In this document: piece by piece, positions 1 through 64,000 of the stretch
Numbering within the stretch: position 1 is the stretch's first letter
Layout of the letters: every line of letters starts with the position of its first letter
Origin: a virus
Strand: one strand, 5' to 3'
Virus record (IMG/VR): IMGVR_UViG_3300009124_000002
Location: 1-64,000 of that record
DNA length: 64,000 nt
Notes under the pieces: model-generated
What the model was told of the DNA's origin: nothing
Seen by the model: the letters and a program-made list of their open reading frames with translations, nothing else
Databases searched by the model: none
Made by a program: the position numbers and the translations under genes

Positions 1-251
1 GTAATGGCAGTATAGGTTTGCGCGGGGAATGTGAAATACTCTTGACCTGTCTCTGATTCATCAGATGGAGTATTCTCCAGTTGATCAGGCGCTGATTGAA
101 TACCATCTTGAGGTATCGTTGAATGGGTTCTGATGCGCTGAAGGTAAGTTCCTTTGGCGTCAATCCGAGATTGTTGGGCGGCGGCAATTGCGTCCCAATA
201 GGAATCAATTGCGGCTTTTACGGTTGCGCGTGTTTCTTCAAGAGTTGGCAT
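1..251 (-). CDS. hypothetical protein, truncated at window edge (MPTLEETRATVKAAIDSYWDAIAARQQ...)
   Basis: ATG at 251 lies 11 nt after the upstream stop; the frame stays open to position 1; absent from the ORF track because it has no stop. Confidence 0.65.
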   Translation of the reverse strand, partial: MPTLEETRATVKAAIDSYWDAIAAAQQSRIDAKGTYLQRIRTHSTIPQDGIQSAPDQLENTPSDESETGQEYFTFPAQTYTAI

Positions 252-262
252 ATTAGTATTTA

Positions 263-1723
263 TTAAAACTGATCGTAGAAGGGATCGTCTTTGTTGGCTA
301 GGGCGGTGATTTCGGCGTCGGAGAGGACGCGGGACCATAGTCCAGCCGCTTCTATCAAGCCATCCATCTCAGTATACGCCCCACTTGTCCCCGGTGAACT
401 AAAAAACGCCCCGATGGTAAACGGAGCAGATGAAGAGGTATTTCTTGGCGAAGATGTGACGCTTGTGCTATCTGCGGTCCCCCCGTTGACTCTGATTGTT
501 ATCTCAGAATTGTTGCATGTTACGCATACATGATTCCAGACCCCAGCAGACACGGACCCGAAGTTGTCAGCTTGAACGAGATCATAGATACCCGAAGAAT
601 CGTAAAAAACATAAAAGTTGAACCGATCAAATCCGGATTCATAGTCTAACGTCCACTCTCTTGTAGTGCCGGAGTTGTAAACATCTTTTGAAGCGATGAT
701 AGATTGTGCCCTTTTGGACTCAAGTTTTACCCAACAGGAAAACGTGAAATTTGCCGGACGTAATCCAGCATTGTCAGCGACTGTCAGATACTCATCATTC
801 GTTACCTCAAAATCAGCCGCATTCGCATAGACCGTTCCGGTTCCCTGCCCCACGGTGTTATTGTCTGTCAGATCGTTAGAGCCAAAGGCGTCATACCTTA
901 TGCCGCTCGACTCGTCCAGCTTCCAGAAACTGACCAACGACTCTTTGGATACAACTGTGAATTGATCGTAGAACGGGTTGGAGGAATCAGCTAGTGCGGT
1001 GATCTCGGCGTCGGAGAGGCGACGATTAAAAAGCATCGCTGGTCCAAGAACACCATCCAATGAATATTGTGCCTCAGTTCCACCTGACACAAATCGATCA
1101 CCAATCCCAAAATTACCGGAACCCGTCTGAGGTGTATTTGTAAATGATGCAGTTGCCGCCGTGCCGCCGTCAATACTGATGCCGATTTCCTGTGCCGTTG
1201 TGTCATGATAAGCACAAAGAAAATACCAAACACCAGTCGTTAAAGTGGATGAATTTTCAGCTGTAACATTATCTGTTGACCCAGTCCCATACTGCCGCAA
1301 AAACCGAACCTTTGAGTATTGGACATAAAAAGTATATTCCCTGTCTGGAGACGATGTCGGATAACCTGTGTAATCATCCTTTGTGACTAGCATCGCTATA
1401 TTATACTGTGAGGCAAAAGACTCAAATTTAACCCAACAGCAAACTGTCATATCACCAGTCGGAGACAAAGATGAGTTGTGAGCGGAACTTAAATATTCAT
1501 TGTTTGAACCCTCAAAATCAGCCGCATTCGCATAGACCGTCCCCGTTCCCTGCCCCACCGTGTTGTTATCAGTAAGGTCGTTGGAACCAAAGAAGTCGTA
1601 ACGTATACCGGAACTCTCATCCAGTTTCCAGAAGGAGACTAGGTCCGTCGTGGAGACGGTGGAACCCCCACCGCCATGCCCGCTATGGTTCTTCCTTCTG
1701 TTATGGAAAAGAAACACTCCCAT
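263..1723 (-). CDS. tandem LamG/concanavalin-A-like domain virion protein (putative receptor-binding)
   Basis: Two ~235-aa domains, each LVSFWKLDESSG...T.S/CCWVK...GVW.....F.IG...DG.....R.LSDAEITALA, a typical LamG signature; follows the tail fibre gene. Confidence 0.8.
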   Translation of the reverse strand: MGVFLFHNRRKNHSGHGGGGSTVSTTDLVSFWKLDESSGIRYDFFGSNDLTDNNTVGQGTGTVYANAADFEGSNNEYLSSAHNSSLSPTGDMTVCCWVKFESFASQYNIAMLVTKDDYTGYPTSSPDREYTFYVQYSKVRFLRQYGTGSTDNVTAENSSTLTTGVWYFLCAYHDTTAQEIGISIDGGTAATASFTNTPQTGSGNFGIGDRFVSGGTEAQYSLDGVLGPAMLFNRRLSDAEITALADSSNPFYDQFTVVSKESLVSFWKLDESSGIRYDAFGSNDLTDNNTVGQGTGTVYANAADFEVTNDEYLTVADNAGLRPANFTFSCWVKLESKRAQSIIASKDVYNSGTTREWTLDYESGFDRFNFYVFYDSSGIYDLVQADNFGSVSAGVWNHVCVTCNNSEITIRVNGGTADSTSVTSSPRNTSSSAPFTIGAFFSSPGTSGAYTEMDGLIEAAGLWSRVLSDAEITALANKDDPFYDQF

Positions 1724-1724
1724 A

Positions 1725-4700
1725 TTACCATCCAGATGCAGAAGTTTTCGTGTATTCGATCATAACCCCAATAAGCTGGGCGTCAGCCGCGAGTGTGTCT
1801 ATGGCAACATCCCGAGTGATCTCAAAATAAACAGGCTCTCCCGCAACCGCGTTTGAGACGGTTAAAGCCTCAGTTGCTCCTGTGGTGTGCATATCATCCG
1901 CAAGAAGGAAGGTGTCAGTAATCCCAGCCACATCCTCCTGCGAATCAGACCCAACCCCTTGATCGATCTGGGAGTCGTTCTCCATTGTCTGTCCTGCAAT
2001 GTTCCAACTCACCGTCCCAGACCCACTTTGAGCGGTCCAGTAGAACTTAACCTTTACGGTGCCTTCATTCCATTTCTGACCAAAATTAGTCCAAAAAGCA
2101 CAACCTTCTTCTGTTGAGGCATCAAAGTCCAGCGTATCCTTCATGACCCCATTAACACTCCCTTGGGTGGTTCCCGCTGCTGCGCCATTGGTGGTATATG
2201 GAATCATTGCCGCAGCCCCAATCCACTGATAGTCTAGGTCATCCGGTCCAGAGCTAATCACCGCACCCCGGTAGGTTATGAAGATGCCAGAGGTTGTGCT
2301 AGTTGCAAGCAAAACCGGCTTTGTGACTTCGCCTGAAGTTGAGGGTTCCGTGGAAGTGAGACTTCCTGCTGTGGATGGGTCAAGGAAATACATAGTATTC
2401 GCGGATAGTCCGCTCAACCCATCAACACGACCGGAATATGTTATCGTGAAATCATCTGCTCCAGAGGTGGCAGAGACAATACCAACAACCTCGGAGTTTG
2501 CGGCAGAGTCAGCCTGAGCCTTTGCATAAGATCCACTGGCAAACTTCAGGAGATCGCCTACAGCGAAACCATGAGAAGCCTGAGTGATATCTTCTGTATT
2601 CGCAGAGGATGACCCACCACCACCAGAACCACTCTGGGCTTCCATCTCAAATCGATTGTTTGCCGCATTGTAGGCAATGACATCATTGTCTGTGGTTGAG
2701 AGACCAGAAGACAGGATGGCAGGAATCACAAACTCATTGGTTCCATCGTGATACTTCAGGAGAGCAGTATGATCTGTGGTTGATGTATCAAGAGCAATCT
2801 GACCAGCAACAGAAAGAGAAGGTGCAGCACCATTGGGAATCTCAAGGGTGGCTCCACCGAAATCATGAGTTCCAGTATAAGTGTCACCATCTGTCAGTGC
2901 AACATTTGAGGCAACAATGGAGGAATCAACTGCATCACCATCTGCATTCCATGAAACCAGATTACCGTTTGTTCCTGCTGTGCCAGTTACTAGAGTTGTG
3001 TCAGAGCCAGTCTTGGAACCTGAAGCAATATCAGCAGTCTCTACGTTAGAGAGAGAATTTCCAGTTCCATTGGCATCAAAGGTCTTATTAGTAAGAGTAT
3101 CTGTAGATGACGCCGTGATAGCACTAATACCAGCAGCAGTCGGTGGTGTATAGGTAAAGACACCAGTGGTATTATCGTAAGATATTGCACCATCACCAGA
3201 TGCAGAAGCTTCAGCACCAACACTCAGGTCAGTAAGGGCAATACCACCACCACCGCTGGCAGTTACCCAAGAAAGTGTTCCAGAACCATTGGTAGACAAA
3301 ACCTGACCACTAGAACCATCAGCATTAGGGAGAGTCCATGTAACATCAGACGCAATTGAGGATGGTGCAGTGAAGGCAACATAATTTGTCCCTGCTCCAG
3401 TTTCTACAAAGTAATTTGTGGTTTGATAAAAAGCCTTCCAACGATTGCTCGCAGTTCCCAAATTCTGAACACCATCTCCATCAGGTCGAACATCACCATA
3501 TGTTCCTCCTCCGACATCTGCCTCTGGTGCCAAAATGATGTCACCAGCACTACCACTTGATGAAACCGATCCAGTCCGAAGGGTAATCGACCCGGAGCCA
3601 GTAGCACTTCCTCCACTATTGATTTCAACTGAACCGGAATTCCCCGTGGTACTCGCTCCTGACACCAAGGTAACATTTCCAGTATTCCCACCCGCACTGT
3701 CCCCGGCATCGCCCGATCCCAGAGATAAAGCCCCACCAGTTGCTCCATCAGTGTTTCCCGAATCAACACCAGCCGAGGTGATGGTCAGGGCGGTCCCTGT
3801 TCCTACTCCAGTGATATCAGAGTAAAATAACTTCTTGTTAGTCTCACTGTAGATGAGTGACTCAAGGTTGATGTCCCCAGACCCCTTTGTCTGAAGGTTG
3901 AGATCCACGTTGGTATCTGTTCCGGTTGAACGGATAATAGGTCCACCACCAGTGGCTTGGTTTTCAATATTGATATGGTTTACAGCAGAACCATCTTCAG
4001 TAAAGGTAAGAAGCTCCCTTGTTCCATCACCAATAGCGTTACCATTGACATCCAACTGTCCACCTAATTGTGGTTCAGTATCTCCAAGAACATTCGAAAG
4101 AATACCGGCTTCTGCCAAGGTATTATTAATCCAAGCAGTTCCAGACCATTTTAGGATTTCACCAGAAGCAATTGATGTGATGGTTACATCTGCAAGGGAT
4201 GAAATGCTCTCCGCATCGATGTTAGTGAGGTATCCTTCCAAACTATGATCACCCCAACCAAAAGCAGTGTCCCAATCGGAGGAATTATCAGTGATTGCAG
4301 AGGTTGCTCCACCAGAGATTTTAATGAGACCTGAATATGCTCTTACATCTGCCTCCAGACCACCCTGTTCGTGAGTTGCGGTGCCACTGATATCAGAGAA
4401 AGATGCAGTCACCGCACCTGTTCTACCAAAGACACTTGATACACTCTCTGTATTGTCAACCTTATCCCATGTAGTTCCATTGGAGATAATCCAATCACCA
4501 ACCTTCCAGTCAGTCTCACCATCAATTGAAGTAGAACCAGCAACAGACACCTTGTAGTAATAACCCTTATTACTACTTGAAGCAGTAGGAATTGTAGGTG
4601 AGTTTGTAGAGGCATTCCATGTCCCCTGATAGTTCACTCCACCCACAAATGCAGAAACAGCATATCCAGAATCGACTGCATCACCATCTGCATTCCAAGT

Positions 4701-6170
4701 GACAACATTACCATTCGTACCAGCAGTTCCAGTGATTAGGGTTGTGTCAGAACCACTCTTAGAACCTGAAGCAATATCAGCAGTCTCTACATTTGATAGA
4801 CTGTTTCCAGTTCCATTGGCATCAAAAGTCTTGTTAGTAAGGGTATCTGTAGATGATGCAGTGATATAAGAACCAAGGTCACTGATTTGAGATTCAGTAA
4901 TACTTAATGCTGCTTGATGTTGTGTAACATTTGATTGGGCAATTCTAGCATCAGCAAAGGTCCCACTTGTAATATCACTTGTAGAATGTGTGTGACCTGT
5001 AGCAGCAATACCAGCTTCTACGGCAGTCTGATTAATCCAGTTACCTGAAGCAGAATCATATGCCAAAATCTCATTATCAGCAGGAGTTCCAGAAATCAGA
5101 ACGTCATGCAGTTCATTCAAATGATAACCATGCTCTGCACGAACAAAAAGAGTTAAGTTCGTCTCCGCAGCTACTTTGAGGACAATTGCAATTGGCATTC
5201 GACGGTTTGGAGCAGTTGGAATCACTGAGGTAAGTGTGCCAGCAATATTAGCTGAAGCATAAAGAATATCACCAACGCTCCATGACTCTGTGTCTGCATT
5301 ATCACGAATACCACCAGAGGCATATGTTGTTCCATCGACTCCACGAACCTTACCAAAGGTGGTTACAAATCCAATATCGTTTGTGGAAAGTGTTTCTGTG
5401 GCAATACCAAGAAAACGAAGTTCATCAATACCACTACCAGAATTAGCAGAGAATGGAGTTCCCTCAAGATTGTCAGAACCACCAGTGACACCAGAGACAT
5501 AGACTGCCATACCATTACGGATGGCAGTTGTCGCCTTGATTCTTGCCACTTGTTCTTGACCAATCTGAAGAGTGACATTTGTATCCAGACCAAGATCAAG
5601 TGTCAGGTCTTCACTGTTCCATGCAAGCTGACCAACAGCAGCAGTCTCAGCAGCAGTCAGGTCAAATTGAAGGGCATCAAGTGTAGGTGCATCTGTATTT
5701 ACAAAGGCTGAACCATTCCATCTCAGGATATCATTAGTGGCAGCAGATGTCAGAGTAACATCACTTAGGTCATCAATAGAACCATTGAGACCAGCAAGTG
5801 TTGGAGGAGTATAGGTAAAGACACCTGTAGAATTGTTATAGGAGATTGCTCCATCACCAGATGCAGTAGCTTCACTACCAACACTCAAGTGAGCCCGGAC
5901 CTCTGCGGCACTTGGTCCTGTATATGTGAATACACCAGTGGAGCTATCATAACTCAAGGATCCATCACCACCAGAATCTGTAACAGAGATGTCGGTCAGC
6001 TTGATGTAACCAGCAGTATCCAATCCAGATTTGATCTGAGTGAATGTCAGCTTCTTGTTACTTCCATCGCTTTTCTCTGAGGTATCAGATACATCTGTGA
6101 TCAGAAAAAGATCTCCATCTGCAAGGGCATCAGTCTGAGCGGCAACTTGAGTTAAATATTTCTCAGGCAT
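1725..6170 (-). CDS. long tail fibre / structural fibre protein
   Basis: 1481 aa, Gly/Ser/Thr-rich, with fibre repeats (GVFTYTPP, L.DV.I....DIL.W.G..W.N, LPNADGSSGQVLSTNGSGTLSW, YQGTWNASTNSP). Confidence 0.85.
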   Translation of the reverse strand: MPEKYLTQVAAQTDALADGDLFLITDVSDTSEKSDGSNKKLTFTQIKSGLDTAGYIKLTDISVTDSGGDGSLSYDSSTGVFTYTGPSAAEVRAHLSVGSEATASGDGAISYNNSTGVFTYTPPTLAGLNGSIDDLSDVTLTSAATNDILRWNGSAFVNTDAPTLDALQFDLTAAETAAVGQLAWNSEDLTLDLGLDTNVTLQIGQEQVARIKATTAIRNGMAVYVSGVTGGSDNLEGTPFSANSGSGIDELRFLGIATETLSTNDIGFVTTFGKVRGVDGTTYASGGIRDNADTESWSVGDILYASANIAGTLTSVIPTAPNRRMPIAIVLKVAAETNLTLFVRAEHGYHLNELHDVLISGTPADNEILAYDSASGNWINQTAVEAGIAATGHTHSTSDITSGTFADARIAQSNVTQHQAALSITESQISDLGSYITASSTDTLTNKTFDANGTGNSLSNVETADIASGSKSGSDTTLITGTAGTNGNVVTWNADGDAVDSGYAVSAFVGGVNYQGTWNASTNSPTIPTASSSNKGYYYKVSVAGSTSIDGETDWKVGDWIISNGTTWDKVDNTESVSSVFGRTGAVTASFSDISGTATHEQGGLEADVRAYSGLIKISGGATSAITDNSSDWDTAFGWGDHSLEGYLTNIDAESISSLADVTITSIASGEILKWSGTAWINNTLAEAGILSNVLGDTEPQLGGQLDVNGNAIGDGTRELLTFTEDGSAVNHINIENQATGGGPIIRSTGTDTNVDLNLQTKGSGDINLESLIYSETNKKLFYSDITGVGTGTALTITSAGVDSGNTDGATGGALSLGSGDAGDSAGGNTGNVTLVSGASTTGNSGSVEINSGGSATGSGSITLRTGSVSSSGSAGDIILAPEADVGGGTYGDVRPDGDGVQNLGTASNRWKAFYQTTNYFVETGAGTNYVAFTAPSSIASDVTWTLPNADGSSGQVLSTNGSGTLSWVTASGGGGIALTDLSVGAEASASGDGAISYDNTTGVFTYTPPTAAGISAITASSTDTLTNKTFDANGTGNSLSNVETADIASGSKTGSDTTLVTGTAGTNGNLVSWNADGDAVDSSIVASNVALTDGDTYTGTHDFGGATLEIPNGAAPSLSVAGQIALDTSTTDHTALLKYHDGTNEFVIPAILSSGLSTTDNDVIAYNAANNRFEMEAQSGSGGGGSSSANTEDITQASHGFAVGDLLKFASGSYAKAQADSAANSEVVGIVSATSGADDFTITYSGRVDGLSGLSANTMYFLDPSTAGSLTSTEPSTSGEVTKPVLLATSTTSGIFITYRGAVISSGPDDLDYQWIGAAAMIPYTTNGAAAGTTQGSVNGVMKDTLDFDASTEEGCAFWTNFGQKWNEGTVKVKFYWTAQSGSGTVSWNIAGQTMENDSQIDQGVGSDSQEDVAGITDTFLLADDMHTTGATEALTVSNAVAGEPVYFEITRDVAIDTLAADAQLIGVMIEYTKTSASGW

Positions 6171-6175
6171 AATTT

Positions 6176-6508
6176 TTAGCGAGTTACATTTGGTGAAACA
6201 ACAACATTACCCTGAACGATTCGATACGTGGTCCCATCAGAGTCAGTTGCTTCGATGTCATACACATATCTTCTTGAGGTCAATGCGGATGTCTGGGTAT
6301 TAGTAAGAGAAATCTCAAGGACATTTGAAAGTTGAGAATCAGTGTTAATATCAAAGGTGGCAGCAACAGTTGAATTACCTACTGTTTTACGAATCTGTCC
6401 GCTGAAGGTGTAGGTAGACAAGTCAAAGTCTACATTATCTTTCTTAACAGTGACTTCAGCAGTATAAACCGCACCCTGATCGATGTAAATGTCTTCGTGG
6501 CTTGCCAT
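6176..6508 (-). CDS. small Ig-like virion structural protein (BppU N-terminal-like; common in T4-like marine phages)
   Basis: IDQGA.Y...DLSTYTFSGQIRK...ISLTNTQTSAL..RYVYDIE...RIVQG.V.VSPNVTR pattern. Confidence 0.7.
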   Translation of the reverse strand: MASHEDIYIDQGAVYTAEVTVKKDNVDFDLSTYTFSGQIRKTVGNSTVAATFDINTDSQLSNVLEISLTNTQTSALTSRRYVYDIEATDSDGTTYRIVQGNVVVSPNVTR

Positions 6509-6509
6509 A

Positions 6510-7067
6510 TTACTTTAGGTTATTTATGATTCTGAATCCGACACTAATACGATGAGTCCTTGAATACACCGAATGCCAGAACAAATTGTCTTTCTCGTTA
6601 TTTATATGAAAGTGACGTATGTTCCAGCCGGGAAAGTCCATGTCCACAACAGTCTTCTTGGTCTCTTGGTCATAATACTTGAAGTATGAATCTCCATTTT
6701 GAGAATAGTTTAGGTAGCACCTGAGATATGGAGTATCTGCATTAGTGTGCCATCTCATACCTTCTCCCGGTGGATAGTAGAAGAAACCAGAACGAGATAT
6801 TGAGCATTTTGGAAATCGCCCCATCAACATTTTTGTAATGTAGATTTGATCCTTTATTAAATATGATTCCTCGATATCAAATGGTTGCCCTTTTCCAAAG
6901 TTTTGGTCAACATCAACTCCACTTTCCATTGCCAGTGAAAGTGAATCGTCTGAGGTATAGAATCCTTCTTCTTTCTTGGGGTAGTTAATATCAAGGTCTT
7001 TCCATTCATACAAGAGACGATTTGCCATCTCGTCTAGATATTCATCTTCAAATCTCTGATGAATCAT
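6510..7067 (-). CDS. 2OG-Fe(II) oxygenase-like (DSBH) protein
   Basis: YYPPGEGMRWHTN...FWHSV...RISVGF: spacing of the two His and the Arg fits 2OG oxygenases (HxN instead of HxD). Confidence 0.55.
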   Translation of the reverse strand: MIHQRFEDEYLDEMANRLLYEWKDLDINYPKKEEGFYTSDDSLSLAMESGVDVDQNFGKGQPFDIEESYLIKDQIYITKMLMGRFPKCSISRSGFFYYPPGEGMRWHTNADTPYLRCYLNYSQNGDSYFKYYDQETKKTVVDMDFPGWNIRHFHINNEKDNLFWHSVYSRTHRISVGFRIINNLK

Positions 7068-7498
7068 AGAACCTCCTTATACATTGTTAATGCAGGAGGA
7101 TCGACATGACCAATGTCAACAGGAACTTTTACAGAAGTAAAATCTACGGTCTCTGGTAGGTCTCTAAGCTGCTGCTTGTATTTTTCGATATTATGAAGAC
7201 GTTCTTGATTTGTGATATACCTCAAGCAAGCTTTATCGAGTTCCTCCAGTGCCTCATTTCTTCTATACCTAAGAATATCAAGTGCTTCTTTCCGCACCTT
7301 TGATTCATCATATGATATCTCACCGTCCTCAATATTCATAAATTTCAATTCACCGGAGTCTGGGACATCTTTAGGGGAATCAAATGAAATAGCCTTGCCG
7401 CATCTAAGACAGTCCAAGGCTTGTTGAGATGGATTCTTGAGGTAAATTTCCAGTCTTACATCCTCACCAGATTGATATAGCACATAACCATTTTGCAT
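7064..7498 (-). CDS. tail fibre assembly chaperone-like protein
   Basis: C-terminal LR..RN..L..LD...YKQQLRDLP motif typical of phage tail-fibre assembly chaperones. Confidence 0.6.
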   Translation of the reverse strand: MQNGYVLYQSGEDVRLEIYLKNPSQQALDCLRCGKAISFDSPKDVPDSGELKFMNIEDGEISYDESKVRKEALDILRYRRNEALEELDKACLRYITNQERLHNIEKYKQQLRDLPETVDFTSVKVPVDIGHVDPPALTMYKEVL

Positions 7499-7506
7499 AC
7501 TATGAT

Positions 7507-8955
7507 TTAGTAGACAACAATGCTTACTCTATTCCACGTATTGTCTGGATCAGCTAGAGCAAAAACACTTGTTCGACCACTCGTATACCAAGAGCGGTCC
7601 TTGTTGCCCTGAATTGAAGTAGTCTTCAGGCTTGATATTTCAAAACCACTTGTAGTGTAATTTTGTGTCCAGACTCCAGTCAGTTCATCTCGACAAAATA
7701 TTGTGCTATCTCCATACAGGTCCAATCCCGCATCATCAGAATGGTCTCTGCCAACAGTAAAAATGATGACATGATTATTGTGTTCTCGTTCATTTTCAAA
7801 GTTGATAGTAAGAGTCCCCTCAGAACCAAAGCTGGCAGAACTAATGTTTCTCTTTTTGCTTGGGTCAGCTAGGATAGTCCAGCTATAAGGAGACTCTTCT
7901 ATCCTCTCCATCGTGCAAAGAGCAAATGCAGCTTTTCTGTCAACAAGAAACTTTGTGATGCCATTTGTCTTTCTCCTCCATCTGTCAAAAGAATCTGCCA
8001 AAGTAACACCTGTCTCCTTGAAGTCATCATAAGGAATAAAGTCAGTAATATTTGATACTACCTGATCGGGTTCTGGTGCATTGAGGTTTGGGTCTTCAAC
8101 TTCATTTACAAGGTCTTCATCAATCTGGGGATTGGGGACAAAGAACTCAACCAAGTATCCATATCTTCCATCTCTGGTATTTGTCAGGTCACCATCATCA
8201 TCTGAGTATAGACCCGGTTGACTTCTCTCTGAACCAAGAATTACAGCAAAGTCTTCGCCTTGTCCAGAATTACTAGGTTCATTAAATGATTGTCCTGTTG
8301 AATGAAGGTCACTATTATCTGCCCAATAGATATTATTGACACCATTCTCAAGCGGACTTCCATCAATCCATTTCCATTCACCCTCTTCTTCGGTATCAGT
8401 CAACCCAACCCAGACTGTAGGGTAATCTGCGATGCCTTCTTCAACCTCAAGATAGTCTTGAACAAAATTGAGAGCTCTTCTGCCGGTGCGAAAAACAAAA
8501 GAGAAATTGAATAGTGCATCATATTCATCTTTAGATATCTCTACAACATCAGTTCCGGCATTACTCCAGAATGTATTAATATCGTTTAGTATTCTATTGC
8601 TGAACCTTCTCGATGCACCAATCCCAGCTATTTCCCTTTGGAGACCCTGAGAAGTGGTTGGGTTCAATGTTGCTGCTGCTTGAATAGCACCCGCCCATGC
8701 GTCTGGGAGAAGTGATCTATTGAACAATGCCACTGGAGATTGCAGATTCGATTGAGCTTCTCTATAAAAGAGATATCTGGTTGGTGTTTTAAATTCCTCA
8801 AGAGTAGCAATTGCGGTATTATATTTCTCCTGAGTATTCAGAACAGCAAGACGACCATTGATACCGTTGTGTGTCAAGAGTGCTGCTTCTGCTGAAGCTT
8901 GCTGATAAGTAAGCTTTTGCCCCGGTGTTTCTACTACTTGAAATCGTGCTCCCAT
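7507..8955 (-). CDS. C-type lectin domain fibre/adhesin protein
   Basis: LTYQQA...GRLAVLNT and VWVGLTDTEEEGEWKWIDG...EPSN..EDFA...GYLVEF (CTLD), plus a C-terminal module starting DSFDRWRRKTNGI. Confidence 0.7.
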   Translation of the reverse strand: MGARFQVVETPGQKLTYQQASAEAALLTHNGINGRLAVLNTQEKYNTAIATLEEFKTPTRYLFYREAQSNLQSPVALFNRSLLPDAWAGAIQAAATLNPTTSQGLQREIAGIGASRRFSNRILNDINTFWSNAGTDVVEISKDEYDALFNFSFVFRTGRRALNFVQDYLEVEEGIADYPTVWVGLTDTEEEGEWKWIDGSPLENGVNNIYWADNSDLHSTGQSFNEPSNSGQGEDFAVILGSERSQPGLYSDDDGDLTNTRDGRYGYLVEFFVPNPQIDEDLVNEVEDPNLNAPEPDQVVSNITDFIPYDDFKETGVTLADSFDRWRRKTNGITKFLVDRKAAFALCTMERIEESPYSWTILADPSKKRNISSASFGSEGTLTINFENEREHNNHVIIFTVGRDHSDDAGLDLYGDSTIFCRDELTGVWTQNYTTSGFEISSLKTTSIQGNKDRSWYTSGRTSVFALADPDNTWNRVSIVVY

Positions 8956-8959
8956 AATT

Positions 8960-9466
8960 TTAAAAGATTACAACTGAAAAATATTCAAATCCACCATCTG
9001 CACCAGAAATGCCGCTCATTGACTTCGCAGCATTGTATCTTGTATCATCACTGTTACCCCCACCACGGGGAAAACTGTTAGGGTCAGTCCAAGATACTAG
9101 AACGTCAATACCAGATGTGTCTGCGCCACGATACCCAGCAAAAAGAAGGTCTGACCTGACTGGAAATTCGCCTGCACCGTTTCTATACGCATTCACAAAC
9201 GGAATATAGTCTCTATCATATTCAGTCTCAAACGTCAAGGACCAGTAGCCAGCAGGATCGAGCGTAACAGTGCTAATGTTACTTGATTTGATTATTGAAC
9301 TATTGACATTATCATATAGAAGATATGTTGTGGCAAATGCTCTAGTAGTGCCATTGACTGCATTAATAATTCCATTCGTGCAAGCAGACCACTCCTGAAC
9401 ATCATAGTCTTTCGAAATCCCAACATTTCCAAAGCTAGTGATTGGTATTACATTTTCTGAAATCAT
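8960..9466 (-). CDS. short fibre-like structural protein, paralog of its neighbours (start revised to ATG 9466)
   Basis: ATGA overlap with upstream stop; QEWSACTNGII motif and SSNISTV...G.W.L.F strand pattern shared with flanking genes. Confidence 0.55.
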   Translation of the reverse strand: MISENVIPITSFGNVGISKDYDVQEWSACTNGIINAVNGTTRAFATTYLLYDNVNSSIIKSSNISTVTLDPAGYWSLTFETEYDRDYIPFVNAYRNGAGEFPVRSDLLFAGYRGADTSGIDVLVSWTDPNSFPRGGGNSDDTRYNAAKSMSGISGADGGFEYFSVVIF

Positions 9467-9990
9467 AGTAATCCAAATATGATAAAGGATGCAGACCTCC
9501 ATCCACCATCGGTTATTGCATAGTTCTTAGAACCTGCTCGATAGAGAAACATATTGATTGAAGTTGTTGTTGGTGTGTGAAAAACAACTGTTCCAAAATC
9601 AGTCTTATTTCTTGTGTCTCTTCCTTCGGAAGTGCTACCCCATCCGCTTGGGCTTATCGTGGAATCTCTGGAACCCAGATTTCCATAAGGCATAAAGTTT
9701 GAATCCTTTGTGGGTTTATTAAAATTAATCTTGATTCCAGTTTCAGTATCGAAGCGTATCTCCTTGACATTGAATGAATTCTCAATAGAAAATGTAGGAG
9801 TGTTACCATTAAGCGTCCATGTCACTAGACCATACGCTACTGGTGCTACTGCAAAATTCTCAATCCGATTAATGATACCATTGGTCTTCTTACGAAAGTC
9901 CTCAAAGCTATCAGTCATCTCAACACCGGAGCCATTTGAGGCTCCCATAGTGTTGAATGTATTGAATGCATATGATGGTTCAATAGGCAT
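9463..9990 (-). CDS. short fibre-like structural protein
   Basis: DSFEDFRKKTNGII N-terminal motif; SFNV..I...G..INF pattern; directly downstream of gp8. Confidence 0.55.
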   Translation of the reverse strand: MPIEPSYAFNTFNTMGASNGSGVEMTDSFEDFRKKTNGIINRIENFAVAPVAYGLVTWTLNGNTPTFSIENSFNVKEIRFDTETGIKINFNKPTKDSNFMPYGNLGSRDSTISPSGWGSTSEGRDTRNKTDFGTVVFHTPTTTSINMFLYRAGSKNYAITDGGWRSASFIIFGLL

Positions 9991-9992
9991 CT

Positions 9993-11648
9993 TTAGAATT
10001 GAATGATCATTCTGACTTCTTCGATTTGGTCAGTGGCGCGAGTGACAGATGAACGGTTTTCAATAAACAGAACCTCACCGTTTAATCTGCCATACTTCTC
10101 TGTGCCACTAGATGTATTTGCATTTGTGAAGTCAACAATAGTAAACTCTGGATACTGTGGGTCGCCAGTATATGCAATTGTGTTGCTGCTAACTGCACCA
10201 GCACTCTTGTCATACCACTTCAACGTATCGCCACCAGTGTTAAGTTCCAAGAGATTTTGGCTATCATCATCATCAAAGTTTTGATGATAGTAAAGGCGAT
10301 TGTTAGTAGTATCAAGATGGTCGAAGATAGCAATTGGATCTTCATTTGTAATCGCATCTTGAACCGTGCTATTTGTGCCATTCCCAACAGCATCGAAAAG
10401 AATGTCCCCGGTTTCAAGGTCAGCAGGAAGTGAATCAGTGCATGCAACATAGCGCAATCCCTTAGCAGCATCACCAGCAGCATACGAAGATGTAGCACTA
10501 GGAGTATCACCACTGCCAAGTGAAGGATCTTTCAGCAGAGAAACCTGACGAAAAGGAATGATAAGACCATCACCACCAAGGTCGTCTTCGAAGTTGGCAC
10601 GAATACCACAATAGTAAGATGGAAGCAACTTGAGGTTATCTGTTCCAACACCCTCCAGAGGAAGAATCATTGGTTCTAGGATTGCACCAGATCCGGTTTG
10701 CGATTTTGCAGTATCATTCGAAACCGCATTTGCGTTTACAACACCTAGATTGGTTCTATCAATCTCAGTAGATGAAAGCTTAGTAACACATTGTGTGATT
10801 GTCCCGCTACCATCAACAGTGATGGTGCAAGTGATGGTAGCGTTGAACTGAACAAGGTCAGTATTATCACCACCAGTGCCATCAGTTCTCAGACCAGTGC
10901 AATCGACATCAAGGTCACCACCAGTATATCCAGAACCACCATCAATGACTTTGAATCCATAAATCAATCCACCAGAGGTTTCAGATGGATGGTCGCTCCC
11001 ACTATATGCAGTCAAAGCAGGATTGTCAACAGCACTAGAACCAGAGTTACCAATAGCAGCAAATTGTGTGGTAAAGAATCCACTATCACGATTCAGCGTG
11101 CAGACATATGCCCAACGAAAATCATCGTCAGCAGTTGTGATCAAACCTTTATTTTCACCTGTCTCAGTCGCACCAAAGATGCTATTCAAGGTAGCAGTCA
11201 TTGTAGGTTCATCATCACTGTTAGAAGTCGTAGTGCCATCATTCTTCAGGCAGATATAGACTTCAAGGTCGGTATTAATCACATAGCATGGCTCATACTC
11301 AACACCACCAACGGTCTCTGCAAAAAAGCAGTTTGCGTCGTTGGGGTCATAGACTTTATACCGCTTACCTACCTGAAAATACACACGCGGCATCACTCGG
11401 AAAGCACTATTGGTCCCAACCTTTGAAAGTGTCGCAAGGTTGTTAAGAACCTCAAGTTCTTCTGCGCGACTTGCTGCTGGGACAGGCAAAGAAAAAGAGC
11501 CATCGGTTTCTGCCAAGCCAGCACTATCGGGGTCATATGCATCTGATTTACCAATGCCCACGTAGTAATTGCTCCCACCGGTAGTGACATCACTTACAAG
11601 GAGTTGTGCCGCGTTTCTTCTAAAATCGTCTGTGATAATTGCTGCCAT
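9993..11648 (-). CDS. gp8: baseplate wedge subunit gp8
   Basis: MAAIITDDFR...YYVGIGKS...VYICLKN...W.Y...FRQVSLLKDP...GEVLFIENR..VTR..DQIEEVRMIIQF are T4-like gp8 hallmarks. Confidence 0.9.
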   Translation of the reverse strand: MAAIITDDFRRNAAQLLVSDVTTGGSNYYVGIGKSDAYDPDSAGLAETDGSFSLPVPAASRAEELEVLNNLATLSKVGTNSAFRVMPRVYFQVGKRYKVYDPNDANCFFAETVGGVEYEPCYVINTDLEVYICLKNDGTTTSNSDDEPTMTATLNSIFGATETGENKGLITTADDDFRWAYVCTLNRDSGFFTTQFAAIGNSGSSAVDNPALTAYSGSDHPSETSGGLIYGFKVIDGGSGYTGGDLDVDCTGLRTDGTGGDNTDLVQFNATITCTITVDGSGTITQCVTKLSSTEIDRTNLGVVNANAVSNDTAKSQTGSGAILEPMILPLEGVGTDNLKLLPSYYCGIRANFEDDLGGDGLIIPFRQVSLLKDPSLGSGDTPSATSSYAAGDAAKGLRYVACTDSLPADLETGDILFDAVGNGTNSTVQDAITNEDPIAIFDHLDTTNNRLYYHQNFDDDDSQNLLELNTGGDTLKWYDKSAGAVSSNTIAYTGDPQYPEFTIVDFTNANTSSGTEKYGRLNGEVLFIENRSSVTRATDQIEEVRMIIQF

Positions 11649-11671
11649 AATAGTGTGTTAAGTATTTGCTT

Positions 11672-11679
11672 TATTTATA
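11672..11679 (-). promoter_or_regulatory. T4-type late promoter TATAAATA upstream of gp8
   Basis: Exact TATAAATA on the minus strand in the gp7-gp8 intergenic gap. Confidence 0.75.
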
Positions 11680-11683
11680 CGCT

Positions 11684-14600
11684 TCATTCTTCAATAAAGA
11701 TTGAATCTGTCAAAGTTCTATAGTCCAAAGATCTAACTGTAAGTCTTGATGTTTCTTCAGAATCAACGTCGTCTACAATATCTAGTCGTATTGTAGATGT
11801 GTTTCCATTCGTGAGTTGAGTGTTCTGGTAGTGCCATTCTAGTGGATATGAAGTCAGGTCTTGAAGACCATCAATAAACCAAGGGCGATATGTGGGTCCA
11901 TCTGTTGTGGTGATGTCTGCATCTGAGCCTGCTGTATTTTGAATGTAAGATGTCCACCTTACGTTGTGAAGGTTCAGCCCGCTATTTTGTGCTCTAGTTC
12001 CTAGTCTCCAACGGGATTGGTCATAATCAAAACCATCAGAGTGGCTAGGAGCAAGAGTCTTATATCCAGAACCCTTCGTAATCCATCCCCAAGAACCAAT
12101 GCCACCTTTACCAACAGTAGTATTTGTTGACTCATCAAAAGTCTGGACAACTGCCTTGGCAACCTTACCAATATGAAGCAATGTCGCAGTGTTATTTGTA
12201 GCACTCCCTGATGTGTGTGTTGGTGCAGTTGATGCATCAGTTGTTCCTGCAACAGTGACCTCATACAATTCATCTCCACTATAAAGATGGTCACCCACAA
12301 CATATGCAGAATTAGCACTCCATTCCATTCCAACCTTAATCAAATAATGAGGATCTGGTTGAGTCTTATCTGTCACATTGTCTTCCACATCAGCAATTGT
12401 GTGCGTGGTTGTAAATCCTGCTCCTTGGTCAACAATATTGATATCCAAAATGGAGCCATCACTGTTAATCGTTCCCCAACCCCAGACACCTTGCACGGTA
12501 GTATCAATGGGAGTAGCACCAGCTACAGATGGCTCTGCTGTAATTGTTAGTGGAACACCAACAGTTTGAGATGCTGTATTGGCTTGATAGACTTTGAGAT
12601 ATGCAGTAGTGCTTGTCCCTGCTGCATAGTATCCATTATTCAGAATTTCCTGATTATAGTCTTGATATCTTTCTGGGCGAACAATCAAGAATGCATCTCC
12701 CTGAGAATCATTGTAGTTATCAGAGTCATCATACAAAGTGTAATCGGCATCATCAAGATTGTCTTCGTTCTCAAGGTTAATATTGAATTTAAAATTATTA
12801 CCCGCTGAAGTGGCACTATTCAATTGAATGCGTAGACCATCACCGTCTTCGGATGCACGCTCATTGATATTTGCATCATCAGAATCGTTAACACCCTCAA
12901 GGAATTTAAGTGTATGAGGAATGACATCAACATCAGCCCCAAAGACAGAAAATGGTGAACGATTTACACTAAAGTCAAATTCCTTCTCAAGTTCATTGAA
13001 GTCTAGCTTTGCATATGAGCCAATAGATTCACCGGGGTCAAAGAATTTATCTTGTGCTTGATATTGAGTATGGGCAAAGGAATCTCTGGCATCCTCAAGG
13101 AAAGGAGACATGACAAACATGATATCAAGAACGCGAGATTCAATAATTTCTGCTGGCGGGTCACCATAGATTTCACCATCAGAATCATCACCATAAATGT
13201 TTGCTGCATAATCATCTCCGCTAATTCTGTCAATTGCACCAGACCTCCAGCGAAGACCAGCCTGTGCATTGACCAGAGTTTTCACCAAGACATCTACCGG
13301 AGGTTCATACTTGGAAAGAAAGTATGCAGTGAATGGGTCTAGGTCAAGAGCTTGATATGGATTTGCCGTGGAATTCGCTCCAGACCCATATAGAAATCGA
13401 GCGTTCAGGTCAGTGAGATTTGAATTATAGACTCGAAAATCTCGGAGATACCCTGATGTGTGGACAGTTCCCTCATTCCCCTGAGACTCATTAGGAACAT
13501 ACCCTCCCATGATTTGTGACAGATGGAAAGTGTGTTGTCGGGAAACACCATCATCCAAGAAAGACTCAAGGTTGATACTTGTGTCTGTGGCTTCCTTCAC
13601 ACCATCAACCCAGAGGGAACCTGAGCGGTTTCCATCATAGACATACGCCAAGTGGTGCCATTGACCGTCAGCGATTGAGGTGGTTGATGAAAGAATCACT
13701 GGAATACCATCTGATGCATCAGAGTCCCCACCTTCCTGAATGTAAATCACAGCAAACTTCTCATCAATCTTCCCAAGACCAACACCATTTGCATCACGGG
13801 AAGAAACCAGAATACTGTCTGCTGTCTGGCTTGTCTTCAGCCATAATGAAATTGTAAAGGCATCTTCCTCATCAAACTGGTATAGACCAACTCGATTTCC
13901 TTCAGAATCAGTGAAGTAGTCCCAACTGAGATCCCCTTCGTTCGAAGGGTCCAGACCATCCATTCTAAAATCTGTATTGGCATAAATTCTATCATCAACT
14001 CCATCAAACTCAAAAGCTTCCTCTGTGCTATTCCATGTGGGTCCTTCAGATGGGCTGATATAACCATTTCGACCCTCTATCGTGTTCGTAACCTCCTCGA
14101 CTACAAAACCTGATGCGCCCGAAATACTGGATTCCTTATCCAAGGCGTACCTCAAGATGGGTTCTGCAAAAGTCTCTATCTCCTTTCTGCGATTAGGAGG
14201 GAGGAGATCATAATGCCACTTATCATGTTCTGCCCAATAATCTTCATTCTGGGAGTCGCCATCGAACCAGTAATCAGGGTCCCATCCCGGTCTTACCTTG
14301 GACAAATCTCCACCACCAACAACACCAGCCTCAACCAAAGTTGCGACGTTAAATTTAAGACCAGCAGGATGAGCAAGCTTGCGGAATTTACTTCTCCATT
14401 CCTGACCACCAGCAGGAAGTTTTGATGTTCGAATACGATAGGTGTATGGTTTGTCTCCATACTCAATCTGAAGGTCATCTACATCATTGAAGAAGATGCG
14501 AAAGAAAGTATAAACTGATTCAATGGTCCCCTTGGAGCGATAGTAGTGGACAATTCTCTTATACAGAGTTACTCGATCCATGTAGTCTGAATTGGGAACA

Positions 14601-14842
14601 ATCGATGCAATTTCATCCTGAATCGAGTCAAGATACTTTGCAGATGTTTCATCAATATCATTCTCCACAACGATATGACGAAGTTCCTTGGAAGGAAGAC
14701 CATCCTGATTCAGATAGTCATAGTATTCCTTCAGGAAGTTGACAAGATTTTGTGAAGAACCTCTGAGTTGCTCTGGTAAAAGATCATTTACCCTTGCGGA
14801 CTCATGCGCTCTTGGTGTGGCATTGGCAACAGAATCGTGCAT
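11684..14842 (-). CDS. gp7: baseplate wedge initiator gp7-like, with LamG and CBM-like insertions
   Basis: FLKEYYDYL...YRSKGTIESVYTFFRIFF...YTYRIRT...W...RKLAHPAGLK; lies between gp6 and gp8. Confidence 0.8.
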   Translation of the reverse strand: MHDSVANATPRAHESARVNDLLPEQLRGSSQNLVNFLKEYYDYLNQDGLPSKELRHIVVENDIDETSAKYLDSIQDEIASIVPNSDYMDRVTLYKRIVHYYRSKGTIESVYTFFRIFFNDVDDLQIEYGDKPYTYRIRTSKLPAGGQEWRSKFRKLAHPAGLKFNVATLVEAGVVGGGDLSKVRPGWDPDYWFDGDSQNEDYWAEHDKWHYDLLPPNRRKEIETFAEPILRYALDKESSISGASGFVVEEVTNTIEGRNGYISPSEGPTWNSTEEAFEFDGVDDRIYANTDFRMDGLDPSNEGDLSWDYFTDSEGNRVGLYQFDEEDAFTISLWLKTSQTADSILVSSRDANGVGLGKIDEKFAVIYIQEGGDSDASDGIPVILSSTTSIADGQWHHLAYVYDGNRSGSLWVDGVKEATDTSINLESFLDDGVSRQHTFHLSQIMGGYVPNESQGNEGTVHTSGYLRDFRVYNSNLTDLNARFLYGSGANSTANPYQALDLDPFTAYFLSKYEPPVDVLVKTLVNAQAGLRWRSGAIDRISGDDYAANIYGDDSDGEIYGDPPAEIIESRVLDIMFVMSPFLEDARDSFAHTQYQAQDKFFDPGESIGSYAKLDFNELEKEFDFSVNRSPFSVFGADVDVIPHTLKFLEGVNDSDDANINERASEDGDGLRIQLNSATSAGNNFKFNINLENEDNLDDADYTLYDDSDNYNDSQGDAFLIVRPERYQDYNQEILNNGYYAAGTSTTAYLKVYQANTASQTVGVPLTITAEPSVAGATPIDTTVQGVWGWGTINSDGSILDINIVDQGAGFTTTHTIADVEDNVTDKTQPDPHYLIKVGMEWSANSAYVVGDHLYSGDELYEVTVAGTTDASTAPTHTSGSATNNTATLLHIGKVAKAVVQTFDESTNTTVGKGGIGSWGWITKGSGYKTLAPSHSDGFDYDQSRWRLGTRAQNSGLNLHNVRWTSYIQNTAGSDADITTTDGPTYRPWFIDGLQDLTSYPLEWHYQNTQLTNGNTSTIRLDIVDDVDSEETSRLTVRSLDYRTLTDSIFIEE

Positions 14843-14844
14843 AA

Positions 14845-17229
14845 TTACGTGATATCTTTGTCTCTGTTATGTGTTACATAGTCCTTGATAGCTGAGTTGT
14901 TACCTCTAAGAGCAGCATCATCAATCTCTGCTGTTATTGATGTCAAGGTATCATCAATTTCAATAATCGTATTTCTCTTTGCTGCAATGTCATTTGATGC
15001 AGGGCGAGTGTATAGGTTGATTACTTTATTGTTCGCAGCATCATCAATTCTAGGCAGTGCCCGAATATCAATGTATTCTCTCACGAACTTATAGGTAATC
15101 TCACCGGAAACCAATCCCTCATCCTTGGAGTTGGAAGGAGTGGTTGTTCCACTGGTTGCAGTTGCATCATCATCCTCTCCATCAACAGCAGCAGTAACTT
15201 CATACACATAACTGTTGATATGAAAGATATCACCAACCCTATACTCCTTACTGGTTTTGAACGCTGCACCCCTTTTATTGGCGACACCCGCAAGTTCTGC
15301 TGCTGGTTTACCAAGATATACAACACCAGTTGAAACATTGACAAGACCATAAAATACTGAACCTGTCTCTGCTCCTCCATCAAGATGACTTCTTTTACCA
15401 TCTACTGTTTGATATATTGTGAGCGCAAGAATATGAGAAGGAAGATTGTCAAGTTTTTGTGTCCCAAAGCGATAAATCTGTCCCCCAATCTTAAAGTTAT
15501 CTGTAGCAGTTTCTTTACTATAGACAATATCAGTTTCCTCTTCATCAAGTGCAAAGGTGAAGTCAAATGATAGCAGTTTTTTCTCTTGGTCTGTCAAGGC
15601 TTTTTCAGAGAACAGACCCTCAAAACTATACTCAAGGGTTCCTGATGTTCCGTCTTCTGACAACTTTGGTGCATTTCTGCCAGTCTGACCACTTTTGGTG
15701 ACCCTGTAGACATTGTTACCAAAGAAAAACAGGTCATCTTCAGGAAAGAATCTGTTTGGTTTCCATTCCTGAACCGCGTTCCTGCCACTTAAATCAACTA
15801 CACTTACCGTGTCTGTATCCGTATCAAAAAGTTTTTGGTTCAACTCTAGTTTACGATATGCATAGAGTCTAGCAGCAGTGCTAAGAATAGCAGGGCTTGT
15901 GTTATCGATCTCCCGAAGAAACTTGGAGAATCTAAAAATTGAGTTGTATTCAATCAAGGCAGTGGAATCAAAATTACTTACCGTGGTGGTAATCTTTGCA
16001 CCCAGAGTATCAGAATTCAGTGTCGTCAAGTTGGGATTGAATTTGCTAAAGATATCAAAGTAGATATAGATGAATTTCGGATCAACAAATTCATGTCTCA
16101 GCGTCAAGACGCCTTTATCTCTTAAAAGTTTTCTAAGGTCTGACTTTTGAGAATCAGTAAGAACGGCATTGTCTGCTTGCTTGGCACTAATATAAACAGC
16201 ACCAAGGTCAACAGGATCATTATCCTCACCACCCCAGACGGAAACAGCAGTTGCATCAGAGGCATTGAGAATCTGAGCCTTATAGTCATCCACAGTAACA
16301 GCACGGTCCTGAGAGGTAAAACTTAGTGGAGCATTGAAACGAATCTCTTCAATGGATTCACGGTCACCACCACCAGAAGAAATAGTGGCACTAGAAACAA
16401 CAATATCTGTAAGAACTAATCCACCAGAGGATGAAAGATTGCTGCTCAGAGTAAACTCAGATGCGCCATTGGCTTCAGCCCCATCAGTGGAAAGATACTC
16501 AATAGAAATTACACTTCCGGCTGATGGTTTTTTACCAACAACATCGTTACCAAATTCAATTTCATAAAACCCACTTGGATTCTCAAAGACAAAATATGTA
16601 TCACTGGTTGAAGTCACATTAGACAACTCAGTAAACTTTGTATAGAGAGTGCTGCTTGAGGTATTACCATGAGGAAATGAAGTGACTCTGAGAGTAGAGA
16701 CATCAACCTTGGAATCAGGAATCTCATATCTCACATTGGTATCAGAAGCATCGAATGTATACTGGACTGTCTTGAGAGTTCCTTGCTTGACCTGAATCTC
16801 CTTTCCAGATGCCCCGAAGGTTCCAGTGAAGGCATTCAGTGTAATGAATTCGTATGAATTGCCGCCAACAGAGGTAGAGAAAACAGTGTTCTTGGGAACT
16901 GTTGTAAGGCTACCAACATCTGCACCAGTCAATTTGATGGTAGAAGTTGCAGCAGTGAATGAACGAGGTAGATATCCAAGAGTCTTGGCGCGAGCAACAA
17001 CATTCTTTCTTAGCTGGGCAGATCCAATGAAACCTTCATTGGCAGCAAGGTGAGCAAGAATCGCATTATAGTGTGTGTTGTATGCAAGGATATCCAGAAG
17101 ATGATTCAGACCAGAACCCTCAAAGTCCCAATCCTTATATGGTCCTCCATCTCGCTTATAGTAGTCCTTGATGTTCTGTTTGATTGCATCAAAGTCTAGT
17201 TCCGTTACATTGAGTTTTTTTCCTGCCAT
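14845..17229 (-). CDS. gp6: baseplate wedge subunit gp6
   Basis: TELDFDAIK...DFEGSGL..LLDILAYNTHYNA...SAQLR.NVV..AK.LGY.P...QDRAVT..DY...WGGE. Confidence 0.95.
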   Translation of the reverse strand: MAGKKLNVTELDFDAIKQNIKDYYKRDGGPYKDWDFEGSGLNHLLDILAYNTHYNAILAHLAANEGFIGSAQLRKNVVARAKTLGYLPRSFTAATSTIKLTGADVGSLTTVPKNTVFSTSVGGNSYEFITLNAFTGTFGASGKEIQVKQGTLKTVQYTFDASDTNVRYEIPDSKVDVSTLRVTSFPHGNTSSSTLYTKFTELSNVTSTSDTYFVFENPSGFYEIEFGNDVVGKKPSAGSVISIEYLSTDGAEANGASEFTLSSNLSSSGGLVLTDIVVSSATISSGGGDRESIEEIRFNAPLSFTSQDRAVTVDDYKAQILNASDATAVSVWGGEDNDPVDLGAVYISAKQADNAVLTDSQKSDLRKLLRDKGVLTLRHEFVDPKFIYIYFDIFSKFNPNLTTLNSDTLGAKITTTVSNFDSTALIEYNSIFRFSKFLREIDNTSPAILSTAARLYAYRKLELNQKLFDTDTDTVSVVDLSGRNAVQEWKPNRFFPEDDLFFFGNNVYRVTKSGQTGRNAPKLSEDGTSGTLEYSFEGLFSEKALTDQEKKLLSFDFTFALDEEETDIVYSKETATDNFKIGGQIYRFGTQKLDNLPSHILALTIYQTVDGKRSHLDGGAETGSVFYGLVNVSTGVVYLGKPAAELAGVANKRGAAFKTSKEYRVGDIFHINSYVYEVTAAVDGEDDDATATSGTTTPSNSKDEGLVSGEITYKFVREYIDIRALPRIDDAANNKVINLYTRPASNDIAAKRNTIIEIDDTLTSITAEIDDAALRGNNSAIKDYVTHNRDKDIT

Positions 17230-17235
17230 GTTGGA

Positions 17236-17673
17236 TTACCTTATTCTTGTGAGATAAAAGTTTACTTCCTGCTCTATGCTAGAGTCAGTGATATTAAAAC
17301 CGATATTGACCTTGAATGCATTGCGATCAATGTCATCAAATACCTGAACCACGACATTATCGATTCTAGGTTCAAACCTACTTAATACTCTGTGAATCTC
17401 TGTTCTCATTGCATCAGCAGTAAAGAAATCAGCATTCTCAAAGAGAAGACCAGCTACATTGCCTCCAATTTCAGGATGAAAAGGTCTATCACCAAAGTTC
17501 GTCAAGACAAGATTCTTCACTGCTGAACGAACTGCATTCAGGTCAGTGATAGGTCGAATATCTTTGGTGTTTGGATGAAGATTAAAGCCAAGAGACAAGT
17601 CTGCAAACAAAGTTGGGACGACATCAATTGGTCTGACTCCATCTATGTTTTTATCTGAAGATGCTGTTGACAT
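17236..17673 (-). CDS. gp25: baseplate wedge subunit gp25
   Basis: AVKNLVLTNFGDRPFHPEIG...LLFE...FEPRI. Confidence 0.92.
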   Translation of the reverse strand: MSTASSDKNIDGVRPIDVVPTLFADLSLGFNLHPNTKDIRPITDLNAVRSAVKNLVLTNFGDRPFHPEIGGNVAGLLFENADFFTADAMRTEIHRVLSRFEPRIDNVVVQVFDDIDRNAFKVNIGFNITDSSIEQEVNFYLTRIR

Positions 17674-17678
17674 ATGAA

Positions 17679-18332
17679 CTATTTATTCGGAAAGTTTCTA
17701 CCTGTCCCAATGACATATATCGCATAAAGTTCCGCACCACCCTCATCATCATAGATGCCCTTGACAGTGTTACGAATGCTATTCAACAACTCTATGTGTC
17801 GGTCATATTCTTCCTTCGTAAATCGTGTCCTTGTTACAGGATTCATGAATTTACCGGGAAGCATTACGATATCCTTGGCAATTTCCTTATTGGGTCGAAT
17901 GATATCGTCAAATGGAATACTTTGACTCAGACTCAGAAAGGCACCGGGATTTCTTTCGATCTTATTCTGAATCAACTTGACAAAATAGTGAAGATACTTC
18001 CTTGCCTGTTGAGTATACCATACAGCAATATCCTTATCTGTAAGCTCGACAAAGAGGTTTGTGAGATTACTTCCAATAATATTGTAGACAGATTGTCTAT
18101 AGATCAATTCACGATAATCCGATTTATTTTGACTGCCTTCCAGATCATTAAAGACATCCGTTATATCATATGCTGCGAATGCAGAAGAAACCTTTGTATC
18201 CCACTCTGTTTTTGCAGCAACTGCGGCTTCATAGGTGTATCCATACTCAGTTGCCAAGGGAGTTGCTTCAAGGCTCAGAGATTTGTCCAATGGGTCTGCT
18301 CCTGCTGCTGGTTTTGCTGATGGTAGTGCCAT
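17679..18332 (-). CDS. hypothetical protein (baseplate cluster)
   Basis: Tightly packed ORF between PAAR and gp25; no recognisable motif. Confidence 0.6.
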   Translation of the reverse strand: MALPSAKPAAGADPLDKSLSLEATPLATEYGYTYEAAVAAKTEWDTKVSSAFAAYDITDVFNDLEGSQNKSDYRELIYRQSVYNIIGSNLTNLFVELTDKDIAVWYTQQARKYLHYFVKLIQNKIERNPGAFLSLSQSIPFDDIIRPNKEIAKDIVMLPGKFMNPVTRTRFTKEEYDRHIELLNSIRNTVKGIYDDEGGAELYAIYVIGTGRNFPNK

Positions 18333-18335
18333 ATA

Positions 18336-18626
18336 TTATCCTCCTGCAAATACGTTAGGTGAACCACCAGCTACGATTGTGCAGCTAGTAATACCATCAC
18401 CAACTCGACCACATCCTTTGCCATTTACAAAGACCTTTGATGAACCAGTGGTAATAGGAGCAGCATGAGGTGGACAAGGTGATCCCGGCAACAAATGAAC
18501 ACTGTTCATATCACCCTGACGAGAGATTGCTCTTCCATTGCAAAAAACATTTGATGAACCCTGTGCTCTTATTGGAGTAGAGCAATGAATGACATCTTGG
18601 TCTCCTATTCTTGTGACTGCTGGCAT
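18336..18626 (-). CDS. PAAR spike-tip protein (gp5.4-like)
   Basis: PAVTRIGD..HC...GSSNVFCNG...R.GD...H...GSSKVFVNG...R.GD. Confidence 0.92.
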   Translation of the reverse strand: MPAVTRIGDQDVIHCSTPIRAQGSSNVFCNGRAISRQGDMNSVHLLPGSPCPPHAAPITTGSSKVFVNGKGCGRVGDGITSCTIVAGGSPNVFAGG

Positions 18627-18630
18627 AATA

Positions 18631-19182
18631 CTACTGGTTCCTCCTTACATAACTCTCAACAAAACTTTGAATTGCATCACTGTCATTCAAGATTTCTTGA
18701 GTGATTGTGAACTCTTGCTCAATACCAACAAGAGCTGGGCTTGTCCTATCATATGTCACCACTGCTGTAAATGTTTTCTGATACGATGGAGTTCTATCCT
18801 GCTCTAATTTATAGAGACTCTTTCCTTCTGGAAAATTTGACATACCCTGTTGCACAATAGGTTCCATGTATATCTGCTTGTCATTTGTTAGACCCCTTGA
18901 AGCTTCCTTGTATGCTTCCTTTAGTTCCTCATCTTCAAAGGTGCTTTTGCCCTTATCTACAAGGTAAAAAAGGTCTCTGTATGGATCAAGATACTCACCA
19001 GAGAACGTGATTGTCTTTGCAGATACATCAATGGTAATCACCACACTCGGGTCATTCTGAATGGTGCATTGGATATTCGTAATGGTATCACCCGCAGCTT
19101 CCGTAAAAGTCACTGTCCCCACGGCAGTGAGATCAGGCTTATGAATGGCACTCAGTTGTGTCTTGTCAATTGTAATTGCCAT
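18631..19182 (-). CDS. hypothetical structural protein between gp5 and PAAR
   Basis: Coupled ORF (1-nt overlap with the gp5 stop). Confidence 0.6.
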   Translation of the reverse strand: MAITIDKTQLSAIHKPDLTAVGTVTFTEAAGDTITNIQCTIQNDPSVVITIDVSAKTITFSGEYLDPYRDLFYLVDKGKSTFEDEELKEAYKEASRGLTNDKQIYMEPIVQQGMSNFPEGKSLYKLEQDRTPSYQKTFTAVVTYDRTSPALVGIEQEFTITQEILNDSDAIQSFVESYVRRNQ

Positions 19183-20024
19183 CAGTTCAAATCAATTCTT
19201 GCTGCTTGAATCTTGGTCTTTCCTGTATTGGTAAGGTTACTATCACCAACAACATCAGTCACTAGGTTTCCATTCACATGGGTATTCATGCTCCCCTTGA
19301 CATTTACATTGTAGTCACCCTCAACCTCCAGAGTATGATTTCCCTTTACAAGCATGGTTGAATCTCCAGAGATGGTCACATTACAGGTTCCGGCAATATA
19401 CACATTTTTATCTTTGATTACAACCTCATAATCATCTCCAGTAATCACAGTGACTCTATCACCCTTTGCTTGCATCTCTGTATAGGTTCCACTGGAATGA
19501 TACAGAGAAATTCTTTCATGACATGGAGTATCATCAATCTCCAGAGAGTGCCCATTCTTTGATACCTTTACCTCATTATTTGGATACACTGGTGCATTGG
19601 TGTCTGCAATCTGAGGCATATTCCATGCCCCACCACCTGCAATCGGAACATCTTCCTTGTGAGTTGCCTCCTTGGAGATATACGATGTGGAATTTTTATA
19701 GTCAATTCGTGCTTGTTTTCCAATATCAGGTAAAATATTTTTTGGAAGCGATTCATTGGGATCAAAGAATCCTTTATTCGGTTCCCAATGAGTGTTTGAT
19801 ACACCATTGACCTTACCAACAATCACATACTCATCAGCACTTACCTGTGTTGCCAGAACCCAATCGCTGACCTCAAGGAATACTCCATTGATAACTGGAG
19901 TCCACGGCAGAGAGTTCAATGGAAGGTCAGCAAGAACTTCGCTATGCTTGCCAACAAGTCGAACACGAACTCTTCCAAGTTCCTGTGGGTCATTCGTATC
20001 TTCAATTACTCCAATGCAATTCAT
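19182..20024 (-). CDS. gp5: baseplate central spike gp5 (OB-fold plus beta-helix, no lysozyme domain)
   Basis: GVIEDTNDP..LGRVRVR..G.H...LPW; YPNN.V..SKNGH..EIDDTP..ERI..YH.SGTY; C-terminal VxG octapeptide repeats. Confidence 0.88.
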   Translation of the reverse strand: MNCIGVIEDTNDPQELGRVRVRLVGKHSEVLADLPLNSLPWTPVINGVFLEVSDWVLATQVSADEYVIVGKVNGVSNTHWEPNKGFFDPNESLPKNILPDIGKQARIDYKNSTSYISKEATHKEDVPIAGGGAWNMPQIADTNAPVYPNNEVKVSKNGHSLEIDDTPCHERISLYHSSGTYTEMQAKGDRVTVITGDDYEVVIKDKNVYIAGTCNVTISGDSTMLVKGNHTLEVEGDYNVNVKGSMNTHVNGNLVTDVVGDSNLTNTGKTKIQAARIDLN

Positions 20025-21343
20025 ATTACTCTGACAGAATCCGTGACAATCTTTGAGGTCGTGGTGTAGTTGCCAGTGTTAAGGTTTATTGTATGTATTG
20101 ATGTTGTGACCAAATACTTTCGAGAGAAAACAAGGTCATTCACCTCTGCATCATCACCAATATAATTCTTGAGTGCTTTTAGATCAGTTGCCTTTGGAAC
20201 CTCAAGTGCCACAATTTTACCGGGATTCAAAAAGAGATCTCCTGATACGGTAATCTCATGTGAGAGGGTATCCATGTTTGCAGTATAAGAGTCCAGAACA
20301 GGAGCAGAAAGTTTCTCAGCATCACCTGAATTCTTTAGACCACCAAAAGCAAGGCTATTACGATATGAAAAATTTCTTACAATATCAGGCGATTGAGAAA
20401 AAGATTTCTTGTTACCCAATGGAGAAAACTCAGGATAATAATTACTCTTCCCTGTCAGATACCTATCATTCGGAACTCGAAAGCAGTTAAACACATTGTC
20501 TGTATAGACTCTATTTGATAGATCAAAAGACAAATTGTGCGAAGCATACGCCCCAGCATTTGCTGCGGATACTCTATTCAGACCCAGAAACGAATTCATG
20601 TTCTGAATCGTCAGCATATTCTCTGCATCTGTGCTACGATTTCCCGGCACACCATCAGTAAAGAAGGTCTTCTCATAGTAGGTGTTGTAGAAGTTTCTTT
20701 CATCACCAATCATTGAATCATATGACCTTAACTGAATAAGGTCATGCACATTCTGCCAGAGGAAGAATGGTGAAAGATTATTATCGTAGAGTGTGTTGGT
20801 AAATTCAAGGGCTTGATCAAGAGGTTTTGTCCACTCAATTACACCAGCATATGCGGTAACTGGATCACCACGAACAACAATCTTTTGCTTTAGGTCATTT
20901 GTGATAATTTTCTCAATCTCCTTTGAGATTGCTCCATTGAAACCGCGAGAGATATTTTTGAGGGATGAAAGATAGGCAACCTCACTTACAGCATCAATGA
21001 CATAAAGCTGGTAATCACCAGAATTGCCTCTGGAATATTTCGGATACCCAGTGACTCGATAGATGAGTTCTGATTCATATTCATCCTCACCAAAGGGTTT
21101 CTGCCTGACATTCAGGATAATTTTCTCATTGCCATTTATCTCAAAGAACTCAAAGAAATTAGACTCATCCTTGATACCAAGTTTGAGTGTCACATATGGA
21201 TTATACAGAGATTCAGTGAGAGTTACTGTCTTGACCATCGTGATGATATCCTTCACATCACCACGATAATTCACCATGAAAATATTCTGAATATCACAAG
21301 AACCTGATGCCGTAGATAAATTTTTTGCTACCTTGTTGCTCAT
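20021..21343 (-). CDS. baseplate hub protein (gp27-like)
   Basis: Lies between gp53 and gp5; ESLYNP...NGNEKI...ITVSGD..LNPGKIV.L.VP...YLVT.S.H. Confidence 0.65.
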   Translation of the reverse strand: MSNKVAKNLSTASGSCDIQNIFMVNYRGDVKDIITMVKTVTLTESLYNPYVTLKLGIKDESNFFEFFEINGNEKIILNVRQKPFGEDEYESELIYRVTGYPKYSRGNSGDYQLYVIDAVSEVAYLSSLKNISRGFNGAISKEIEKIITNDLKQKIVVRGDPVTAYAGVIEWTKPLDQALEFTNTLYDNNLSPFFLWQNVHDLIQLRSYDSMIGDERNFYNTYYEKTFFTDGVPGNRSTDAENMLTIQNMNSFLGLNRVSAANAGAYASHNLSFDLSNRVYTDNVFNCFRVPNDRYLTGKSNYYPEFSPLGNKKSFSQSPDIVRNFSYRNSLAFGGLKNSGDAEKLSAPVLDSYTANMDTLSHEITVSGDLFLNPGKIVALEVPKATDLKALKNYIGDDAEVNDLVFSRKYLVTTSIHTINLNTGNYTTTSKIVTDSVRVI

Positions 21344-22662
21344 TTATTCAGAAGAGATTTGTATTCACGCGCAAACTCACGAACACGATCAGGTCTAAGG
21401 ACACGAACCTCTCTGGCTTTATCATTCTCTTCTACCAGATGGTCATAGTATGAGGTGAAGTCACTGTATGTGCCATTGACACTGAGTGCATCATAAGCAC
21501 TGAGAACCTCCTTGGACAATTGACGAGAATACCAGACCTGAAAGAATCCAGCCGCGCCCCATTCAGATGTGTTAATCTTGAAGGTTAAAGCCTCTCCAGT
21601 GCCATCAAGAAATGAGACTTCCTCATTATCCTCGTTGTAAAATTTTGTTATGTTAAAGGGACCAACAATCTCGGGTTTTCCCTTGAGATAATATCTATGA
21701 CCAACAGTGGAAATAGGCAATGTTATTACTAAATATGTTCCATCACCAACAGTTGTCAATTGACCAGCCTGTGTCAATTCGTCTTCTTCAAAAGATATGG
21801 TTCCGGTATATCGGTAAGGTGCTCTCTCTGCATCTGTAAAGATTTGATAAGCATACACAGTGTTTTCTTCTTCACTGGTAGAGTATCCAAGGTCATCCAG
21901 TGCTGTCTGCCATGCATTCTGTTTTACTGCTGTGTAGTCGCTATCAAAGTCACTGCCAAGTTCATACTGTGAATCAAATTCACTGTCTGCATATCCAATC
22001 TTCTCTGGATTATCAAGATATCGAATATGAAATTCCTTATATCCACCAGAGAGTGTAAAAAATGTATTGAAATGACTATCAGTTTTTACAATTAAATCTG
22101 GACCTTCTGATGCACCACCCGGTTCTTCTGGTGTGTATTCATACATCTGTGTCTTGTCCACCCAGAGTTGATATCGAGACTGATCCCAATGAACAATCTT
22201 GACTGCTGCATAAGTCTCCTGAGATTCGTCAATATCAAAGAGAAGATACAACTGGTCCTTATAGTCAGGATTATTGATAGGCATACCATCAATCAAATTA
22301 TACTGACCAGCATCATTCGGATCATCCACGGGAGGAAAGACCAGAACTGCAAATCTTTCATGAGCATCCTTGATATAGGTATCAAGCTCTTGGTCTCCCT
22401 TTGCCCATGCATTGATGCCACCATCTTTTAGGAAGTCATTCAGAATAAAGAATGTCCAGTAAAACTCTGGTGTTCCATAGAGTTGATTTGAGAGTTGGTC
22501 AGGTCGAACCTCATTGGGAACACGAACTTTTTTGTATGCAAAGGAGTCGTCTGCAAACGAATCGATGATGTCTACGTATCTCCAGAAATCAGTGGAGATA
22601 TCAACCACTCCATCACGATTGATATCAACAGGTAGCTTTGGGAATTGCTTAAAGAATGACAT
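21340..22662 (-). CDS. gp53: baseplate wedge component gp53 (with internal insertion)
   Basis: MSFFKQFP...RPDQLS.QLYG.PEFYW...LN...W; C-terminal EENDKAR.VRVLRP. Confidence 0.85.
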   Translation of the reverse strand: MSFFKQFPKLPVDINRDGVVDISTDFWRYVDIIDSFADDSFAYKKVRVPNEVRPDQLSNQLYGTPEFYWTFFILNDFLKDGGINAWAKGDQELDTYIKDAHERFAVLVFPPVDDPNDAGQYNLIDGMPINNPDYKDQLYLLFDIDESQETYAAVKIVHWDQSRYQLWVDKTQMYEYTPEEPGGASEGPDLIVKTDSHFNTFFTLSGGYKEFHIRYLDNPEKIGYADSEFDSQYELGSDFDSDYTAVKQNAWQTALDDLGYSTSEEENTVYAYQIFTDAERAPYRYTGTISFEEDELTQAGQLTTVGDGTYLVITLPISTVGHRYYLKGKPEIVGPFNITKFYNEDNEEVSFLDGTGEALTFKINTSEWGAAGFFQVWYSRQLSKEVLSAYDALSVNGTYSDFTSYYDHLVEENDKAREVRVLRPDRVREFAREYKSLLNK

Positions 22663-22663
22663 T

Positions 22664-23794
22664 TTATCTTGTTAGAAAATTATTAAAGCGGTCGCCAAAT
22701 TCAATCAGGTTATCAAACAGAGCATTACCAGTCCCAGCAGAACCAGTATTGGCAATATTCTCTCTTCCGAGATCGTTTAGTGCCTTGACTTCTTCTGTCG
22801 CCTTGTTCACCTTCTTATTTACCTCTTTACCGATACGATCAAAATTTCCTCTGGCACCCTTATTGCGGTCTGGTGAATCTTTACGAAGTTCTTCAATATC
22901 GTCGCGTGTCAGGACTCGTATCTCCTGAAAATTCAGAGAAAAATCTGCCTCTAGAGGTTCACCATTTGTTCTCCATGAGTTCACGCTGGAGTTGTATGTG
23001 CTTGACATCCCTGTGAGATAGGTCTTATGAATCTTTGGAATATTTGGATTCTCTTTACCCTTGAATAGAAAACGAACCTCAGTTGTGGGAGGAAAATGAA
23101 GGCTATTGATAGAACCTTTCACTGGTTGCGCGTAGATTGCTGCCTGAAAGAGTGTATGGATCGCATCAATTACTTGATACTCTTGAGCAGAGGAAGCAAT
23201 CAACTTAAAATTAAAGGAAAAGGTTCGCATAGAATTAGATTCAAACAAGGTATTCACCCTTGGATTCTGTACTCTCTTGGTTGCGAACTTTGCCACTCCT
23301 CCGACATCAACACCAGCAAAACTAGTTCCAGACGCAGCTTCCATTGCTTGCTCAATAATCAAATTCTTAACTCCACCAACAGAAGCCTTGTCTTTTATCT
23401 TAGTGGCAATCATTTCTCCTGCTTCTTTCAGGCTTCCAGCAGATGCAACATCAGCGATATCTCCTGCCAAAGCACCAAGGGCACCCAATTCCACTGTTCC
23501 GTAATTCCCTTGGTCATTAAATGCAATCCCTCCGGGGCACGGGAAGTAAATTGTGCTAGGTGGCTTGTCTCTTTCGAATTCAATTGTAAACGATATCATG
23601 GGACGAGATGCAGCAGTCTCACTCCTCATGGATAGTGGAAAAATAATTCTATTCCCAGCAGGATTATCGACAAAGAATCCATCACCAAGTTCTTCGATCT
23701 TCCTCGGGAAAATCGAATCCTTGAGTTCATTCAACTGAGAATTGAAATTATCCCCAACCTTTGTTGCCGTACTTCTGATGAGATTCGTGACCAT
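22664..23794 (-). CDS. gp48: baseplate tail-tube cap gp48-like (start revised to ATG 23794)
   Basis: NP...LF....RTFSFNFKLIA.S..E...I...F...P; the track's longer start overlaps gp4 on the opposite strand. Confidence 0.8.
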   Translation of the reverse strand: MVTNLIRSTATKVGDNFNSQLNELKDSIFPRKIEELGDGFFVDNPAGNRIIFPLSMRSETAASRPMISFTIEFERDKPPSTIYFPCPGGIAFNDQGNYGTVELGALGALAGDIADVASAGSLKEAGEMIATKIKDKASVGGVKNLIIEQAMEAASGTSFAGVDVGGVAKFATKRVQNPRVNTLFESNSMRTFSFNFKLIASSAQEYQVIDAIHTLFQAAIYAQPVKGSINSLHFPPTTEVRFLFKGKENPNIPKIHKTYLTGMSSTYNSSVNSWRTNGEPLEADFSLNFQEIRVLTRDDIEELRKDSPDRNKGARGNFDRIGKEVNKKVNKATEEVKALNDLGRENIANTGSAGTGNALFDNLIEFGDRFNNFLTR

Positions 23795-23810
23795 ATAAAT
23801 TGTATTTATA
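23794..23810. promoter_or_regulatory. pair of face-to-face late promoters (TATAAATT on +, TATAAATA on -)
   Basis: TATAAATTGTATTTATA spans the 15-nt gap between the divergent gp48 and gp4 start codons. Confidence 0.7.
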
Positions 23811-24253
23811 TGACCTATCGTGGAAAGTTCCAGCCTCGAAATCTCGCAAAGTATCGTGGTGATGCCTCTGCTATTACTTATCGTTCTCTCTGGGAACGTC
23901 AAGCCTTTCGCTGGCTGGATGATAACCCTGATGTCTTGGAATGGAACAGTGAGGAGGTAGTCATTCCTTATCGATGCAAGACAGACGGTAGACCACATCG
24001 ATACTTCATGGATCTCTATATCAAGTTCAAGACTGGTCAGGTGTATCTCATTGAAATCAAACCAGAGAAACAGACTCAGCCACCTAAGCAACCCAAGAGG
24101 CAGTCAAAAAAGTATCTCAAGGAGGTCATGACCTATGCCAAGAATACCTCTAAGTGGGAAGCAGCAACCAGTTACTGTGAGAATCGTGGCTGGATATTTG
24201 AAATCTGGACAGAGAAGACTCTCAAGAAACTTGGTATTCGTTTGCTGACATAA
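23810..24253 (+). CDS. gp4: head completion nuclease gp4 (TnsA-like)
   Basis: YRGKFQP.N..KY.GD...I.YRSLWE...W.SEE..IPY...HRYF.D...EIKP..QT..P...N.SKWEAA. Confidence 0.93.
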   Translation: MTYRGKFQPRNLAKYRGDASAITYRSLWERQAFRWLDDNPDVLEWNSEEVVIPYRCKTDGRPHRYFMDLYIKFKTGQVYLIEIKPEKQTQPPKQPKRQSKKYLKEVMTYAKNTSKWEAATSYCENRGWIFEIWTEKTLKKLGIRLLT

Positions 24254-24264
24254 ATAGAGTAGAC

Positions 24265-24858
24265 ATGGCATCTTACCTAGAGAAACTGGAAATCGAAGCA
24301 TTTCGTAAGGGGATTACTCCAAGAACCAAGCAGTCCTTGGATTGGTTTCGCAAGCGCGTTCAGAACATCAAGAATGTCAACCGCAGAGAACTACTGAAGG
24401 ATGATGCTCTGATTCAACGTCAGAAAACCGTGGTAGGAAAGATGTTTCTCTATAAGTATGATGCCAAGACCAAGGCAACCCTTCCATACTTTGACCAATA
24501 CCCACTGATATTCATGGTAGATCGTGCTCCAAAGGGTTTCTATGGCATCAATCTACACTACTTGCCACCAAATGTTCGTGCTGTTTTCTTTGATAAGATT
24601 ACTGATGTGGCAAATAATAATAAATTTGATGAGACAACAAAGCTAAGAATTTCATATGACATTCTCAAGGGTGTTACCAAGTATAAAGAATTTGCACCCT
24701 GCTTTAAACGCTATCTCACATCACAAATGAAGAGCAAACCCATCCTTGTTCCTGCAAGTGAATGGGAGGTTGTTCTCTTTTTACCATTCGACTCCTTCAG
24801 TGGAGCATCAAGAAACAAGGTCTGGTCAGACTCAAGAAAAATAATCAAAGGAAGATAA
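24265..24858 (+). CDS. gp2: DNA end protector gp2
   Basis: S..WF...GKM.L..YDAKTK..LPYFD.YPL...GF.GINLHYL...K.YL; CATAAATA 8 nt upstream. Confidence 0.9.
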   Translation: MASYLEKLEIEAFRKGITPRTKQSLDWFRKRVQNIKNVNRRELLKDDALIQRQKTVVGKMFLYKYDAKTKATLPYFDQYPLIFMVDRAPKGFYGINLHYLPPNVRAVFFDKITDVANNNKFDETTKLRISYDILKGVTKYKEFAPCFKRYLTSQMKSKPILVPASEWEVVLFLPFDSFSGASRNKVWSDSRKIIKGR

Positions 24859-25550
24859 TGGGACTCCTCGATAGAATCACAAATACGGTAAATCCATCAA
24901 CGATTGATGACTTCAAGTCCACTGTTTCAAAACATGCTGGATTAGCCCAGAGTAATCGCTTTAATGTCATTATCACCCCACCCACACAAAGTCTTTTCAA
25001 TTTGGATTTGCAAAATATTGCATCTCAAGCACTGAGTGGAAACTTCGGATTTAATGACCTGATTAATGACCCGCGTGATGTGGCATTGCTATGTGAATCC
25101 TGCTCCTTTCCCGGTAGACGATTGAATACCACTGAGTATGCATCCAATCAAGACTGGTATACTAGAAATACCCCTACAGGATACAATACAGAACCTATAA
25201 CATTCTCCTTTATCCTGACCAATGATTACTACATGAAGAAATTCTTTGAGCGATGGATTGCATCTATCGTTGACCAGAATACGTATCTGGTTGCTCATGA
25301 TGATACATATAAGACAGATGTGATTATTCAAGCACTGGATCGTAACAATCGCCCCATCTATGGTGTAAAATTGATTGAAGCGTTTCCAACTGAGATTACT
25401 GCTGTTCAGCTAGATAATAATGCGACTGACCAGATTACAAAACTGTCAGTCACTATATCATACACTGATTTCAAACCAGAAGGTGCCATTGCAAGCCTGC
25501 TTGGTGGAATCAAAAACCAAGTTACCGGATCACTAAGAAGATTGATATAA
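24858..25550 (+). CDS. tail tube-family protein (gp54/gp19-like tube initiator; start revised to ATG 24858)
   Basis: GLA..NRF.V...LLCES.SFPG...F..T.DY....FFE.W...Y.TD..I...L.EAFP..I....L; TAATG overlap with gp2. Confidence 0.75.
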   Translation: MGLLDRITNTVNPSTIDDFKSTVSKHAGLAQSNRFNVIITPPTQSLFNLDLQNIASQALSGNFGFNDLINDPRDVALLCESCSFPGRRLNTTEYASNQDWYTRNTPTGYNTEPITFSFILTNDYYMKKFFERWIASIVDQNTYLVAHDDTYKTDVIIQALDRNNRPIYGVKLIEAFPTEITAVQLDNNATDQITKLSVTISYTDFKPEGAIASLLGGIKNQVTGSLRRLI

Positions 25551-25553
25551 GTT

Positions 25554-26246
25554 ATGCCACTACCTACACTTGAGACACCGAAATATACCCTCACACTACC
25601 ATCCACAAAACAGAAGATTGAATATCGCCCCTTCTTGGTGAAGGAGGAGAAAGTTTTGATGATTGCCCAGCAATCTGATGATTCAAACACAATGTTTCGT
25701 GCAATGATCGATATCGTTGATGCTTGCACATTCAATAAACTTCTGGTCGATAAGTTATCCAATGTGGACCTTGAATACATCTTTCTGAAACTCCGAGCCA
25801 AGTCTGTTGGAGAAACAGTAGAATTGAACATGATTTGTGATGAATGCAAACATGAGAATCCAGTCTCTATTGATATCGATGATATCAAGGTGAAATATTC
25901 TCGCAAGAAAGTAGAACCAACGATTCAACTCACAGATGACGTTGGTGTTGTCTGCACATATCCTACAGTGAAATCTGTGATGCGAGTCAAGAAGGATGAC
26001 CCTACTGAGATTATTTCTTGTGCCATTGAGTCAATCTTTGACAAAGAGAACACATACAATCTTGAGGAGGAGAGTCCAGAGGAGATTAACAAGTTCATTG
26101 AGACCCTGAACTTTCAGCAGTTGAAAAAGATTCAGGATTTTATCGATACTGCACCAAAGATTCAACATACAGTGAAATTCCAGTGTTCAAAGTGTAATAG
26201 CGAGAATAGCAAGTTGGTTCAGGGAGCAGAAAATTTTTTCGTCTAA
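25554..26246 (+). CDS. gp26: baseplate hub subunit gp26
   Basis: MPLP.L.TP.Y.L.LPS....I.YRPFLVKEEK.L...D.EYIFL.LRAKSVGE; two CxxC; ends ENFFV. Confidence 0.9.
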   Translation: MPLPTLETPKYTLTLPSTKQKIEYRPFLVKEEKVLMIAQQSDDSNTMFRAMIDIVDACTFNKLLVDKLSNVDLEYIFLKLRAKSVGETVELNMICDECKHENPVSIDIDDIKVKYSRKKVEPTIQLTDDVGVVCTYPTVKSVMRVKKDDPTEIISCAIESIFDKENTYNLEEESPEEINKFIETLNFQQLKKIQDFIDTAPKIQHTVKFQCSKCNSENSKLVQGAENFFV

Positions 26247-26428
26247 GCCTAGCACACGATTCTCTCTCTAATTACTATCGTGTGAATTTTGGGCTGATGC
26301 AACATCATAAATACTCGTTGAGTGATCTTGAAAATATGCTTCCTTGGGAGAGGGAAGTCTACTGCGCTATGTTGATTAAACACATAGAAGAACAAGAAGA
26401 AAAGAACAAAAAAGACTATGGCACTTGA
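26234..26428 (+). CDS. gp51: baseplate hub assembly catalyst gp51 (missing from the ORF track; probably reached by -1 frameshift, first ATG at 26297)
   Basis: -1 frame reads RLSLAHDSLSNYYRVNFGLMQHHKYSLSDLENMLPWEREVYCAMLIKHIEE...*, the gp51 signature. Confidence 0.82.
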   Translation, partial: FFRLSLAHDSLSNYYRVNFGLMQHHKYSLSDLENMLPWEREVYCAMLIKHIEEQEEKNKKDYGT

Positions 26429-27845
26429 CGCTACAATATCCTTACTGGAAAAGCAGAATACCATTCTGGAAAGTATTAGCACCCAACTCCAGAATCAACA
26501 GAATGCTGTAAGGGCGTCTAAATTAGCAGACAAGGAGGACGCTGATAAGAATCGTGCATTGATGGAAAGGATTGCATCGTCTCTTGGTGGTGGTGGTGGT
26601 GGTAGAGGTGCTGCTCCAGCCGCTGATTCTGGTGGAGGTGAGACCAAGAAGGGTGGGATACTTGGTGGATTACTGGTTGGCGCGATTGGGGTTGTTGGTT
26701 CAATTGGAGCGATACTTGGAGCGAAAAGCCCTCTTGGTCTTGCGGTTACAAAATTCAAACAAAGCGGAGTTGCGAAAACATTTGTCAGTATCTTTAAAAG
26801 AATTAGTGGATTCTTTGGTAAGGAAGGTGGAGCCAAAAAGCTTCTAGGGAGAATCAAAAAAGCAAAGCCTGTTCTCAAGAAAGGACTCAAGTTTCTTGGA
26901 AGACTCTTTAGTAGAGTATTTGGTATCTTCACTGCGATCACTGCATTTTTTGATGCCAAGAAAGCTTTTGATGAGACGGAGGGGGGTTTCTCAGAGAAGT
27001 TGGGGGAAGCACTGAAGGAGTTTGGAGCAAGTGTTCTTGGTGCAATCTTTGGATGGATTCCAACACTTGCTGGTCATGTTCTGGAGTTCTTTGGTGCCCC
27101 TGAATGGCTTACAGACATGCTCAAAGAGTTTAATCTGAAGGAGGAAATCAAGCTTCTAGTTGATACGCTTTCGCTTATGCTTGAGGATGCCATCATGTTC
27201 TTCATGGATGGCTCCTTTACCAAGATGTTCACTGAGGATATCCCAAATGCAATTGGAGAATTCTTTGGCAAACTTAAGGACTGGTTTAATGAAAATGTCA
27301 TAGCACCAATAAGGGACTTCATTGACAACAACGAGGCAATTCAAACCGCAATTGTTGGATTCAAGGTATTGTGGAATGCAATCAAGGCAGTTCCAACTTT
27401 CATTGAGAACTTCATCTTCAATATTGTAAATGCAGTGAAAGGGGTTCTTGCAAATATCGTATCATGGCTGGATGGGATAGTAATTGGAGGTAAGAGAAGT
27501 ATTGCTGGCAAAGTCCTCAGTAAAGTTGGAGTGGACTTACCGGAGTTTTCTATGGGGGATATTATTCCCGAATCGATTAGGACTTTTGTCAAGGCACCTG
27601 ATTTGAAGACAAAAGAGATAGACCTAATGGAAGGAGTCGATATGACAAAACTCCAGAACATTCGGGCAGCAAATGCAGCAAATACGGTATCTGGTGTAGC
27701 AACACAACCAGTGGTCATCAATCAGATTTCAAACGATAATAGAAGCACTATCTCTGCACCAACTTCAAATACAAGTATTGCTGCCCAGACTGAGGCAGCG
27801 GAGAGGCAACCGAGACAAAGACGCAGTGGTGTTGGCAGCAGATAA
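26418..27845 (+). CDS. tape-measure / gp29-like tail length protein
   Basis: Follows gp26/gp51; Gly/Ala-rich amphipathic helices with hydrophobic segments; C-terminal PVVIN..SN. Confidence 0.6.
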   Translation: MALDATISLLEKQNTILESISTQLQNQQNAVRASKLADKEDADKNRALMERIASSLGGGGGGRGAAPAADSGGGETKKGGILGGLLVGAIGVVGSIGAILGAKSPLGLAVTKFKQSGVAKTFVSIFKRISGFFGKEGGAKKLLGRIKKAKPVLKKGLKFLGRLFSRVFGIFTAITAFFDAKKAFDETEGGFSEKLGEALKEFGASVLGAIFGWIPTLAGHVLEFFGAPEWLTDMLKEFNLKEEIKLLVDTLSLMLEDAIMFFMDGSFTKMFTEDIPNAIGEFFGKLKDWFNENVIAPIRDFIDNNEAIQTAIVGFKVLWNAIKAVPTFIENFIFNIVNAVKGVLANIVSWLDGIVIGGKRSIAGKVLSKVGVDLPEFSMGDIIPESIRTFVKAPDLKTKEIDLMEGVDMTKLQNIRAANAANTVSGVATQPVVINQISNDNRSTISAPTSNTSIAAQTEAAERQPRQRRSGVGSR

Positions 27846-27877
27846 AAAAACCCCACCCCGATTTCTCAGGGCAGGGC
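27844..27877 (-). terminator. rho-independent terminator after gp32
   Basis: Minus strand GCCCTGCCCTGA-GAAA-TCGGGGTGGGGT followed by a T run. Confidence 0.8.
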
Positions 27878-27900
27878 ATTGTAATGAGAGGTTACAACTA

Positions 27901-28800
27901 CTACGACTGCGCGAGCTTGGCGAAATAACTCAGAGTCTCCTCTTCATCATCACCAGAAGAAGATGATGCAGCAGGAGCATTCGCCATCGGATCAGGAGCA
28001 GACTTAGGAGCAGGAGCATAGTCCATAGGGACATCATCATTCTCATAATCACGCTCCACTTCAGCATCACCAAGAACTTCATTCAGGCGAGCCTTGAGTT
28101 CATTGTATGACTTGTAGTTGGAAGGATCGAGAAACTCGTTGAGAGAATAGAGCTTCTCACAGAGATCTTTGATCTTTTGGTCATCGCCACCAAAGATAGC
28201 ACTCGATCCACCAAACTCAGAACGATCGTAGTTCCGATATCCAGCGACCTGAGCGATCTTGATTTTGAAGTCTGCGCCATTCCATGGGCAAAATGGATCG
28301 AAAGGAGTCTCATCTTGATACTTGGGGTTGGCAGCATCCATGATCTTGTCCTTGATCTTGGCACCATAGCGATACAAGAAAACCTTGCCTTCGTTCTCTG
28401 GATTAGCTGGATCACTCACCACATAGATGTTAGAGATGTGATTCACCTTGCGCTTCCGAGCACGGACAACTTCCTTGTCCTCTTCACGACCGCTGTTCCA
28501 GAGACGAGTGTTCATTTCGCTCACAGGATCAGGTTGATTGTTTAGCGAGGTCCGAGACTTCTCGATATACCACTTACCAGTTGGACCTTGGAACCCATGG
28601 TCATAGTAGGTGACGAATGGCTTGCCTTCGGGATCCGGCAGGAACCGAATAATAGCAAAGCCGTTTCCTGCCTTATCCACATTAGGATACCACATACGCT
28701 CATCGACGTATTTGTTCTTGTCACTTTTGGGTCCAGCAGCATCAATGAGTTTCTGCAAGGACGAGGCACGATTTTGTTTTAGTTTTTCGAATACTGACAT
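27901..28800 (-). CDS. gp32: single-stranded DNA-binding protein gp32
   Basis: DER.W.P.VDKAGNG.AIIRFLP...HGFQGPTGKWYIE...DPVSE.N..LWN...NEGKVFLY.YG.KI..KI...NYD.SEF; acidic tail LSYFAKLA. Confidence 0.96.
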   Translation of the reverse strand: MSVFEKLKQNRASSLQKLIDAAGPKSDKNKYVDERMWYPNVDKAGNGFAIIRFLPDPEGKPFVTYYDHGFQGPTGKWYIEKSRTSLNNQPDPVSEMNTRLWNSGREEDKEVVRARKRKVNHISNIYVVSDPANPENEGKVFLYRYGAKIKDKIMDAANPKYQDETPFDPFCPWNGADFKIKIAQVAGYRNYDRSEFGGSSAIFGGDDQKIKDLCEKLYSLNEFLDPSNYKSYNELKARLNEVLGDAEVERDYENDDVPMDYAPAPKSAPDPMANAPAASSSSGDDEEETLSYFAKLAQS

Positions 28801-28865
28801 ATGTCTTAGTTTTTTCTGATGTTTTAGGTTTGTTTTACTCTACATCCCCCAAAAGGGATGTAAAA

Positions 28866-28894
28866 ATTATATCGCATTCCAATTCAGCAAGCAA
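28866..28894 (-). promoter_or_regulatory. sigma70-type promoter for gp32 (TTGCTT-17-TATAAT), followed by a 5' hairpin at 28841-28862
   Basis: Hexamers and 17-nt spacer read directly; hairpin TACATCCC/GGGATGTA. Confidence 0.65.
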
Positions 28895-29441
28895 GGGCTT
28901 TTTGTATCCCCTGTTTCACTCGACCCAGATCAATCCATGAGAGGAGAAACGGTTGATAGTTCTCAATCAGGTCAAAACGAGTCGAGTGGATTGCTAGAGG
29001 ATCCGATAAGCGTTTCCGAAGACGTTGAGTGAAGTTCAACAGAGCATTGAGCACTACCTGAACCTCAATCTCAGCCTTCATAATCATGGGGTCATCCCCC
29101 TCGAACATCTCATCGAAACTCAGAGGGAATCCCTTGATCCGATTCGTAATACGATACGTAAATGTATCTAGGCGAGAGTTCAGAGTGTCTAAATGATCTA
29201 CTGTCATGTCACCTATCCAGGTTGTTGTTCCTTGGTAGACGAAGTTGGCAACATAGTATCTGACCAAATCATCTTGCCTCTGAAACTTGCTGGCAATCTT
29301 CTCATAGAAGTATCTGTCTCTCCTTGCTTCATAGGTGCTCTGCTTGACTCTGGTCTTGAAGCCATACTTAATGGCATCATAACTCCCTGAAAAGTGTAGC
29401 TTGATTGCTTGGTATAATGAATATGCATTGAATCCGTTCAC
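28884..29441 (-). CDS. gp59: helicase loader gp59
   Basis: GF.AY.LY.AIKLHF...YD..KY..K......Y..R.D.YF.EK...YYVANF...WIG. Confidence 0.88.
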   Translation of the reverse strand: MNGFNAYSLYQAIKLHFSGSYDAIKYGFKTRVKQSTYEARRDRYFYEKIASKFQRQDDLVRYYVANFVYQGTTTWIGDMTVDHLDTLNSRLDTFTYRITNRIKGFPLSFDEMFEGDDPMIMKAEIEVQVVLNALLNFTQRLRKRLSDPLAIHSTRFDLIENYQPFLLSWIDLGRVKQGIQKALAC

Positions 29442-29593
29442 AGTGATTCTGTTGGCAATATCTTCTTACTTCTAAGAAATGCGATCAGATCATCCTCCTG
29501 TTTCCGTTCAGTCGAAGTCATCTTCGATCTGCGTTTCGCGATTTGCTTTTTCGTCAATCGCACTGCTCTTGGGTCATTTGGTCCTAGTATCAT
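29438..29593 (-). CDS. small hypothetical protein (51 aa, MILGPNDPRAVRLTKKQIAKRR...)
   Basis: Fills the gap; its stop overlaps the gp59 start (GTGA). Confidence 0.5.
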   Translation of the reverse strand: MILGPNDPRAVRLTKKQIAKRRSKMTSTERKQEDDLIAFLRSKKILPTESL

Positions 29594-29611
29594 TATTCCG
29601 TAGGATTCAGT

Positions 29612-30349
29612 TCATTTCTCTTCAGCAACCCAAGTGACCTTTTGGGTGTATGTGATGCCACTGATAGTGATGCTAGTCACTTCTTCGGGAAGGCTCAAAA
29701 GGATTTCTGGGTTGTCGTTGGGTTTCGATTTTTCATCCCCATAGACCTGTGCATTATCAGAGACCACTGCATCCCCAGAGACCTTTGCATACCCAGAGAC
29801 CTTTGCATACCCAGAGACTTCTGCATCGCCATAGACCACTGCGTTCCAAGAGACCACTGCATTATGAGAGACCACTGCGTCCTCATAGACCTTTGCATCC
29901 CCAGAGACTTCTGCATTACCATAGACCTGAGCATTATGAAAGACCACTGCATTACCAGATACCCTTGCATTGCCACAAATCTCTGCATTATCAGAGACCC
30001 ATGCATACCCAGAGACCACTGCATCCCCATAGACCTTTGCATCCCCAGAGACCACTGCGTTCCAAGAGACCACTGCATTATGAGAGACCACTGCGTCCTC
30101 ATAGACCTTTGCATCCCCAGAGACCACCGCGTTCCCAGAGACCACTGCATCCCCAGAGACCACTGCATTTCTAAAGACCTTTGCATTCCCAGAGAGCCAG
30201 CAATTGCCTTCCTGATCCAAGTTCTTCTCGGACTCAATGAATCCACCAAGCTCACCCCTCTTGACGTTACTGAAATCCTTCAGGGCACGAATGCGCTTCA
30301 GATTCTTGTTATTCGGGTGAGTTTCGTTTGTGATTTCGTATTTTCTCAT
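29612..30349 (-). CDS. hexapeptide-repeat (left-handed beta-helix) protein, copy 1 (start revised to ATG 30349)
   Basis: MRKYEITNE...RIRALKDF..VK.G.LGG.IESE.NL...G.CW, then (A.V.GD/N) hexapeptides. Confidence 0.82.
   Translation of the reverse strand: MRKYEITNETHPNNKNLKRIRALKDFSNVKRGELGGFIESEKNLDQEGNCWLSGNAKVFRNAVVSGDAVVSGNAVVSGDAKVYEDAVVSHNAVVSWNAVVSGDAKVYGDAVVSGYAWVSDNAEICGNARVSGNAVVFHNAQVYGNAEVSGDAKVYEDAVVSHNAVVSWNAVVYGDAEVSGYAKVSGYAKVSGDAVVSDNAQVYGDEKSKPNDNPEILLSLPEEVTSITISGITYTQKVTWVAEEK
29740..30200. repeat. 18-bp-period coding repeat array, including a 76-bp direct repeat (29833-29908 = 30049-30124)
   Basis: Units such as agagaccactgcatcccc / atagacctttgcatcccc read directly. Confidence 0.85.
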
Positions 30350-30350
30350 A

Positions 30351-30620
30351 TCAGTAAAGTGTATTGACTGGAGACTCATCCTTGATGCAGTTAAGCTGAA
30401 CAGACTCAGCACGAAGTCGATCCTTGAGATTACCGGAGACGAGCTTGGCTAGATCTTCTGGTTCAATCTCATGATCGTCGCAGACCTGCATCAGTGCCTC
30501 CATGTAAGTCAACTTATCTCTCTGGACATGCAGCAGCACTTCACCGATTAGCCTATTTTGATTGATACCGATTTCCATTTCAATATCCAGCTTCGTTTGA
30601 ATTTCTTGTAGATTACGCAT
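30351..30620 (-). CDS. gp33: late transcription co-activator gp33
   Basis: LTYMEAL..VC....IEPED.AKL.S..LK..L..E...LN; position upstream of gp59/gp32. Confidence 0.82.
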   Translation of the reverse strand: MRNLQEIQTKLDIEMEIGINQNRLIGEVLLHVQRDKLTYMEALMQVCDDHEIEPEDLAKLVSGNLKDRLRAESVQLNCIKDESPVNTLY

Positions 30621-31771
30621 TACAGTTTACGGGTTGCCACGACACGGTGCAGGATACAATGTCCATTGATCCGTCCATTGGCTTTCTTTTTCTTTGTGGT
30701 TAGTTTTTCAATGATCTTTTCGATTTGTTTTGGTGTCTTGGTGTTAACCGCAGTAAGGATCTCCTCTGGCTTTCTTAGAGTGATAGTGTAGCTCAAGGCT
30801 TCATCATAGTTCTTCATCGAGGAACCCTTGATAGCGAATCCTTCAGGTGAAGCTGAGTGATAGACGCTCAGTGCCTTGTATCGGGCATTGAAGACGTATA
30901 GGTGTTGTGAGCCAGGGATGGTCACAGGGTTGATTGAACTCAACTTGAAGTGCTTATCCTCCGCTGCGTAAGACAGAGCCTTCACCTGACGATCTGCGCT
31001 CTGAACACGCTTCTTCCGAGGCTTGCGTGCCTTAGTGGGTTTCGCCCATGAATTGACCTGCCTGAACATCCCCTGAAGAGCCTTGATGCGATTCTTGAGT
31101 GCTGACTTTGAGAGATACGAGAATCCCTCTACCAGTTGCTCATCAGACTTGTCATAGGCTTGCCAATACTCATCGTGATACTTCTTGATCCATTCTTGAA
31201 GCGGTCGATGATACTCCTTCTCGACATTGATTTCATTCAATGCCGCAGTGATATCAAATTCACGAATCTTACCAGTAGTCTTCACTGTCCATGAGTCAAT
31301 AAGTGCCTCAAGGTCAGTGATAAGAGACTGGACCTTCTCCCTTGAGCGTTGAGGGATTCTTGCCTTTGCAATCTCGATAGGAGAAGGTCCAGTCTTCTTT
31401 GGTGATGCAGCAACAGGACGAACTTTTCTCAGGAGAAGGTCAATCAACTTCCTGACCTTTTCCTGAACAGGCGCACCTTGTGTTGCCATTCGTGCAAGTC
31501 CCCCAACATGAGAATAAACTTCATCTTGAGGATAGTTGCTAGTCAGGAGAGATGCCTTTTCTGAACCATACTGGGAATCTGAAACCATGTATTCATGAAG
31601 CACATAAAGAAAGTCCGGTTTCTCAAGATAGTAATTGTAGAAACTGAATGCCTTGGCGAGATACAATTCAAGGTCAGTTGTATTGGAGTCCCATACTGGT
31701 TCTTCACCAGTGAATGCGGAATCGATTGCCTTGATTCGACCGTTGCGAAGGAATGCTTTTGTGCGTTTCAT
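30620..31771 (-). CDS. conserved hypothetical protein of T4-like marine phages
   Basis: G.EP.W...AF.FYNY...DEQL.EG.S.L...RKPRKK...V..L.Y...L.SINP..I.G...L.VFN..Y...G.RIN...IL. Confidence 0.75.
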   Translation of the reverse strand: MKRTKAFLRNGRIKAIDSAFTGEEPVWDSNTTDLELYLAKAFSFYNYYLEKPDFLYVLHEYMVSDSQYGSEKASLLTSNYPQDEVYSHVGGLARMATQGAPVQEKVRKLIDLLLRKVRPVAASPKKTGPSPIEIAKARIPQRSREKVQSLITDLEALIDSWTVKTTGKIREFDITAALNEINVEKEYHRPLQEWIKKYHDEYWQAYDKSDEQLVEGFSYLSKSALKNRIKALQGMFRQVNSWAKPTKARKPRKKRVQSADRQVKALSYAAEDKHFKLSSINPVTIPGSQHLYVFNARYKALSVYHSASPEGFAIKGSSMKNYDEALSYTITLRKPEEILTAVNTKTPKQIEKIIEKLTTKKKKANGRINGHCILHRVVATRKL

Positions 31772-31796
31772 AATATAGATGGTATTCTGTTATCTC

Positions 31797-32174
31797 TTAC
31801 CGGGAGGCAGGGAAGAACCAAGATCCCCGTTGCTGGTGACCGCCAGCCTCACGACAGGCATGGTTGACGACCGATTTAGAAACCTTGAAGTTGGTCCCGG
31901 ATCGCCGAAGTTCTTGTTGCACGTTATCTACAGTCGCCGTGGGATCATGAGCGATGATTTTGACGATCGCCGCATCGCGAGCATTCCGATCTGCACCAGT
32001 GAGTCGCGGGACGCCAGCGTTCCTTTTGCGACCATGGGAGATGTGTTTGTTTTTGCTCTTGTGACATGTTGAGCGGTCCGAAGATGTTTCAGGAGCTCGG
32101 TTGGTGGCGAATAGCAAGTCTCGAAGAGTTTTGCGGTCGCCTTCGATTTCCATTCCGTTTACTTTGATCTTCAT
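31797..32174 (-). CDS. hypothetical basic early protein
   Basis: Co-oriented ORF in an early-promoter cassette. Confidence 0.6.
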   Translation of the reverse strand: MKIKVNGMEIEGDRKTLRDLLFATNRAPETSSDRSTCHKSKNKHISHGRKRNAGVPRLTGADRNARDAAIVKIIAHDPTATVDNVQQELRRSGTNFKVSKSVVNHACREAGGHQQRGSWFFPASR

Positions 32175-32200
32175 TTGTTGCTGTGTTTGGTTTGGTTAGA

Positions 32201-32593
32201 TTACAGAGTGGTCCCCATGAGGCTCAGTTCATCAGCGATGTCCGCGTCAGTCGCATAGAAAGTCCCCTCAATAACAGGGTCATTGGTCGTCACAACCTCA
32301 GTTTTCTTGGCTGGTGCCTTCTTGCTCTTGGTCTTCTTGACAACAGGGGCTGCGGCTTTCCGACCACGTTTGCCCGAACCCAGATCGTTCTCAACAGCAG
32401 CGAGCATGACAGCGACATCATACGTCTTGATGCCGACCTTGGCACCAGCAACCTTGAAGACTCGCATGTAGTCTTTCTTGTCGACTCCAGCTGCAGCAGC
32501 TTGCTTCTTGAATTCGATGGGTGGGCAGATCGTAGGAGTATTGAAGGACTTCAGGATCTTGGCGAGTTTTGTATTGGCTTCAGTCAGTTTCAT
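32201..32593 (-). CDS. hypothetical Lys/Ala-rich early protein
   Basis: Directly behind a sigma70-like promoter with an A-rich leader; codon choice looks like a highly expressed gene. Confidence 0.7.
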   Translation of the reverse strand: MKLTEANTKLAKILKSFNTPTICPPIEFKKQAAAAGVDKKDYMRVFKVAGAKVGIKTYDVAVMLAAVENDLGSGKRGRKAAAPVVKKTKSKKAPAKKTEVVTTNDPVIEGTFYATDADIADELSLMGTTL

Positions 32594-32632
32594 AGTATTT
32601 GTTTTGTTTGTGTGTTTCTATTTACGAGAGAG

Positions 32633-32660
32633 ATTCTAAGGCAGAGTGGAAAAAAGACAA
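32633..32660 (-). promoter_or_regulatory. sigma70-type early promoter TTGTCT-16-TAGAAT with upstream A-tract
   Basis: Hexamers read directly; leader similar to those at 47272 and 47566. Confidence 0.6.
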
Positions 32661-32678
32661 GGCTTTTTTTGATAAAAA

Positions 32679-33110
32679 TTACAGCTTGAAAAAACGGTGA
32701 TTTCCGATGATTTTCACCGCCTTTTTGCCCTTGCTCCAGTATGGTTTCACTGAGTGGGTGTGATAGTGATTGGCGTATCCCACATAGGAACGGTCAAGGT
32801 TCATGATGTTCTCGGCGAGCATCTTGGCATACTTTGCTTGGGGGAGATTCAAGAGGCGACCAAGCTTTCCCTTCTGGGGATCATTGGGATTCCAGCAGGA
32901 GAACTGCCACTTCTGTGTGCAAACCTTAGCGGCACTGATCTTTCGCTCAATCGCTCTTTGAGAGATAACACAAGCGACGGCATACATACCGGATTCACCC
33001 TCTCCACGCGCTTCAGCAAGAATGGTGATTGCCACCGTCTCTTCAGGAGTGAAGGCATGAGATTGAAAAGCGGGAAACAACAGGACGAGGGCGAGGAGGT
33101 GTTTTTTCAT
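32679..33110 (-). CDS. SleB-like cell wall hydrolase (Hydrolase_2) with signal peptide (start revised to ATG 33110)
   Basis: TILAEARGE...GM.AVA.VI..R...VC....QFSCWN...ANHYH...V.PYW...IG.HRFF. Confidence 0.88.
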   Translation of the reverse strand: MKKHLLALVLLFPAFQSHAFTPEETVAITILAEARGEGESGMYAVACVISQRAIERKISAAKVCTQKWQFSCWNPNDPQKGKLGRLLNLPQAKYAKMLAENIMNLDRSYVGYANHYHTHSVKPYWSKGKKAVKIIGNHRFFKL

Positions 33111-33153
33111 GTTTAGCATTACAGTAAAAGAGTAATCTACTTTTGTATTCCTG

Positions 33154-33342
33154 TCAAGACTCAATCGCTTCATAGCGATGAAAGATTTCGCGAGCAGCAG
33201 CCCACGCTTCGTCGTAGGTAGGGAACGTGGCGGACAGAAGTCCGGTGACGAGATTGAAGACGAGGAACGAGTCGCCGTCCTGCTCGATCTCCGCATAGGG
33301 AGAAATTGAAGTATTGAAGTAAGTTATCGTATGCTTAACCAT
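33154..33342 (-). CDS. hypothetical early protein
   Basis: ORF starts 6 nt after the -10 box of a repeated early promoter. Confidence 0.6.
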   Translation of the reverse strand: MVKHTITYFNTSISPYAEIEQDGDSFLVFNLVTGLLSATFPTYDEAWAAAREIFHRYEAIES

Positions 33343-33348
33343 GAGAAC

Positions 33349-33397
33349 ATATTAGTTCAAAGTCCCGTATCCGACAACCCCTAAAAGCACTTTTTTT
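33349..33397 (-). promoter_or_regulatory. early promoter TTGTCG-17-TAATAT with UP-like tract; 33369-33397 is identical to 47609-47637
   Basis: 29-bp exact repeat atccgacaacccctaaaagcacttttttt. Confidence 0.75.
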
Positions 33398-33411
33398 GAA
33401 CTTTTTTTACC

Positions 33412-34182
33412 CTAAAAACTACCGTTTTTAACGATAAAGTGGACGGATTTCAGGATTTCTTCAAATTTATCCAAAAAAATCATGTTTGGACCGTCTGAAG
33501 GAGCCTCATTGGGGGCTGGGTGAACCTCGAAAAAGAAGTCAGTCACCCCAACTGCTGCTGCTGCCCTTGCCATTCCCGGTGCATACTCGCGATTCCCTGA
33601 ACTAGTGGTTCCATTGCCACCCGGTTTCTGAACACTGTGAGTTGCATCAAAGACGATTGGACAATCGTAGTTCTGAAGCATGTATTGAATGCCAGCGTAA
33701 TCCACCACCAGATTGTTGTATCCAAACGAAGAGCCTCTTTCAGTAATCCAAACCTCCTTTGCAATCTTTGTCTTGGTGAGGATACCGCGAACATCTTGTG
33801 GTGAGAGAAATTGTCCCTTCTTGATGTTCACGATCTTCTGACTCCATGATGCCTCAACAATCAAGTCAGTCTGTCGGCAAAGGAAAGCAGGAATCTGAAT
33901 TACATCTACCACAGAACTCGCTACCAGACGAGACTCTTCAATACTATGAACATCAGTGAGTATCTTGACGCCAAGTTCTTTTTTGATTTCACCAAAGTCA
34001 CTCAGAGTCTTTTTGATGCCAACTCCCCTTGGTGAATCAAGACTGGTTCTGTTTGCCTTGTCATAGCTTGCCTTGAAGAAGTAATCGCAATCAAACTTTT
34101 CGCATATGCGTTTGCACTCCTCTGCAATCTCAAGACTCATCTCCAGAGTCTCGTGCTGACATGGTCCGGCAATGACTCGCAT
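33412..34182 (-). CDS. kdsA: 3-deoxy-8-phosphooctulonate (KDO8P) synthase
   Basis: IAGPC...FKASYDKANRTS..S.RG...TDVH...QIPAFLCRQTDL...N.KKGQFLSP...ERGSSFGYNNLVVD...DATHSVQ.PG...EVHP.P..A.SDG. Confidence 0.95.
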   Translation of the reverse strand: MRVIAGPCQHETLEMSLEIAEECKRICEKFDCDYFFKASYDKANRTSLDSPRGVGIKKTLSDFGEIKKELGVKILTDVHSIEESRLVASSVVDVIQIPAFLCRQTDLIVEASWSQKIVNIKKGQFLSPQDVRGILTKTKIAKEVWITERGSSFGYNNLVVDYAGIQYMLQNYDCPIVFDATHSVQKPGGNGTTSSGNREYAPGMARAAAAVGVTDFFFEVHPAPNEAPSDGPNMIFLDKFEEILKSVHFIVKNGSF

Positions 34183-34433
34183 CAAGATACAATTCCCTGA
34201 AGGTGCTTACGAAACTGCTGAATCTTCTCCTTGCGATCTGCCCAATAGATGTAAGGCTTCGTGGGATTCTTTTCAAGATTCGCCAAGAGTGGCAGTATTG
34301 CCTTATGGAGTTTCTCAAGTTTCTCTTTAGTCTCTTGAAGTTCATCAGCAGTCTGGGATGCGCTTTGGACTATATCCAATTCATCCTCATCCATTGCCGT
34401 GAAACCGAAATCAAAAAAGTCTTTGTCTGACAT
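34182..34433 (-). CDS. conserved hypothetical phage protein
   Basis: FDFGFTA.DEDEL...L..AI.PLL.NL..NP.K.YIYW..R. Confidence 0.7.
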   Translation of the reverse strand: MSDKDFFDFGFTAMDEDELDIVQSASQTADELQETKEKLEKLHKAILPLLANLEKNPTKPYIYWADRKEKIQQFRKHLQGIVS

Positions 34434-34434
34434 A

Positions 34435-34989
34435 TTACGCTACCTTTTCTACTTTAATATCATCATGGTGAAGGAAGATCGACTTCCCTTTGGATTTGAA
34501 TTTATGAGTTATCTTGGCAAACGTATGAACCCAACTTTTCAACATCTTCTGCCTTGGGTTCGAACCATCAATCTTACCCTTTGAATCTGATTCAACTGTC
34601 CCGTGAGTCAGAGAATCAAAACCCCAAAGGTGAAGTTCAGTGTAATTCTCTTCAGCATGTCCTAGAAGGTAGATGATTCCATCGTGCCCAGAGTTTCTTG
34701 TTCGAACCGAATCAGGAATCCATCGTAAGGTCGATTTATCAATCAATCCTTTTATCACCAAAGGTTTCACCATTGCTTCATATTTGATTCTTGCAATGAG
34801 AGGATCTTGAAGTTTGGTGTTATGATTCTGCATGTGCCTAAGAGGTCTCTTGTCATGTATGAATACACCCTTGTGCTTTATACCCTCTGTCCCAAAGTTG
34901 CAACCATACACATCACCAACAGGCTCATTCCGAAAGAACTTCTTGGAAGGACCATTACCAATCAAATGTGCGATTCTTTTTTCTGGCAT
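34435..34989 (-). CDS. GNGPS-motif nucleotide-sugar transferase-like protein (Maf/GT42/GT29-type fold)
   Basis: IAHLIGNGPS...VYGCN...NSG...LHLWGFD. Confidence 0.5.
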   Translation of the reverse strand: MPEKRIAHLIGNGPSKKFFRNEPVGDVYGCNFGTEGIKHKGVFIHDKRPLRHMQNHNTKLQDPLIARIKYEAMVKPLVIKGLIDKSTLRWIPDSVRTRNSGHDGIIYLLGHAEENYTELHLWGFDSLTHGTVESDSKGKIDGSNPRQKMLKSWVHTFAKITHKFKSKGKSIFLHHDDIKVEKVA

Positions 34990-35062
34990 AAATAAAGAAG
35001 TATTTATTATGTATATAGTGATGTCATGACTACACTAACAATACAAACGAAAGCAAAGTAAT

Positions 35063-35296
35063 ATGGAAACTGTAATTCAATTCTTGACTGAAAAGGGGTG
35101 GTTTGAATATGTCACCGCTGCCGTCACGATTGCTTCCGTTATCGCCAGTGTCACACCTACACCAAAGGAAGGCACTATCTGGGCAAAGGTCTACAAGGGT
35201 ATTGACTGGTTGGCGATTAACGTAGGTAAAGCCAAGGAAACCGGAGTAAAGCCCGTTGAGGCTCCTGCTCCAAAGGAAAAGAAGAAGAAGGGTTGA
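35063..35296 (+). CDS. small membrane protein, holin candidate
   Basis: VT.AVTIAS.IAS.TPTPK....AK.YK.IDWLA.NVGKAK, basic C-tail; the only + strand gene in a long minus-strand block. Confidence 0.55.
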   Translation: METVIQFLTEKGWFEYVTAAVTIASVIASVTPTPKEGTIWAKVYKGIDWLAINVGKAKETGVKPVEAPAPKEKKKKG

Positions 35297-35632
35297 TTAC
35301 TTCTTCTTCTTAGGGGATAATTCCGCACTGCTTTTAGTGGTGCGGAATTTTTCATATTCTTGCTGATACACCGGAAACAGTAGATTCTCCAATGCTCTGA
35401 CGATTGCCTCTTCTTTCTGATCGTCATCAATCATGTATGCAATACCACTCATATCAAAAGCAGCATGAATACATTCATGCATCAGAGTATCAAATGCTTG
35501 TTCATCAGTCAGAGTATTGCGAATCTTGATTACCTTGTCTTCCAACTCATACAAACCATACTCACTTATCTTGCAGTATTTGATTTGAAAATCGACACCA
35601 GCAACAGATATTGATGATGGTCGGTATTTCAC
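35297..35632 (-). CDS. HEXXH zinc metallopeptidase-like protein
   Basis: DTLMHECIHA...EEAIV. Confidence 0.65.
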   Translation of the reverse strand: MKYRPSSISVAGVDFQIKYCKISEYGLYELEDKVIKIRNTLTDEQAFDTLMHECIHAAFDMSGIAYMIDDDQKEEAIVRALENLLFPVYQQEYEKFRTTKSSAELSPKKKK

Positions 35633-35868
35633 TTGTTGTAAACCTTCCGCTCAAGTTGGCGAAAGCGTTTATCAGAATGCCAGATTTCATCGGTCTGTGC
35701 TTGGTAGATTCCCTCCACTGTCTGAACCTTTGTCCCCGCCTTGAGATGCAACGTAGGTGGCTGCCAAAGATTCAAATTGTTCACGTTCGGTGAGGAGTTG
35801 GTCGCGCAGGAGGTCAGCACGAAGGGCATCATTGCTGTTGCCAGAAGAACGGTATTTTTCAATTTCAT
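35629..35868 (-). CDS. lipoprotein, o-spanin (Rz1-like) candidate
   Basis: MKLKNTVLLATAMMPFVLTSC lipobox; overlaps the next gene in another frame. Confidence 0.5.
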   Translation of the reverse strand: MKLKNTVLLATAMMPFVLTSCATNSSPNVNNLNLWQPPTLHLKAGTKVQTVEGIYQAQTDEIWHSDKRFRQLERKVYNK

Positions 35869-35989
35869 TAATGAGTCCTTTCTCTCTTTCACGGTGGTCG
35901 TCGATTAAATCCCGATAGAAAGCCTTGTTCTTGAACGCAAGGTAGAGTTCAAGTGATTTCAAGACTGATTTGATAAGTCCGAATATCAT
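35687..35989 (-). CDS. i-spanin (Rz-like) candidate
   Basis: N-terminal hydrophobic/amphipathic helix plus coiled coil; overlaps the lipoprotein gene. Confidence 0.45.
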   Translation of the reverse strand: MIFGLIKSVLKSLELYLAFKNKAFYRDLIDDHREREKGLINEIEKYRSSGNSNDALRADLLRDQLLTEREQFESLAATYVASQGGDKGSDSGGNLPSTDR

Positions 35990-35995
35990 ATGGTT

Positions 35996-36346
35996 TTATT
36001 TAGTTAGACCCCAAGCGTAAACCCTGTTGTCGTGAATCTCTACTCTTTCTGCCCCGGTAACTGGAGTCTTGTCTGATAAGACAAAAGAGTCATACTTGTA
36101 TGGGTCGTAGAATACTCTTCTGCCCAGATAGCGAAGGCATTCCATATCGATGTCTTCTTTCAATTCACCACGAACATATGCATGGACATTCTTACGCTTC
36201 TCCTGAAGAACCCTTTCCCTGCCTCTTTGTGAGACAATGAATTTTGCTCCTTCGATTATCACTGAATCGCAATGACGAATCACCTTTCCCTTATGCCTCA
36301 CTGAGAGACATTTCTTGTGGAGGTTATAGTAGACATCGACCTTCAT
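35996..36346 (-). CDS. conserved hypothetical phage protein
   Basis: VYYNLHKK.LSV...G.VI.H...F.V...GRERVL.EKRKNVHAYV.G...Y.PYK. Confidence 0.75.
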   Translation of the reverse strand: MKVDVYYNLHKKCLSVRHKGKVIRHCDSVIIEGAKFIVSQRGRERVLQEKRKNVHAYVRGELKEDIDMECLRYLGRRVFYDPYKYDSFVLSDKTPVTGAERVEIHDNRVYAWGLTK

Positions 36347-36912
36347 CGTATGGTTTTATTTATCCTATCCACGGCTCCACCTATAGCATAAAGAACACTA
36401 TCGAATCCACCTGACCCAAGCCCACCAAGAGTAGCTTGATTCCAAGGTTGCGGAAAGTTAACACCAATCCCACCATGTTCATAGAACTTTTCAATCTTAG
36501 CATCTGTATCATCAATCAGAATGGTCTGAGGATTGGCACAAAAATACTTTTCCTTTGTGAAGATTCGTTTCACCTTGGGAAAGTAACGGTCAAGCCACAT
36601 ACTCTTTCCAACAATGCAAAGGGGATTTCTTGATGGTGCAGTGCAGAATGCCATGTTCTCAATACCCACAAGATTCTCACAGTGCTCAATGAGTTCATCT
36701 GCCCATTCAAACTTATCGAGTCCATCCCAGAACTCTACGTTATCAGTGACCTTCCAGAATTCATCTGGAGTAATGTTCCATGCCTCTTCAATCTGGTATC
36801 CAGTGAATCCCTTCTCATAGGGATTCTCTCTATTGTGTGCCTTGCAGATTCCACCAACGAAATCAGCAACCACACCATCCATGTCAATGAGTATTTTCGC
36901 TTTGTTTTTCAT
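36343..36912 (-). CDS. 5'(3')-deoxyribonucleotidase (HAD family)
   Basis: IDMDGVVADF...TAP...K..WL...LIDD. Confidence 0.82.
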   Translation of the reverse strand: MKNKAKILIDMDGVVADFVGGICKAHNRENPYEKGFTGYQIEEAWNITPDEFWKVTDNVEFWDGLDKFEWADELIEHCENLVGIENMAFCTAPSRNPLCIVGKSMWLDRYFPKVKRIFTKEKYFCANPQTILIDDTDAKIEKFYEHGGIGVNFPQPWNQATLGGLGSGGFDSVLYAIGGAVDRINKTIR

Positions 36913-36914
36913 AA

Positions 36915-37496
36915 TCAGTTAAACATAAAGTGTTCCCATTCATCTCGGCAATCAATGCCAAGTCTTTGTAGTCTAAAGTTCAAATCCACTAGTGTTCTGG
37001 CACGAACCTCTTTACCCAGAGCATTCATGAAGGGATACTTGTGCCCCTTGTCCCGATTGCATCGTTTACATGCCAGAACCAAATTAAAGTCATCATTTGA
37101 ACCACCCTTGCACTTTGGATATGCATGGTCCTTTGTTGCCTGATCAAAGGGAATCTTCTTCAGGCAATACTGACAGACTGCATCATACAAGACATAGAGT
37201 TGCTTTCTTGTCGGCTGAGTGTTCTTCTTGAACTGAGGCATCTTGCTGTATGAAGGTATCAGAAGAATTGTGGGGACATACCAATTGTGCCGTACGGAAC
37301 TCATGTAGGGTTGGTCATCATGCATATTCAGAGAATGATTCCAGTCATCCCACTGGAGTGCATTGAAATCTTTATCCATACCTTTGCCACTAAACTTCAT
37401 CATATGCCGTATCACATTTCGTGCTGTAAAGAATCCTATTGGTGCATAGGTTGAATTCAGAACAAGGGTTGTCTTTCGATGTGGTTCAACTTTCAC
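36915..37496 (-). CDS. HNH endonuclease (McrA-like)
   Basis: TLVLN.TY.PI...P.I....CQYC....TKDH..P...GG.....NLVLAC..CN..K. Confidence 0.85.
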   Translation of the reverse strand: MKVEPHRKTTLVLNSTYAPIGFFTARNVIRHMMKFSGKGMDKDFNALQWDDWNHSLNMHDDQPYMSSVRHNWYVPTILLIPSYSKMPQFKKNTQPTRKQLYVLYDAVCQYCLKKIPFDQATKDHAYPKCKGGSNDDFNLVLACKRCNRDKGHKYPFMNALGKEVRARTLVDLNFRLQRLGIDCRDEWEHFMFN

Positions 37497-37590
37497 AAAT
37501 TATATATGAAAGATGCGAACAGAAAAAGGATAAAGACAATACCAAGAATGTCATCAATGTCTCTCGTTTCTTCTTGTGTGTGCTTGTTTT

Positions 37591-37755
37591 TCATTTTTTG
37601 ATTGATGCAAGAACCAATCCAATGTTTGCCATGGCATAAGACATCCAGACTATAGACCAAGGATAGTTCTTCTTTATGAGATAATATATTCCTGTTAATG
37701 CATACACAACAGCGACCGATCCGGGGAGGTAAATTGTAAACAGTTTATCAGTCAT
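37591..37755 (-). CDS. small two-helix membrane protein (MTDKLFTIYLPGSVAVVYALTGIYY...)
   Basis: 54-aa ORF, translationally coupled to a 33-aa ORF (37493-37594) and then to the HNH gene. Confidence 0.5.
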   Translation of the reverse strand: MTDKLFTIYLPGSVAVVYALTGIYYLIKKNYPWSIVWMSYAMANIGLVLASIKK

Positions 37756-37763
37756 AAAGTATA

Positions 37764-37840
<77 letters not shown>

Positions 37841-37877
37841 TTTGTTTATTCTATTATAGTGGATTTAATTTTTGAAA

Positions 37878-39140
37878 TCAAGAGATGATTTCCTTGAGAA
37901 CCCTACCATCCTTAATGATTTCAATTGGACGGTTACCAGAGGTCATGAGCCGCTTCTCGGGATTGATACCCATAAGGTGATACAGAGTTGCTCCGTAATC
38001 AGCAGGGGTAACTAGATCTTCCTCTGGTTCGCTGCCAGTCATATCAGGTTTGCCATAGACAAATCCTCTCTTGACTCCACCACCAGCAAGTGCAATTCCA
38101 AAAAGCTTTGCCCAATGGTCACGACCAGCAGTTCGATTAATCTTTGGGGTGCGACCAAATTCAGAAGTCACGACCACCAGAGTTTCATCAAGCATACCCC
38201 GTTCATCAAGGTCGCGAATCAGTGCAGCATATGCTTTATCGAATTCAGGTTGCCATCTTGTGATTCCAGCCTCAATGCCATCGTGCATATCCCAACTCCC
38301 AAAGGTAACAGTGACATACCTTACTCCAGCTTCGACCAGACGACGAGAAAGAAGGAAACGAGAACCAGCAGCACCAGTTCCATAATTCTCTCGGGTCTTT
38401 GAATTCTCTGTCTTGAGGTCGAATGCTGCTCTTGCAGTTTCACTTGAAATCAGGTCATATGCCTGAGAGTAGAACTTGTCAACACCACTCATGACATCTG
38501 CCTTTTCTAGATTTGAAAAGTGATTGTCCACAATCGAGCGCATTGACCTGCGCTTGGCAAATCGATTGGTATCTACACCAGATGGTAGCCCAAGGTCTCT
38601 TACCTGAAAGTCACCAGATTCTGGATTTGAACCAAGCCCAAAGGGACCAAATGCAGTTGAGAGATAACCAGATCCACCATAATCATTTGCCTTGTTCGGA
38701 ATTGCCACATATGGTGGAATGTTGTTTCTTCCACCCAATTCATGTGCAACCACTGAACCAATACTAGGATATATGAGTGCTGGAGATGGGCGATATCCAG
38801 TCATCATGTTGTGCGTTCCTCTTTCATGTGCTGCTTCACCATGAGACATTGATTGAATCACGGTAATCTTGTCAGCAATCTTTGCAGTCTCACTTAGATT
38901 CTGTGAGAGTCTCAATCCAGCGACATTGGTATTCACTACACCCAAGGGACCACGATATTCAAGTGGAGCATCAGGAATTGGAATCCAGCTTTCCTGATGT
39001 GCCATGCCACCAGGAAGGAATATCTGAATCACACTCTTGGCACGAACCTTGAGATTTGACTCTGCTTGTGCCTTGAGAATAGATCCCATTGAGAGACCCA
39101 TCACGGAACCATTAAAAAGAAACGATCTTCTATTCATCAT
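37878..39140 (-). CDS. DUF1501-family protein with Tat signal (start revised to ATG 39140)
   Basis: NRRSFL; AKSVIQIFLPGG.AHQES...SMSH..AAH..G...GY.P...PS.GS...RRLVEAGVR.V...WD.H...DL..RGMLD.TLV...SEFGRTP.IN...GRDHW...AGGG...G..YG. Confidence 0.88.
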   Translation of the reverse strand: MMNRRSFLFNGSVMGLSMGSILKAQAESNLKVRAKSVIQIFLPGGMAHQESWIPIPDAPLEYRGPLGVVNTNVAGLRLSQNLSETAKIADKITVIQSMSHGEAAHERGTHNMMTGYRPSPALIYPSIGSVVAHELGGRNNIPPYVAIPNKANDYGGSGYLSTAFGPFGLGSNPESGDFQVRDLGLPSGVDTNRFAKRRSMRSIVDNHFSNLEKADVMSGVDKFYSQAYDLISSETARAAFDLKTENSKTRENYGTGAAGSRFLLSRRLVEAGVRYVTVTFGSWDMHDGIEAGITRWQPEFDKAYAALIRDLDERGMLDETLVVVTSEFGRTPKINRTAGRDHWAKLFGIALAGGGVKRGFVYGKPDMTGSEPEEDLVTPADYGATLYHLMGINPEKRLMTSGNRPIEIIKDGRVLKEIIS

Positions 39141-39144
39141 AGTA

Positions 39145-40494
39145 TTAGGCGATAATGCCTTTCTGGACTTCTCCATGAACATCAGTCAGACGAAAGTCTC
39201 GACCATTGTAGCGATAAGTGAATTCCTTGAAGTCAAACCCAAGAAGTGTAAGGACTGTGGCATGAAGGTCGTGGACATGGCATGGATTTTCAACTGCCTT
39301 GTATCCAAGTTCATCAGTTGCTCCATATGCAGTCCCACCCTTGACACCACCACCGATCAGGGCAGTGGAGAATCCAGTGTGTTGATGAGCACGACCAAAA
39401 TAACCATTACGACCAGCACCATCACGATGAGGTGTTCTTCCAAATTCACCACCAAGAATGATAAGAGTATCATGGAGCATTCCACGTTGCTTGAGGTCAT
39501 CAATCAATGCAGTCAAGGGACCATCGATACCCTTCGCTCTTACTGTCAATGAAGTAAAGAGATTGTCATGCATATCCCAACCTCCGTTCCATGCCTGTAC
39601 AAAACGAACACCACGTTCAAGAAGTCTCCGGGCGATAAGAAACTGCTTGCCTGTATCTGTGTTTCCATAAGTATCCCTTACTTTCTTTTCTTCCTTACTT
39701 ACATCAAATGCCTCTGTTGCTTCAATTTGCATATTGTATGCAATCTCGTATGACTTGATTCTGTTCTCCAATTCAATATCTTTACCATTCAACTGCGAGT
39801 GCATGGTATTCATCTTAGCAAGGAGATCAAGTTTTCTTCTCTGCTCTTGAAGTGTTCCGCTTGTCTTGATGTTGGCAATCATTTGATTCACATCACGCAA
39901 ACGAGTATCGATTGGAGTTCCCTGATAGAGACCGGGAAGAAAGGCAGACTGCATACTCTCTGTGTATCTCTGAGCACCACCGGGAGCAAGAGAAACAAAA
40001 CCGGGGAGATTATCATTTGCCAAACCAAGACCATAGGATACCCATGAACCAAAGGAAGGGCGAGGTAATGAAATCTGTCCAGTATTGAACATACGAACAC
40101 CAACATCATGGGCAGGAACATCTGTCATCATTGAACGAACTACACAGATATCATCAGCGTGTTTTTGCAATTGAGGAAAGCAAGAAGACATCAAGAGACC
40201 AGACTGACCACAAGGAGTAAACTCAAAATCAGTGGCATGACCAAGACGATTGCCGTTGATCTTTTTGCCATCAAACTTTTCGAGTTCTGGTTTGTAATCC
40301 CACATATCCAGATGTGTTGATGCACCTTGTAGGAAGATGTGTAGAATTCTCTTTGCTTTTCCTTGAGGTGCAACTGCCTGTGCGTTCTCATTGAACATTG
40401 TGCTTGCAGCGATCGCACCAAGACCCATACCTGTTGAACGCAGAAATTCTCTACGGGAGGATGGAAGTGGTTTGATATTAGAGCATGTATTCAT
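39145..40494 (-). CDS. DUF1501-family protein with Tat signal (second subtype)
   Basis: SRREFL; KAKRI.HIFLQGA.THLD.WDYKP...RSM.T....H...RPS.GSW.SYGLG..N.NLPGF...ARRL.ERGVRFVQ...WD.H...GEFGRTP...HDLHAT.L.LLG.D...TYR.NGRD.RLTDV.G. Confidence 0.9.
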   Translation of the reverse strand: MNTCSNIKPLPSSRREFLRSTGMGLGAIAASTMFNENAQAVAPQGKAKRILHIFLQGASTHLDMWDYKPELEKFDGKKINGNRLGHATDFEFTPCGQSGLLMSSCFPQLQKHADDICVVRSMMTDVPAHDVGVRMFNTGQISLPRPSFGSWVSYGLGLANDNLPGFVSLAPGGAQRYTESMQSAFLPGLYQGTPIDTRLRDVNQMIANIKTSGTLQEQRRKLDLLAKMNTMHSQLNGKDIELENRIKSYEIAYNMQIEATEAFDVSKEEKKVRDTYGNTDTGKQFLIARRLLERGVRFVQAWNGGWDMHDNLFTSLTVRAKGIDGPLTALIDDLKQRGMLHDTLIILGGEFGRTPHRDGAGRNGYFGRAHQHTGFSTALIGGGVKGGTAYGATDELGYKAVENPCHVHDLHATVLTLLGFDFKEFTYRYNGRDFRLTDVHGEVQKGIIA

Positions 40495-40495
40495 A

Positions 40496-43120
40496 TTAGT
40501 TAATATACATCGTCTCGTTTGACATCACCATGACATGAATGAATTGTTCAAATGGAGAGTATGTATCTTGTGGGGTTGATTGAATGAACTTGATTGCAAG
40601 CTTGGTTTCCATATCGGTTGGATTCCTTTGCAGGAGCAATTGATAGATTGCTTGTATCTTTCCCGGTTCATCGATTACCTTATCGAATCTGCTTGCGATT
40701 TCTTTTACTTTCACCATCATCATTGAATTATTTAACATGAACAAAGACTGTTGTGGAACGGATGACCGAAATCTCTTTCCTGTTGGGAGGTTTGGATCAG
40801 CCATATCGAAATTGGATAGAATCTCTGGAAGACGACGACGATCAATCTCACCAAAGATAGAACGAGCATTGGGGTATGGTGAATTAAACAGTTTGACTGG
40901 TCCTCCATGTGCCTTTTCAAAATTACCACCATTGGCAAAGAAGAAGAGAGAATCACGAATACCTTCAAACTCAAGGCGTCGAATATTCTGACGGTGCAAG
41001 AAGATGTTACCGGGGTCTTTGAGTTCCATCTTTCCATCTGCCTTACTTGATTGACGATATGTGCGACTTGTGACAATCAGACGATGCAACCTCTTGATGC
41101 TCCAGTTATTCTCCCTCAGATAATTTGAAAGAAATTCTAGTAGTTCTGGATGACTTGGGTCTTCTGCCTGAATCCCAAAGTCATCTGGTGTATCCACAAA
41201 ACCACGACCAAAGTGGTGCATCCAAATTCGATTTACAAAGGAACGTGTGGAGAGTGGATGTTCAATAATTGAATTTGCAAGTTCAAGTCTACCTGAAGTC
41301 TTGTCAGGATACTTTCCTCCATCTGGATCAAGGTATTCAATGAAAGAACGTGGGGCAGAATCACCAAGTTTTCTTGCATTTCCCAAAAGGAAGATACGAG
41401 AAGTCACTGGTCGATTCTCTGTAATCACCATACTACGTGGAGGCGTCACACTGCTTGCCCACTCATGGTCAATGAGTTTGGCGGTAACACGTTGAAGACC
41501 TCTTTGATATTGAGTCCTCTCGCGGTTGTTTAGAATCCTCCAGAAATTCTCAATATCACCAAGGTCACACGGACCTTTATCCTTGAATAGAATCTTATCA
41601 GCCTTCTTTTGAAGAGACGATAATGGCTTCTTATTGATCTTCTTTTCATAAGTTTCGTAGAAGAGTCTACCATACCATGCTGCAACCTGAACAGGAGTCT
41701 CTGCCTTTGCAAGACGAAGACCTCTCAGGATAATCTCATTAACCTTACGAATCTCTTCTTCTGATTTCTTTACTGATTTGCTTACTTTTACTAGTTGGTA
41801 AACTTTCCAGAAATCATCTTTGCTGTTCATTTCACGATTCCAGTTAGACATCATCCTACCAACAAGACCAGTCACCTTATCAACCTTATTAGTTCTGGAA
41901 TACTGCCCCTTGGCTTCATTCGGTACCTCATTGTAATAGTTGTGTGTATGGACGATATACTGAATAGAACCTTTGCGGAAATGGTCATACCATCTTGAAT
42001 ACTCCTTGCGTTTATACACTTGGATATCAGAAGCCAACTTTTTCTTCTTGGTGATATACTCATTAAATCCATTTGAACCAGTTGTGTCTTCTGTCATTGG
42101 AAGCTCAAATTCATTCGGTTCACGCACTGAACGAAAGATTCCATGTAGTGCATAGTAATCCTTCTGACTGATTGGATCGAACTTATGATCATGACACCTC
42201 GCACAAGTAACAGTCAATGAAAGGAATCCCTTGGTGATGACATCGATGCGATCATCAATCACATCATTTGCATTATTGTCACGACGACCAATAGTGATGA
42301 ACCCAAGCCCTCCTGTATCTGGTTTTGGAAGAAGGTCACCAGCAATCTGTTCCTGAATGAATCGATTGTAAGGCTTGTCTTCATGAAAGGAATCAATCAC
42401 ATAATCACGATATGACCATGCATAAACATAACGAGGATCATCACGACGATTATTGGCACCACCCTTGTAATCACTATAGCGAGCAACATCCAGCCAGTGT
42501 CTTGCCCATCTCTCTGCATATGCTCTGGATGAGAGAATCTCGTCTACGATTTTGTAATAGTTCTTTCCACCATTTTCAAATTCAGAAACCTGAAGTGGAG
42601 TAGGTGGTAATCCAGTCATATCAAAGTAGAGACGACGAATCAACTCTCTCTTTGTTGCTTCAGGCGAAAAGAGCGCACCTTGTTTCTTGAGACCATCGGC
42701 AATGAAGTTGTCAATAGGATTCTCCTGTTTGAAATCTGGAACTGTTGGAGTATATGCCTTCTTGAATGCCCAATGTGATTCCACCTCTTTACCCCAACGG
42801 GAACCTGATGCAGTGAAATTGGTGGGAAGCTTGGCACCATTCTTGATCCATGAAGCAAGGATGTTTCGATTTACTTCTCCAAGGTCTCTCTTTGGTGGCA
42901 TATCACCAGAGACAATGGCATTAAGCAGGACGTTGTCTTTGAGTGCTTTCTGAATGCCTTCCTTGGAGTCCAGTAATGTATCACCTTTGACTCTCTTTGC
43001 CTTGGATGAATGACACTCATAGCAGTTATTTGCGATAAGTGGACGAATTGCATTCTCAAAATCATCTGCACCAAAGACGAAACAAGCGGACAAGAATAGT
43101 ATTGATAATACAAGTTTCAT
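40496..43120 (-). CDS. planctomycete cytochrome c (PSCyt1) + DUF1549 + DUF1553 (PSD1) domain protein, two CxxCH haem motifs
   Basis: Signal peptide; IRP....CYECH...MPP; HWAF...NPID.FI...RRLY.D.TGLPP...ERWARHWLDVARY.D; CARCHDHKFDPI.Q.DYY.L; SGRLELA...R..VNRIW.HHFG.G.V.TPDDFG...PSHPELL...WS.K.LHRLIV.S.TYRQSS. Confidence 0.92.
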   Translation of the reverse strand: MKLVLSILFLSACFVFGADDFENAIRPLIANNCYECHSSKAKRVKGDTLLDSKEGIQKALKDNVLLNAIVSGDMPPKRDLGEVNRNILASWIKNGAKLPTNFTASGSRWGKEVESHWAFKKAYTPTVPDFKQENPIDNFIADGLKKQGALFSPEATKRELIRRLYFDMTGLPPTPLQVSEFENGGKNYYKIVDEILSSRAYAERWARHWLDVARYSDYKGGANNRRDDPRYVYAWSYRDYVIDSFHEDKPYNRFIQEQIAGDLLPKPDTGGLGFITIGRRDNNANDVIDDRIDVITKGFLSLTVTCARCHDHKFDPISQKDYYALHGIFRSVREPNEFELPMTEDTTGSNGFNEYITKKKKLASDIQVYKRKEYSRWYDHFRKGSIQYIVHTHNYYNEVPNEAKGQYSRTNKVDKVTGLVGRMMSNWNREMNSKDDFWKVYQLVKVSKSVKKSEEEIRKVNEIILRGLRLAKAETPVQVAAWYGRLFYETYEKKINKKPLSSLQKKADKILFKDKGPCDLGDIENFWRILNNRERTQYQRGLQRVTAKLIDHEWASSVTPPRSMVITENRPVTSRIFLLGNARKLGDSAPRSFIEYLDPDGGKYPDKTSGRLELANSIIEHPLSTRSFVNRIWMHHFGRGFVDTPDDFGIQAEDPSHPELLEFLSNYLRENNWSIKRLHRLIVTSRTYRQSSKADGKMELKDPGNIFLHRQNIRRLEFEGIRDSLFFFANGGNFEKAHGGPVKLFNSPYPNARSIFGEIDRRRLPEILSNFDMADPNLPTGKRFRSSVPQQSLFMLNNSMMMVKVKEIASRFDKVIDEPGKIQAIYQLLLQRNPTDMETKLAIKFIQSTPQDTYSPFEQFIHVMVMSNETMYIN

Positions 43121-43126
43121 ATACTA

Positions 43127-43134
43127 TATTTATA
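43127..43134 (-). promoter_or_regulatory. T4-type late promoter TATAAATA, 6 nt upstream of the PSCyt gene start
   Basis: Exact match in the 19-nt intergenic gap. Confidence 0.75.
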
Positions 43135-43139
43135 AAAGC

Positions 43140-43604
43140 TTATTCTGTGAGTATTCGTCCTATGATTTGTTCTTTGTTGATGAAATAGTAATCGCTTATC
43201 TTACTGTTATCACCAAAGATAAGGTATTGATCGGGTTTCATCTCAAAGGTGAAATTTGTATTCAAGGGGGTGGGATAGTATAAGATATCTATGACTTCTT
43301 TACCATCTACTAGAATTACTGAATTTGAAATTGAAATTGTGGCAGGGTATCGGGCAATGACTCTCTTGATGACACGAACCATATCGCCATCCTCCACTAT
43401 ATCAGCAACAACAATATCACCAACATAGTAGTTGGGGCAATCCTTGCGAATCCATATGGTTTCCCATGACTTCAATGTTGGTTCCATACTCTTCCCAGAT
43501 ACCACAATGAAAGCAAAAAAGTGCTGGGAGAGATACCCCAGCACTGTTGTGATACCCAAGAGGGCAATGAGAAACCAGAATCTTACTCCATGCTTTCTCG
43601 ACAT
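43140..43604 (-). CDS. lepB: signal peptidase I (S26)
   Basis: N-terminal TM; VSGKSMEPTL (catalytic Ser), GDIVV, IKRVIA (catalytic Lys), GDN..ISD, IIGR. Confidence 0.85.
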   Translation of the reverse strand: MSRKHGVRFWFLIALLGITTVLGYLSQHFFAFIVVSGKSMEPTLKSWETIWIRKDCPNYYVGDIVVADIVEDGDMVRVIKRVIARYPATISISNSVILVDGKEVIDILYYPTPLNTNFTFEMKPDQYLIFGDNSKISDYYFINKEQIIGRILTE

Positions 43605-43717
43605 TTTCTTTTGTCCAGTTGACGCCTTGCTTTTTTCGTATTCTTCTTGTATGCCTTCTCCTGACTGCGAGAAGTTGAAAAGGGAAGACCCTTTGATTTT
43701 GCTACTTCATCTTTCAT
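43583..43717 (-). CDS. small basic hypothetical protein
   Basis: 44-aa ORF MKDEVAKSKG... filling the gap. Confidence 0.45.
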   Translation of the reverse strand: MKDEVAKSKGLPFSTSRSQEKAYKKNTKKARRQLDKRKCRESME

Positions 43718-43721
43718 TGTT

Positions 43722-44042
43722 CTATTTATTCTTTCGTATTGTAATGACGATGGTGCCCACGATGGCAATTGAAATTCCCATCTGAGTAGTGATGAGTGCT
43801 TTTGAAATCCCCTTTGCTAGATTATCGATAGATGATGTCCCTCCAACTGAAAGTGCTTGAAATGTCTGCATCATACCCAAGACAGTTCCCAGAAGACCAA
43901 CAAGAGGGACAGAATTGACAACGATATTTGCCATCCAGTGATCACTAGAAAATGCAAGAGCATATGCCCAACATCCCAATAAGGCGATGACGATCATTGT
44001 CCAACCACCCGAGATCCAGTAATCGATTATTGTTTGTATCAT
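43722..44042 (-). CDS. MotA/TolQ/ExbB proton-channel family protein, compact (start revised to ATG 44042)
   Basis: GGWTM..I; PLVGLLGTVLGMMQTF...LAKGISKALITT..G..IAI. Confidence 0.82.
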   Translation of the reverse strand: MIQTIIDYWISGGWTMIVIALLGCWAYALAFSSDHWMANIVVNSVPLVGLLGTVLGMMQTFQALSVGGTSSIDNLAKGISKALITTQMGISIAIVGTIVITIRKNK

Positions 44043-44143
44043 TAAGATGAACAACCGGAGCCAAGAGGACAAACATAAACCGAAGAACCAACGTTCTTCA
44101 ACTCTTTGCCACAGCGATCACATTTTCGTTTTTGTTTTTTCAT
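44042..44143 (-). CDS. tiny Cys-rich zinc-finger-like peptide (MKKQKRKCDRCGKELKNVGSSVYVCPLGSGCSS)
   Basis: ATG 3 nt after the tmRNA CCA; TAATG coupling to the ExbB-like gene; four Cys. Confidence 0.45.
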   Translation of the reverse strand: MKKQKRKCDRCGKELKNVGSSVYVCPLGSGCSS

Positions 44144-44146
44144 AAA

Positions 44147-44563
44147 TGGTGGAGGCGGCGGGAGTCGAACCCGCGTCCAATACTACCTAGTATGCTCTTC
44201 TACACGTTTAGCTCGACTCTCTATACTCCTGATGCATCATCGAGCATCCTCATCAGGAGGTTGAACCAAGTGTCTTAGGTGATGGTGTCTGGTTCCATCC
44301 AGTCATCACAGCAGCCTCTGCTTTAGTAACCGCGAACTCAACGAGGCATTAAGTCCACGATCTGGTTATGCAACCACTTCAGCGACTTCGGCTCCAGCCA
44401 GAACAGCATCAGCATTGTTCATGATGGCAGCAGCTTCGTCAAGAAGACCGGCAATGTTATCTTCGCCATTTAGTTTTTTTAGTCGATTTTTAATGAGACC
44501 ATTCGACCAACTCATACGTGCTTCTTCATTCATCAGCAATACTGTCGAAACCAGTACGCCCCC
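44147..44563 (-). ncRNA. ssrA: tmRNA
   Basis: 5' GGGGGCGTACTGGTTTCGACAG and 3' GGACGCGGGTTCGACTCCCGCCGCCTCCACCA form an Ala-type acceptor stem with G3.U; internal tag ORF at 44467-44366. Confidence 0.92.
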
Positions 44564-44568
44564 GAAAT

Positions 44569-44658
44569 TGGCGGTGAGAGAGGGATTTGAACCCCCGGTT
44601 GCTTTTACACAACTCCTGTTTTCAAGACAGGTGCATTAAACCGCTCTGCCATCTCACC
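44569..44658 (-). tRNA. tRNA-Ser(TGA)
   Basis: Cloverleaf with long variable arm, loop CTTGAAA, GCCA end. Confidence 0.92.
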
Positions 44659-44662
44659 AAAG

Positions 44663-44739
44663 TGGTCGGAAAGACAGGATTTGAACCTGCGACATCCTGC
44701 TCCCAAAGCAGGTGCTCTACCAAACTGAGCTACTCTCCG
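44663..44739 (-). tRNA. tRNA-Pro(TGG)
   Basis: CGGAGAG..., loop TTTGGGA, ACCA end. Confidence 0.92.
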
Positions 44740-44743
44740 AAAA

Positions 44744-44818
44744 TGGCATCCCGTACCAGAATCGAACTGGTGTTCTCGCCGTGAAAGGGCGATGTCCTAA
44801 CCGCTAGACGAACGGGAC
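44744..44818 (-). tRNA. tRNA-Glu(TTC)
   Basis: GTCCCGTTCGTCTAGCGGTTAGGAC..., loop CTTTCAC, GCCA end. Confidence 0.92.
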
Positions 44819-44829
44819 TTAATGTTAAA

Positions 44830-44919
44830 TGGCGGCTGGAAAGAGATTCGAACTCTTGGTACCCTTTCGAGTACGACAGTTTAGCAAACTGTTGCTTTAG
44901 ACCACTCAGCCATCCAACC
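44830..44919 (-). tRNA. tRNA-Ser(GCT)
   Basis: Long variable arm, loop TTGCTAA, GCCA end. Confidence 0.92.
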
Positions 44920-44925
44920 TGAAAT

Positions 44926-45002
44926 TGGTTGGCGCAGTAGGATTTGAACCTACGACCTTTCGATTATCAATCGAATGCTCTAACCAACTGAGCTATGCGC
45001 CA
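44926..45002 (-). tRNA. tRNA-Ile(GAT)
   Basis: Loop TTGATAA, ACCA end. Confidence 0.92.
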
Positions 45003-45009
45003 ATGAAAA

Positions 45010-45085
45010 TGGAGCCAGATGTCAGATTCGAACTGACGACCGACGGTTTACAAAACCGTTGCTCTACCAACTGAGCTAATCTGGC
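45010..45085 (-). tRNA. tRNA-Thr(TGT)
   Basis: GCCAGAT..., loop TTTGTAA, TCCA end. Confidence 0.92.
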
Positions 45086-45087
45086 AT

Positions 45088-45164
45088 TGGTGGACCCTAT
45101 AGGGGTTGAACCTATGACCTACCGATTATGAGTCGGGTGCTCTGACCAACTGAGCTAAGGGTCC
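45088..45164 (-). tRNA. tRNA with CAT anticodon, most likely Ile2 (lysidine-type)
   Basis: GGACCCTTAGCTCAG...CCGA-CTCATAA-TCGG resembles bacterial tRNA-Ile2; isotype is inferred. Confidence 0.8.
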
Positions 45165-45173
45165 ATTAGAAAT

Positions 45174-45249
45174 TGGTGCCCCCACTAGGACTCGAACCTA
45201 GAACCACCTGATTAAAAGTCAGATACTCTACCAATTGAGCTATAAGGGC
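45174..45249 (-). tRNA. tRNA-Lys(TTT)
   Basis: Loop CTTTTAA, ACCA end. Confidence 0.92.
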
Positions 45250-45254
45250 GGAAG

Positions 45255-45330
45255 TGGTAGCAGGAGTGGGATTTGAACCCACGGTCTTCTGGATATGAGC
45301 CAGACGAGATAACCACTTCTCCATCCTGCA
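45255..45330 (-). tRNA. tRNA-Met(CAT), initiator-like
   Basis: T1/T72 mismatch, GGAG/CTC D-stem (purine11-pyrimidine24), loop CTCATAT, ACCA end. Confidence 0.8.
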
Positions 45331-45335
45331 TTAAA

Positions 45336-45407
45336 ATTGAGGGCGGGACTCGAACCCGCAACCTCTTCCGTGACAGGGAAGTACTCTACACTTTGAGTTA
45401 CGTCACT
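45336..45407 (-). pseudogene. degenerate tRNA-Asp(GTC)
   Basis: Intact D, anticodon (CTTCC-CTGTCAC-GGAAG) and T arms, but acceptor AGTGACG/CCTCAAT has two mismatches and no encoded CCA. Confidence 0.7.
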
Positions 45408-45413
45408 AGAAAT

Positions 45414-45861
45414 TGGAGCTGGGTTAACCTATATTGTTTAACGTCGCACCCAGCTAGGTTCGACGAGCATGATGCGTCTTCTTTTCGGCAGACGTCTCCA
45501 CCTACACATAGGACACATTGGTGCACCGCTTGCCGAGCAGTATGACTCTTTCGAGTTTCATCCTTTAGGAATCATCAGATACGCTGTGGCAAAGAAAGTC
45601 GATCCATTTACAACCCCCGTTATTGTTTTGGTTGAAGGTGGACCAGACCTGATCGTTGGGTTATCGTGTAACGCCAACAAAGATTCGGCTTTTTATTTTG
45701 CCCTGTTGACATGGGGTCTCCTCTCTCTAGGGACTTACTGCTGAGCCGTAACAGCTTAAAGTTGGATATCATCACCATTGCCCTTTTGGGTCACCCACGG
45801 ATTCTCGGTGGTCTTCAATACCTTATCGGAGTATCTCCCGGAGAGTAGAACCTCTCTCAAT
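45414..45861 (-). ncRNA. structured non-coding leader RNA(s) of the tRNA operon, ending in TCCA
   Basis: No credible ORF between promoter and first tRNA; many hairpins and pseudoknots; includes a hammerhead. Confidence 0.65.
45530..45592 (-). ncRNA. type I hammerhead ribozyme (predicted cleavage between 45544 and 45543)
   Basis: TTGCCACAGCGTAT-CTGATGA-T-TCC-TAAA-GGA-T-GAAA-CTC-GAAA-GAG-TC-ATACTGCTCGGCAA: full core, three stems, GUC site. Confidence 0.8.
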
Positions 45862-45867
45862 TTTTAT

Positions 45868-45896
45868 ATTCTACATGAAGCCTTTGCTTCAGTCAA
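45868..45896 (-). promoter_or_regulatory. strong sigma70-type promoter TTGACT-17-TAGAAT for the ncRNA/tRNA/tmRNA operon
   Basis: Near-consensus hexamers; the spacer contains the inverted repeat TGAAGC-4-GCTTCA. Confidence 0.78.
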
Positions 45897-45902
45897 CTAT
45901 TC

Positions 45903-46166
45903 TTATTCTCCAAACACTAAAATTTCATCAGTGAAAAGCATCAAGAAGTCATGTAGGTCTCTATATTGTTCTCCTGCATAAACATACTCTTCAATCTTCT
46001 CCTGAAAGCCCAACTCATCATCAAAGACCTTTTTCAAATCATCACGGTCATGTAGTTTCTGCCAGAGTCGATTCATGATTACTGCACGACCATTATTGTC
46101 ATGGATTGGAAGGTCTTCCTTCGTGCGTTCAACCCATCTCTCATTGTGGTTGCTAATGTAAATCAT
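45903..46166 (-). CDS. hypothetical protein
   Basis: Co-oriented ORF, plausible composition. Confidence 0.6.
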   Translation of the reverse strand: MIYISNHNERWVERTKEDLPIHDNNGRAVIMNRLWQKLHDRDDLKKVFDDELGFQEKIEEYVYAGEQYRDLHDFLMLFTDEILVFGE

Positions 46167-46186
46167 AAAGTATCTATAAATTCAGT

Positions 46187-46384
46187 TTATGCCCGACGAA
46201 AAACAATATCTGAGGCTTCCCATAATGGTTGTCGGAGTTCCTCAAACATTTCATGTCGGTCAGCATCATCATGATGGAATCGATCAGCTTGATCTGCCGC
46301 ATAATCAGCAAGTGCAGTGAAGAAGTTTTCAAGGGCTTGACCATTCATCTCGTCCAGCATTTTGTATATTTCAATCTTACTCAT
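46187..46384 (-). CDS. hypothetical acidic protein
   Basis: Coupled ORF after the repeat protein. Confidence 0.6.
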   Translation of the reverse strand: MSKIEIYKMLDEMNGQALENFFTALADYAADQADRFHHDDADRHEMFEELRQPLWEASDIVFRRA

Positions 46385-46386
46385 AA

Positions 46387-47268
46387 TTATGCTTTCTTTA
46401 CGTAAACCACACCATCGATTGTTATTTCATTTGGGAATTGAGACACAGGCTCTTCTGTATCCCCAGAGACCACTGTATCCCCAGAGACCACTGTATCCCC
46501 AGAGACCACTGTATCCCCAGAGACCACTGCGTTCCAAGAGAGCACTGCACCCCCATAGACCTTTGCGTTCCCATAGACCCATGCGTCCCCAGAGACCTTT
46601 GCGAACCCAAAGACCAATGCGTTCCCATAGACCTCAGCGTCCTCATAGACCTCGGCACTTCCAAAGACCTCGGCACTTCCAAAGACCTCGGCGCCCCCAG
46701 AGACCTTTGCGTCCTCATAGACGCATGCAACGCCATAGACCTCAGCGTCCTCATAGACCTCGGCACTTCCAAAGACCTCGGCACTTCCAAAGACCTCGGC
46801 GCCCCCAGAGACCTTTGCGTCCTCATAGACGCATGCAACGCCATAGACCTCAGCGTCCTCATAGACCTCGGCACTTCCAAAGACCTCGGCACTTCCAAAG
46901 ACCTCGGCGCCCCCAGAGACCTTTGCGTCCTCATAGACGCATGCAACGCCATAGACCTCAGCGTTCCCATAGACCTTTGCGTTCCCATAGACCTCAGCGT
47001 CCTCATAGACCTCGGCACTTCCAAAGACCTCGGCGCCCCCAGAGACCTTTGCGTCCTCATAGACCAATGCATCGCCATAGACCTTTGCGTTCCCATAGAC
47101 CCATGCGTTCCCATAGACCCATGCATCACCATCATGACTCAGATTCTCCTCGGACTCGATGTATCCCCCAAGGTCACCTTTCTTTACGTCGCCAAAGTCC
47201 CGCAGGGCTTTGATGCGTCGGAGGTTTGGGTTGTCTGGATGGGCTTCGTTCGTGATTTCGTATTTCAT
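46387..47268 (-). CDS. hexapeptide-repeat (left-handed beta-helix) protein, copy 2 (start revised to ATG 47268)
   Basis: MKYEITNEAHPDNPNLRRIKALRDFGDVKKGDLGGYIESEENL..., then A.V.G. hexapeptides; paralog of 29612-30349. Confidence 0.82.
   Translation of the reverse strand: MKYEITNEAHPDNPNLRRIKALRDFGDVKKGDLGGYIESEENLSHDGDAWVYGNAWVYGNAKVYGDALVYEDAKVSGGAEVFGSAEVYEDAEVYGNAKVYGNAEVYGVACVYEDAKVSGGAEVFGSAEVFGSAEVYEDAEVYGVACVYEDAKVSGGAEVFGSAEVFGSAEVYEDAEVYGVACVYEDAKVSGGAEVFGSAEVFGSAEVYEDAEVYGNALVFGFAKVSGDAWVYGNAKVYGGAVLSWNAVVSGDTVVSGDTVVSGDTVVSGDTEEPVSQFPNEITIDGVVYVKKA
46625..46964. repeat. 108-bp perfect tandem repeat x3 (plus partial) built from 18-bp units
   Basis: Unit starts ccatagacctcagcgt at 46625, 46733, 46841 and 46949. 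Confidence 0.88.
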
Positions 47269-47293
47269 AGTGTTGTTTCTCATTACGTAGATC

Positions 47294-47322
47294 ATACTAG
47301 ACCATTTCTGGATTCCCGTCAA
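47294..47322 (-). promoter_or_regulatory. early promoter TTGACG-17-TAGTAT
   Basis: Hexamers read directly; leader CGTAATGAGAAACAAC shared with the next cassette. Confidence 0.7.
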
Positions 47323-47416
47323 CCCCTCTCATTTGTTAAAGGGACCATCCAGTTGGTGCCTGTTAACTAACTGACTAAATTGTTAAAGCAACACTCTACC
47401 AGAGAACGCAGAAATG

Positions 47417-47563
47417 TCAATCTCTTTCTATACCGAAATCCTTATTCCAACAGAACCCGCAAATACGGAACCCAAAAACCCAAACAGCGATTCTGAAGTA
47501 TCCCGGCATACTATTAGTGAATAGTCCAGTCTTGATTCTGCGAAAAGATATATTGATGTTCAT
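47417..47563 (-). CDS. small hypothetical early protein (start revised to ATG 47563)
   Basis: Follows the repeated promoter/leader. Confidence 0.5.
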   Translation of the reverse strand: MNINISFRRIKTGLFTNSMPGYFRIAVWVFGFRICGFCWNKDFGIERD

Positions 47564-47588
47564 GTCGTTGTTTCTCATTACGAGAGAC

Positions 47589-47637
47589 ATTCTGCCTGAA
47601 GATCGCGGATCCGACAACCCCTAAAAGCACTTTTTTT
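47589..47637 (-). promoter_or_regulatory. early promoter TTGTCG-17-CAGAAT; second copy of the 29-bp repeat
   Basis: 47609-47637 is identical to 33369-33397. Confidence 0.7.
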
Positions 47638-47670
47638 ACGTTACCGTTAAAGGTGTTGGTAATCAACGAC

Positions 47671-48342
47671 TTACGAAGATTTTTGTGCGGCTTTTCTGGT
47701 TCTCCTCGCAGGTTTTTTGGATTTTTCGGCTGCTTTCAACTCAGCTTCCTTGAGGAGAGCTTGGAGGTTTTCAAGATGGGCTTGCCTCTTTTCAAGACGT
47801 TCAAGAACCTCTTTGGTCCCCATCCAGAGATCCTTATTATCCAGCACGGACTTGATTTCATCCTGAGTCAAGAAACCATCGTATGCATCATGAAGAAGAT
47901 TCTCGCTCCACTTACGCTCATGAACAATGTTGTCATACATCTCTCCACCCTTACCAAGAGAACCACCAGAGTAATTGTGAATCATGAACATCGCATGAGG
48001 AGAGACTTCATATTCATGACCCATCAGGAAGAGCAGAGTTGCAGCAGACATGCACGCACCTTCAACGGCAATTTGAATTGTTGCCTCTGTCTCAGCAAGG
48101 ACATGAACAAATTGAATTGCAGTCCAGAGGTCACCACCGGGAGAGTTGATGTGAAGCTTTACTACATCAGTTGCATTTGCATTTCGAATCGTATGAAACC
48201 ACTCAGTATATTGGTCAGCAGATTCAATTGCTCCAGTAACGTAGAACTCATGAACATGACCATAGGTGTAACTAAAGTTGTTACTCTGACGCTTATTAAT
48301 GAGGTCCGCAACTGGATTAGATATATCAGAATTATTCATCAT
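47671..48342 (-). CDS. ClpP-like serine protease (S14)
   Basis: LHINSPGG...GACMSAAT...MFMIHNYS...DLWM. Confidence 0.85.
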   Translation of the reverse strand: MMNNSDISNPVADLINKRQSNNFSYTYGHVHEFYVTGAIESADQYTEWFHTIRNANATDVVKLHINSPGGDLWTAIQFVHVLAETEATIQIAVEGACMSAATLLFLMGHEYEVSPHAMFMIHNYSGGSLGKGGEMYDNIVHERKWSENLLHDAYDGFLTQDEIKSVLDNKDLWMGTKEVLERLEKRQAHLENLQALLKEAELKAAEKSKKPARRTRKAAQKSS

Positions 48343-48463
48343 TTGAATTACGGGACTGTTTCTTATCTAGCCGTCTTTGGCGATCAAATTTGTCATATGA
48401 ATCGTCTCGGCGTGTCTTATCGCGCTTTTTGTTCTTCCATTTATTGTATCGTTGATTACTCAT
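48332..48463 (-). CDS. small basic hypothetical protein (MSNQRYNKWKNKKRDK...)
   Basis: 43-aa ORF overlapping both neighbours' ends. Confidence 0.45.
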   Translation of the reverse strand: MSNQRYNKWKNKKRDKTRRDDSYDKFDRQRRLDKKQSRNSNDE

Positions 48464-49199
48464 TGATCAATGTCATAGGTTGTGTGTTCTTCTCTTCAAG
48501 TTCTTTGGTCATGATATAGTCTCTGACTATCCCACTACGACAGATATCTTCCCATCCAAAGCGAATGTGCTTGAAGTAATTCATCTTCTCAAGGATACTC
48601 AGAAATTTATTGATGCCTTCACGTTCATTATTACGAGTGAAGTCAGACTGGTAGTAGTCGCCAGCAAAGATGATTCGCGAACCTTCACCAATACGAGTGA
48701 TGACGGAATCCAATTCATGAAAGTTGCAGTTTTGCATTTCATCCACAATTACAATTGAATTTCGCAGAGTGATTCCACGAATGTAACTTGTTGTCATGAA
48801 GCGAATCACATCGCGTTCAGTCAGCATATGCCAAGCTTTGCCGTCTGCATAAAGTTCATTCACCACGTTCTCGTAAGGTGTGGTATATGCCGCTTCCTTT
48901 TCCTTTTGTGAACCGGGAAGGAATCCCATATCACGGGTGGGAACGACAGAACGAACAATGATGACCTTCTTTCGATACTGTGACTCCTTGGATTCAGACA
49001 GTGCTTGGTGAAGGGCAATGAATGTCTTACCGCAACCAGCAGCACCAGAAAGAATCATATTGTAACCTTTCTCGTAGTAACGAAAGAAGTCCTCCTGACC
49101 CTGAGAGAAAGGAGAGATATCAATCAACCTCTTTCTCCAAGAACCAGTGGATGCTCTCCCACTACTCTTAGTATCCTCCGACTGTTTTTTTGGTGCCAT
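48456..49199 (-). CDS. phoH: PhoH-family ATPase
   Basis: GAAGCGKTFIA...RS.VPTRD.GFLPG..EK...RG.TL...IVDE.QN...TRIG...GD..QSD...D..RSG.V. Confidence 0.93.
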   Translation of the reverse strand: MAPKKQSEDTKSSGRASTGSWRKRLIDISPFSQGQEDFFRYYEKGYNMILSGAAGCGKTFIALHQALSESKESQYRKKVIIVRSVVPTRDMGFLPGSQKEKEAAYTTPYENVVNELYADGKAWHMLTERDVIRFMTTSYIRGITLRNSIVIVDEMQNCNFHELDSVITRIGEGSRIIFAGDYYQSDFTRNNEREGINKFLSILEKMNYFKHIRFGWEDICRSGIVRDYIMTKELEEKNTQPMTLINE

Positions 49200-49452
49200 C
49201 TTTTAGTTTGTTTGGGTGTGCTCTCTGGATTTGCTCCATGCGATTTATGAAGTCGCTTCCTGCTCCCTGTCTTGCTCTTTGCTGAATAGTCTTTGCTCCA
49301 GCATAGGACATATAAGGGGCAGCAATACCACGCTTCACTGAATGTGCTGCACACTGAGGGCAGGGTCTTTCGGTTGGAATGTCACGGTTAATAATCTGAT
49401 TGTTTTCTTCAAATTCATAACCGCATTTTTCACAGTGATAGTCGTATATCAT
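49168..49452 (-). CDS. FmdB-family zinc-ribbon protein
   Basis: YDYHCEKCG..FE...CPQC. Confidence 0.8.
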   Translation of the reverse strand: MIYDYHCEKCGYEFEENNQIINRDIPTERPCPQCAAHSVKRGIAAPYMSYAGAKTIQQRARQGAGSDFINRMEQIQRAHPNKLKDGTKKTVGGY

Positions 49453-49616
49453 TTCGAAATCATGCTTTCAAGTTTACAAACGACATCAGTGAGTCGTTTG
49501 AGTTTTGCGTGGTAGAAGGGTATGTTTTCATGATCATCATCTTTCTCAAGGCGACGAATATAGTGTTGAGTTTTCTCCAAATCCTCTTTGAGACGTTTTA
49601 GTTGGGATAGAATCAT
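49449..49616 (-). CDS. small coiled-coil hypothetical protein (MILSQLKRLKEDLEK...)
   Basis: 55-aa ORF with ATGA coupling to FmdB-like gene. Confidence 0.5.
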   Translation of the reverse strand: MILSQLKRLKEDLEKTQHYIRRLEKDDDHENIPFYHAKLKRLTDVVCKLESMISK

Positions 49617-49648
49617 AATAACCAGAGCCTTTGCTACACTGGCATTAT

Positions 49649-50098
49649 TTATTGCTTCTCCTGAATCAGAGTAGGGAAGGCACGACTCACCAAGGCAGGA
49701 GTCAATGCTGAATACAACTTGTTCAGCTTCTTATCCTTAATGGCAATAATAATGTCAGCATCCTTGTGATGCATTGCCTCTAGCATCTGAATGAATTTAA
49801 TTTCTTTTCTTGCTCTTGGGAGTTTGGATTGCTTGACCAAATGCTTGAGTTCCTTGATAAGTTTATCAATACGACCAGCACTGAACTCAGGAGGATTCTT
49901 ATCCTTCTTGTAAGGCGCATCTCCTTCAGGAAGGTCAAACTCAATCCAATCATTGAAGTTAACCTGAAGGATAGTCTTGAGAGTAAACGATTCATTTTCC
50001 TTGAGAACCGCGATACGGTCGCTCATGGCACGAACTGCCTGAACCTTCTCAAAGATTTCGTGGGGGAACAGCTTTAGTGGGTTTACTTTTTTATTCAT
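49649..50098 (-). CDS. conserved hypothetical protein of T4-like marine phages
   Basis: EI..KV...L...F.....F.LPEG..PY...E..FIQ.LE..H..DA......KDK.L...AFP. Confidence 0.75.
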   Translation of the reverse strand: MNKKVNPLKLFPHEIFEKVQAVRAMSDRIAVLKENESFTLKTILQVNFNDWIEFDLPEGDAPYKKDKNPPEFSAGRIDKLIKELKHLVKQSKLPRARKEIKFIQMLEAMHHKDADIIIAIKDKKLNKLYSALTPALVSRAFPTLIQEKQ

Positions 50099-50100
50099 TA

Positions 50101-50967
50101 TTAATTTGTGTAGAAATCTTGGACGCTTTCAATCAGCATATTGCATCGCTTCTCGACAAGGTAACCAAAGATCTTTGCATTATTCTTATTTGCTTCGGAA
50201 TTATATAGTTTATGAATATCATCACGTATCTCATTCGGAGTGTGCTCAAGCTCAATGAGTTGCTTGTTGCGATAGAAGTTGCGATACTCCTCCTTGGAGA
50301 TTTCATTCTCCAGCATACCACGATTGAATGCCTCATACATCTCTTCAATCTTCTTGGCACGAAGTGGACGCTGCCGCTTGTTCTCCACAAAGGTATCATC
50401 AGGACTCAGCATATTAGGAACACCATCGCCGGTGTCGCCTTTGCAGATATGCTCAAAGAGATAGTAGTGAGGATCCTCAACAGTAATAAAGTCGCGCTTC
50501 ATGGGAGAGAACTGCTTGACATTATTGAAACGATGAAGCTGGAGGAAGTCCTTGTCGCTTGATACGATCAAGACAGGTTCGTTCTGACCAAACTCCTGAG
50601 TCTTCTTGACTAACTCACCGATGACATCGTCTGCCTCTGCTCCATTTACATGCAATACTCGATATGGAAAGGATTCCCGCAACTCATCACGGACCATACC
50701 AATTAGGTTGAAGAACTTGCTCCAGTCTAGAGGTGATTGGTCTCGCGTTTTCTTTCGCGCTGCTTTGTATTGAGGAAACCTTTCCTTGCGCCAAGAAAAT
50801 GAATCGCAGGCAATAACCATCTCACCATACTCTTCGCGAAATTGCACATTGTAACGCCGAATGCTATTCAGTATCATGTGACGAATCAAACCTTCTTCAA
50901 TTTCTTCAGGACGATCTTGAGAGAAGATCGACGCCACGGCAATACCACTGTAGTCTAGGATTATCAT
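50101..50967 (-). CDS. rnh: T4-type RNase H (5'-3' exonuclease; start revised to ATG 50967)
   Basis: RHMILNS...WR...FP.YK..RK..R...EADD.I...IVSSDKDF.QL...GD.GDGVPN.LS; promoter TTTACT-17-TATAAT at 50977-51005. Confidence 0.92.
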   Translation of the reverse strand: MIILDYSGIAVASIFSQDRPEEIEEGLIRHMILNSIRRYNVQFREEYGEMVIACDSFSWRKERFPQYKAARKKTRDQSPLDWSKFFNLIGMVRDELRESFPYRVLHVNGAEADDVIGELVKKTQEFGQNEPVLIVSSDKDFLQLHRFNNVKQFSPMKRDFITVEDPHYYLFEHICKGDTGDGVPNMLSPDDTFVENKRQRPLRAKKIEEMYEAFNRGMLENEISKEEYRNFYRNKQLIELEHTPNEIRDDIHKLYNSEANKNNAKIFGYLVEKRCNMLIESVQDFYTN

Positions 50968-50977
50968 AGTGCGTCTA

Positions 50978-51424
50978 TTATACAGTGTTCTTTTCGGCAA
51001 GTAAAGCGACTTTTTCTGAATACTTAAAAAGGTGCTTTTTTGTAACCTTGAGGGATATCCATGAATTGTAGTAATTCTTGTCAAGCAAAACTCCACGGTC
51101 GATCTGCTCCTTAGCCTCTAGATAAGCGCACTCAGATTTGCTGGAACACAAGTGAAGAATCTCTCGAGAAAAGTTATGCTCACCAGCAATCTGGATATCT
51201 TTCTGCAATTCATCATTAGAACCCCAATACTCTTGCCAATTCGACTCATACAGCTTTCGGGTCGTCTTGCCATTGACTTTGCGGCTCTTCATTGCCCAGA
51301 AGAACTTCTTCCCAACATACTGCCTACCATCAATCAGATTGGTGATGAGATACACAAACCCATACAGCTCCTTTCTATCAGGAGTTGCCGAGTAAACTTC
51401 ATTCTTATAAGTCCATTCCACCAT
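50978..51424 (-). CDS. GIY-YIG (Seg-like) endonuclease
   Basis: YGFVYLITN...GR.YVGKK.F...W..YWGS...F.REIL...E...YYN. Confidence 0.82.
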   Translation of the reverse strand: MVEWTYKNEVYSATPDRKELYGFVYLITNLIDGRQYVGKKFFWAMKSRKVNGKTTRKLYESNWQEYWGSNDELQKDIQIAGEHNFSREILHLCSSKSECAYLEAKEQIDRGVLLDKNYYNSWISLKVTKKHLFKYSEKVALLAEKNTV

Positions 51425-51481
51425 TGTCTTGCCTTGACTTTTAATGTATAATCGATTCGTGAGCCAAAGGAACTCTAAGGT

Positions 51482-52132
51482 TCAAGTTGATTGAAGATTA
51501 ATACGTTCCCTTATGTGTCTCTTTCCAATAGGTCCAGTCCAGTGAATGATCTTTGCATCATGGTTGAAACCACGTTTTTTGATATCAAGTCTCAACCATT
51601 GGTATTTTGCTGGCATTTCATTGACATATTCTTTTGTATTTTTGATCAAGGCATAAAGTGCCTCTTGATCCCCTCTGTCAATTCCCAAAAGAGACCTTTT
51701 GGTCCACCTTTCTAGAATTTTGGGTTTATCTTTAAATACAACAACACCACTCTGCCAATATGCCCAATTATGTGCATATGAGTATGGATCTGGTGTTAAT
51801 GCTAATTTTTCATCTTTGGCATATTGAAAGATTTCACTAAATGGTTTTAATACCTCACAGTCGATGTCCAACCAACAGGTATACTTATATGGGCTAGAGA
51901 GCATGGCTTTAGGTTTCATAAACCATGTTTTCTTATCAGCTATCTTACTGACTGATATGAATTCTACATCATCTTTGAAGCGTTCTTTCATTTCAGGTGT
52001 CAGACCAAAATCAGCAACAACAATTGGAGTCTTTGGCATATGCCGTTTGACATTCATAAACCACCAAGGCAATAACCAGAATTGATGTGCATCACATCCA
52101 GTCAGAATACATCTATCGGATAAAGAGGACAT
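51482..52132 (-). CDS. GT-A glycosyltransferase (GT8-like)
   Basis: W..KP.A...SP......LDIDC...SGVV...GDQE.L...IIHWTG. Confidence 0.72.
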   Translation of the reverse strand: MSSLSDRCILTGCDAHQFWLLPWWFMNVKRHMPKTPIVVADFGLTPEMKERFKDDVEFISVSKIADKKTWFMKPKAMLSSPYKYTCWLDIDCEVLKPFSEIFQYAKDEKLALTPDPYSYAHNWAYWQSGVVVFKDKPKILERWTKRSLLGIDRGDQEALYALIKNTKEYVNEMPAKYQWLRLDIKKRGFNHDAKIIHWTGPIGKRHIRERINLQST

Positions 52133-52832
52133 CTTTGTTCTTTCTTGCTATCTGCTTATACCCATATGACTTCATCAGAGAAAGACACTCTTTATTCTTT
52201 TGAATATCTTCTTTTGAAAGTCGATTTCTGAACGTGGAGTTGAAAATCTCAAGAACTATCGCTGGTCTCTCCCTGTCAATGGTTTCCTTTGCCCCCTCAA
52301 GGAATTCAAGTTCATGACCTTCAATGTCCACCTTAATGAAGCTGATGTTTTTGATGTTTAGGTCATCCAGTTTTACAAATTCAACGATTGCAAACCCATG
52401 ATCGTCTTTGTTTATCTTATTAAACTGCCCTTGTCCCCTTACGGCTTCAAGATGAGAATCAGATGATGGAAAGTTGATTGCCATTTCCCCAGCCGAATTC
52501 GACAACGCAAGTTTCTTCAATTCAACATTGTTAAGATCGTTTACACGAACCAACTCTTTGAGAATTTCTTGATTGATTGCAACAGGTTCAAAACCAATAA
52601 CATGGACCTTACCTCCATGTAATCTTGAGAATGGGAGAATCTTTGATCCAATATTTGCACCAACATCGAGAATGACTGTGTTTGGTTTGCTATACTGTTC
52701 TGCCCACTTATCAATCCACGGTTGATACTCACCAAGATTCTCTAGGGCTTTGATGATGTCTTTATCAGAAGACCTATCATAAATCTCTTGTGGAACAACG
52801 TATAGACCTGATGGTGTTGAAATCTGTTTCAT
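52113..52832 (-). CDS. FkbM-family methyltransferase
   Basis: LDVGANIG...GFEP...LDD...FIKVDIEGHE..L.GA..TI...RP.I..E. Confidence 0.9.
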   Translation of the reverse strand: MKQISTPSGLYVVPQEIYDRSSDKDIIKALENLGEYQPWIDKWAEQYSKPNTVILDVGANIGSKILPFSRLHGGKVHVIGFEPVAINQEILKELVRVNDLNNVELKKLALSNSAGEMAINFPSSDSHLEAVRGQGQFNKINKDDHGFAIVEFVKLDDLNIKNISFIKVDIEGHELEFLEGAKETIDRERPAIVLEIFNSTFRNRLSKEDIQKNKECLSLMKSYGYKQIARKNKDVLFIR

Positions 52833-53632
52833 AGTAATGCTCTGATTTGGGCATAAAGTTCGTCAATTGATATACAGACTTTACTTATACCTCTCAACCA
52901 GTCTCGCATCAAATCTTCCTTCGGCATCTTGACATTTTCAATATCAGAAATTGTAGACGAACAAACAGGAGAAGCAACGCAAGAACGCAAAGTGATTGTT
53001 GGAATACCACAAAGTATTGATTCAAGACCTGCCACGCTTCCCCAACTGACAGTGCAATGAATATCACCCACCTCTAACCTTTTCCAAAATTGATTCTTAA
53101 TGAATCTCTCTCTTGCTCCCTTTGTGGGGAATCCTCGAAACTCAATTTCCCGGTCTGTATATTTGCGGATCTCCTGAGTTATCTCTTCTGAAAGGGCATT
53201 GATATCAATATTGTGATAGGTGCAAGCAACATGACCCGGTAGAGCAACAAGTATCTTATTGCCCCTTTTGAATTTAACTGGAGAAACACCTAGATTTCTA
53301 AGACGATCATCACTGTTGTATCGTATGAATTCGCAATGCTGAATGTCATTAGGAACAAGGCGAAACCACTTCTTGTATTTTGCATAACCAGATGTTTGAA
53401 ATGGTGCATTGACATTGCCGAGATATGCTGAGTCTAGTGTGTAGAAGGGTCTTCCGACTCTCCAGCACTCTTTGATTACTTCCATTTTTTGAGGGCAAGC
53501 ACCAAACATCACGATAGGATCATTTGATTCATGCACACGTTCTGGCGGGAAGTCGTCCTGTTTCGTTAAAGGATGACTCAGATGAGTGGCAATCTTGTGT
53601 ATCCGAGAACCTTTGTTGCCAAGTAATATCAT
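52829..53632 (-). CDS. GT-B capsule-biosynthesis (KpsS/KpsC-like) protein (start revised to ATG 53632)
   Basis: D.AY...ILVA.P...IRK.TDR.I.FR..P...VSWGS.AGLESIL.GIP. Confidence 0.55.
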   Translation of the reverse strand: MILLGNKGSRIHKIATHLSHPLTKQDDFPPERVHESNDPIVMFGACPQKMEVIKECWRVGRPFYTLDSAYLGNVNAPFQTSGYAKYKKWFRLVPNDIQHCEFIRYNSDDRLRNLGVSPVKFKRGNKILVALPGHVACTYHNIDINALSEEITQEIRKYTDREIEFRGFPTKGARERFIKNQFWKRLEVGDIHCTVSWGSVAGLESILCGIPTITLRSCVASPVCSSTISDIENVKMPKEDLMRDWLRGISKVCISIDELYAQIRALL

Positions 53633-54579
53633 AGGTAATTCTTCACTCCCTCTTTTATGTAGTCCCAATACAGACCCGATTCAACTTCCTCGATTGTGAA
53701 GTGTGTCTTTTTGTATTTGCGTAAAAGACCTTCTGCATCATTCGTTGTCTCTTCTTCGTATGATTTTGGGGAGAAGTTATATGCAAATGCAGATGGATGT
53801 GACACAACGGTTCTCTTTCCCATGACAATAGACTCACAAGATGCTGATGAGCTACTGAAGATATGAGTTGCTTTATTTGAAGATAGCGACTCCATAAACG
53901 TCCCCTTTTGTGGAAGCAGAAAGTTTACTTTTGGAAACTCGTTCTTGATCTTATCGTAGTAAATGTGGTCAACTTCTCGGGTAAAACTCCTGAAAGTCCT
54001 TCTTGCCTTTGCTGATGTGTTGCCGGGGTGAACTCGTATGGTGATATGAGTTGCTTTTAGATCACGAATCAATTCATATGCCCACTTAAATTGGTCTACG
54101 CCACAACGACCATAACCCCCCAGACGATTCAAATTGATGACGACCAAACCATCTTTAGTCTTCTGTGGTTTACTAATTTTCAAATTTGAAAAAGCATTGT
54201 TTCTTTCTTCGGGTATATTCTCTAGGAAATACTCAGCTTCATGGTCATATACTGAACGAAACGGAAAACGAGCGACATACATTTCGCCATTCAAATCTTT
54301 GAGAACATCATTCTCAAAGAAGAATAGGTTCTTGTTTCCATTCATGAATATGTTCTTTCTATATTGCATGTATGGAATAAGGTCATCTTCTGGTGCGTGT
54401 AAGTCAACAAAGGAGAACATTAGACCAATGTCCGATTTAACATAGTCAATATCATTTGATTCTACAACAGAAACGCCATGTTTTTTTGCGCCAGCAATGA
54501 ATGCATTTATCCCACCAACCTTATGTTTATGATATAAAGCTTTATTGGGTATTGTTCTTTTGTAGACTACAAGTTTCAA
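53629..54579 (-). CDS. GT-B capsule-biosynthesis (KpsS/KpsC-like) protein
   Basis: IRVHP...SSSASCESIV.GK...T.F..EE..SG. Confidence 0.55.
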   Translation of the reverse strand: MKLVVYKRTIPNKALYHKHKVGGINAFIAGAKKHGVSVVESNDIDYVKSDIGLMFSFVDLHAPEDDLIPYMQYRKNIFMNGNKNLFFFENDVLKDLNGEMYVARFPFRSVYDHEAEYFLENIPEERNNAFSNLKISKPQKTKDGLVVINLNRLGGYGRCGVDQFKWAYELIRDLKATHITIRVHPGNTSAKARRTFRSFTREVDHIYYDKIKNEFPKVNFLLPQKGTFMESLSSNKATHIFSSSSASCESIVMGKRTVVSHPSAFAYNFSPKSYEEETTNDAEGLLRKYKKTHFTIEEVESGLYWDYIKEGVKNYL

Positions 54580-54580
54580 A

Positions 54581-55432
54581 TCAATGGAGAGACATATGTT
54601 GCAGTTTCATGATCTTGGGTAAGAGATTCTTAAATTCATTCATACTGAATTCATTTGATGCTAATGAACCAACCCATCGATTAAAGCGGTCATCATCTGG
54701 GTAGTATATATCATCAAGTGACTCATACACTTTATCTATGCACCCAGATACTGGATTCGATAAGCTAAACGAATCTGATATGACGGGAACGCCATGTTTT
54801 AATGAGTCTAGTCCAGTTAGTGATTGTGACGTAACAGTGAGACAGGCATTGTCCAACATAGATTCAAACGGGATACTTTTTTTTGCTCTATCCTGATAGG
54901 TTCTTACTACAAAAGGTTTACCTAAAGGCTCAAGGTTTCGCTTCACCTTTTCAAGCCAGTCTGAAATTTTAAAGCCATGACTAACCGCAATATATTCGGA
55001 TGGAACCACTACAAGTATGTAATCCCCACCCGGTTTTCTATGCACATATTCAACTCCAGTATCTCCAACAATTTGTTTGGTGATGCAACTTAAACGGGTA
55101 TTGTTTATAGTAAACGAGTATTTGGCAGACTGTTTGTTAATACCACGTTTATGGCGAGAGTATAGATATCCATTATCCACATAAATGAAATTGATTTGTT
55201 GTTGTAGCAACTTATTAATGATAGGGCAAACTCCAAAATGCCCAAACATAAAGTATATTGCGTCTTTTTTATAGTCTAAGTTTGGATGCGCATTCCAAGT
55301 CGCGCCTTTTACAAGTGGAGTATTGGGGGTTATTAGTTTGGTCTCCTTAGCACCACTGAGGCGTAGAAAACAGTTTACTAGTTTTAATTTTCTGCTTCTT
55401 TGATTTGAATTTGCTAAAGCGATTAGTTTCAC
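54581..55432 (-). CDS. GT-B capsule-biosynthesis (KpsS/KpsC-like) protein
   Basis: DNGY...YILVV.P...VVR...VTSQS.TGLDSL..GVP...W..SLA..EFS..E. Confidence 0.5.
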   Translation of the reverse strand: MKLIALANSNQRSRKLKLVNCFLRLSGAKETKLITPNTPLVKGATWNAHPNLDYKKDAIYFMFGHFGVCPIINKLLQQQINFIYVDNGYLYSRHKRGINKQSAKYSFTINNTRLSCITKQIVGDTGVEYVHRKPGGDYILVVVPSEYIAVSHGFKISDWLEKVKRNLEPLGKPFVVRTYQDRAKKSIPFESMLDNACLTVTSQSLTGLDSLKHGVPVISDSFSLSNPVSGCIDKVYESLDDIYYPDDDRFNRWVGSLASNEFSMNEFKNLLPKIMKLQHMSLH

Positions 55433-56094
55433 TCAGGCAACATCTCCTTATAGTATTCATACCACTCTTCTGAGTAGTCAGTATCGCGAAACTCCTTAAA
55501 CCAAGGTCCACCCTCAGTGTAGTGGATGTTATGAACATCAGATTTGGTTTCATACTCACCAGCAAGCCAGTTCCATTCCAGAGGAATGTCCCCGATTAGT
55601 TTCTCTGATTCCAACCATTTGAATTGATGTAGTTGTAATCCGGTAGCAGTGTTCACATACTCAGGAGTCAGGTTCCAACACTTCTCGCAGTTCATGAGCA
55701 TGAAGGATGACCAGTTCTTCTTCTCATACTTGGTCTGAACCTGTCCGAGAAACTTCTTCTCTGACTTGGGAGTATAATCATGCTTACAGACTTGAATTGC
55801 ATACTTGTCATCACGCAAGTCCCATAGTTTTGAAATGTCTGAAACCGTGAGCATATCACAATCCATAAACAGTGCCCACCCCTTGTAGTTCATCAGGTGG
55901 GGGACCATGAATCGACTGAATGAAAACTCAGTAGATGAGAGTGCATTGCGCTCCCGTGTGAAGACATCATGAAGGTTGTTCAGTGCAATGGGAGTTATCG
56001 CAAGAGGCTTGGTGCTGTTCTTAATCAGACTCCATGAAAGAGTGTTGTAAGCAGCACGTTCCTTGCTATCAAATCCAATGAATATGTTGATCAT
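55429..56094 (-). CDS. GT-A glycosyltransferase (GT8-like, STEFS type)
   Basis: IFIG.D..E...STEFSFSRF.VP.L..Y.GWALFMDCD...KNWSS..L.NC...LH.F.W...EWN.L.GE...HYTEGGPW. Confidence 0.82.
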   Translation of the reverse strand: MINIFIGFDSKERAAYNTLSWSLIKNSTKPLAITPIALNNLHDVFTRERNALSSTEFSFSRFMVPHLMNYKGWALFMDCDMLTVSDISKLWDLRDDKYAIQVCKHDYTPKSEKKFLGQVQTKYEKKNWSSFMLMNCEKCWNLTPEYVNTATGLQLHQFKWLESEKLIGDIPLEWNWLAGEYETKSDVHNIHYTEGGPWFKEFRDTDYSEEWYEYYKEMLPE

Positions 56095-56705
56095 ATCTTT
56101 TTATTTACAAAGACCATGCCAGTATCGACCATGAAGGAGATACCTTTCTTCCTCATTGACTTTACAATTGGCATGGTGGAGTTGCTTCTAAGTGATTCTG
56201 TTAAGACCTTTGATTGGTAAAGATGATACTCTTTAAATTTATCTATCCAATAAGATGCTTCTTGACAGTTGACATGGTGATACCCCTTTTTACCCGGCAA
56301 AGCATGAGTCATAACAACATATTTGCATCTTTTCATGATGTCTACGTAGTTTGGTATATATTGCTGATCTACGTGTTCTACAAACTCAACACACCAACAA
56401 ACATCATACAAGTTAAGCGGAAGTTCCTTCACGGTCCCTTTGGTGAAATCATGAATAATGAATTTTGATTCATCAAATCTTTTGATGGTGAAGTCGCCAT
56501 CAATACCAACAACATGATTAAATCCAACTTTTAATGCCTCTTCGACCATTCCACCGGGACCACATCCAAGGTCACAAAATGACTGGCATTCTAATTCATT
56601 ATGCAACCAAGTTAAAGCCCCTCGGTCAATATGAGTTAGATTAGAATGACCGCCGAGATGTTTTCCTAATTTAGAACCATCCATATCTTTTCTTGACTTC
56701 TTCAT
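56091..56705 (-). CDS. class I SAM-dependent methyltransferase
   Basis: HLGG...D.G...DLGCGPG...GIDGD...HDF..G...W.VEFVEHV...A.PG..G.HHVN.Q...YW. Confidence 0.8.
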   Translation of the reverse strand: MKKSRKDMDGSKLGKHLGGHSNLTHIDRGALTWLHNELECQSFCDLGCGPGGMVEEALKVGFNHVVGIDGDFTIKRFDESKFIIHDFTKGTVKELPLNLYDVCWCVEFVEHVDQQYIPNYVDIMKRCKYVVMTHALPGKKGYHHVNCQEASYWIDKFKEYHLYQSKVLTESLRSNSTMPIVKSMRKKGISFMVDTGMVFVNKKI

Positions 56706-57612
56706 AGCACTTCATTAGATGATTTATAGGTTTAAATGAAAGAATTTCTTTTTTGTTCCACTGCGTATAAGCAAGGTTATGCAGCCATTGTGCCCTATCA
56801 AATTCAACAATATCATTTTCAATGCTTGAGAGGTCATGATTAGAAACCTCCCAAGCCATACAAGATGGACAAGTAGACCAAGTTGGGATTCCTTCGCAAA
56901 CACTTTCTGTCAGTGTGTTTGATGACATTCCGACCACGGCGAAGGCTCCAGCAAAATCTTCATACAATCCTCTTCCTCCCCATCCTTGTTTAGTGTGGAC
57001 CCCATCATAATTAGAACTTATCTCCAGACCATCAATTTCAAGTCTATTGATAAGATCAAGTTGCCGCTGAATAAAACAGGATGCAATAGGATGAAGTCTT
57101 ATTCGTATCTTTCTGTCAGTGTGTCTTCGTATCTCCCTCAAGACTGAATCCAAATATCTAAAGTATTTCTCTGAACTATATTGCCCACCCTCCCATGCTA
57201 TCTTCATTAAGGCACTATCTTCTGGCTTTTGGAGAATGAATAGAATATACCCATCATCTGGACGACACCAATCCTTGATGTCGATATTGAGATCCTCCTT
57301 AATTTTATTCCATCTATCCGGTGGGCAGTCTTTGTTATTATATTCTCCATCATCTCTGGTATATGAATTCCATGAAAATCTATAATAATACTCTTTACCT
57401 AATCCAATTTGCCTAAATGCCGGACTTTCAAAAACAATGACTGGCTTTCTTGATTCTCTTATGGTATCAATGCTGACTTGCTCTTCATAATTCTTTCCCT
57501 TTATGTTATGCTGTAACCAAACATCAACATCGTCTGCCGCCGTCGCCTGTTTAATATCTGGTGGGAGAATTCTTTGGATTCTTTTCTTTAAATGTAAGTA
57601 ACCAAACCTCAT
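56671..57612 (-). CDS. GT-B capsule-biosynthesis (KpsS/KpsC-like) protein
   Basis: ILFILQ.PED.A...IR..TDR.I.IRLHP...SSN...ESV.EGIP...R.QWL..LAY.QW...E. Confidence 0.6.
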   Translation of the reverse strand: MRFGYLHLKKRIQRILPPDIKQATAADDVDVWLQHNIKGKNYEEQVSIDTIRESRKPVIVFESPAFRQIGLGKEYYYRFSWNSYTRDDGEYNNKDCPPDRWNKIKEDLNIDIKDWCRPDDGYILFILQKPEDSALMKIAWEGGQYSSEKYFRYLDSVLREIRRHTDRKIRIRLHPIASCFIQRQLDLINRLEIDGLEISSNYDGVHTKQGWGGRGLYEDFAGAFAVVGMSSNTLTESVCEGIPTWSTCPSCMAWEVSNHDLSSIENDIVEFDRAQWLHNLAYTQWNKKEILSFKPINHLMKCYEEVKKRYGWF

Positions 57613-58343
57613 GTTACGAGATACTTATTTTCTGGACTCCTGAGATTGTCTTTTCTCTTGCCTTTGCAATGGTCATAGATTGAACCAAGGACACTCCATG
57701 CTTGAACATGACCAGTCCCTTTCCCTTTGAAGTTTTTCTTAGTGAATCCAATATTGTGATTTTTCACACCATGCTTTTTTTCAAATTCAATCCTCACTTG
57801 GTCAACAACATAACTATCATGCCACTCACGAAGTTGGTATATTTCATCGTTTGAATACATGTCCTGTAATCTCCTCGCCCATGATTTGGTTTGCTCATGA
57901 TTCGTATTGAAGTAAAGGAATCCGCATTCCGAATACTTTCTAATCCTACCAAGATATGCCATCATGCATTCGTCTTTATGGATATTTGAACTAACCCACT
58001 CATGGTCTATTGGTTTATAGAACACACTATCGGCATCAATGTAGATAACTCCATCATAGTCAGTTCTATTCAAGATCAGGTCAGTGTAACCATACACTTT
58101 GTAGCAAAATCTAACCCCATCGTAAAGAAATGACTCTACAGGCTTATCCTTGTTTCTCTCGACAAACTCTTTACATTCTGGAACATCTTTGAATAGGTTT
58201 ACCGTCTTCCCCTTTGGGGCAATCCAATCTGCATCCTCCGTATATGTAAACAGATCAAAATCCCAATTGTATGTTTCATAGAACTTATGACCATAGTAGT
58301 CATAGAGTTTCTTATTCAGTGATGTTACAACTGCAATCTTCAT
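57609..58343 (-). CDS. GT-A glycosyltransferase-like protein
   Basis: VVTS...Y..YG..F...D.VRF..KV...IDAD...YLGR...SE.GF..F...EWHDSY...H.KG.RK. Confidence 0.7.
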   Translation of the reverse strand: MKIAVVTSLNKKLYDYYGHKFYETYNWDFDLFTYTEDADWIAPKGKTVNLFKDVPECKEFVERNKDKPVESFLYDGVRFCYKVYGYTDLILNRTDYDGVIYIDADSVFYKPIDHEWVSSNIHKDECMMAYLGRIRKYSECGFLYFNTNHEQTKSWARRLQDMYSNDEIYQLREWHDSYVVDQVRIEFEKKHGVKNHNIGFTKKNFKGKGTGHVQAWSVLGSIYDHCKGKRKDNLRSPENKYLVT

Positions 58344-58927
58344 TTCAGAATATCTTGAATCTTGGAAAAGGTATCATCGTCTTCTGTCCAGATAGCTAGA
58401 CAAACATCCATCACCTTTCCACATGGCTCTGTGATTAATACATTCTTCATGTCTTTTACAATGGAATAGCATCCAAAGTTTTCCCTGTCAAATCCACCAT
58501 GAATATCGTTGATGTAGTAATCATCAAACACAACAACCTTGCTTCCACTAACAGATTTGAAATCTCCAATAATAGATTCTACTCTATGGTCACCATCAAT
58601 GAATACCAAGTCAGCACTCTTTGGATTTTTCCAGAGAGTTTCTTGCGTTACGCCCTTGATCAACTCAACACGGGAAGCGTGTTCCTTTAATCTTTGCTTT
58701 ACTTGAGAAACAGTGTGAACTCTCTTACCGTTTCCAACCATCTTGTGAAATTCTTGGTCAGAGAAATCGAACACATCATATCCTGTATATGTCGTATCCT
58801 TTGGTGCAGTGTCCAGCATCCATTTTGCCGTCTTGCCTTTCGCTACACCAATTTCAATGATTGATTTTGGTTTCAATTCTTCAATCAGTCTGAAGATATA
58901 TCCATATCTTGATTTTATCTCATTCAT
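58340..58927 (-). CDS. class I SAM-dependent methyltransferase (Methyltransf_24-like)
   Basis: IIEIG...G...Y.GYD.F...LIKG.T..TL...DLVFIDG.H....I..D...VFDDY. Confidence 0.82.
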   Translation of the reverse strand: MNEIKSRYGYIFRLIEELKPKSIIEIGVAKGKTAKWMLDTAPKDTTYTGYDVFDFSDQEFHKMVGNGKRVHTVSQVKQRLKEHASRVELIKGVTQETLWKNPKSADLVFIDGDHRVESIIGDFKSVSGSKVVVFDDYYINDIHGGFDRENFGCYSIVKDMKNVLITEPCGKVMDVCLAIWTEDDDTFSKIQDILK

Positions 58928-59349
58928 CTTCGCTTTGGTATCTTGTCGTGTGGTATGTGAGTGTATCTCTTAATCATCTGACGTTCTGCTGTTGAGGTTA
59001 TCATGTATCCCTCAATTGCCTTATATCCGTTCTCCAATGCCCACTTGACTCTTTTGTGACCAACATGAACATATAGACCGGGAATAATCTTACCATCCTT
59101 ATCTACGTTGGTTCTCTCTGGGTTATTTGGTTCTATTTCAATTCTTCTTTTAACCCACTTATGATCGTGTGTAGATACCGCAATTGGATACATCATACCT
59201 GCCTTCTGAAAGCTTTCATTGTATCCAAATTTCTCCATACGAGCATTGAGCCAAGCATCAGAGGGGAGAAAGCGAATGTCCTTTACATCAAACAGTCGAA
59301 CGCAAAGTTTGATTTCTTTTGGATGGAAGTTTGCTTGTAGTATTTTCAC
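58924..59349 (-). CDS. hypothetical protein, ParB/sulfiredoxin-like
   Basis: GM.YPI...V.VG.KR..WA...GY..IE. Confidence 0.5.
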   Translation of the reverse strand: MKILQANFHPKEIKLCVRLFDVKDIRFLPSDAWLNARMEKFGYNESFQKAGMMYPIAVSTHDHKWVKRRIEIEPNNPERTNVDKDGKIIPGLYVHVGHKRVKWALENGYKAIEGYMITSTAERQMIKRYTHIPHDKIPKRR

Positions 59350-59687
59350 TTAGTCACACCACCACTATTGAGCCTCTCAATGTCATCATGAGAAAACTCT
59401 GCCCAATACAACTCAAAAGCAATACCATCTTCAAGCCCAATGAATTGATGAAAGACTCCCGGCTTCACCTTTGTGAAATCACCGGCACCAAGAATTGTTT
59501 CATCAATAAGGTCACCGTTCCAGCAACGGACCATCATCTTACCAGACTCAACAAAGAAACCATTGCTCTTTGTCTGATGTCGATGTTCGCTACATTGATA
59601 TCCTGCCTTGAATTCAATTCTATGAAATTCAAGACAATGATTCTTGAAGACTTCTTCTGTCTTACCCCATACCTTTCCAGCAATCAT
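59346..59687 (-). CDS. cupin-domain protein (sugar isomerase-like)
   Basis: KVWG...CS.H.H..K...F.VESG...L..GD...V.PG..HQF. Confidence 0.72.
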   Translation of the reverse strand: MIAGKVWGKTEEVFKNHCLEFHRIEFKAGYQCSEHRHQTKSNGFFVESGKMMVRCWNGDLIDETILGAGDFTKVKPGVFHQFIGLEDGIAFELYWAEFSHDDIERLNSGGVTK

Positions 59688-59875
59688 AGTTCGTAATCTT
59701 CATCTTCGTCATGCCCATCTATTCTTTCCATACAAAATGGACATATTGTAGGTTCATTTTCTTCGTATTCGTCATCCTCTAAATCATTCTCTACATCATA
59801 GGTCGAGTGGTTGAAATCGTGCCACTCAATAGAATATGTAGTCCGGCAGGACGGGCATGTAGTTTGAAAAAACAT
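59684..59875 (-). CDS. small zinc-ribbon protein (CPSC...CPFC)
   Basis: TAATG coupling to the nrdJ stop; two CxxC; acidic. Confidence 0.6.
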   Translation of the reverse strand: MFFQTTCPSCRTTYSIEWHDFNHSTYDVENDLEDDEYEENEPTICPFCMERIDGHDEDEDYEL

Positions 59876-61836
59876 TATCTTATGGGGCAAACCCCGCCCT
59901 CACATTCAATACCCTCAATCATTTCATTTGAGGTCTGAATCGGCGATATGGGTTTAACTTTCTTTACCATCTTCTCATATTGATCTGCATCAATTTCTTC
60001 GTATGGTGCTTGGGTGAATCCATGATCAGAGTGAAGAAGGAACGAGACACTCTTGATATGATTTTTGAAATTCTTTGCCAACCAATCTTGAATCTCTGGA
60101 AGCTCTTCCTTGCGATAGTAGACAGTGCAGGATACCGCATTATCTGCCCACTGAGATTGAAGAGTCTTGATGAGTTCAAGTTGGTCAATGGCACTCATGT
60201 CCTTGGCGACAGTTGCATTCTCATCGAACTGACAGGGAAACTCAACAACCACGGTATCGTGATTCTCTGTTCCATCGAAGTTCTTGGCAAACTCGGTATG
60301 ATAACCAAGGTCACGACAAACATCGATAAGTGAATCGGTTGCTGCCATGCGAATACGACGAATGAAGTAATGAGAGAATGCCGGATGGACACCGGGAGTA
60401 GAACCAGCAAGGATGCTTAATGTGCCACTAGGTTTAACGGTAGTCAACTTAATGGAGGGATTATGACCATTCTTCTCGGAGTATTTCTGGTCAAACTCAC
60501 GAAGTTTCTGATAGGTATAATCCAACCAATCCATCTTATGTTGACTCTGACAGATACCAGTCACACCAAGACCAATACGCATGTTCTTGTGAACGATCTT
60601 ATTGGTATCTTCATGGATGAATGGTAGCGCACATATTGCCTTCTGAGTCTTATACAGAAGCTTTGCACATTCATACATCTCTTCCTTGGATTCGATATTG
60701 TTGAGATACAGTTCACTTAGGTTACAACACTCATAGTTGCCCAGAGAGATTTCACCGCATGGATTGGTCCCCACGACGTTATCCTTATTGGTGGGATACA
60801 GTTCAGAACTGCGAAGGTTTCCGTCAGAAATACGACCATACTTTTCTGACAAGGGAAGGTTGAAAAGACCGTAAGGTTCACCATTGCCAGCATAACCTTC
60901 CCAGAGAGCATCAGATGTATGGTCATAAGAGTCACAGTAAATCGTGTTATTGGACATGGCACGGTAGTTTGGAATACCGCCCAAGTCCCAACGCTTTGCC
61001 CGAAGAAAGAGAAAGTCATCAGGATCACCAATTGCAATCTCTGCGCTTCTACGAACATTACCAGCAACAACAATGGAACCAATGATGTTATTGATATCCA
61101 GAACATCCAGTGAGCGAAGTTTCTTACCCTCTCGACTCTTGAATACCTCACAGATTTTTGTGATACCATCAATCAGAATAGAGGGACCAGAGGCAGTGCC
61201 ACCGAAACCACGAATCTTTTCACCAGCACCACGAATCAGAATGGTTGAATAGGTAAATCCTTTACCAGTCTCAAAGAATGAATCCAAGACCTTGCGAAGA
61301 AGATATACCCAACCCTCACGGGAATCAGGAACAATGAAGTCGGCATCATTGGTTGCCTTTCCATCAAGTTCATCATGAGTAATCTCAACATCAGGTTTGA
61401 TTCGAGGGAGTTCATGGACATCCTCACGGCGAACAGAAAACCCAACACCACCACCAAGCATGAGGTTCTCGAAAAGGAATGTGAATGCCTTTGGTTCATT
61501 CATCTGAGTGAACCAGCAGTTCAGGAGAGAGTTGGCACCAAACCGTTCGACGGTAGGGGTGCCAAGTTGCCAGAGCATACGTCCAGCGAAGTTACATTTC
61601 AGATTGAAGACATGATCAAAGAGCTTCTCTGCTTCCTTTTGTGCGTAATTGGCACCAAGGCTTTGCGCTCCATTGATGCATCTCTGAACGGTCTCATGCC
61701 ATTCTTCTGTTGTGCCATCGTCCTTTAAGCGAGCATAGGTGCGCTTGTAAACGATGTAACCAAGACCATTGAATCCCCATTTCGGGGTTTTGTTTGCGTA
61801 TGTTGATGCGAATTCGTCAGAGATGATATTTTCCAT
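59875..61836 (-). CDS. nrdJ: class II (adenosylcobalamin-dependent) ribonucleotide reductase, monomeric RTPR type
   Basis: RTY.R...GR.LW.LG...LLNC...LM.G.GVG...DSREGW...GFGG.ASGP...VAGNVRRSA...TNPCGEI...CNL.E...TVKPSGT.S...GVHP; C-terminal CEGGVCPIR. Confidence 0.93.
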   Translation of the reverse strand: MENIISDEFASTYANKTPKWGFNGLGYIVYKRTYARLKDDGTTEEWHETVQRCINGAQSLGANYAQKEAEKLFDHVFNLKCNFAGRMLWQLGTPTVERFGANSLLNCWFTQMNEPKAFTFLFENLMLGGGVGFSVRREDVHELPRIKPDVEITHDELDGKATNDADFIVPDSREGWVYLLRKVLDSFFETGKGFTYSTILIRGAGEKIRGFGGTASGPSILIDGITKICEVFKSREGKKLRSLDVLDINNIIGSIVVAGNVRRSAEIAIGDPDDFLFLRAKRWDLGGIPNYRAMSNNTIYCDSYDHTSDALWEGYAGNGEPYGLFNLPLSEKYGRISDGNLRSSELYPTNKDNVVGTNPCGEISLGNYECCNLSELYLNNIESKEEMYECAKLLYKTQKAICALPFIHEDTNKIVHKNMRIGLGVTGICQSQHKMDWLDYTYQKLREFDQKYSEKNGHNPSIKLTTVKPSGTLSILAGSTPGVHPAFSHYFIRRIRMAATDSLIDVCRDLGYHTEFAKNFDGTENHDTVVVEFPCQFDENATVAKDMSAIDQLELIKTLQSQWADNAVSCTVYYRKEELPEIQDWLAKNFKNHIKSVSFLLHSDHGFTQAPYEEIDADQYEKMVKKVKPISPIQTSNEMIEGIECEGGVCPIR

Positions 61837-61894
61837 AATTGTTCTATTTCACGTTCACTGTGAAATTATATAGTATCACAAAACTCAGTTGAAA

Positions 61895-62278
61895 TCAATC
61901 AAGTTCTTGGCTATCACTTAATTTCATTTTCCAATTTGATATTTCAAGTTTTCCTAGTGGCTTTTCGATGTCCATGTCGGCAAGTCTTTCATTCTGGATA
62001 ACCAATTTTGTGCCGCCGTATATAACGCCATCTCTTATCTCATACAGAAAGAAAGTGCTCTTTGTGATACCAACACGGACAAGCCTTCCGGGTCTTCCAT
62101 TGACGATCACAATGTCGTCTTCGTTGTAATCGTTTCCCAGAAAGACGAATATCCCAGCAACAAGTTTCTCAAGAGTTGACTTGAAAATAAGTGTTAATAG
62201 ACCAGCAAAAAGTAACCAAGAATTATCCTTTATGAAATGCTCAACCGCGTTCTTCAGAACCGTTGTTTCGTTTTCCAT
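61895..62278 (-). CDS. membrane protein with MscS-like beta domain
   Basis: TM helix, then AG......Y..DD...V.G..G...R.GI..ST.....L.I.N. Confidence 0.5.
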   Translation of the reverse strand: MENETTVLKNAVEHFIKDNSWLLFAGLLTLIFKSTLEKLVAGIFVFLGNDYNEDDIVIVNGRPGRLVRVGITKSTFFLYEIRDGVIYGGTKLVIQNERLADMDIEKPLGKLEISNWKMKLSDSQELD

Positions 62279-62957
62279 TTGTTTCCTTTTGGATCATAGT
62301 TGACTCTTCATCACTATCCATATCCAATTCAGAACGGAATGGCATTGGCTTGGTTGCAATGGAACCCGCCACAGTAGTTTCCTCCACATCACTTTCAGTC
62401 ACGTAGATTTTTTGTAAAGTGTTACGATGCTCGACTTCAAAAACCGAGACATCAAAAATGGTCCCCACGGGTTGTGGTCTGTGAACCTCAACAAGTGTTC
62501 CCTTGAAGGCAAGCAACTCGCCAGTCATTGGCAGTGCAATATCATGCTTCAATTGATACATACCTTCGGGGAGGTAACCACCATCATCGACCAAGAGCCA
62601 ACTCTCGCTCAGGTCCAGTTTCGTGGGGTCGATACCATAGGCTTCTTGTAGAATTCCCTTGATATCATCGTCCTCTAAATCTGTATTTTCCTTGATCAAC
62701 CAGAAGGCAGCAAGGTAACGGGCAATGGTTGATTTGCCCAATGGGATTTTTGCAAGCAGACGACGAATATTGAATACCAGACGATGAAAGATTGTGTATG
62801 CTTCCTTCTCTTCCTTTGTCTCTGGTTTCTTGAGACGTTCTCCGTTCATGTCCACAACACCAGCCTTGAAGGCTGCGGTCTTCTCCCAAGGCATTGTCAG
62901 GAGTCGAAGAAACCTCAATGCATAAACCGTATCTGCGCCTCTAAGTAGTAGTCCCAT
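62241..62957 (-). CDS. conserved hypothetical protein of T4-like phages
   Basis: D..YA.RFL.LL..PW....AF..G..D..G...AYT.FHRLV.NI.RL...AA..LIKE. Confidence 0.75.
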   Translation of the reverse strand: MGLLLRGADTVYALRFLRLLTMPWEKTAAFKAGVVDMNGERLKKPETKEEKEAYTIFHRLVFNIRRLLAKIPLGKSTIARYLAAFWLIKENTDLEDDDIKGILQEAYGIDPTKLDLSESWLLVDDGGYLPEGMYQLKHDIALPMTGELLAFKGTLVEVHRPQPVGTIFDVSVFEVEHRNTLQKIYVTESDVEETTVAGSIATKPMPFRSELDMDSDEESTMIQKETNGKRNNGSEERG

Positions 62958-62958
62958 T

Positions 62959-63327
62959 TTAAATTTCCTGTAGTTCTTTTGCGATTTGTAAATCGAGCTT
63001 TGTGTTTCCCTGTTGGCTCTCTGGCAGATAGTTCAGGAAGATTAAGAATGTCTTGAGCACTGAGTGCAAGTCATCATCAATCTTAAAGAACATCATTTTG
63101 TTTGCAGCAGAGATGTCATACACATTGTAGATGGTGATGATATGATTCAGCACCAGCCTTGTATTTATCTCATTCGTATCTTTGTATTTTCTTAGCAATC
63201 GAAGGACATAACTAAACCGACTCATGTCCTCATAAAAGTCTTTTATGTCTAGACACTGATTATTTCGATAGTGCCTTGCAGCATATAGTTCAAAGTTTTT
63301 AGATGTAAGCTCATCAAATAATCTCAC
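62959..63327 (-). CDS. conserved hypothetical protein of T4-like phages
   Basis: F..L...NF..YA...Y.N..C....F..D..RF.Y..RL...L.LNHII..YN...LK.FL.FL. Confidence 0.75.
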   Translation of the reverse strand: MRLFDELTSKNFELYAARHYRNNQCLDIKDFYEDMSRFSYVLRLLRKYKDTNEINTRLVLNHIITIYNVYDISAANKMMFFKIDDDLHSVLKTFLIFLNYLPESQQGNTKLDLQIAKELQEI

Positions 63328-63331
63328 GAAT

Positions 63332-63604
63332 CTATTTATGAAACAAATTAAACCATGCAGTCACAAATGCCCCGGCAATCGCGACAAAGAAAGCAACCAC
63401 GGTATTAAAGAATCCCTTTTGAAACCTGAGATTCTCTTTCTGCTCAACCTCAAGTTTATTGATTCGATACTCATTGGTCTGGTTCTTCTCGATCATTCTT
63501 CTGGTATGTTTCTCAAGGTTGCTGACCTTCTCTTCGGTCCTCACACTTGTAACCAGTAACGATTCAATCTTCTCTTCCAGTTTGTTAAAACGATCTTCAG
63601 TCAT
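63332..63604 (-). CDS. coiled-coil protein with C-terminal TM helix
   Basis: RF..LE.KI......R.EEK...heptads, then VVAFFVAIAGAFVTAW. Confidence 0.6.
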   Translation of the reverse strand: MTEDRFNKLEEKIESLLVTSVRTEEKVSNLEKHTRRMIEKNQTNEYRINKLEVEQKENLRFQKGFFNTVVAFFVAIAGAFVTAWFNLFHK

Positions 63605-63872
63605 TATTTTCAGTGATTTGTATTTTCAGTTCCGTTGCATTTTCACCCTTCATCAATCGATGATATAAGTCCCTCTCAATGCTATAGGTTTTTCCGACAA
63701 CCAACTCAATCGGCATTTGATTGTCGAACTGAAGAAACCAATCAGTCCCATTCAGTATCGTGACCTCTCTGTTCCTTCTGTCTCTATGCCATACCAGTTC
63801 ATCACTATTTACATCAGCACAAAAGCATCTTTCAATGCTCTGGTCTTCGCGAATCGTATCAGTATAGGGCAT
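63597..63872 (-). CDS. small cupin-like conserved phage protein
   Basis: PY......R.F......ELVWHRD...R.V.....W..Q.D...P......HR..KG. Confidence 0.7.
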   Translation of the reverse strand: MPYTDTIREDQSIERCFCADVNSDELVWHRDRRNREVTILNGTDWFLQFDNQMPIELVVGKTYSIERDLYHRLMKGENATELKIQITENND

Positions 63873-63874
63873 TA

Positions 63875-64000
63875 TTACCAGAAGAACTTACCGCCGCCCT
63901 CAAGACCCAATGCCTTGGCGAACCACGGCAAACGACAAGACCAATAACTTGGTTTTGTCTTATCATTTCTTGTCTCACACTTATGTCTTGCTGCGAAATT
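63875..64000 (-). CDS. conserved phage protein, C-terminal fragment (...FAARHKCETRNDKTKPSYWSCRLPWFAKALGLEGGGKFFW)
   Basis: Frame open from the window edge; F.ARH.C....DK....YW.C motif. Confidence 0.65.
   Translation of the reverse strand, partial: NFAARHKCETRNDKTKPSYWSCRLPWFAKALGLEGGGKFFW

Follow-up and report, generated by a model that had tools for sequence, protein, structure and literature searches.

A conserved RNA unit of about 130 nt lies in the leader of the tRNA operon of a T4-like phage. Judged by its sequence, it is a real unit that belongs to no Rfam family and carries a mimic of the acceptor end of a tRNA, and the RNAs rnaC and rnaD of phage T4 are closest to it in kind. The unit was found in a window of 64,000 nt (positions 1 to 64,000 of the IMG/VR record IMGVR_UViG_3300009124_000002), part of a virus record of 119 kb that is estimated to be 66% complete. 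The original prediction had singled out the last 52 nt, and these would be the 3' domain of a gene for a non-coding RNA, about 130 nt long, in a promoter-driven leader.

With about even confidence, the unit can be explained as a small RNA of the rnaC and rnaD kind, whose 3' end is matured like those of its tRNA neighbours and is protected by a helix and CCA. The host machinery for tRNAs would excise the RNA: an endonuclease would cut within the U-rich spacer, exonucleases would trim back as far as the helix and CCA, and the CCA would then be repaired. The outcome would be a small and presumably stable RNA, as are T4 rnaC and rnaD. A 5-bp hairpin is probably stacked on the 7-bp stem of the 3' end, which would make the RNA a possible substrate for RNase P, with a cut between A45455 and G45454. 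The 5' end might be made by a hammerhead ribozyme in the lineage of the window, if the ribozyme is active, and by another nuclease where the hammerhead is missing. Function can be discussed by analogy only, given that a search of the 119-kb genome for antisense targets or paralogs of the element gave no match above 12 nt, and that among 46 ORFs of the window and 50 others of the record, itself 66% complete, Pfam scans identified no RNA ligase, RtcB, Pnkp or CCA-adding enzyme.

The tRNA operon, its leader and its homologs

The same Pfam scans of 46 window ORFs and 50 ORFs from the rest of the record identified T4 core genes for gp32, gp59, gp6, gp19, gp5 and the baseplate, together with further core genes for gp23, gp20, gp18, gp17, gp15, RegA, gp43, gp44/62 and UvsX/Y/W. 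The nearest isolates are cyanomyoviruses, with an identity of 49% for gp32. The source phage is a distant T4-like myovirus from an aquatic setting.

On the minus strand, an ORF of 87 aa (46166..45903) is followed by a promoter sequence, about 450 nt without a credible ORF, ten tRNA genes (45407..44569) and a tmRNA gene (44563..44147). The promoter is probably the start of the transcript that carries leader, tRNAs and tmRNA. The leader contains several modules (Table 1); the 130-nt unit comes last among the non-tRNA modules and is followed by the first tRNA.

Table 1. Positions of the features of the leader and of the 52-nt element in the window; letters c, a, b, c', a' and b' mark the complementary strands in their order along the RNA
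Feature	Position	Strand	Remarks
Candidate sigma-70-like promoter, TTGACT-17-TAGAAT	45896..45868	-	Directly past the stop of the 87-aa ORF; 10/12 consensus matches, best site in 44000-46400
Leader module A, conserved non-coding	45752..45842	-	84% identical to L031 6826-6916; no Rfam match at E<=10
Leader module B, conserved non-coding	45679..45765	-	91% identical to L031 6991-7076; no Rfam match
Candidate type I hammerhead	45594..45522	-	CUGAUGA 45578-45572, GAAAC 45559-45555, GUC 45546-45544; predicted cut C45544/A45543
Non-coding RNA unit of about 130 nt	45543..45414	-	From predicted hammerhead cut to CCA
5'-domain hairpin, GGUGGA-GACG-UCUGCC	45502..45487	-	Closing pair A-U becomes C-G in L031; sole compensatory change in the unit
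c, CGUCG	45465-45461	-	5' strand of 5-bp hairpin; 5/5 pairs invariant
a, AACCUA	45460-45455	-	Complement of UAGGUU; last base C in L031, which breaks one pair
b, GCUGGGU	45454-45448	-	5' strand of acceptor-like stem; 7/7 pairs invariant
Single G between b and c'	45447	-	C in L031
c', CGACG	45446-45442	-	One base past b
A-rich linker, UUAAACAAUA	45441-45432	-	Invariant in 6/6 contigs
a', UAGGUU	45431-45426	-	Pairs with a
Single A between a' and b'	45425	-	
b', ACCCAGC	45424-45418	-	3' strand of acceptor-like stem
Discriminator-like base and invariant CCA	U45417; 45416-45414	-	Base is U in 3 and G in 3 of 6 contigs
Spacer, AUUUCU	45413-45408	-	CUUUCU in L031; usual post-CCA punctuation of the operon

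The original prediction noted that the element ends in NCCA and a spacer like those of the neighbouring tRNAs, and this is confirmed. CCA and a U-rich spacer end 11 of the 12 units of the operon (the element, nine of the ten tRNAs and the tmRNA), and the exact spacer AUUUC is common to the element, tRNA-Lys, tRNA-Ile and tRNA-Ser(UGA). In its punctuation, therefore, the element looks like one of the genes of the operon. The tRNA-Asp of the window has two acceptor mismatches and no CCA. The tmRNA, which scores 120.6 bits, begins with GGGGGCG and ends with CGCCUCCACCA, with a G opposite U at the third pair.

The family comprises six contigs with two sequence types. The window, L002, L099, L127 and L061 carry the window type, and the four copies outside the window are 99-100% identical to the window unit. 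The other type is found in L031, in which positions 7081-7214 are 93.3% identical over 134 nt to window positions 45540..45408. Between the window and L031, protein-coding segments are 68-89% identical and shared tRNAs 92-98%; on this scale of sequence identity, the unit is conserved at the level of the tRNAs, loops included. L031 is without the tmRNA and without 138 nt at 45678..45541, a stretch that includes the hammerhead candidate, and its set of tRNAs differs. It has an extra insert of 81 nt (6913-6993), made of a plain 12-bp stem, an A, CCA and AUUUCC, with a folding z-score of -3.76 (1 of 200 shuffles is as stable). Units that consist of a 12-bp stem and CCA are therefore used in this type of operon.

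The limits of the unit can be read from the same comparison. Homology between the window and L031 starts at 45540, 3 nt from the predicted hammerhead cut at 45543, and the unit in L031 is preceded by AUUAUUUCU, which is the spacer motif of the operon (AUUUCU). Therefore, the comparison delimits a separate conserved unit, 45543..45414, with a length of about 130 nt, and the homology boundary agrees with the product of that size that had been proposed from the hammerhead cut. No conserved ORF of at least 30 aa is present in the unit. A minus-strand AUG frame of 10 codons is not conserved, given that a 1-nt insertion in L031 shifts the frame. An ORF of 91 aa on the plus strand (45469-45744) was rejected as a gene, as it has no Pfam family and its region has indels in L031.

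The gene downstream of the unit is variable. The first tRNA differs between contigs and the unit stays the same. The element is followed in L002, L099 and L127 by a gene that starts with GGGGAUG, like the tRNA-Asp of L031; in L002, this gene continues as a tRNA-Met(CAU) on which ARAGORN makes no call.

Further homologs were sought by several routes. When the 498-nt leader was compared by blastn to 50,697 phage records, the matches were at most 32 nt long and none fell on the element. Exact-pattern scans of IMG/VR returned the same two other contigs each time, with three of the five matches of a 19-mer due to chance. The 84 matches of a metagenome scan comprise three homologs, all 99% identical, and 81 chance matches of the A-rich 19-mer, and pattern scans for the element in 185,579 species genomes gave one chance match and nothing else. 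Searches with neighbouring proteins reached 22 loci for a 311-aa repeat protein, 12 for a ClpP-like protease and one for the 87-aa ORF; most contigs are cut off at the repeat protein, so that the RNA itself is covered by L007 and L031 alone.

The position of the unit could also suggest a cis-acting leader or processing module, which would guide or insulate cleavage of the precursor (for example by RNase P or RNase E, or as an entry or stop for exonucleases) and be degraded once excised. Such a module would be expected between the promoter and the first tRNA, where the element lies, and could share the spacer syntax of the operon as the element does; the result that no antisense target above 12 nt exists in the 119-kb genome fits as well, and pseudoknots with an RCCA end are among the substrates of RNase P (PMC12710915). 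However, every tRNA has processing signals of its own, the whole 130 nt are kept at the level of tRNAs while neighbouring leader modules swap, and the unit is unchanged when the first tRNA downstream changes. A role in cis alone is judged unlikely.

Likeness to tRNAs and to known RNA families

The minus strand of 45465..45414 reads CGTCG-AACCTAGCTGGGTG-CGACG-TTAAACAATA-TAGGTT-AA-CCCAGC-TCCA, followed by ATTTCT and by tRNA-Asp at 45407, and on re-reading the sequence matched that of the original prediction letter for letter. The element holds three perfect Watson-Crick complementarities, with 5 bp for c/c', 6 bp for a/a' and 7 bp for b/b'. Both of the pairings proposed for the hairpin loop do exist and are perfect, but the 8-bp form of b that had been drawn counts A45455 twice, as that base is already in a. 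The would-be eighth pair, between A45455 and U45417, is A-U in three of the six contigs, A opposite G in two and C-G in one. Because this pair is not kept in all six contigs, U45417 is better read as an unpaired, discriminator-like base. An 8-bp stem with an A-U to C-G covariation at its end was ruled out by the A opposite G in L099 and L061.

The interpretation of the 3' end as a mimic of a tRNA acceptor arm holds up in the sequences compared, with a 7-bp stem (GCUGGGU/ACCCAGC), a variable unpaired base, CCA and a U-rich spacer. The 7-bp stem, unpaired U or G and CCA are those of the tRNA acceptor (RF00005), and stem and CCA are invariant in all six contigs, in support of the acceptor-like end that was first proposed. 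The substitutions within and beside the element are A45455 to C, G45447 to C and A45413 to C in L031, and U45417 to G in L031, L099 and L061. The CCA and the 7-bp stem never vary, though bases on both sides of the CCA change.

The likeness ends with the acceptor. The element was rejected as a tRNA cloverleaf, given that ARAGORN makes no call on 45465..45414 and the tRNA model has no match at E<=10 in a search of 216 nt. The tRNA-like domain of tmRNA was also rejected, as the third pair of the element is U-A and not G3:U70, and the element has no T-arm.

The unit might instead be a decayed tRNA gene, in which the acceptor stem and CCA were kept while the interior was rearranged, with the extra complementarities as vestiges of a T-arm. 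In agreement with this idea, UCGAACCUAG (45463-45454) complements a segment of the T-arm of the tRNA-Lys of the operon in a 10-nt match, UAGGUU resembles the 5' half of a T-stem, and tRNA genes do recombine and decay here, as seen in the genes that start with GGGGAUG, the tRNA-Met(CAU) of L002 and the defective tRNA-Asp of the window. The failure of both tRNA searches described above argues against such an origin, as does the absence of T-loop and D-loop motifs. An identity of 93% that includes the loops is also unexpected for a dead gene when protein genes are 68-89% identical, and the unit reaches about 90 nt further upstream, into a hairpin with covariation. Descent from a dead tRNA is therefore improbable.

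A search with Infernal against Rfam, which the original prediction suggested as a check, places no family on the element or the unit at either the gathering score or E<=10. Membership in the Pistol, HDV-like, TYMV tRNA-like structure, YrlA, C4, GOLLD and ROOL families was rejected, with no Rfam match on the element at E<=10. For the TYMV-type family (RF00233), the sole match falls on tRNA-Asp (45327-45401, 21.4 bits against a threshold of 40) and none on the element.

The closest relatives in kind are T4 rnaC and rnaD, the species 1 and 2 RNAs, which are non-tRNA units of 120-140 nt in the tRNA operon of T4 and abut tRNA genes. T4 rnaD ends in GCACCA, and T4 rnaC has a T-arm, CCGGGUUCGAAUCCCGG. 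Like these RNAs, the unit is encoded in the tRNA operon of a T4-type phage and has a tRNA-like CCA end. In contrast to them, it lies at the head of the operon and not at its end, is without a T-arm and shows no sequence similarity (the best E-value is 2.5 in a blastn search of the 130-nt unit against T4 69500-73500). Its 12-bp stack, if real, would be built by a pseudoknot, and a hammerhead candidate precedes the unit in one lineage. An unrelated sequence in the same niche with the same mimicry of a tRNA end suggests that RNAs of this kind recur in the tRNA operons of phages and are therefore useful there, rather than an oddity of T4. According to PMC3014915, T4 RNAC and RNAD still lack an assigned biological role. 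The unit could be among the 10,006 candidate viral RNAs that have been catalogued from IMG/VR (PMC10690425).

The resemblance to viral tRNA-like structures that had been proposed stands in part. With GCUGGG/CCCAGC and the 5-bp hairpin, the element shares the H-type strand order of the TYMV type, which is a hairpin 5' strand, a loop segment, the hairpin 3' strand, a linker, a 3' segment and NCCA; family membership did not survive the search with RF00233. Unlike the TYMV type, the element is without anticodon-like or D-like domains and is part of a transcript of a DNA phage, not the 3' end of a genome. One fixed aminoacylation identity is disfavoured, because the discriminator-like base varies between U and G in nearly identical phages.

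Helices and topology of the element

The three complementarities follow each other in the strand order c-a-b-c'-a'-b' (ABCABC), such that each helix crosses the other two. The linkers between strands are 0 nt from c to a, 0 nt from a to b, 1 nt from b to c', 10 nt from c' to a' and 1 nt from a' to b'. Three helices at once would be sterically strained, because the crossing topology and the near-zero linkers tether AACCUA at both ends. All three together are thus unlikely as a static fold. Across the three distinct sequences that were used for pair counts in the six contigs, c/c' (5/5) and b/b' (7/7) are invariant, and a/a' has 5 of 6 pairs invariant and one broken. Covariation among homologs, which had been suggested as a test of the helices, was not seen in the element, with 17 of 18 pairs invariant and one broken. 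The variants only show that substitutions avoid the three helices, and neither prove nor disprove them. The proposal of a tRNA-like small RNA keeps its conserved non-coding unit and its NCCA and U-rich spacer, which are as in the tRNAs, and lacks covariation.

Two of the helices could form together with less strain, as any two of them would give an ordinary H-type pseudoknot. With c/c' and b/b' as such a pseudoknot, AACCUA becomes loop 1, with 6 nt, the two stems are joined by 1 nt, and loop 3 has 17 nt and opens with UUAAACAAUA. Stacked, the 5 and 7 bp add to 12 bp followed by N-CCA, and all 12 pairs are invariant, with no covariation. It is plausible that CGUCG/CGACG stacks on the 7-bp stem in this manner, to give a minihelix of the size of the acceptor/T-arm of a tRNA (12 bp). 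RNAalifold, in contrast, pairs CGUCG with UCGGC upstream (45536-45532), which closes a long 5' domain and gives a nested competitor to the pseudoknot. A hand sum of nearest-neighbour stacking energies puts the nested form and the knotted form at roughly the same stability. AACCUA/UAGGUU is proposed to be an alternative or later conformer, outside the same static fold.

Such a pseudoknot might be recognized by RNase P. In PMC12710915, bacterial RNase P is described to cut H-type pseudoknots that end in RCCA, with the cut in loop 1, and the tRNA-like structure of TYMV is named as a substrate. The enzyme prefers U at N-1 (PMC12710915), and N-1 is A or C here. The element has a 7-bp stem, N and CCA in common with minihelices and with the model pseudoknot substrates of RNase P, or 12 bp when c/c' is added. 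It differs from the model substrates in that it is natural, has a crossing loop of 17 nt, and has A or C at N-1. In the literature found, no pseudoknotted or minihelix tRNA-like RNA has been described from the tRNA clusters of phages. If the 12-bp pseudoknot is true, the element would be a compact natural pseudoknot substrate for RNase P, and the design of a pseudoknotted acceptor arm would extend to bacteriophages. To our knowledge, this design is known only from the RNA genomes of plant viruses.

A bolder proposal takes the element to be the counterpart, in a DNA phage, of the tRNA-like structures of plant viruses, with a 12-bp pseudoknot and NCCA that RNase P would cut to give a two-piece RNA with a three-way junction. 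After the cut between A45455 and G45454, the freed 3' tail, ...CGUCGAACCUA, would re-pair with the 23-nt loop (c/c' and a/a'), and the two-piece RNA would keep a live CCA end. In that form, enzymes with the 3' ends of tRNAs as their target could use it as a substrate or be drawn to it as a decoy; examples are the CCA-adding enzyme, synthetases and toxins of host defence that attack the acceptor end. Such a cut would remove the steric conflict, and c/c', a/a' and b/b' could therefore coexist. The proposal would also explain why three crossing complementarities are kept, because the two-piece RNA would use all of them. It is a long shot.

Taken literally, the fold first proposed is a compact double pseudoknot in which both loop pairings form together with the hairpin, and which ends in CCA. 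The three complementarities are indeed perfect, no pair of c/c' or b/b' varies, and L031 keeps 5 of the 6 pairs of a/a'. Given the hairpin, two more perfect helices (5 and 6 bp) form between the 20-nt flank and the 23-nt loop in only 0.56% of 20,000 shuffles. But linkers of 0-1 nt would bind AACCUA at both ends, reasoning from sequence, and the terminal a/a' pair is lost in L031 with no covariation elsewhere in the helices. The ABCABC order, the zero-length linkers and the broken pair all count against this fold, which is quite improbable.

It can be asked whether the complementarities arise by chance in a conserved spacer. By itself, the structure does not clearly exceed what chance would give. 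In the 119-kb genome, 16 perfect 7-bp stems (with loops of 12-45 nt) are followed by NCCA on the two strands, compared to 7.4 +/- 2.6 in 50 shuffles, and a helix of at least 5 bp abuts the 7-bp stem in 4.4% of 50,000 shuffles. The fold of 62 nt has a z-score of -1.65, with 14 of 200 shuffles as stable, and the fold of 207 nt has a z-score of -0.12. Such ordinary z-scores, the frequency of stems with NCCA in the genome and the fact that the element was noticed after the fact are what coincidence would predict. Its position, the invariant CCA between variable bases, the conservation at the level of tRNAs and the value of p = 0.0056 for the extra helices are not, and a chance origin is very improbable. 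The element stands above chance through its position, punctuation and conservation, and not through its folding energy.

The hammerhead candidate and the 5' end

It is barely credible that the element frees the first tRNA by self-cleavage, as a ribozyme with a pistol-like or HDV-like pseudoknot: the layout resembles that of pistol (a 5-bp hairpin, a loop that pairs downstream and an A-rich UUAAA linker past the hairpin) and a hammerhead candidate lies 80 nt upstream, but the pistol, HDV-like, hatchet, twister and other models have no match on the element at E<=10 (for pistol, RF02679, in both the 216-nt and the 1-kb searches), no sequence is left before the CCA for P2/P3 of pistol, the gap between a' and b', where an HDV-like ribozyme would have P4, is only 1-2 nt, no space remains for a catalytic-site junction, and the CCA and spacer indicate processing of the tRNA type.

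The candidate hammerhead has all core bases, with CUGAUGA, GAAA and, at the cut site, a C after an A-U pair. Its stem III has 4 bp with a GAAA loop, stem I has 4 and 5 bp with an internal loop, and stem II has 3 bp with U.U beside the core. The Rfam model Hammerhead_HH9 gives 19.3 bits against a threshold of 52, with an E-value of 0.017 in the 216-nt search, and is not reported in the 1-kb search. The 3' arm of the candidate is the conserved 5' end of the unit, and the candidate lies in the 138-nt stretch (45678..45541) that has no counterpart in L031. No hammerheads were found in the long tRNA spacers of L031 at E<=1. L031 keeps the unit without the hammerhead, and therefore self-cleavage cannot be the general maker of the 5' end. 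The hammerhead route that was first suggested would thus apply at most to the lineage of the window, where the low score has also to be considered.

The modular leader can be seen as a small natural experiment in the assembly of an operon. The hammerhead, the 81-nt unit with its 12-bp stem and ACCA, the tmRNA and single tRNAs come and go between contigs as cassettes that end in CCA and spacer.

Transfer RNA genes bordering the element

In the window, the tRNA-Asp adjoining the CCA-ended element lacks a CCA, and two positions of its acceptor stem are mismatched; this copy may be a gene in decay. The tRNA-Asp of L031, a contig of a divergent lineage that carries the same RNA unit, is intact, with CCA present. 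The gene that follows the element in L002, L099 and L127, contigs with near-identical copies of the unit, starts with GGGGAUG, as does the tRNA-Asp of L031. A full read of this gene in L002 finds that the start is joined to the remainder of a tRNA-Met(CAU), and therefore the acceptor strands are mismatched and the gene is not called by ARAGORN. It looks as if tRNA genes have recombined in these three contigs, with a resulting deletion. Few related contigs reach the RNA region, because most stop within, or just past, the gene for the repeat protein.

Features of the window and related contigs
Feature	Location	Strand	Remarks
311-aa beta-solenoid repeat protein	window 46387-47322	-	
Leader module	window 45752-45842	-	84% conserved with L031
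Leader module	window 45679-45765	-	91% conserved with L031
Candidate type I hammerhead	window 45522-45594	-	core complete, stem II weak
tRNA-Asp adjoining element	window 45335-45407	-	52.5 bits
Phage-encoded tmRNA	window 44147-44563	-	120.6 bits
Cellular-type gene block in phage	window 37878-44072	-	
Gene directly after element	L002 2058-2135		same junction in L099 and L127
81-nt insert	L031 6913-6993		perfect 12-bp stem, then A, CCA, AUUUCC
Four long spacers in tRNA cluster	L031 7292-7385, 7543-7668, 7990-8088, 8492-8607		94-126 nt
Tet/JBP-type dioxygenase, amino acid:DNA transferase (ADDT), P-loop nucleotide kinase	L133 18037-19991 and L134 7-1020 (genome 82037-85020)		

Other RNA features of the leader and operon

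With a score of 19.3 bits, the hammerhead candidate lies below the threshold of 52, and the 138-nt module that holds it is missing in L031. The two leader modules, which matched nothing in Rfam, contain a GUGAUGA box and an internal hairpin that varies.

The insert in L031, which is flanked by a GCUG duplication and has an interior of 53 nt (z = -3.76), looks like a separate unit of minihelix type; a single exact-pattern scan, of IMG/VR, found no match in any other contig. One of the four long spacers matches a tRNA model weakly (8003-8072; 24.1 bits, under threshold), and ribozyme models gave no match to any of the four at E<=1.

The predicted tag of the window tmRNA is unusually long, at 33 aa, and ends in AEVVA. 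The matching place in L031 is without a tmRNA, and the next shared gene lies directly after the tRNA-Ser gene.

Cellular-type genes and possible DNA modification genes

The cellular-type block encodes two DUF1501 proteins, an 874-aa DUF1549/DUF1553 (PSCyt2/PSD1) protein, a MotA/ExbB-like protein and a peptidase of the S26/S24 type. Such families are characteristic of Planctomycetes and Verrucomicrobia, and may hint at the host. Outside the window, the genes for the dioxygenase, transferase and kinase suggest DNA hypermodification.

Follow-up and report, generated by a model that had tools for sequence, protein, structure and literature searches.

Does a phage that carries its own tRNA and tmRNA genes also carry a ribozyme that cuts the transcript on which they lie, and what would such a cut be for? 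The question is raised by the IMG/VR virus record IMGVR_UViG_3300009124_000002, for which an original prediction, made from the letters alone, had placed a hammerhead ribozyme in the leader of a tRNA/tmRNA operon. The window, that is the whole stretch of DNA analysed here (64,000 nt), is the first 64 kb of this 119-kb record, which is rated 66% complete. The features of the locus are as follows, in the order in which they would be transcribed.

45896..45868, minus strand: promoter-like site TTGACT-17-TAGAAT (sigma-70-like; consensus scan, 10/12 matches)
45841..45685, minus strand: conserved 5' domain of the leader RNA (alignment with the related phage L059)
45684..45541, minus strand: 144-nt lineage-specific insert, comprising two hairpins and the hammerhead body (alignment with L059)
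45592..45579, minus strand: hammerhead stem I, 5' strand, UUGCCACAGCGUAU (direct reading, fold)
45578..45572, minus strand: core C3-A9, CUGAUGA (direct reading, descriptor, model R1 alignment)
45571..45560, minus strand: stem II hairpin UUCC-UAAA-GGAU, with U.U, then U-A, C-G and C-G, and loop UAAA
45559..45557, minus strand: core G12 A13 A14 (GAA; direct reading, model R1 alignment)
45556..45545, minus strand: stem III hairpin ACUC-GAAA-GAGU, with A15.1-U16.1 and three further pairs
45544/45543, minus strand: C17 and the predicted cleavage site, with A1.1 at 45543 (placed by hammerhead numbering)
45543..45530, minus strand: stem I, 3' strand, AUACUGCUCGGCAA, which from 45540 doubles as the start of the conserved 3' domain
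45540..45414, minus strand: conserved 3' domain of the leader RNA (alignment with L059, strain contigs)
45407..44569, minus strand: 10 tRNA genes, on the same strand as the ribozyme (ARAGORN/Rfam)
44563..44147, minus strand: tmRNA gene (Rfam, 120.6 bits; ARAGORN)
44104..44077, minus strand: terminator-like hairpin past the tmRNA (consensus scan only)

Direct reading of the sequence bore out a type I hammerhead at 45592..45530 on the minus strand, which is the transcribed one, with every part that had been listed found in its place, including the claimed stem I pairing (GUAU/AUAC, AGC/GCU and UUGCC/GGCAA), which is interrupted by a bulged U and by an internal loop of AC opposite C. All 13 invariant positions of the hammerhead core are present (C3 U4 G5 A6 N7 G8 A9 and G12 A13 A14 included), A 45556 pairs with U 45545, and H17 is a C at 45544, which completes a GUC triplet. 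The three helices have the type I topology, stems II and III being closed by loops and stem I being open. The G10.1-C11.1 pair that would close stem II is absent and its place is taken by U.U (45571, 45560). Thermodynamic folding (ViennaRNA) returned the three-way junction as the minimum-free-energy structure of both the 71-nt element and its 261-nt context; in the 434-nt fold of the whole leader, stems II and III were retained and stem I was re-paired. Fold z-scores of the element were unremarkable, as is usual for small ribozymes. The bulged U and the AC/C internal loop of stem I lie 4 and 7 pairs from the core, loop II is UAAA, and no convincing pairing for a loop II-stem I tertiary contact was identified in the sequence. 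Natural hammerheads need such a contact for activity at cellular Mg2+.

To gauge chance, we searched with a permissive type I descriptor, which asked for CUGANGA, a stem II of three or more pairs (closing mismatch allowed), GAAA, a stem III of three or more pairs starting with A-U, a base other than G, and four or more pairs in stem I. Across both strands of the 119-kb genome it matched one site, the hammerhead at 45592..45530. At least one match occurred in 52 of 1000 dinucleotide-preserving shuffles of the genome, and in 1 of the 1000 the match also equalled the real stem I in duplex stability (-11.3 kcal/mol). These figures are good but not overwhelming, a rate of about 1/1000 per genome being not negligible over many windows; the odds are lower still because the site lies in a non-coding stretch of about 500 nt and in sense orientation within an RNA operon. 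In 596 Gb of prokaryotic genomes a hammerhead pattern with the U.U closure matched 9 times, and since none of the nine had three stems, chance matches look unlike the element in the window.

A search with hammerhead models, which had been proposed as a check, went against the prediction insofar as Rfam reports no hammerhead at this locus. There was no ribozyme match in the whole window at the gathering cut-off, or in the slice 45300..46000 (701 nt) at E up to 10. On the whole genome, Hammerhead_1 (RF00163) gave no match at E up to 10 and Hammerhead_3 (RF00008) reached only 12.5 bits (E 0.93; cut-off 48.5). A weak RF00008 match at genome 71043..71090 was rejected as a candidate, CUGAUGA being absent there. 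The element resembles RF00163 and RF00008 in core consensus and secondary structure, with scores below reporting. The miss says little, because at gathering cut-offs the same library also overlooked the pattern-defined type I hammerheads of 17 out of 17 IMG/VR loci, a set made up of the window's twin and 16 others, in many of which the core is fully canonical.

More informative comparators were gathered from IMG/VR with a pattern that combined the core with a stem III of the form C-NN-GAAA-NN-G and left stem II free. This retrieved 41 loci. In 38 of these, complementary bases occupy both free pairs of stem III; the three exceptions (L028, L037 and L049) look like chance matches. With these, the window's twin contig (L013) and exact duplicates removed, 27 distinct elements remained, and leaving out a further four whose stem II was out of register in the MAFFT alignment (L017, L025, L045 and L048) gave 23 comparators. 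Over the 11 pairs of their three helices, 94.5% of cells are standard pairs and 77 cells have changed on both sides; 0/500 shuffles reached either figure, and slid controls dropped to 19-40% paired. The 23 comparators are real ribozymes. Strong covariation is seen only across these non-orthologous phage hammerheads.

Hammerhead identity is also backed by a model built from these other phage hammerheads. Model R1, a covariance model of the 23 comparators from which the window and its twin were excluded, was run over the window with filters off and found 45586..45536 at 45.8 bits (E 4.6e-13), a score in which the fixed positions agree by construction, the training set having been fetched with a pattern taken from the same motif; stems I and II did not belong to that pattern. 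The runner-up in the window reached 18.9 bits, within a coding region and with its pairs broken.

The comparators also bear on the one departure from the canonical form. At 10.1/11.1 they have G-C in 13 cases, G-U in one and a non-pair in nine (A.A six, U.U three), and the arrangement of the window, U.U followed by U-A, recurs exactly in L024 and L052 (parallel forms, UUGCC..GGCAU). Natural hammerheads with a U10.1-U11.1 mismatch opening stem II have been described, U-U being the most active mispair at this position (Perreault et al. 2011, PMC3088659). The missing G10.1-C11.1 is known natural variation and hence not disqualifying for membership of hammerhead type I, and identification of the element as a U10.1.U11.1 variant of that type was upheld on every testable feature of sequence and structure. 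As a separate observation, A.A at 10.1/11.1 is followed by a G-C pair in 6 of the 23 (L010, L027, L029, L040, L041 and L051); on these positions, the part of the Perreault paper covered here mentions only the U.U case (PMC3088659). A further group (L024, L029, L031, L040, L043, L046 and L052) has a common stem I 3' side, GGAG...CCCAAG.CGGGGAAUAACU, whose conservation suggests that a larger conserved structure surrounds the ribozyme in this L024-type family.

How far the ribozyme is shared among relatives of the locus was followed through its copies and its leader. Conservation of the core in homologs, on which the original prediction had leaned, held in one respect and failed in another: all eight copies of the element (window, L013, L066, L068, L069, L070, L071 and L072) are identical over 63 nt, but the diverged leader homolog, in the related phage L059, is without the whole ribozyme insert. 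The eight copies all come from near-identical strains, among which the surrounding leader of about 470 nt has about six polymorphic sites; zero changes in 63 nt are expected anyway, so that the identity neither supports nor weakens the structure. Blastn of 45400..45900 against named phage genomes gave no match, and the upstream 87-aa protein as query found only the twin contig. The ClpP query reached 12 loci, and the leader was covered in L013 and L059 alone; the peptidase found 2 loci, a 24-mer of the leader 2 in IMG/VR, and a 20-mer of the leader 8 metagenome loci, all of the same species. The leader was found in only two diverged lineages.

The single diverged relative (L059 = L064 = L083; ClpP 71% and peptidase 82% identical) has an array of 13 tRNAs, likewise starting with tRNA-Asp, and no ribozyme. 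Its leader (6828..7208) is clearly homologous to that of the window, with long identical blocks in both the 5' and the 3' domain, and carries its own insert of about 85 nt elsewhere. Another relative, L082 (peptidase 100% identical), has three tRNAs and a tmRNA with no leader at all. Because L059 is without the ribozyme insert and L082 without the leader, the ribozyme is accessory and dispensable for the operon; it belongs to one lineage and is not conserved with the array. These results directly support the motif and its fold, its resemblance to the family, its strand and position, and its status as part of an insert.

The alignment with L059 also defines where the insert entered. At the corresponding site L059 has 10 nt, UUAUUUCUAU, in the loop of a hairpin GCCGA/UCGGC, and the GCCGA and UCGGC strands flank the 144-nt insert in the window. 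Since the UCGGC strand shares bases with the distal part of stem I (GGCAA), hammerhead stem I and the conserved hairpin compete. The conserved 3' domain begins 3 nt past the predicted cleavage site, and its end (45454..45414) consists of a 7-bp stem (GCUGGGU/ACCCAGC), an almost invariant 23-nt loop, a variable base (U, G or A among strains) and CCA, which lies 6 nt before the first tRNA. In shape this putative leader 3' end is like the acceptor end of a tRNA. A further ...GGUGCACCA string occurs at 45527..45519. The leader RNA, whether from the window phage or from L059, matched no Rfam family at E up to 10 (Infernal), and single-sequence folds of it were no better than those of shuffles (z -0.6 to -1.4).

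Further candidate features of the leader were considered and dropped. Strings resembling AAGUCC and ...CACCA had prompted the idea of an RNase P RNA or a permuted tmRNA, for which Infernal returned nothing at E up to 10 and ARAGORN no second tmRNA. A 26-codon ORF past the first CCA loses its frame in L059 through a 1-nt indel, and a change that had looked compensatory, at the foot of the terminal hairpin, was discounted because the position varies between U, G and A among strains.

The boundaries of the transcript were approached by consensus scanning and from public RNA data. The promoter-like site, which is kept in near-identical strain contigs, predicts a transcript start near 45861. An upstream RNA of about 320 nt had been proposed as one product of cleavage; a site from which it could start does exist at 45896..45868, but as a consensus match only. 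Between the ribozyme and the tRNA/tmRNA genes the consensus scan found no terminator-like site except a tRNA T-arm, and the only other minus-strand site in the scanned region, apart from the hairpin past the tmRNA, lies within the tmRNA gene. In four salt-marsh metatranscriptome runs, RNA contigs with exact matches cover the tmRNA at a depth of 59-74, and each run has a single contig over parts of 45589..45880, with a depth of 2-3.4; 45409..45588 has no contig in these runs, at the low depth seen nearby (2-3.4). The leader contigs stop at 45589, 45705, 45710 and 45731; at the other end, two extend as far as 45879/45880 and so begin before the predicted start. These metatranscriptomes are kept as contigs, in which RNA ends are not visible, and such libraries can hold DNA; at a depth of 2-3.4 the leader contigs say nothing on cleavage or promoter.

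Several further observations concern the operon and its surroundings. The first tRNA of the window (45335..45407) is a tRNA-Asp with two acceptor-stem mismatches, and L013, L070 and L072 have another tRNA instead; tRNA content varies among the near-identical strains, with L013 holding a tRNA-Asn that is absent from the window. The phage tmRNA (44147..44563) has a long predicted tag of 33 residues. Neighbouring genes on the minus strand encode PhoH, a ClpP-like protease, an S26-type signal peptidase, a MotA/ExbB fragment and a DUF1501 plus PSCyt2/PSD1 pair. In this pair (39145..43120 of the window, minus strand), the DUF1501 gene lies beside a PSCyt2/PSD1 (DUF1549/DUF1553) gene, an association that we take to be typical of Planctomycetes and thus a hint at the phage host; L059 keeps a 449-aa ORF at the matching position.

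What would a hammerhead do at this position? We regard the element as probably a genuine type I hammerhead, of the sort that is common in phages, carried on a lineage-specific insert, that cuts after C17 as punctuation at the boundary of a stable-RNA module. The ribozyme would fold locally during transcription and cut after C17 (45544). The upstream piece, comprising the 5' domain, the insert hairpins and the ribozyme body, would end in a 2',3'-cyclic phosphate, and the downstream piece would begin with a 5'-OH at 45543, 3 bases before the 3' domain of the leader, and run on into the tRNAs and the tmRNA. The ribozyme would thus provide punctuation, independent of host RNases, at a module boundary of the stable-RNA transcript; in the related phage L059, the same boundary is a short AU-rich loop. 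Its place at a module boundary of the tRNA/tmRNA leader fits such a putative role, and self-cleavage that processes the RNA operon, as had been proposed, is plausible. Cleavage, co-transcription with the array and a role or benefit to the phage are what we infer from the sequence.

An active ribozyme might also serve the leader RNA itself and not the maturation of tRNAs, which we consider unlikely. A conserved structured RNA of about 285 nt, formed by the 5' and 3' domains, would then be split into two still-paired pieces, or the upstream RNA would be given a defined 3' end whilst RNase P freed the tRNAs anyway. The hairpin that takes up the insert in its terminal loop (GCCGA/UCGGC) is, as such a role would have it, conserved in L059, and both leader domains are conserved across phages with ClpP 71% identical; the tRNAs lie 130 nt further downstream with processing signals of their own, and L082 has its tRNAs and tmRNA without any leader. 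However, the leader matches no known family, it folds no better than shuffles (z -0.6 to -1.4), and only two diverged lineages represent it.

Alternatively, the element may have the shape of a hammerhead and not cleave, either as a decayed relic on the 144-nt insertion or as a chance three-way junction, which a short stem II opening with U.U at 10.1/11.1 would make inert at cellular Mg2+. The absence of G10.1-C11.1 from the element, and that of the whole motif from the related L059 leader, would be in keeping with this, as would the lack of covariation among the copies, of an Rfam match and of an identified tertiary contact, and some relaxed match does occur in about 5% of shuffled genomes. 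Nevertheless, an equally stable stem I arose in only 1 of 1000 shuffles and all other invariant positions are intact. U.U or A.A closures are found in 9 of the 23 phage hammerheads, which clearly covary, natural U.U variants have been published, and wherever the U.U pattern matched prokaryotic genomes (9 times in 596 Gb), the three stems were missing. We hold a non-cleaving element to be quite improbable.

The reading as punctuation of a stable-RNA module can be set against the surroundings of the other phage hammerheads. ARAGORN found no tRNA in 21 of the 27 distinct comparator loci. In 5 of the 6 loci with tRNAs, no more than 1 kb separates the hammerhead from a tRNA of the same strand (Poisson-binomial p 2.8e-4 under random placement within each locus), and no opposite-strand tRNAs were found by ARAGORN in the comparator loci. 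Several other comparator hammerheads precede tRNA look-alikes that bear a T-arm. By this count, some phage hammerheads reside in tRNA loci. Two of the look-alikes belong to another phage family: after the L010 hammerhead (12290..12400) there is a long one, with a normal T-arm and acceptor stem and about 36 extra bases in the middle, and in L027 (minus strand) one lies about 200 nt downstream of the hammerhead, where Rfam calls a 105-nt tRNA. The L010 family, L027, L036, L050, L024 and L043 resemble the window in lying in tRNA clusters, in being of type I with stem III C-NN-GAAA-NN-G, in sharing the strand of the tRNAs or T-arm look-alikes and often in a non-Watson-Crick 10.1/11.1; they differ from it in that their flanks are unrelated and none has the window's leader RNA.

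Two known systems lie close to this arrangement. Among the phage and prophage type I hammerheads described by Perreault et al. (2011, PMC3088659), as far as the portion of the paper considered here goes, the invariant core, three-helix junction, GUC triplet and short stem II are as in the window, and so are the phage setting, the intergenic position and the proposed cutting of transcripts; hammerheads flanking prophage genes were proposed there to cut long transcripts into units. Unlike the window element, the ribozymes in that portion flank protein genes near integrases, and no case is placed in a tRNA/tmRNA leader. Theta ribozymes, which are minimal HDV-like ribozymes beside phage tRNAs (Kienbeck et al. 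2024, PMC10879173), are likewise small self-cleavers in phage tRNA loci and, in the sections drawn on here, are likewise proposed to process tRNA transcripts, but they belong to another fold class with another cleavage geometry; a term search of that paper did not find the word 'hammerhead'. A full-text literature search returned no hammerhead placed in a phage tRNA array, although the supplementary datasets of PMC3088659 may include such cases. The ribozyme is of a known kind, and its setting ahead of tRNA and tmRNA genes is little-described.

Taken alone, the element in the window is one more phage hammerhead. Beyond this locus, it is conceivable, if doubtful, that hammerheads are recurrent, host-RNase-independent punctuation for phage stable-RNA islands, acquired here through the 144-nt insert. 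We would be equally hesitant to suppose that the cut yields a two-piece RNA, or a 5'-OH RNA mimicking a tRNA ahead of the tRNA train, and a phage of the L059 type making the same cut with a host nuclease at its AU-rich loop likewise seems rather unlikely. To our knowledge, the role of bacterial and phage hammerheads is still largely unknown. With the present locus, the self-cleaving ribozymes of phage tRNA loci come to include hammerheads beside the HDV-like theta ribozymes. The locus also offers a natural comparison, with one sister phage that has the leader but no ribozyme and another without the leader, and this comparison allows a test of whether hammerheads take the place of host RNases in the production of stable RNAs.
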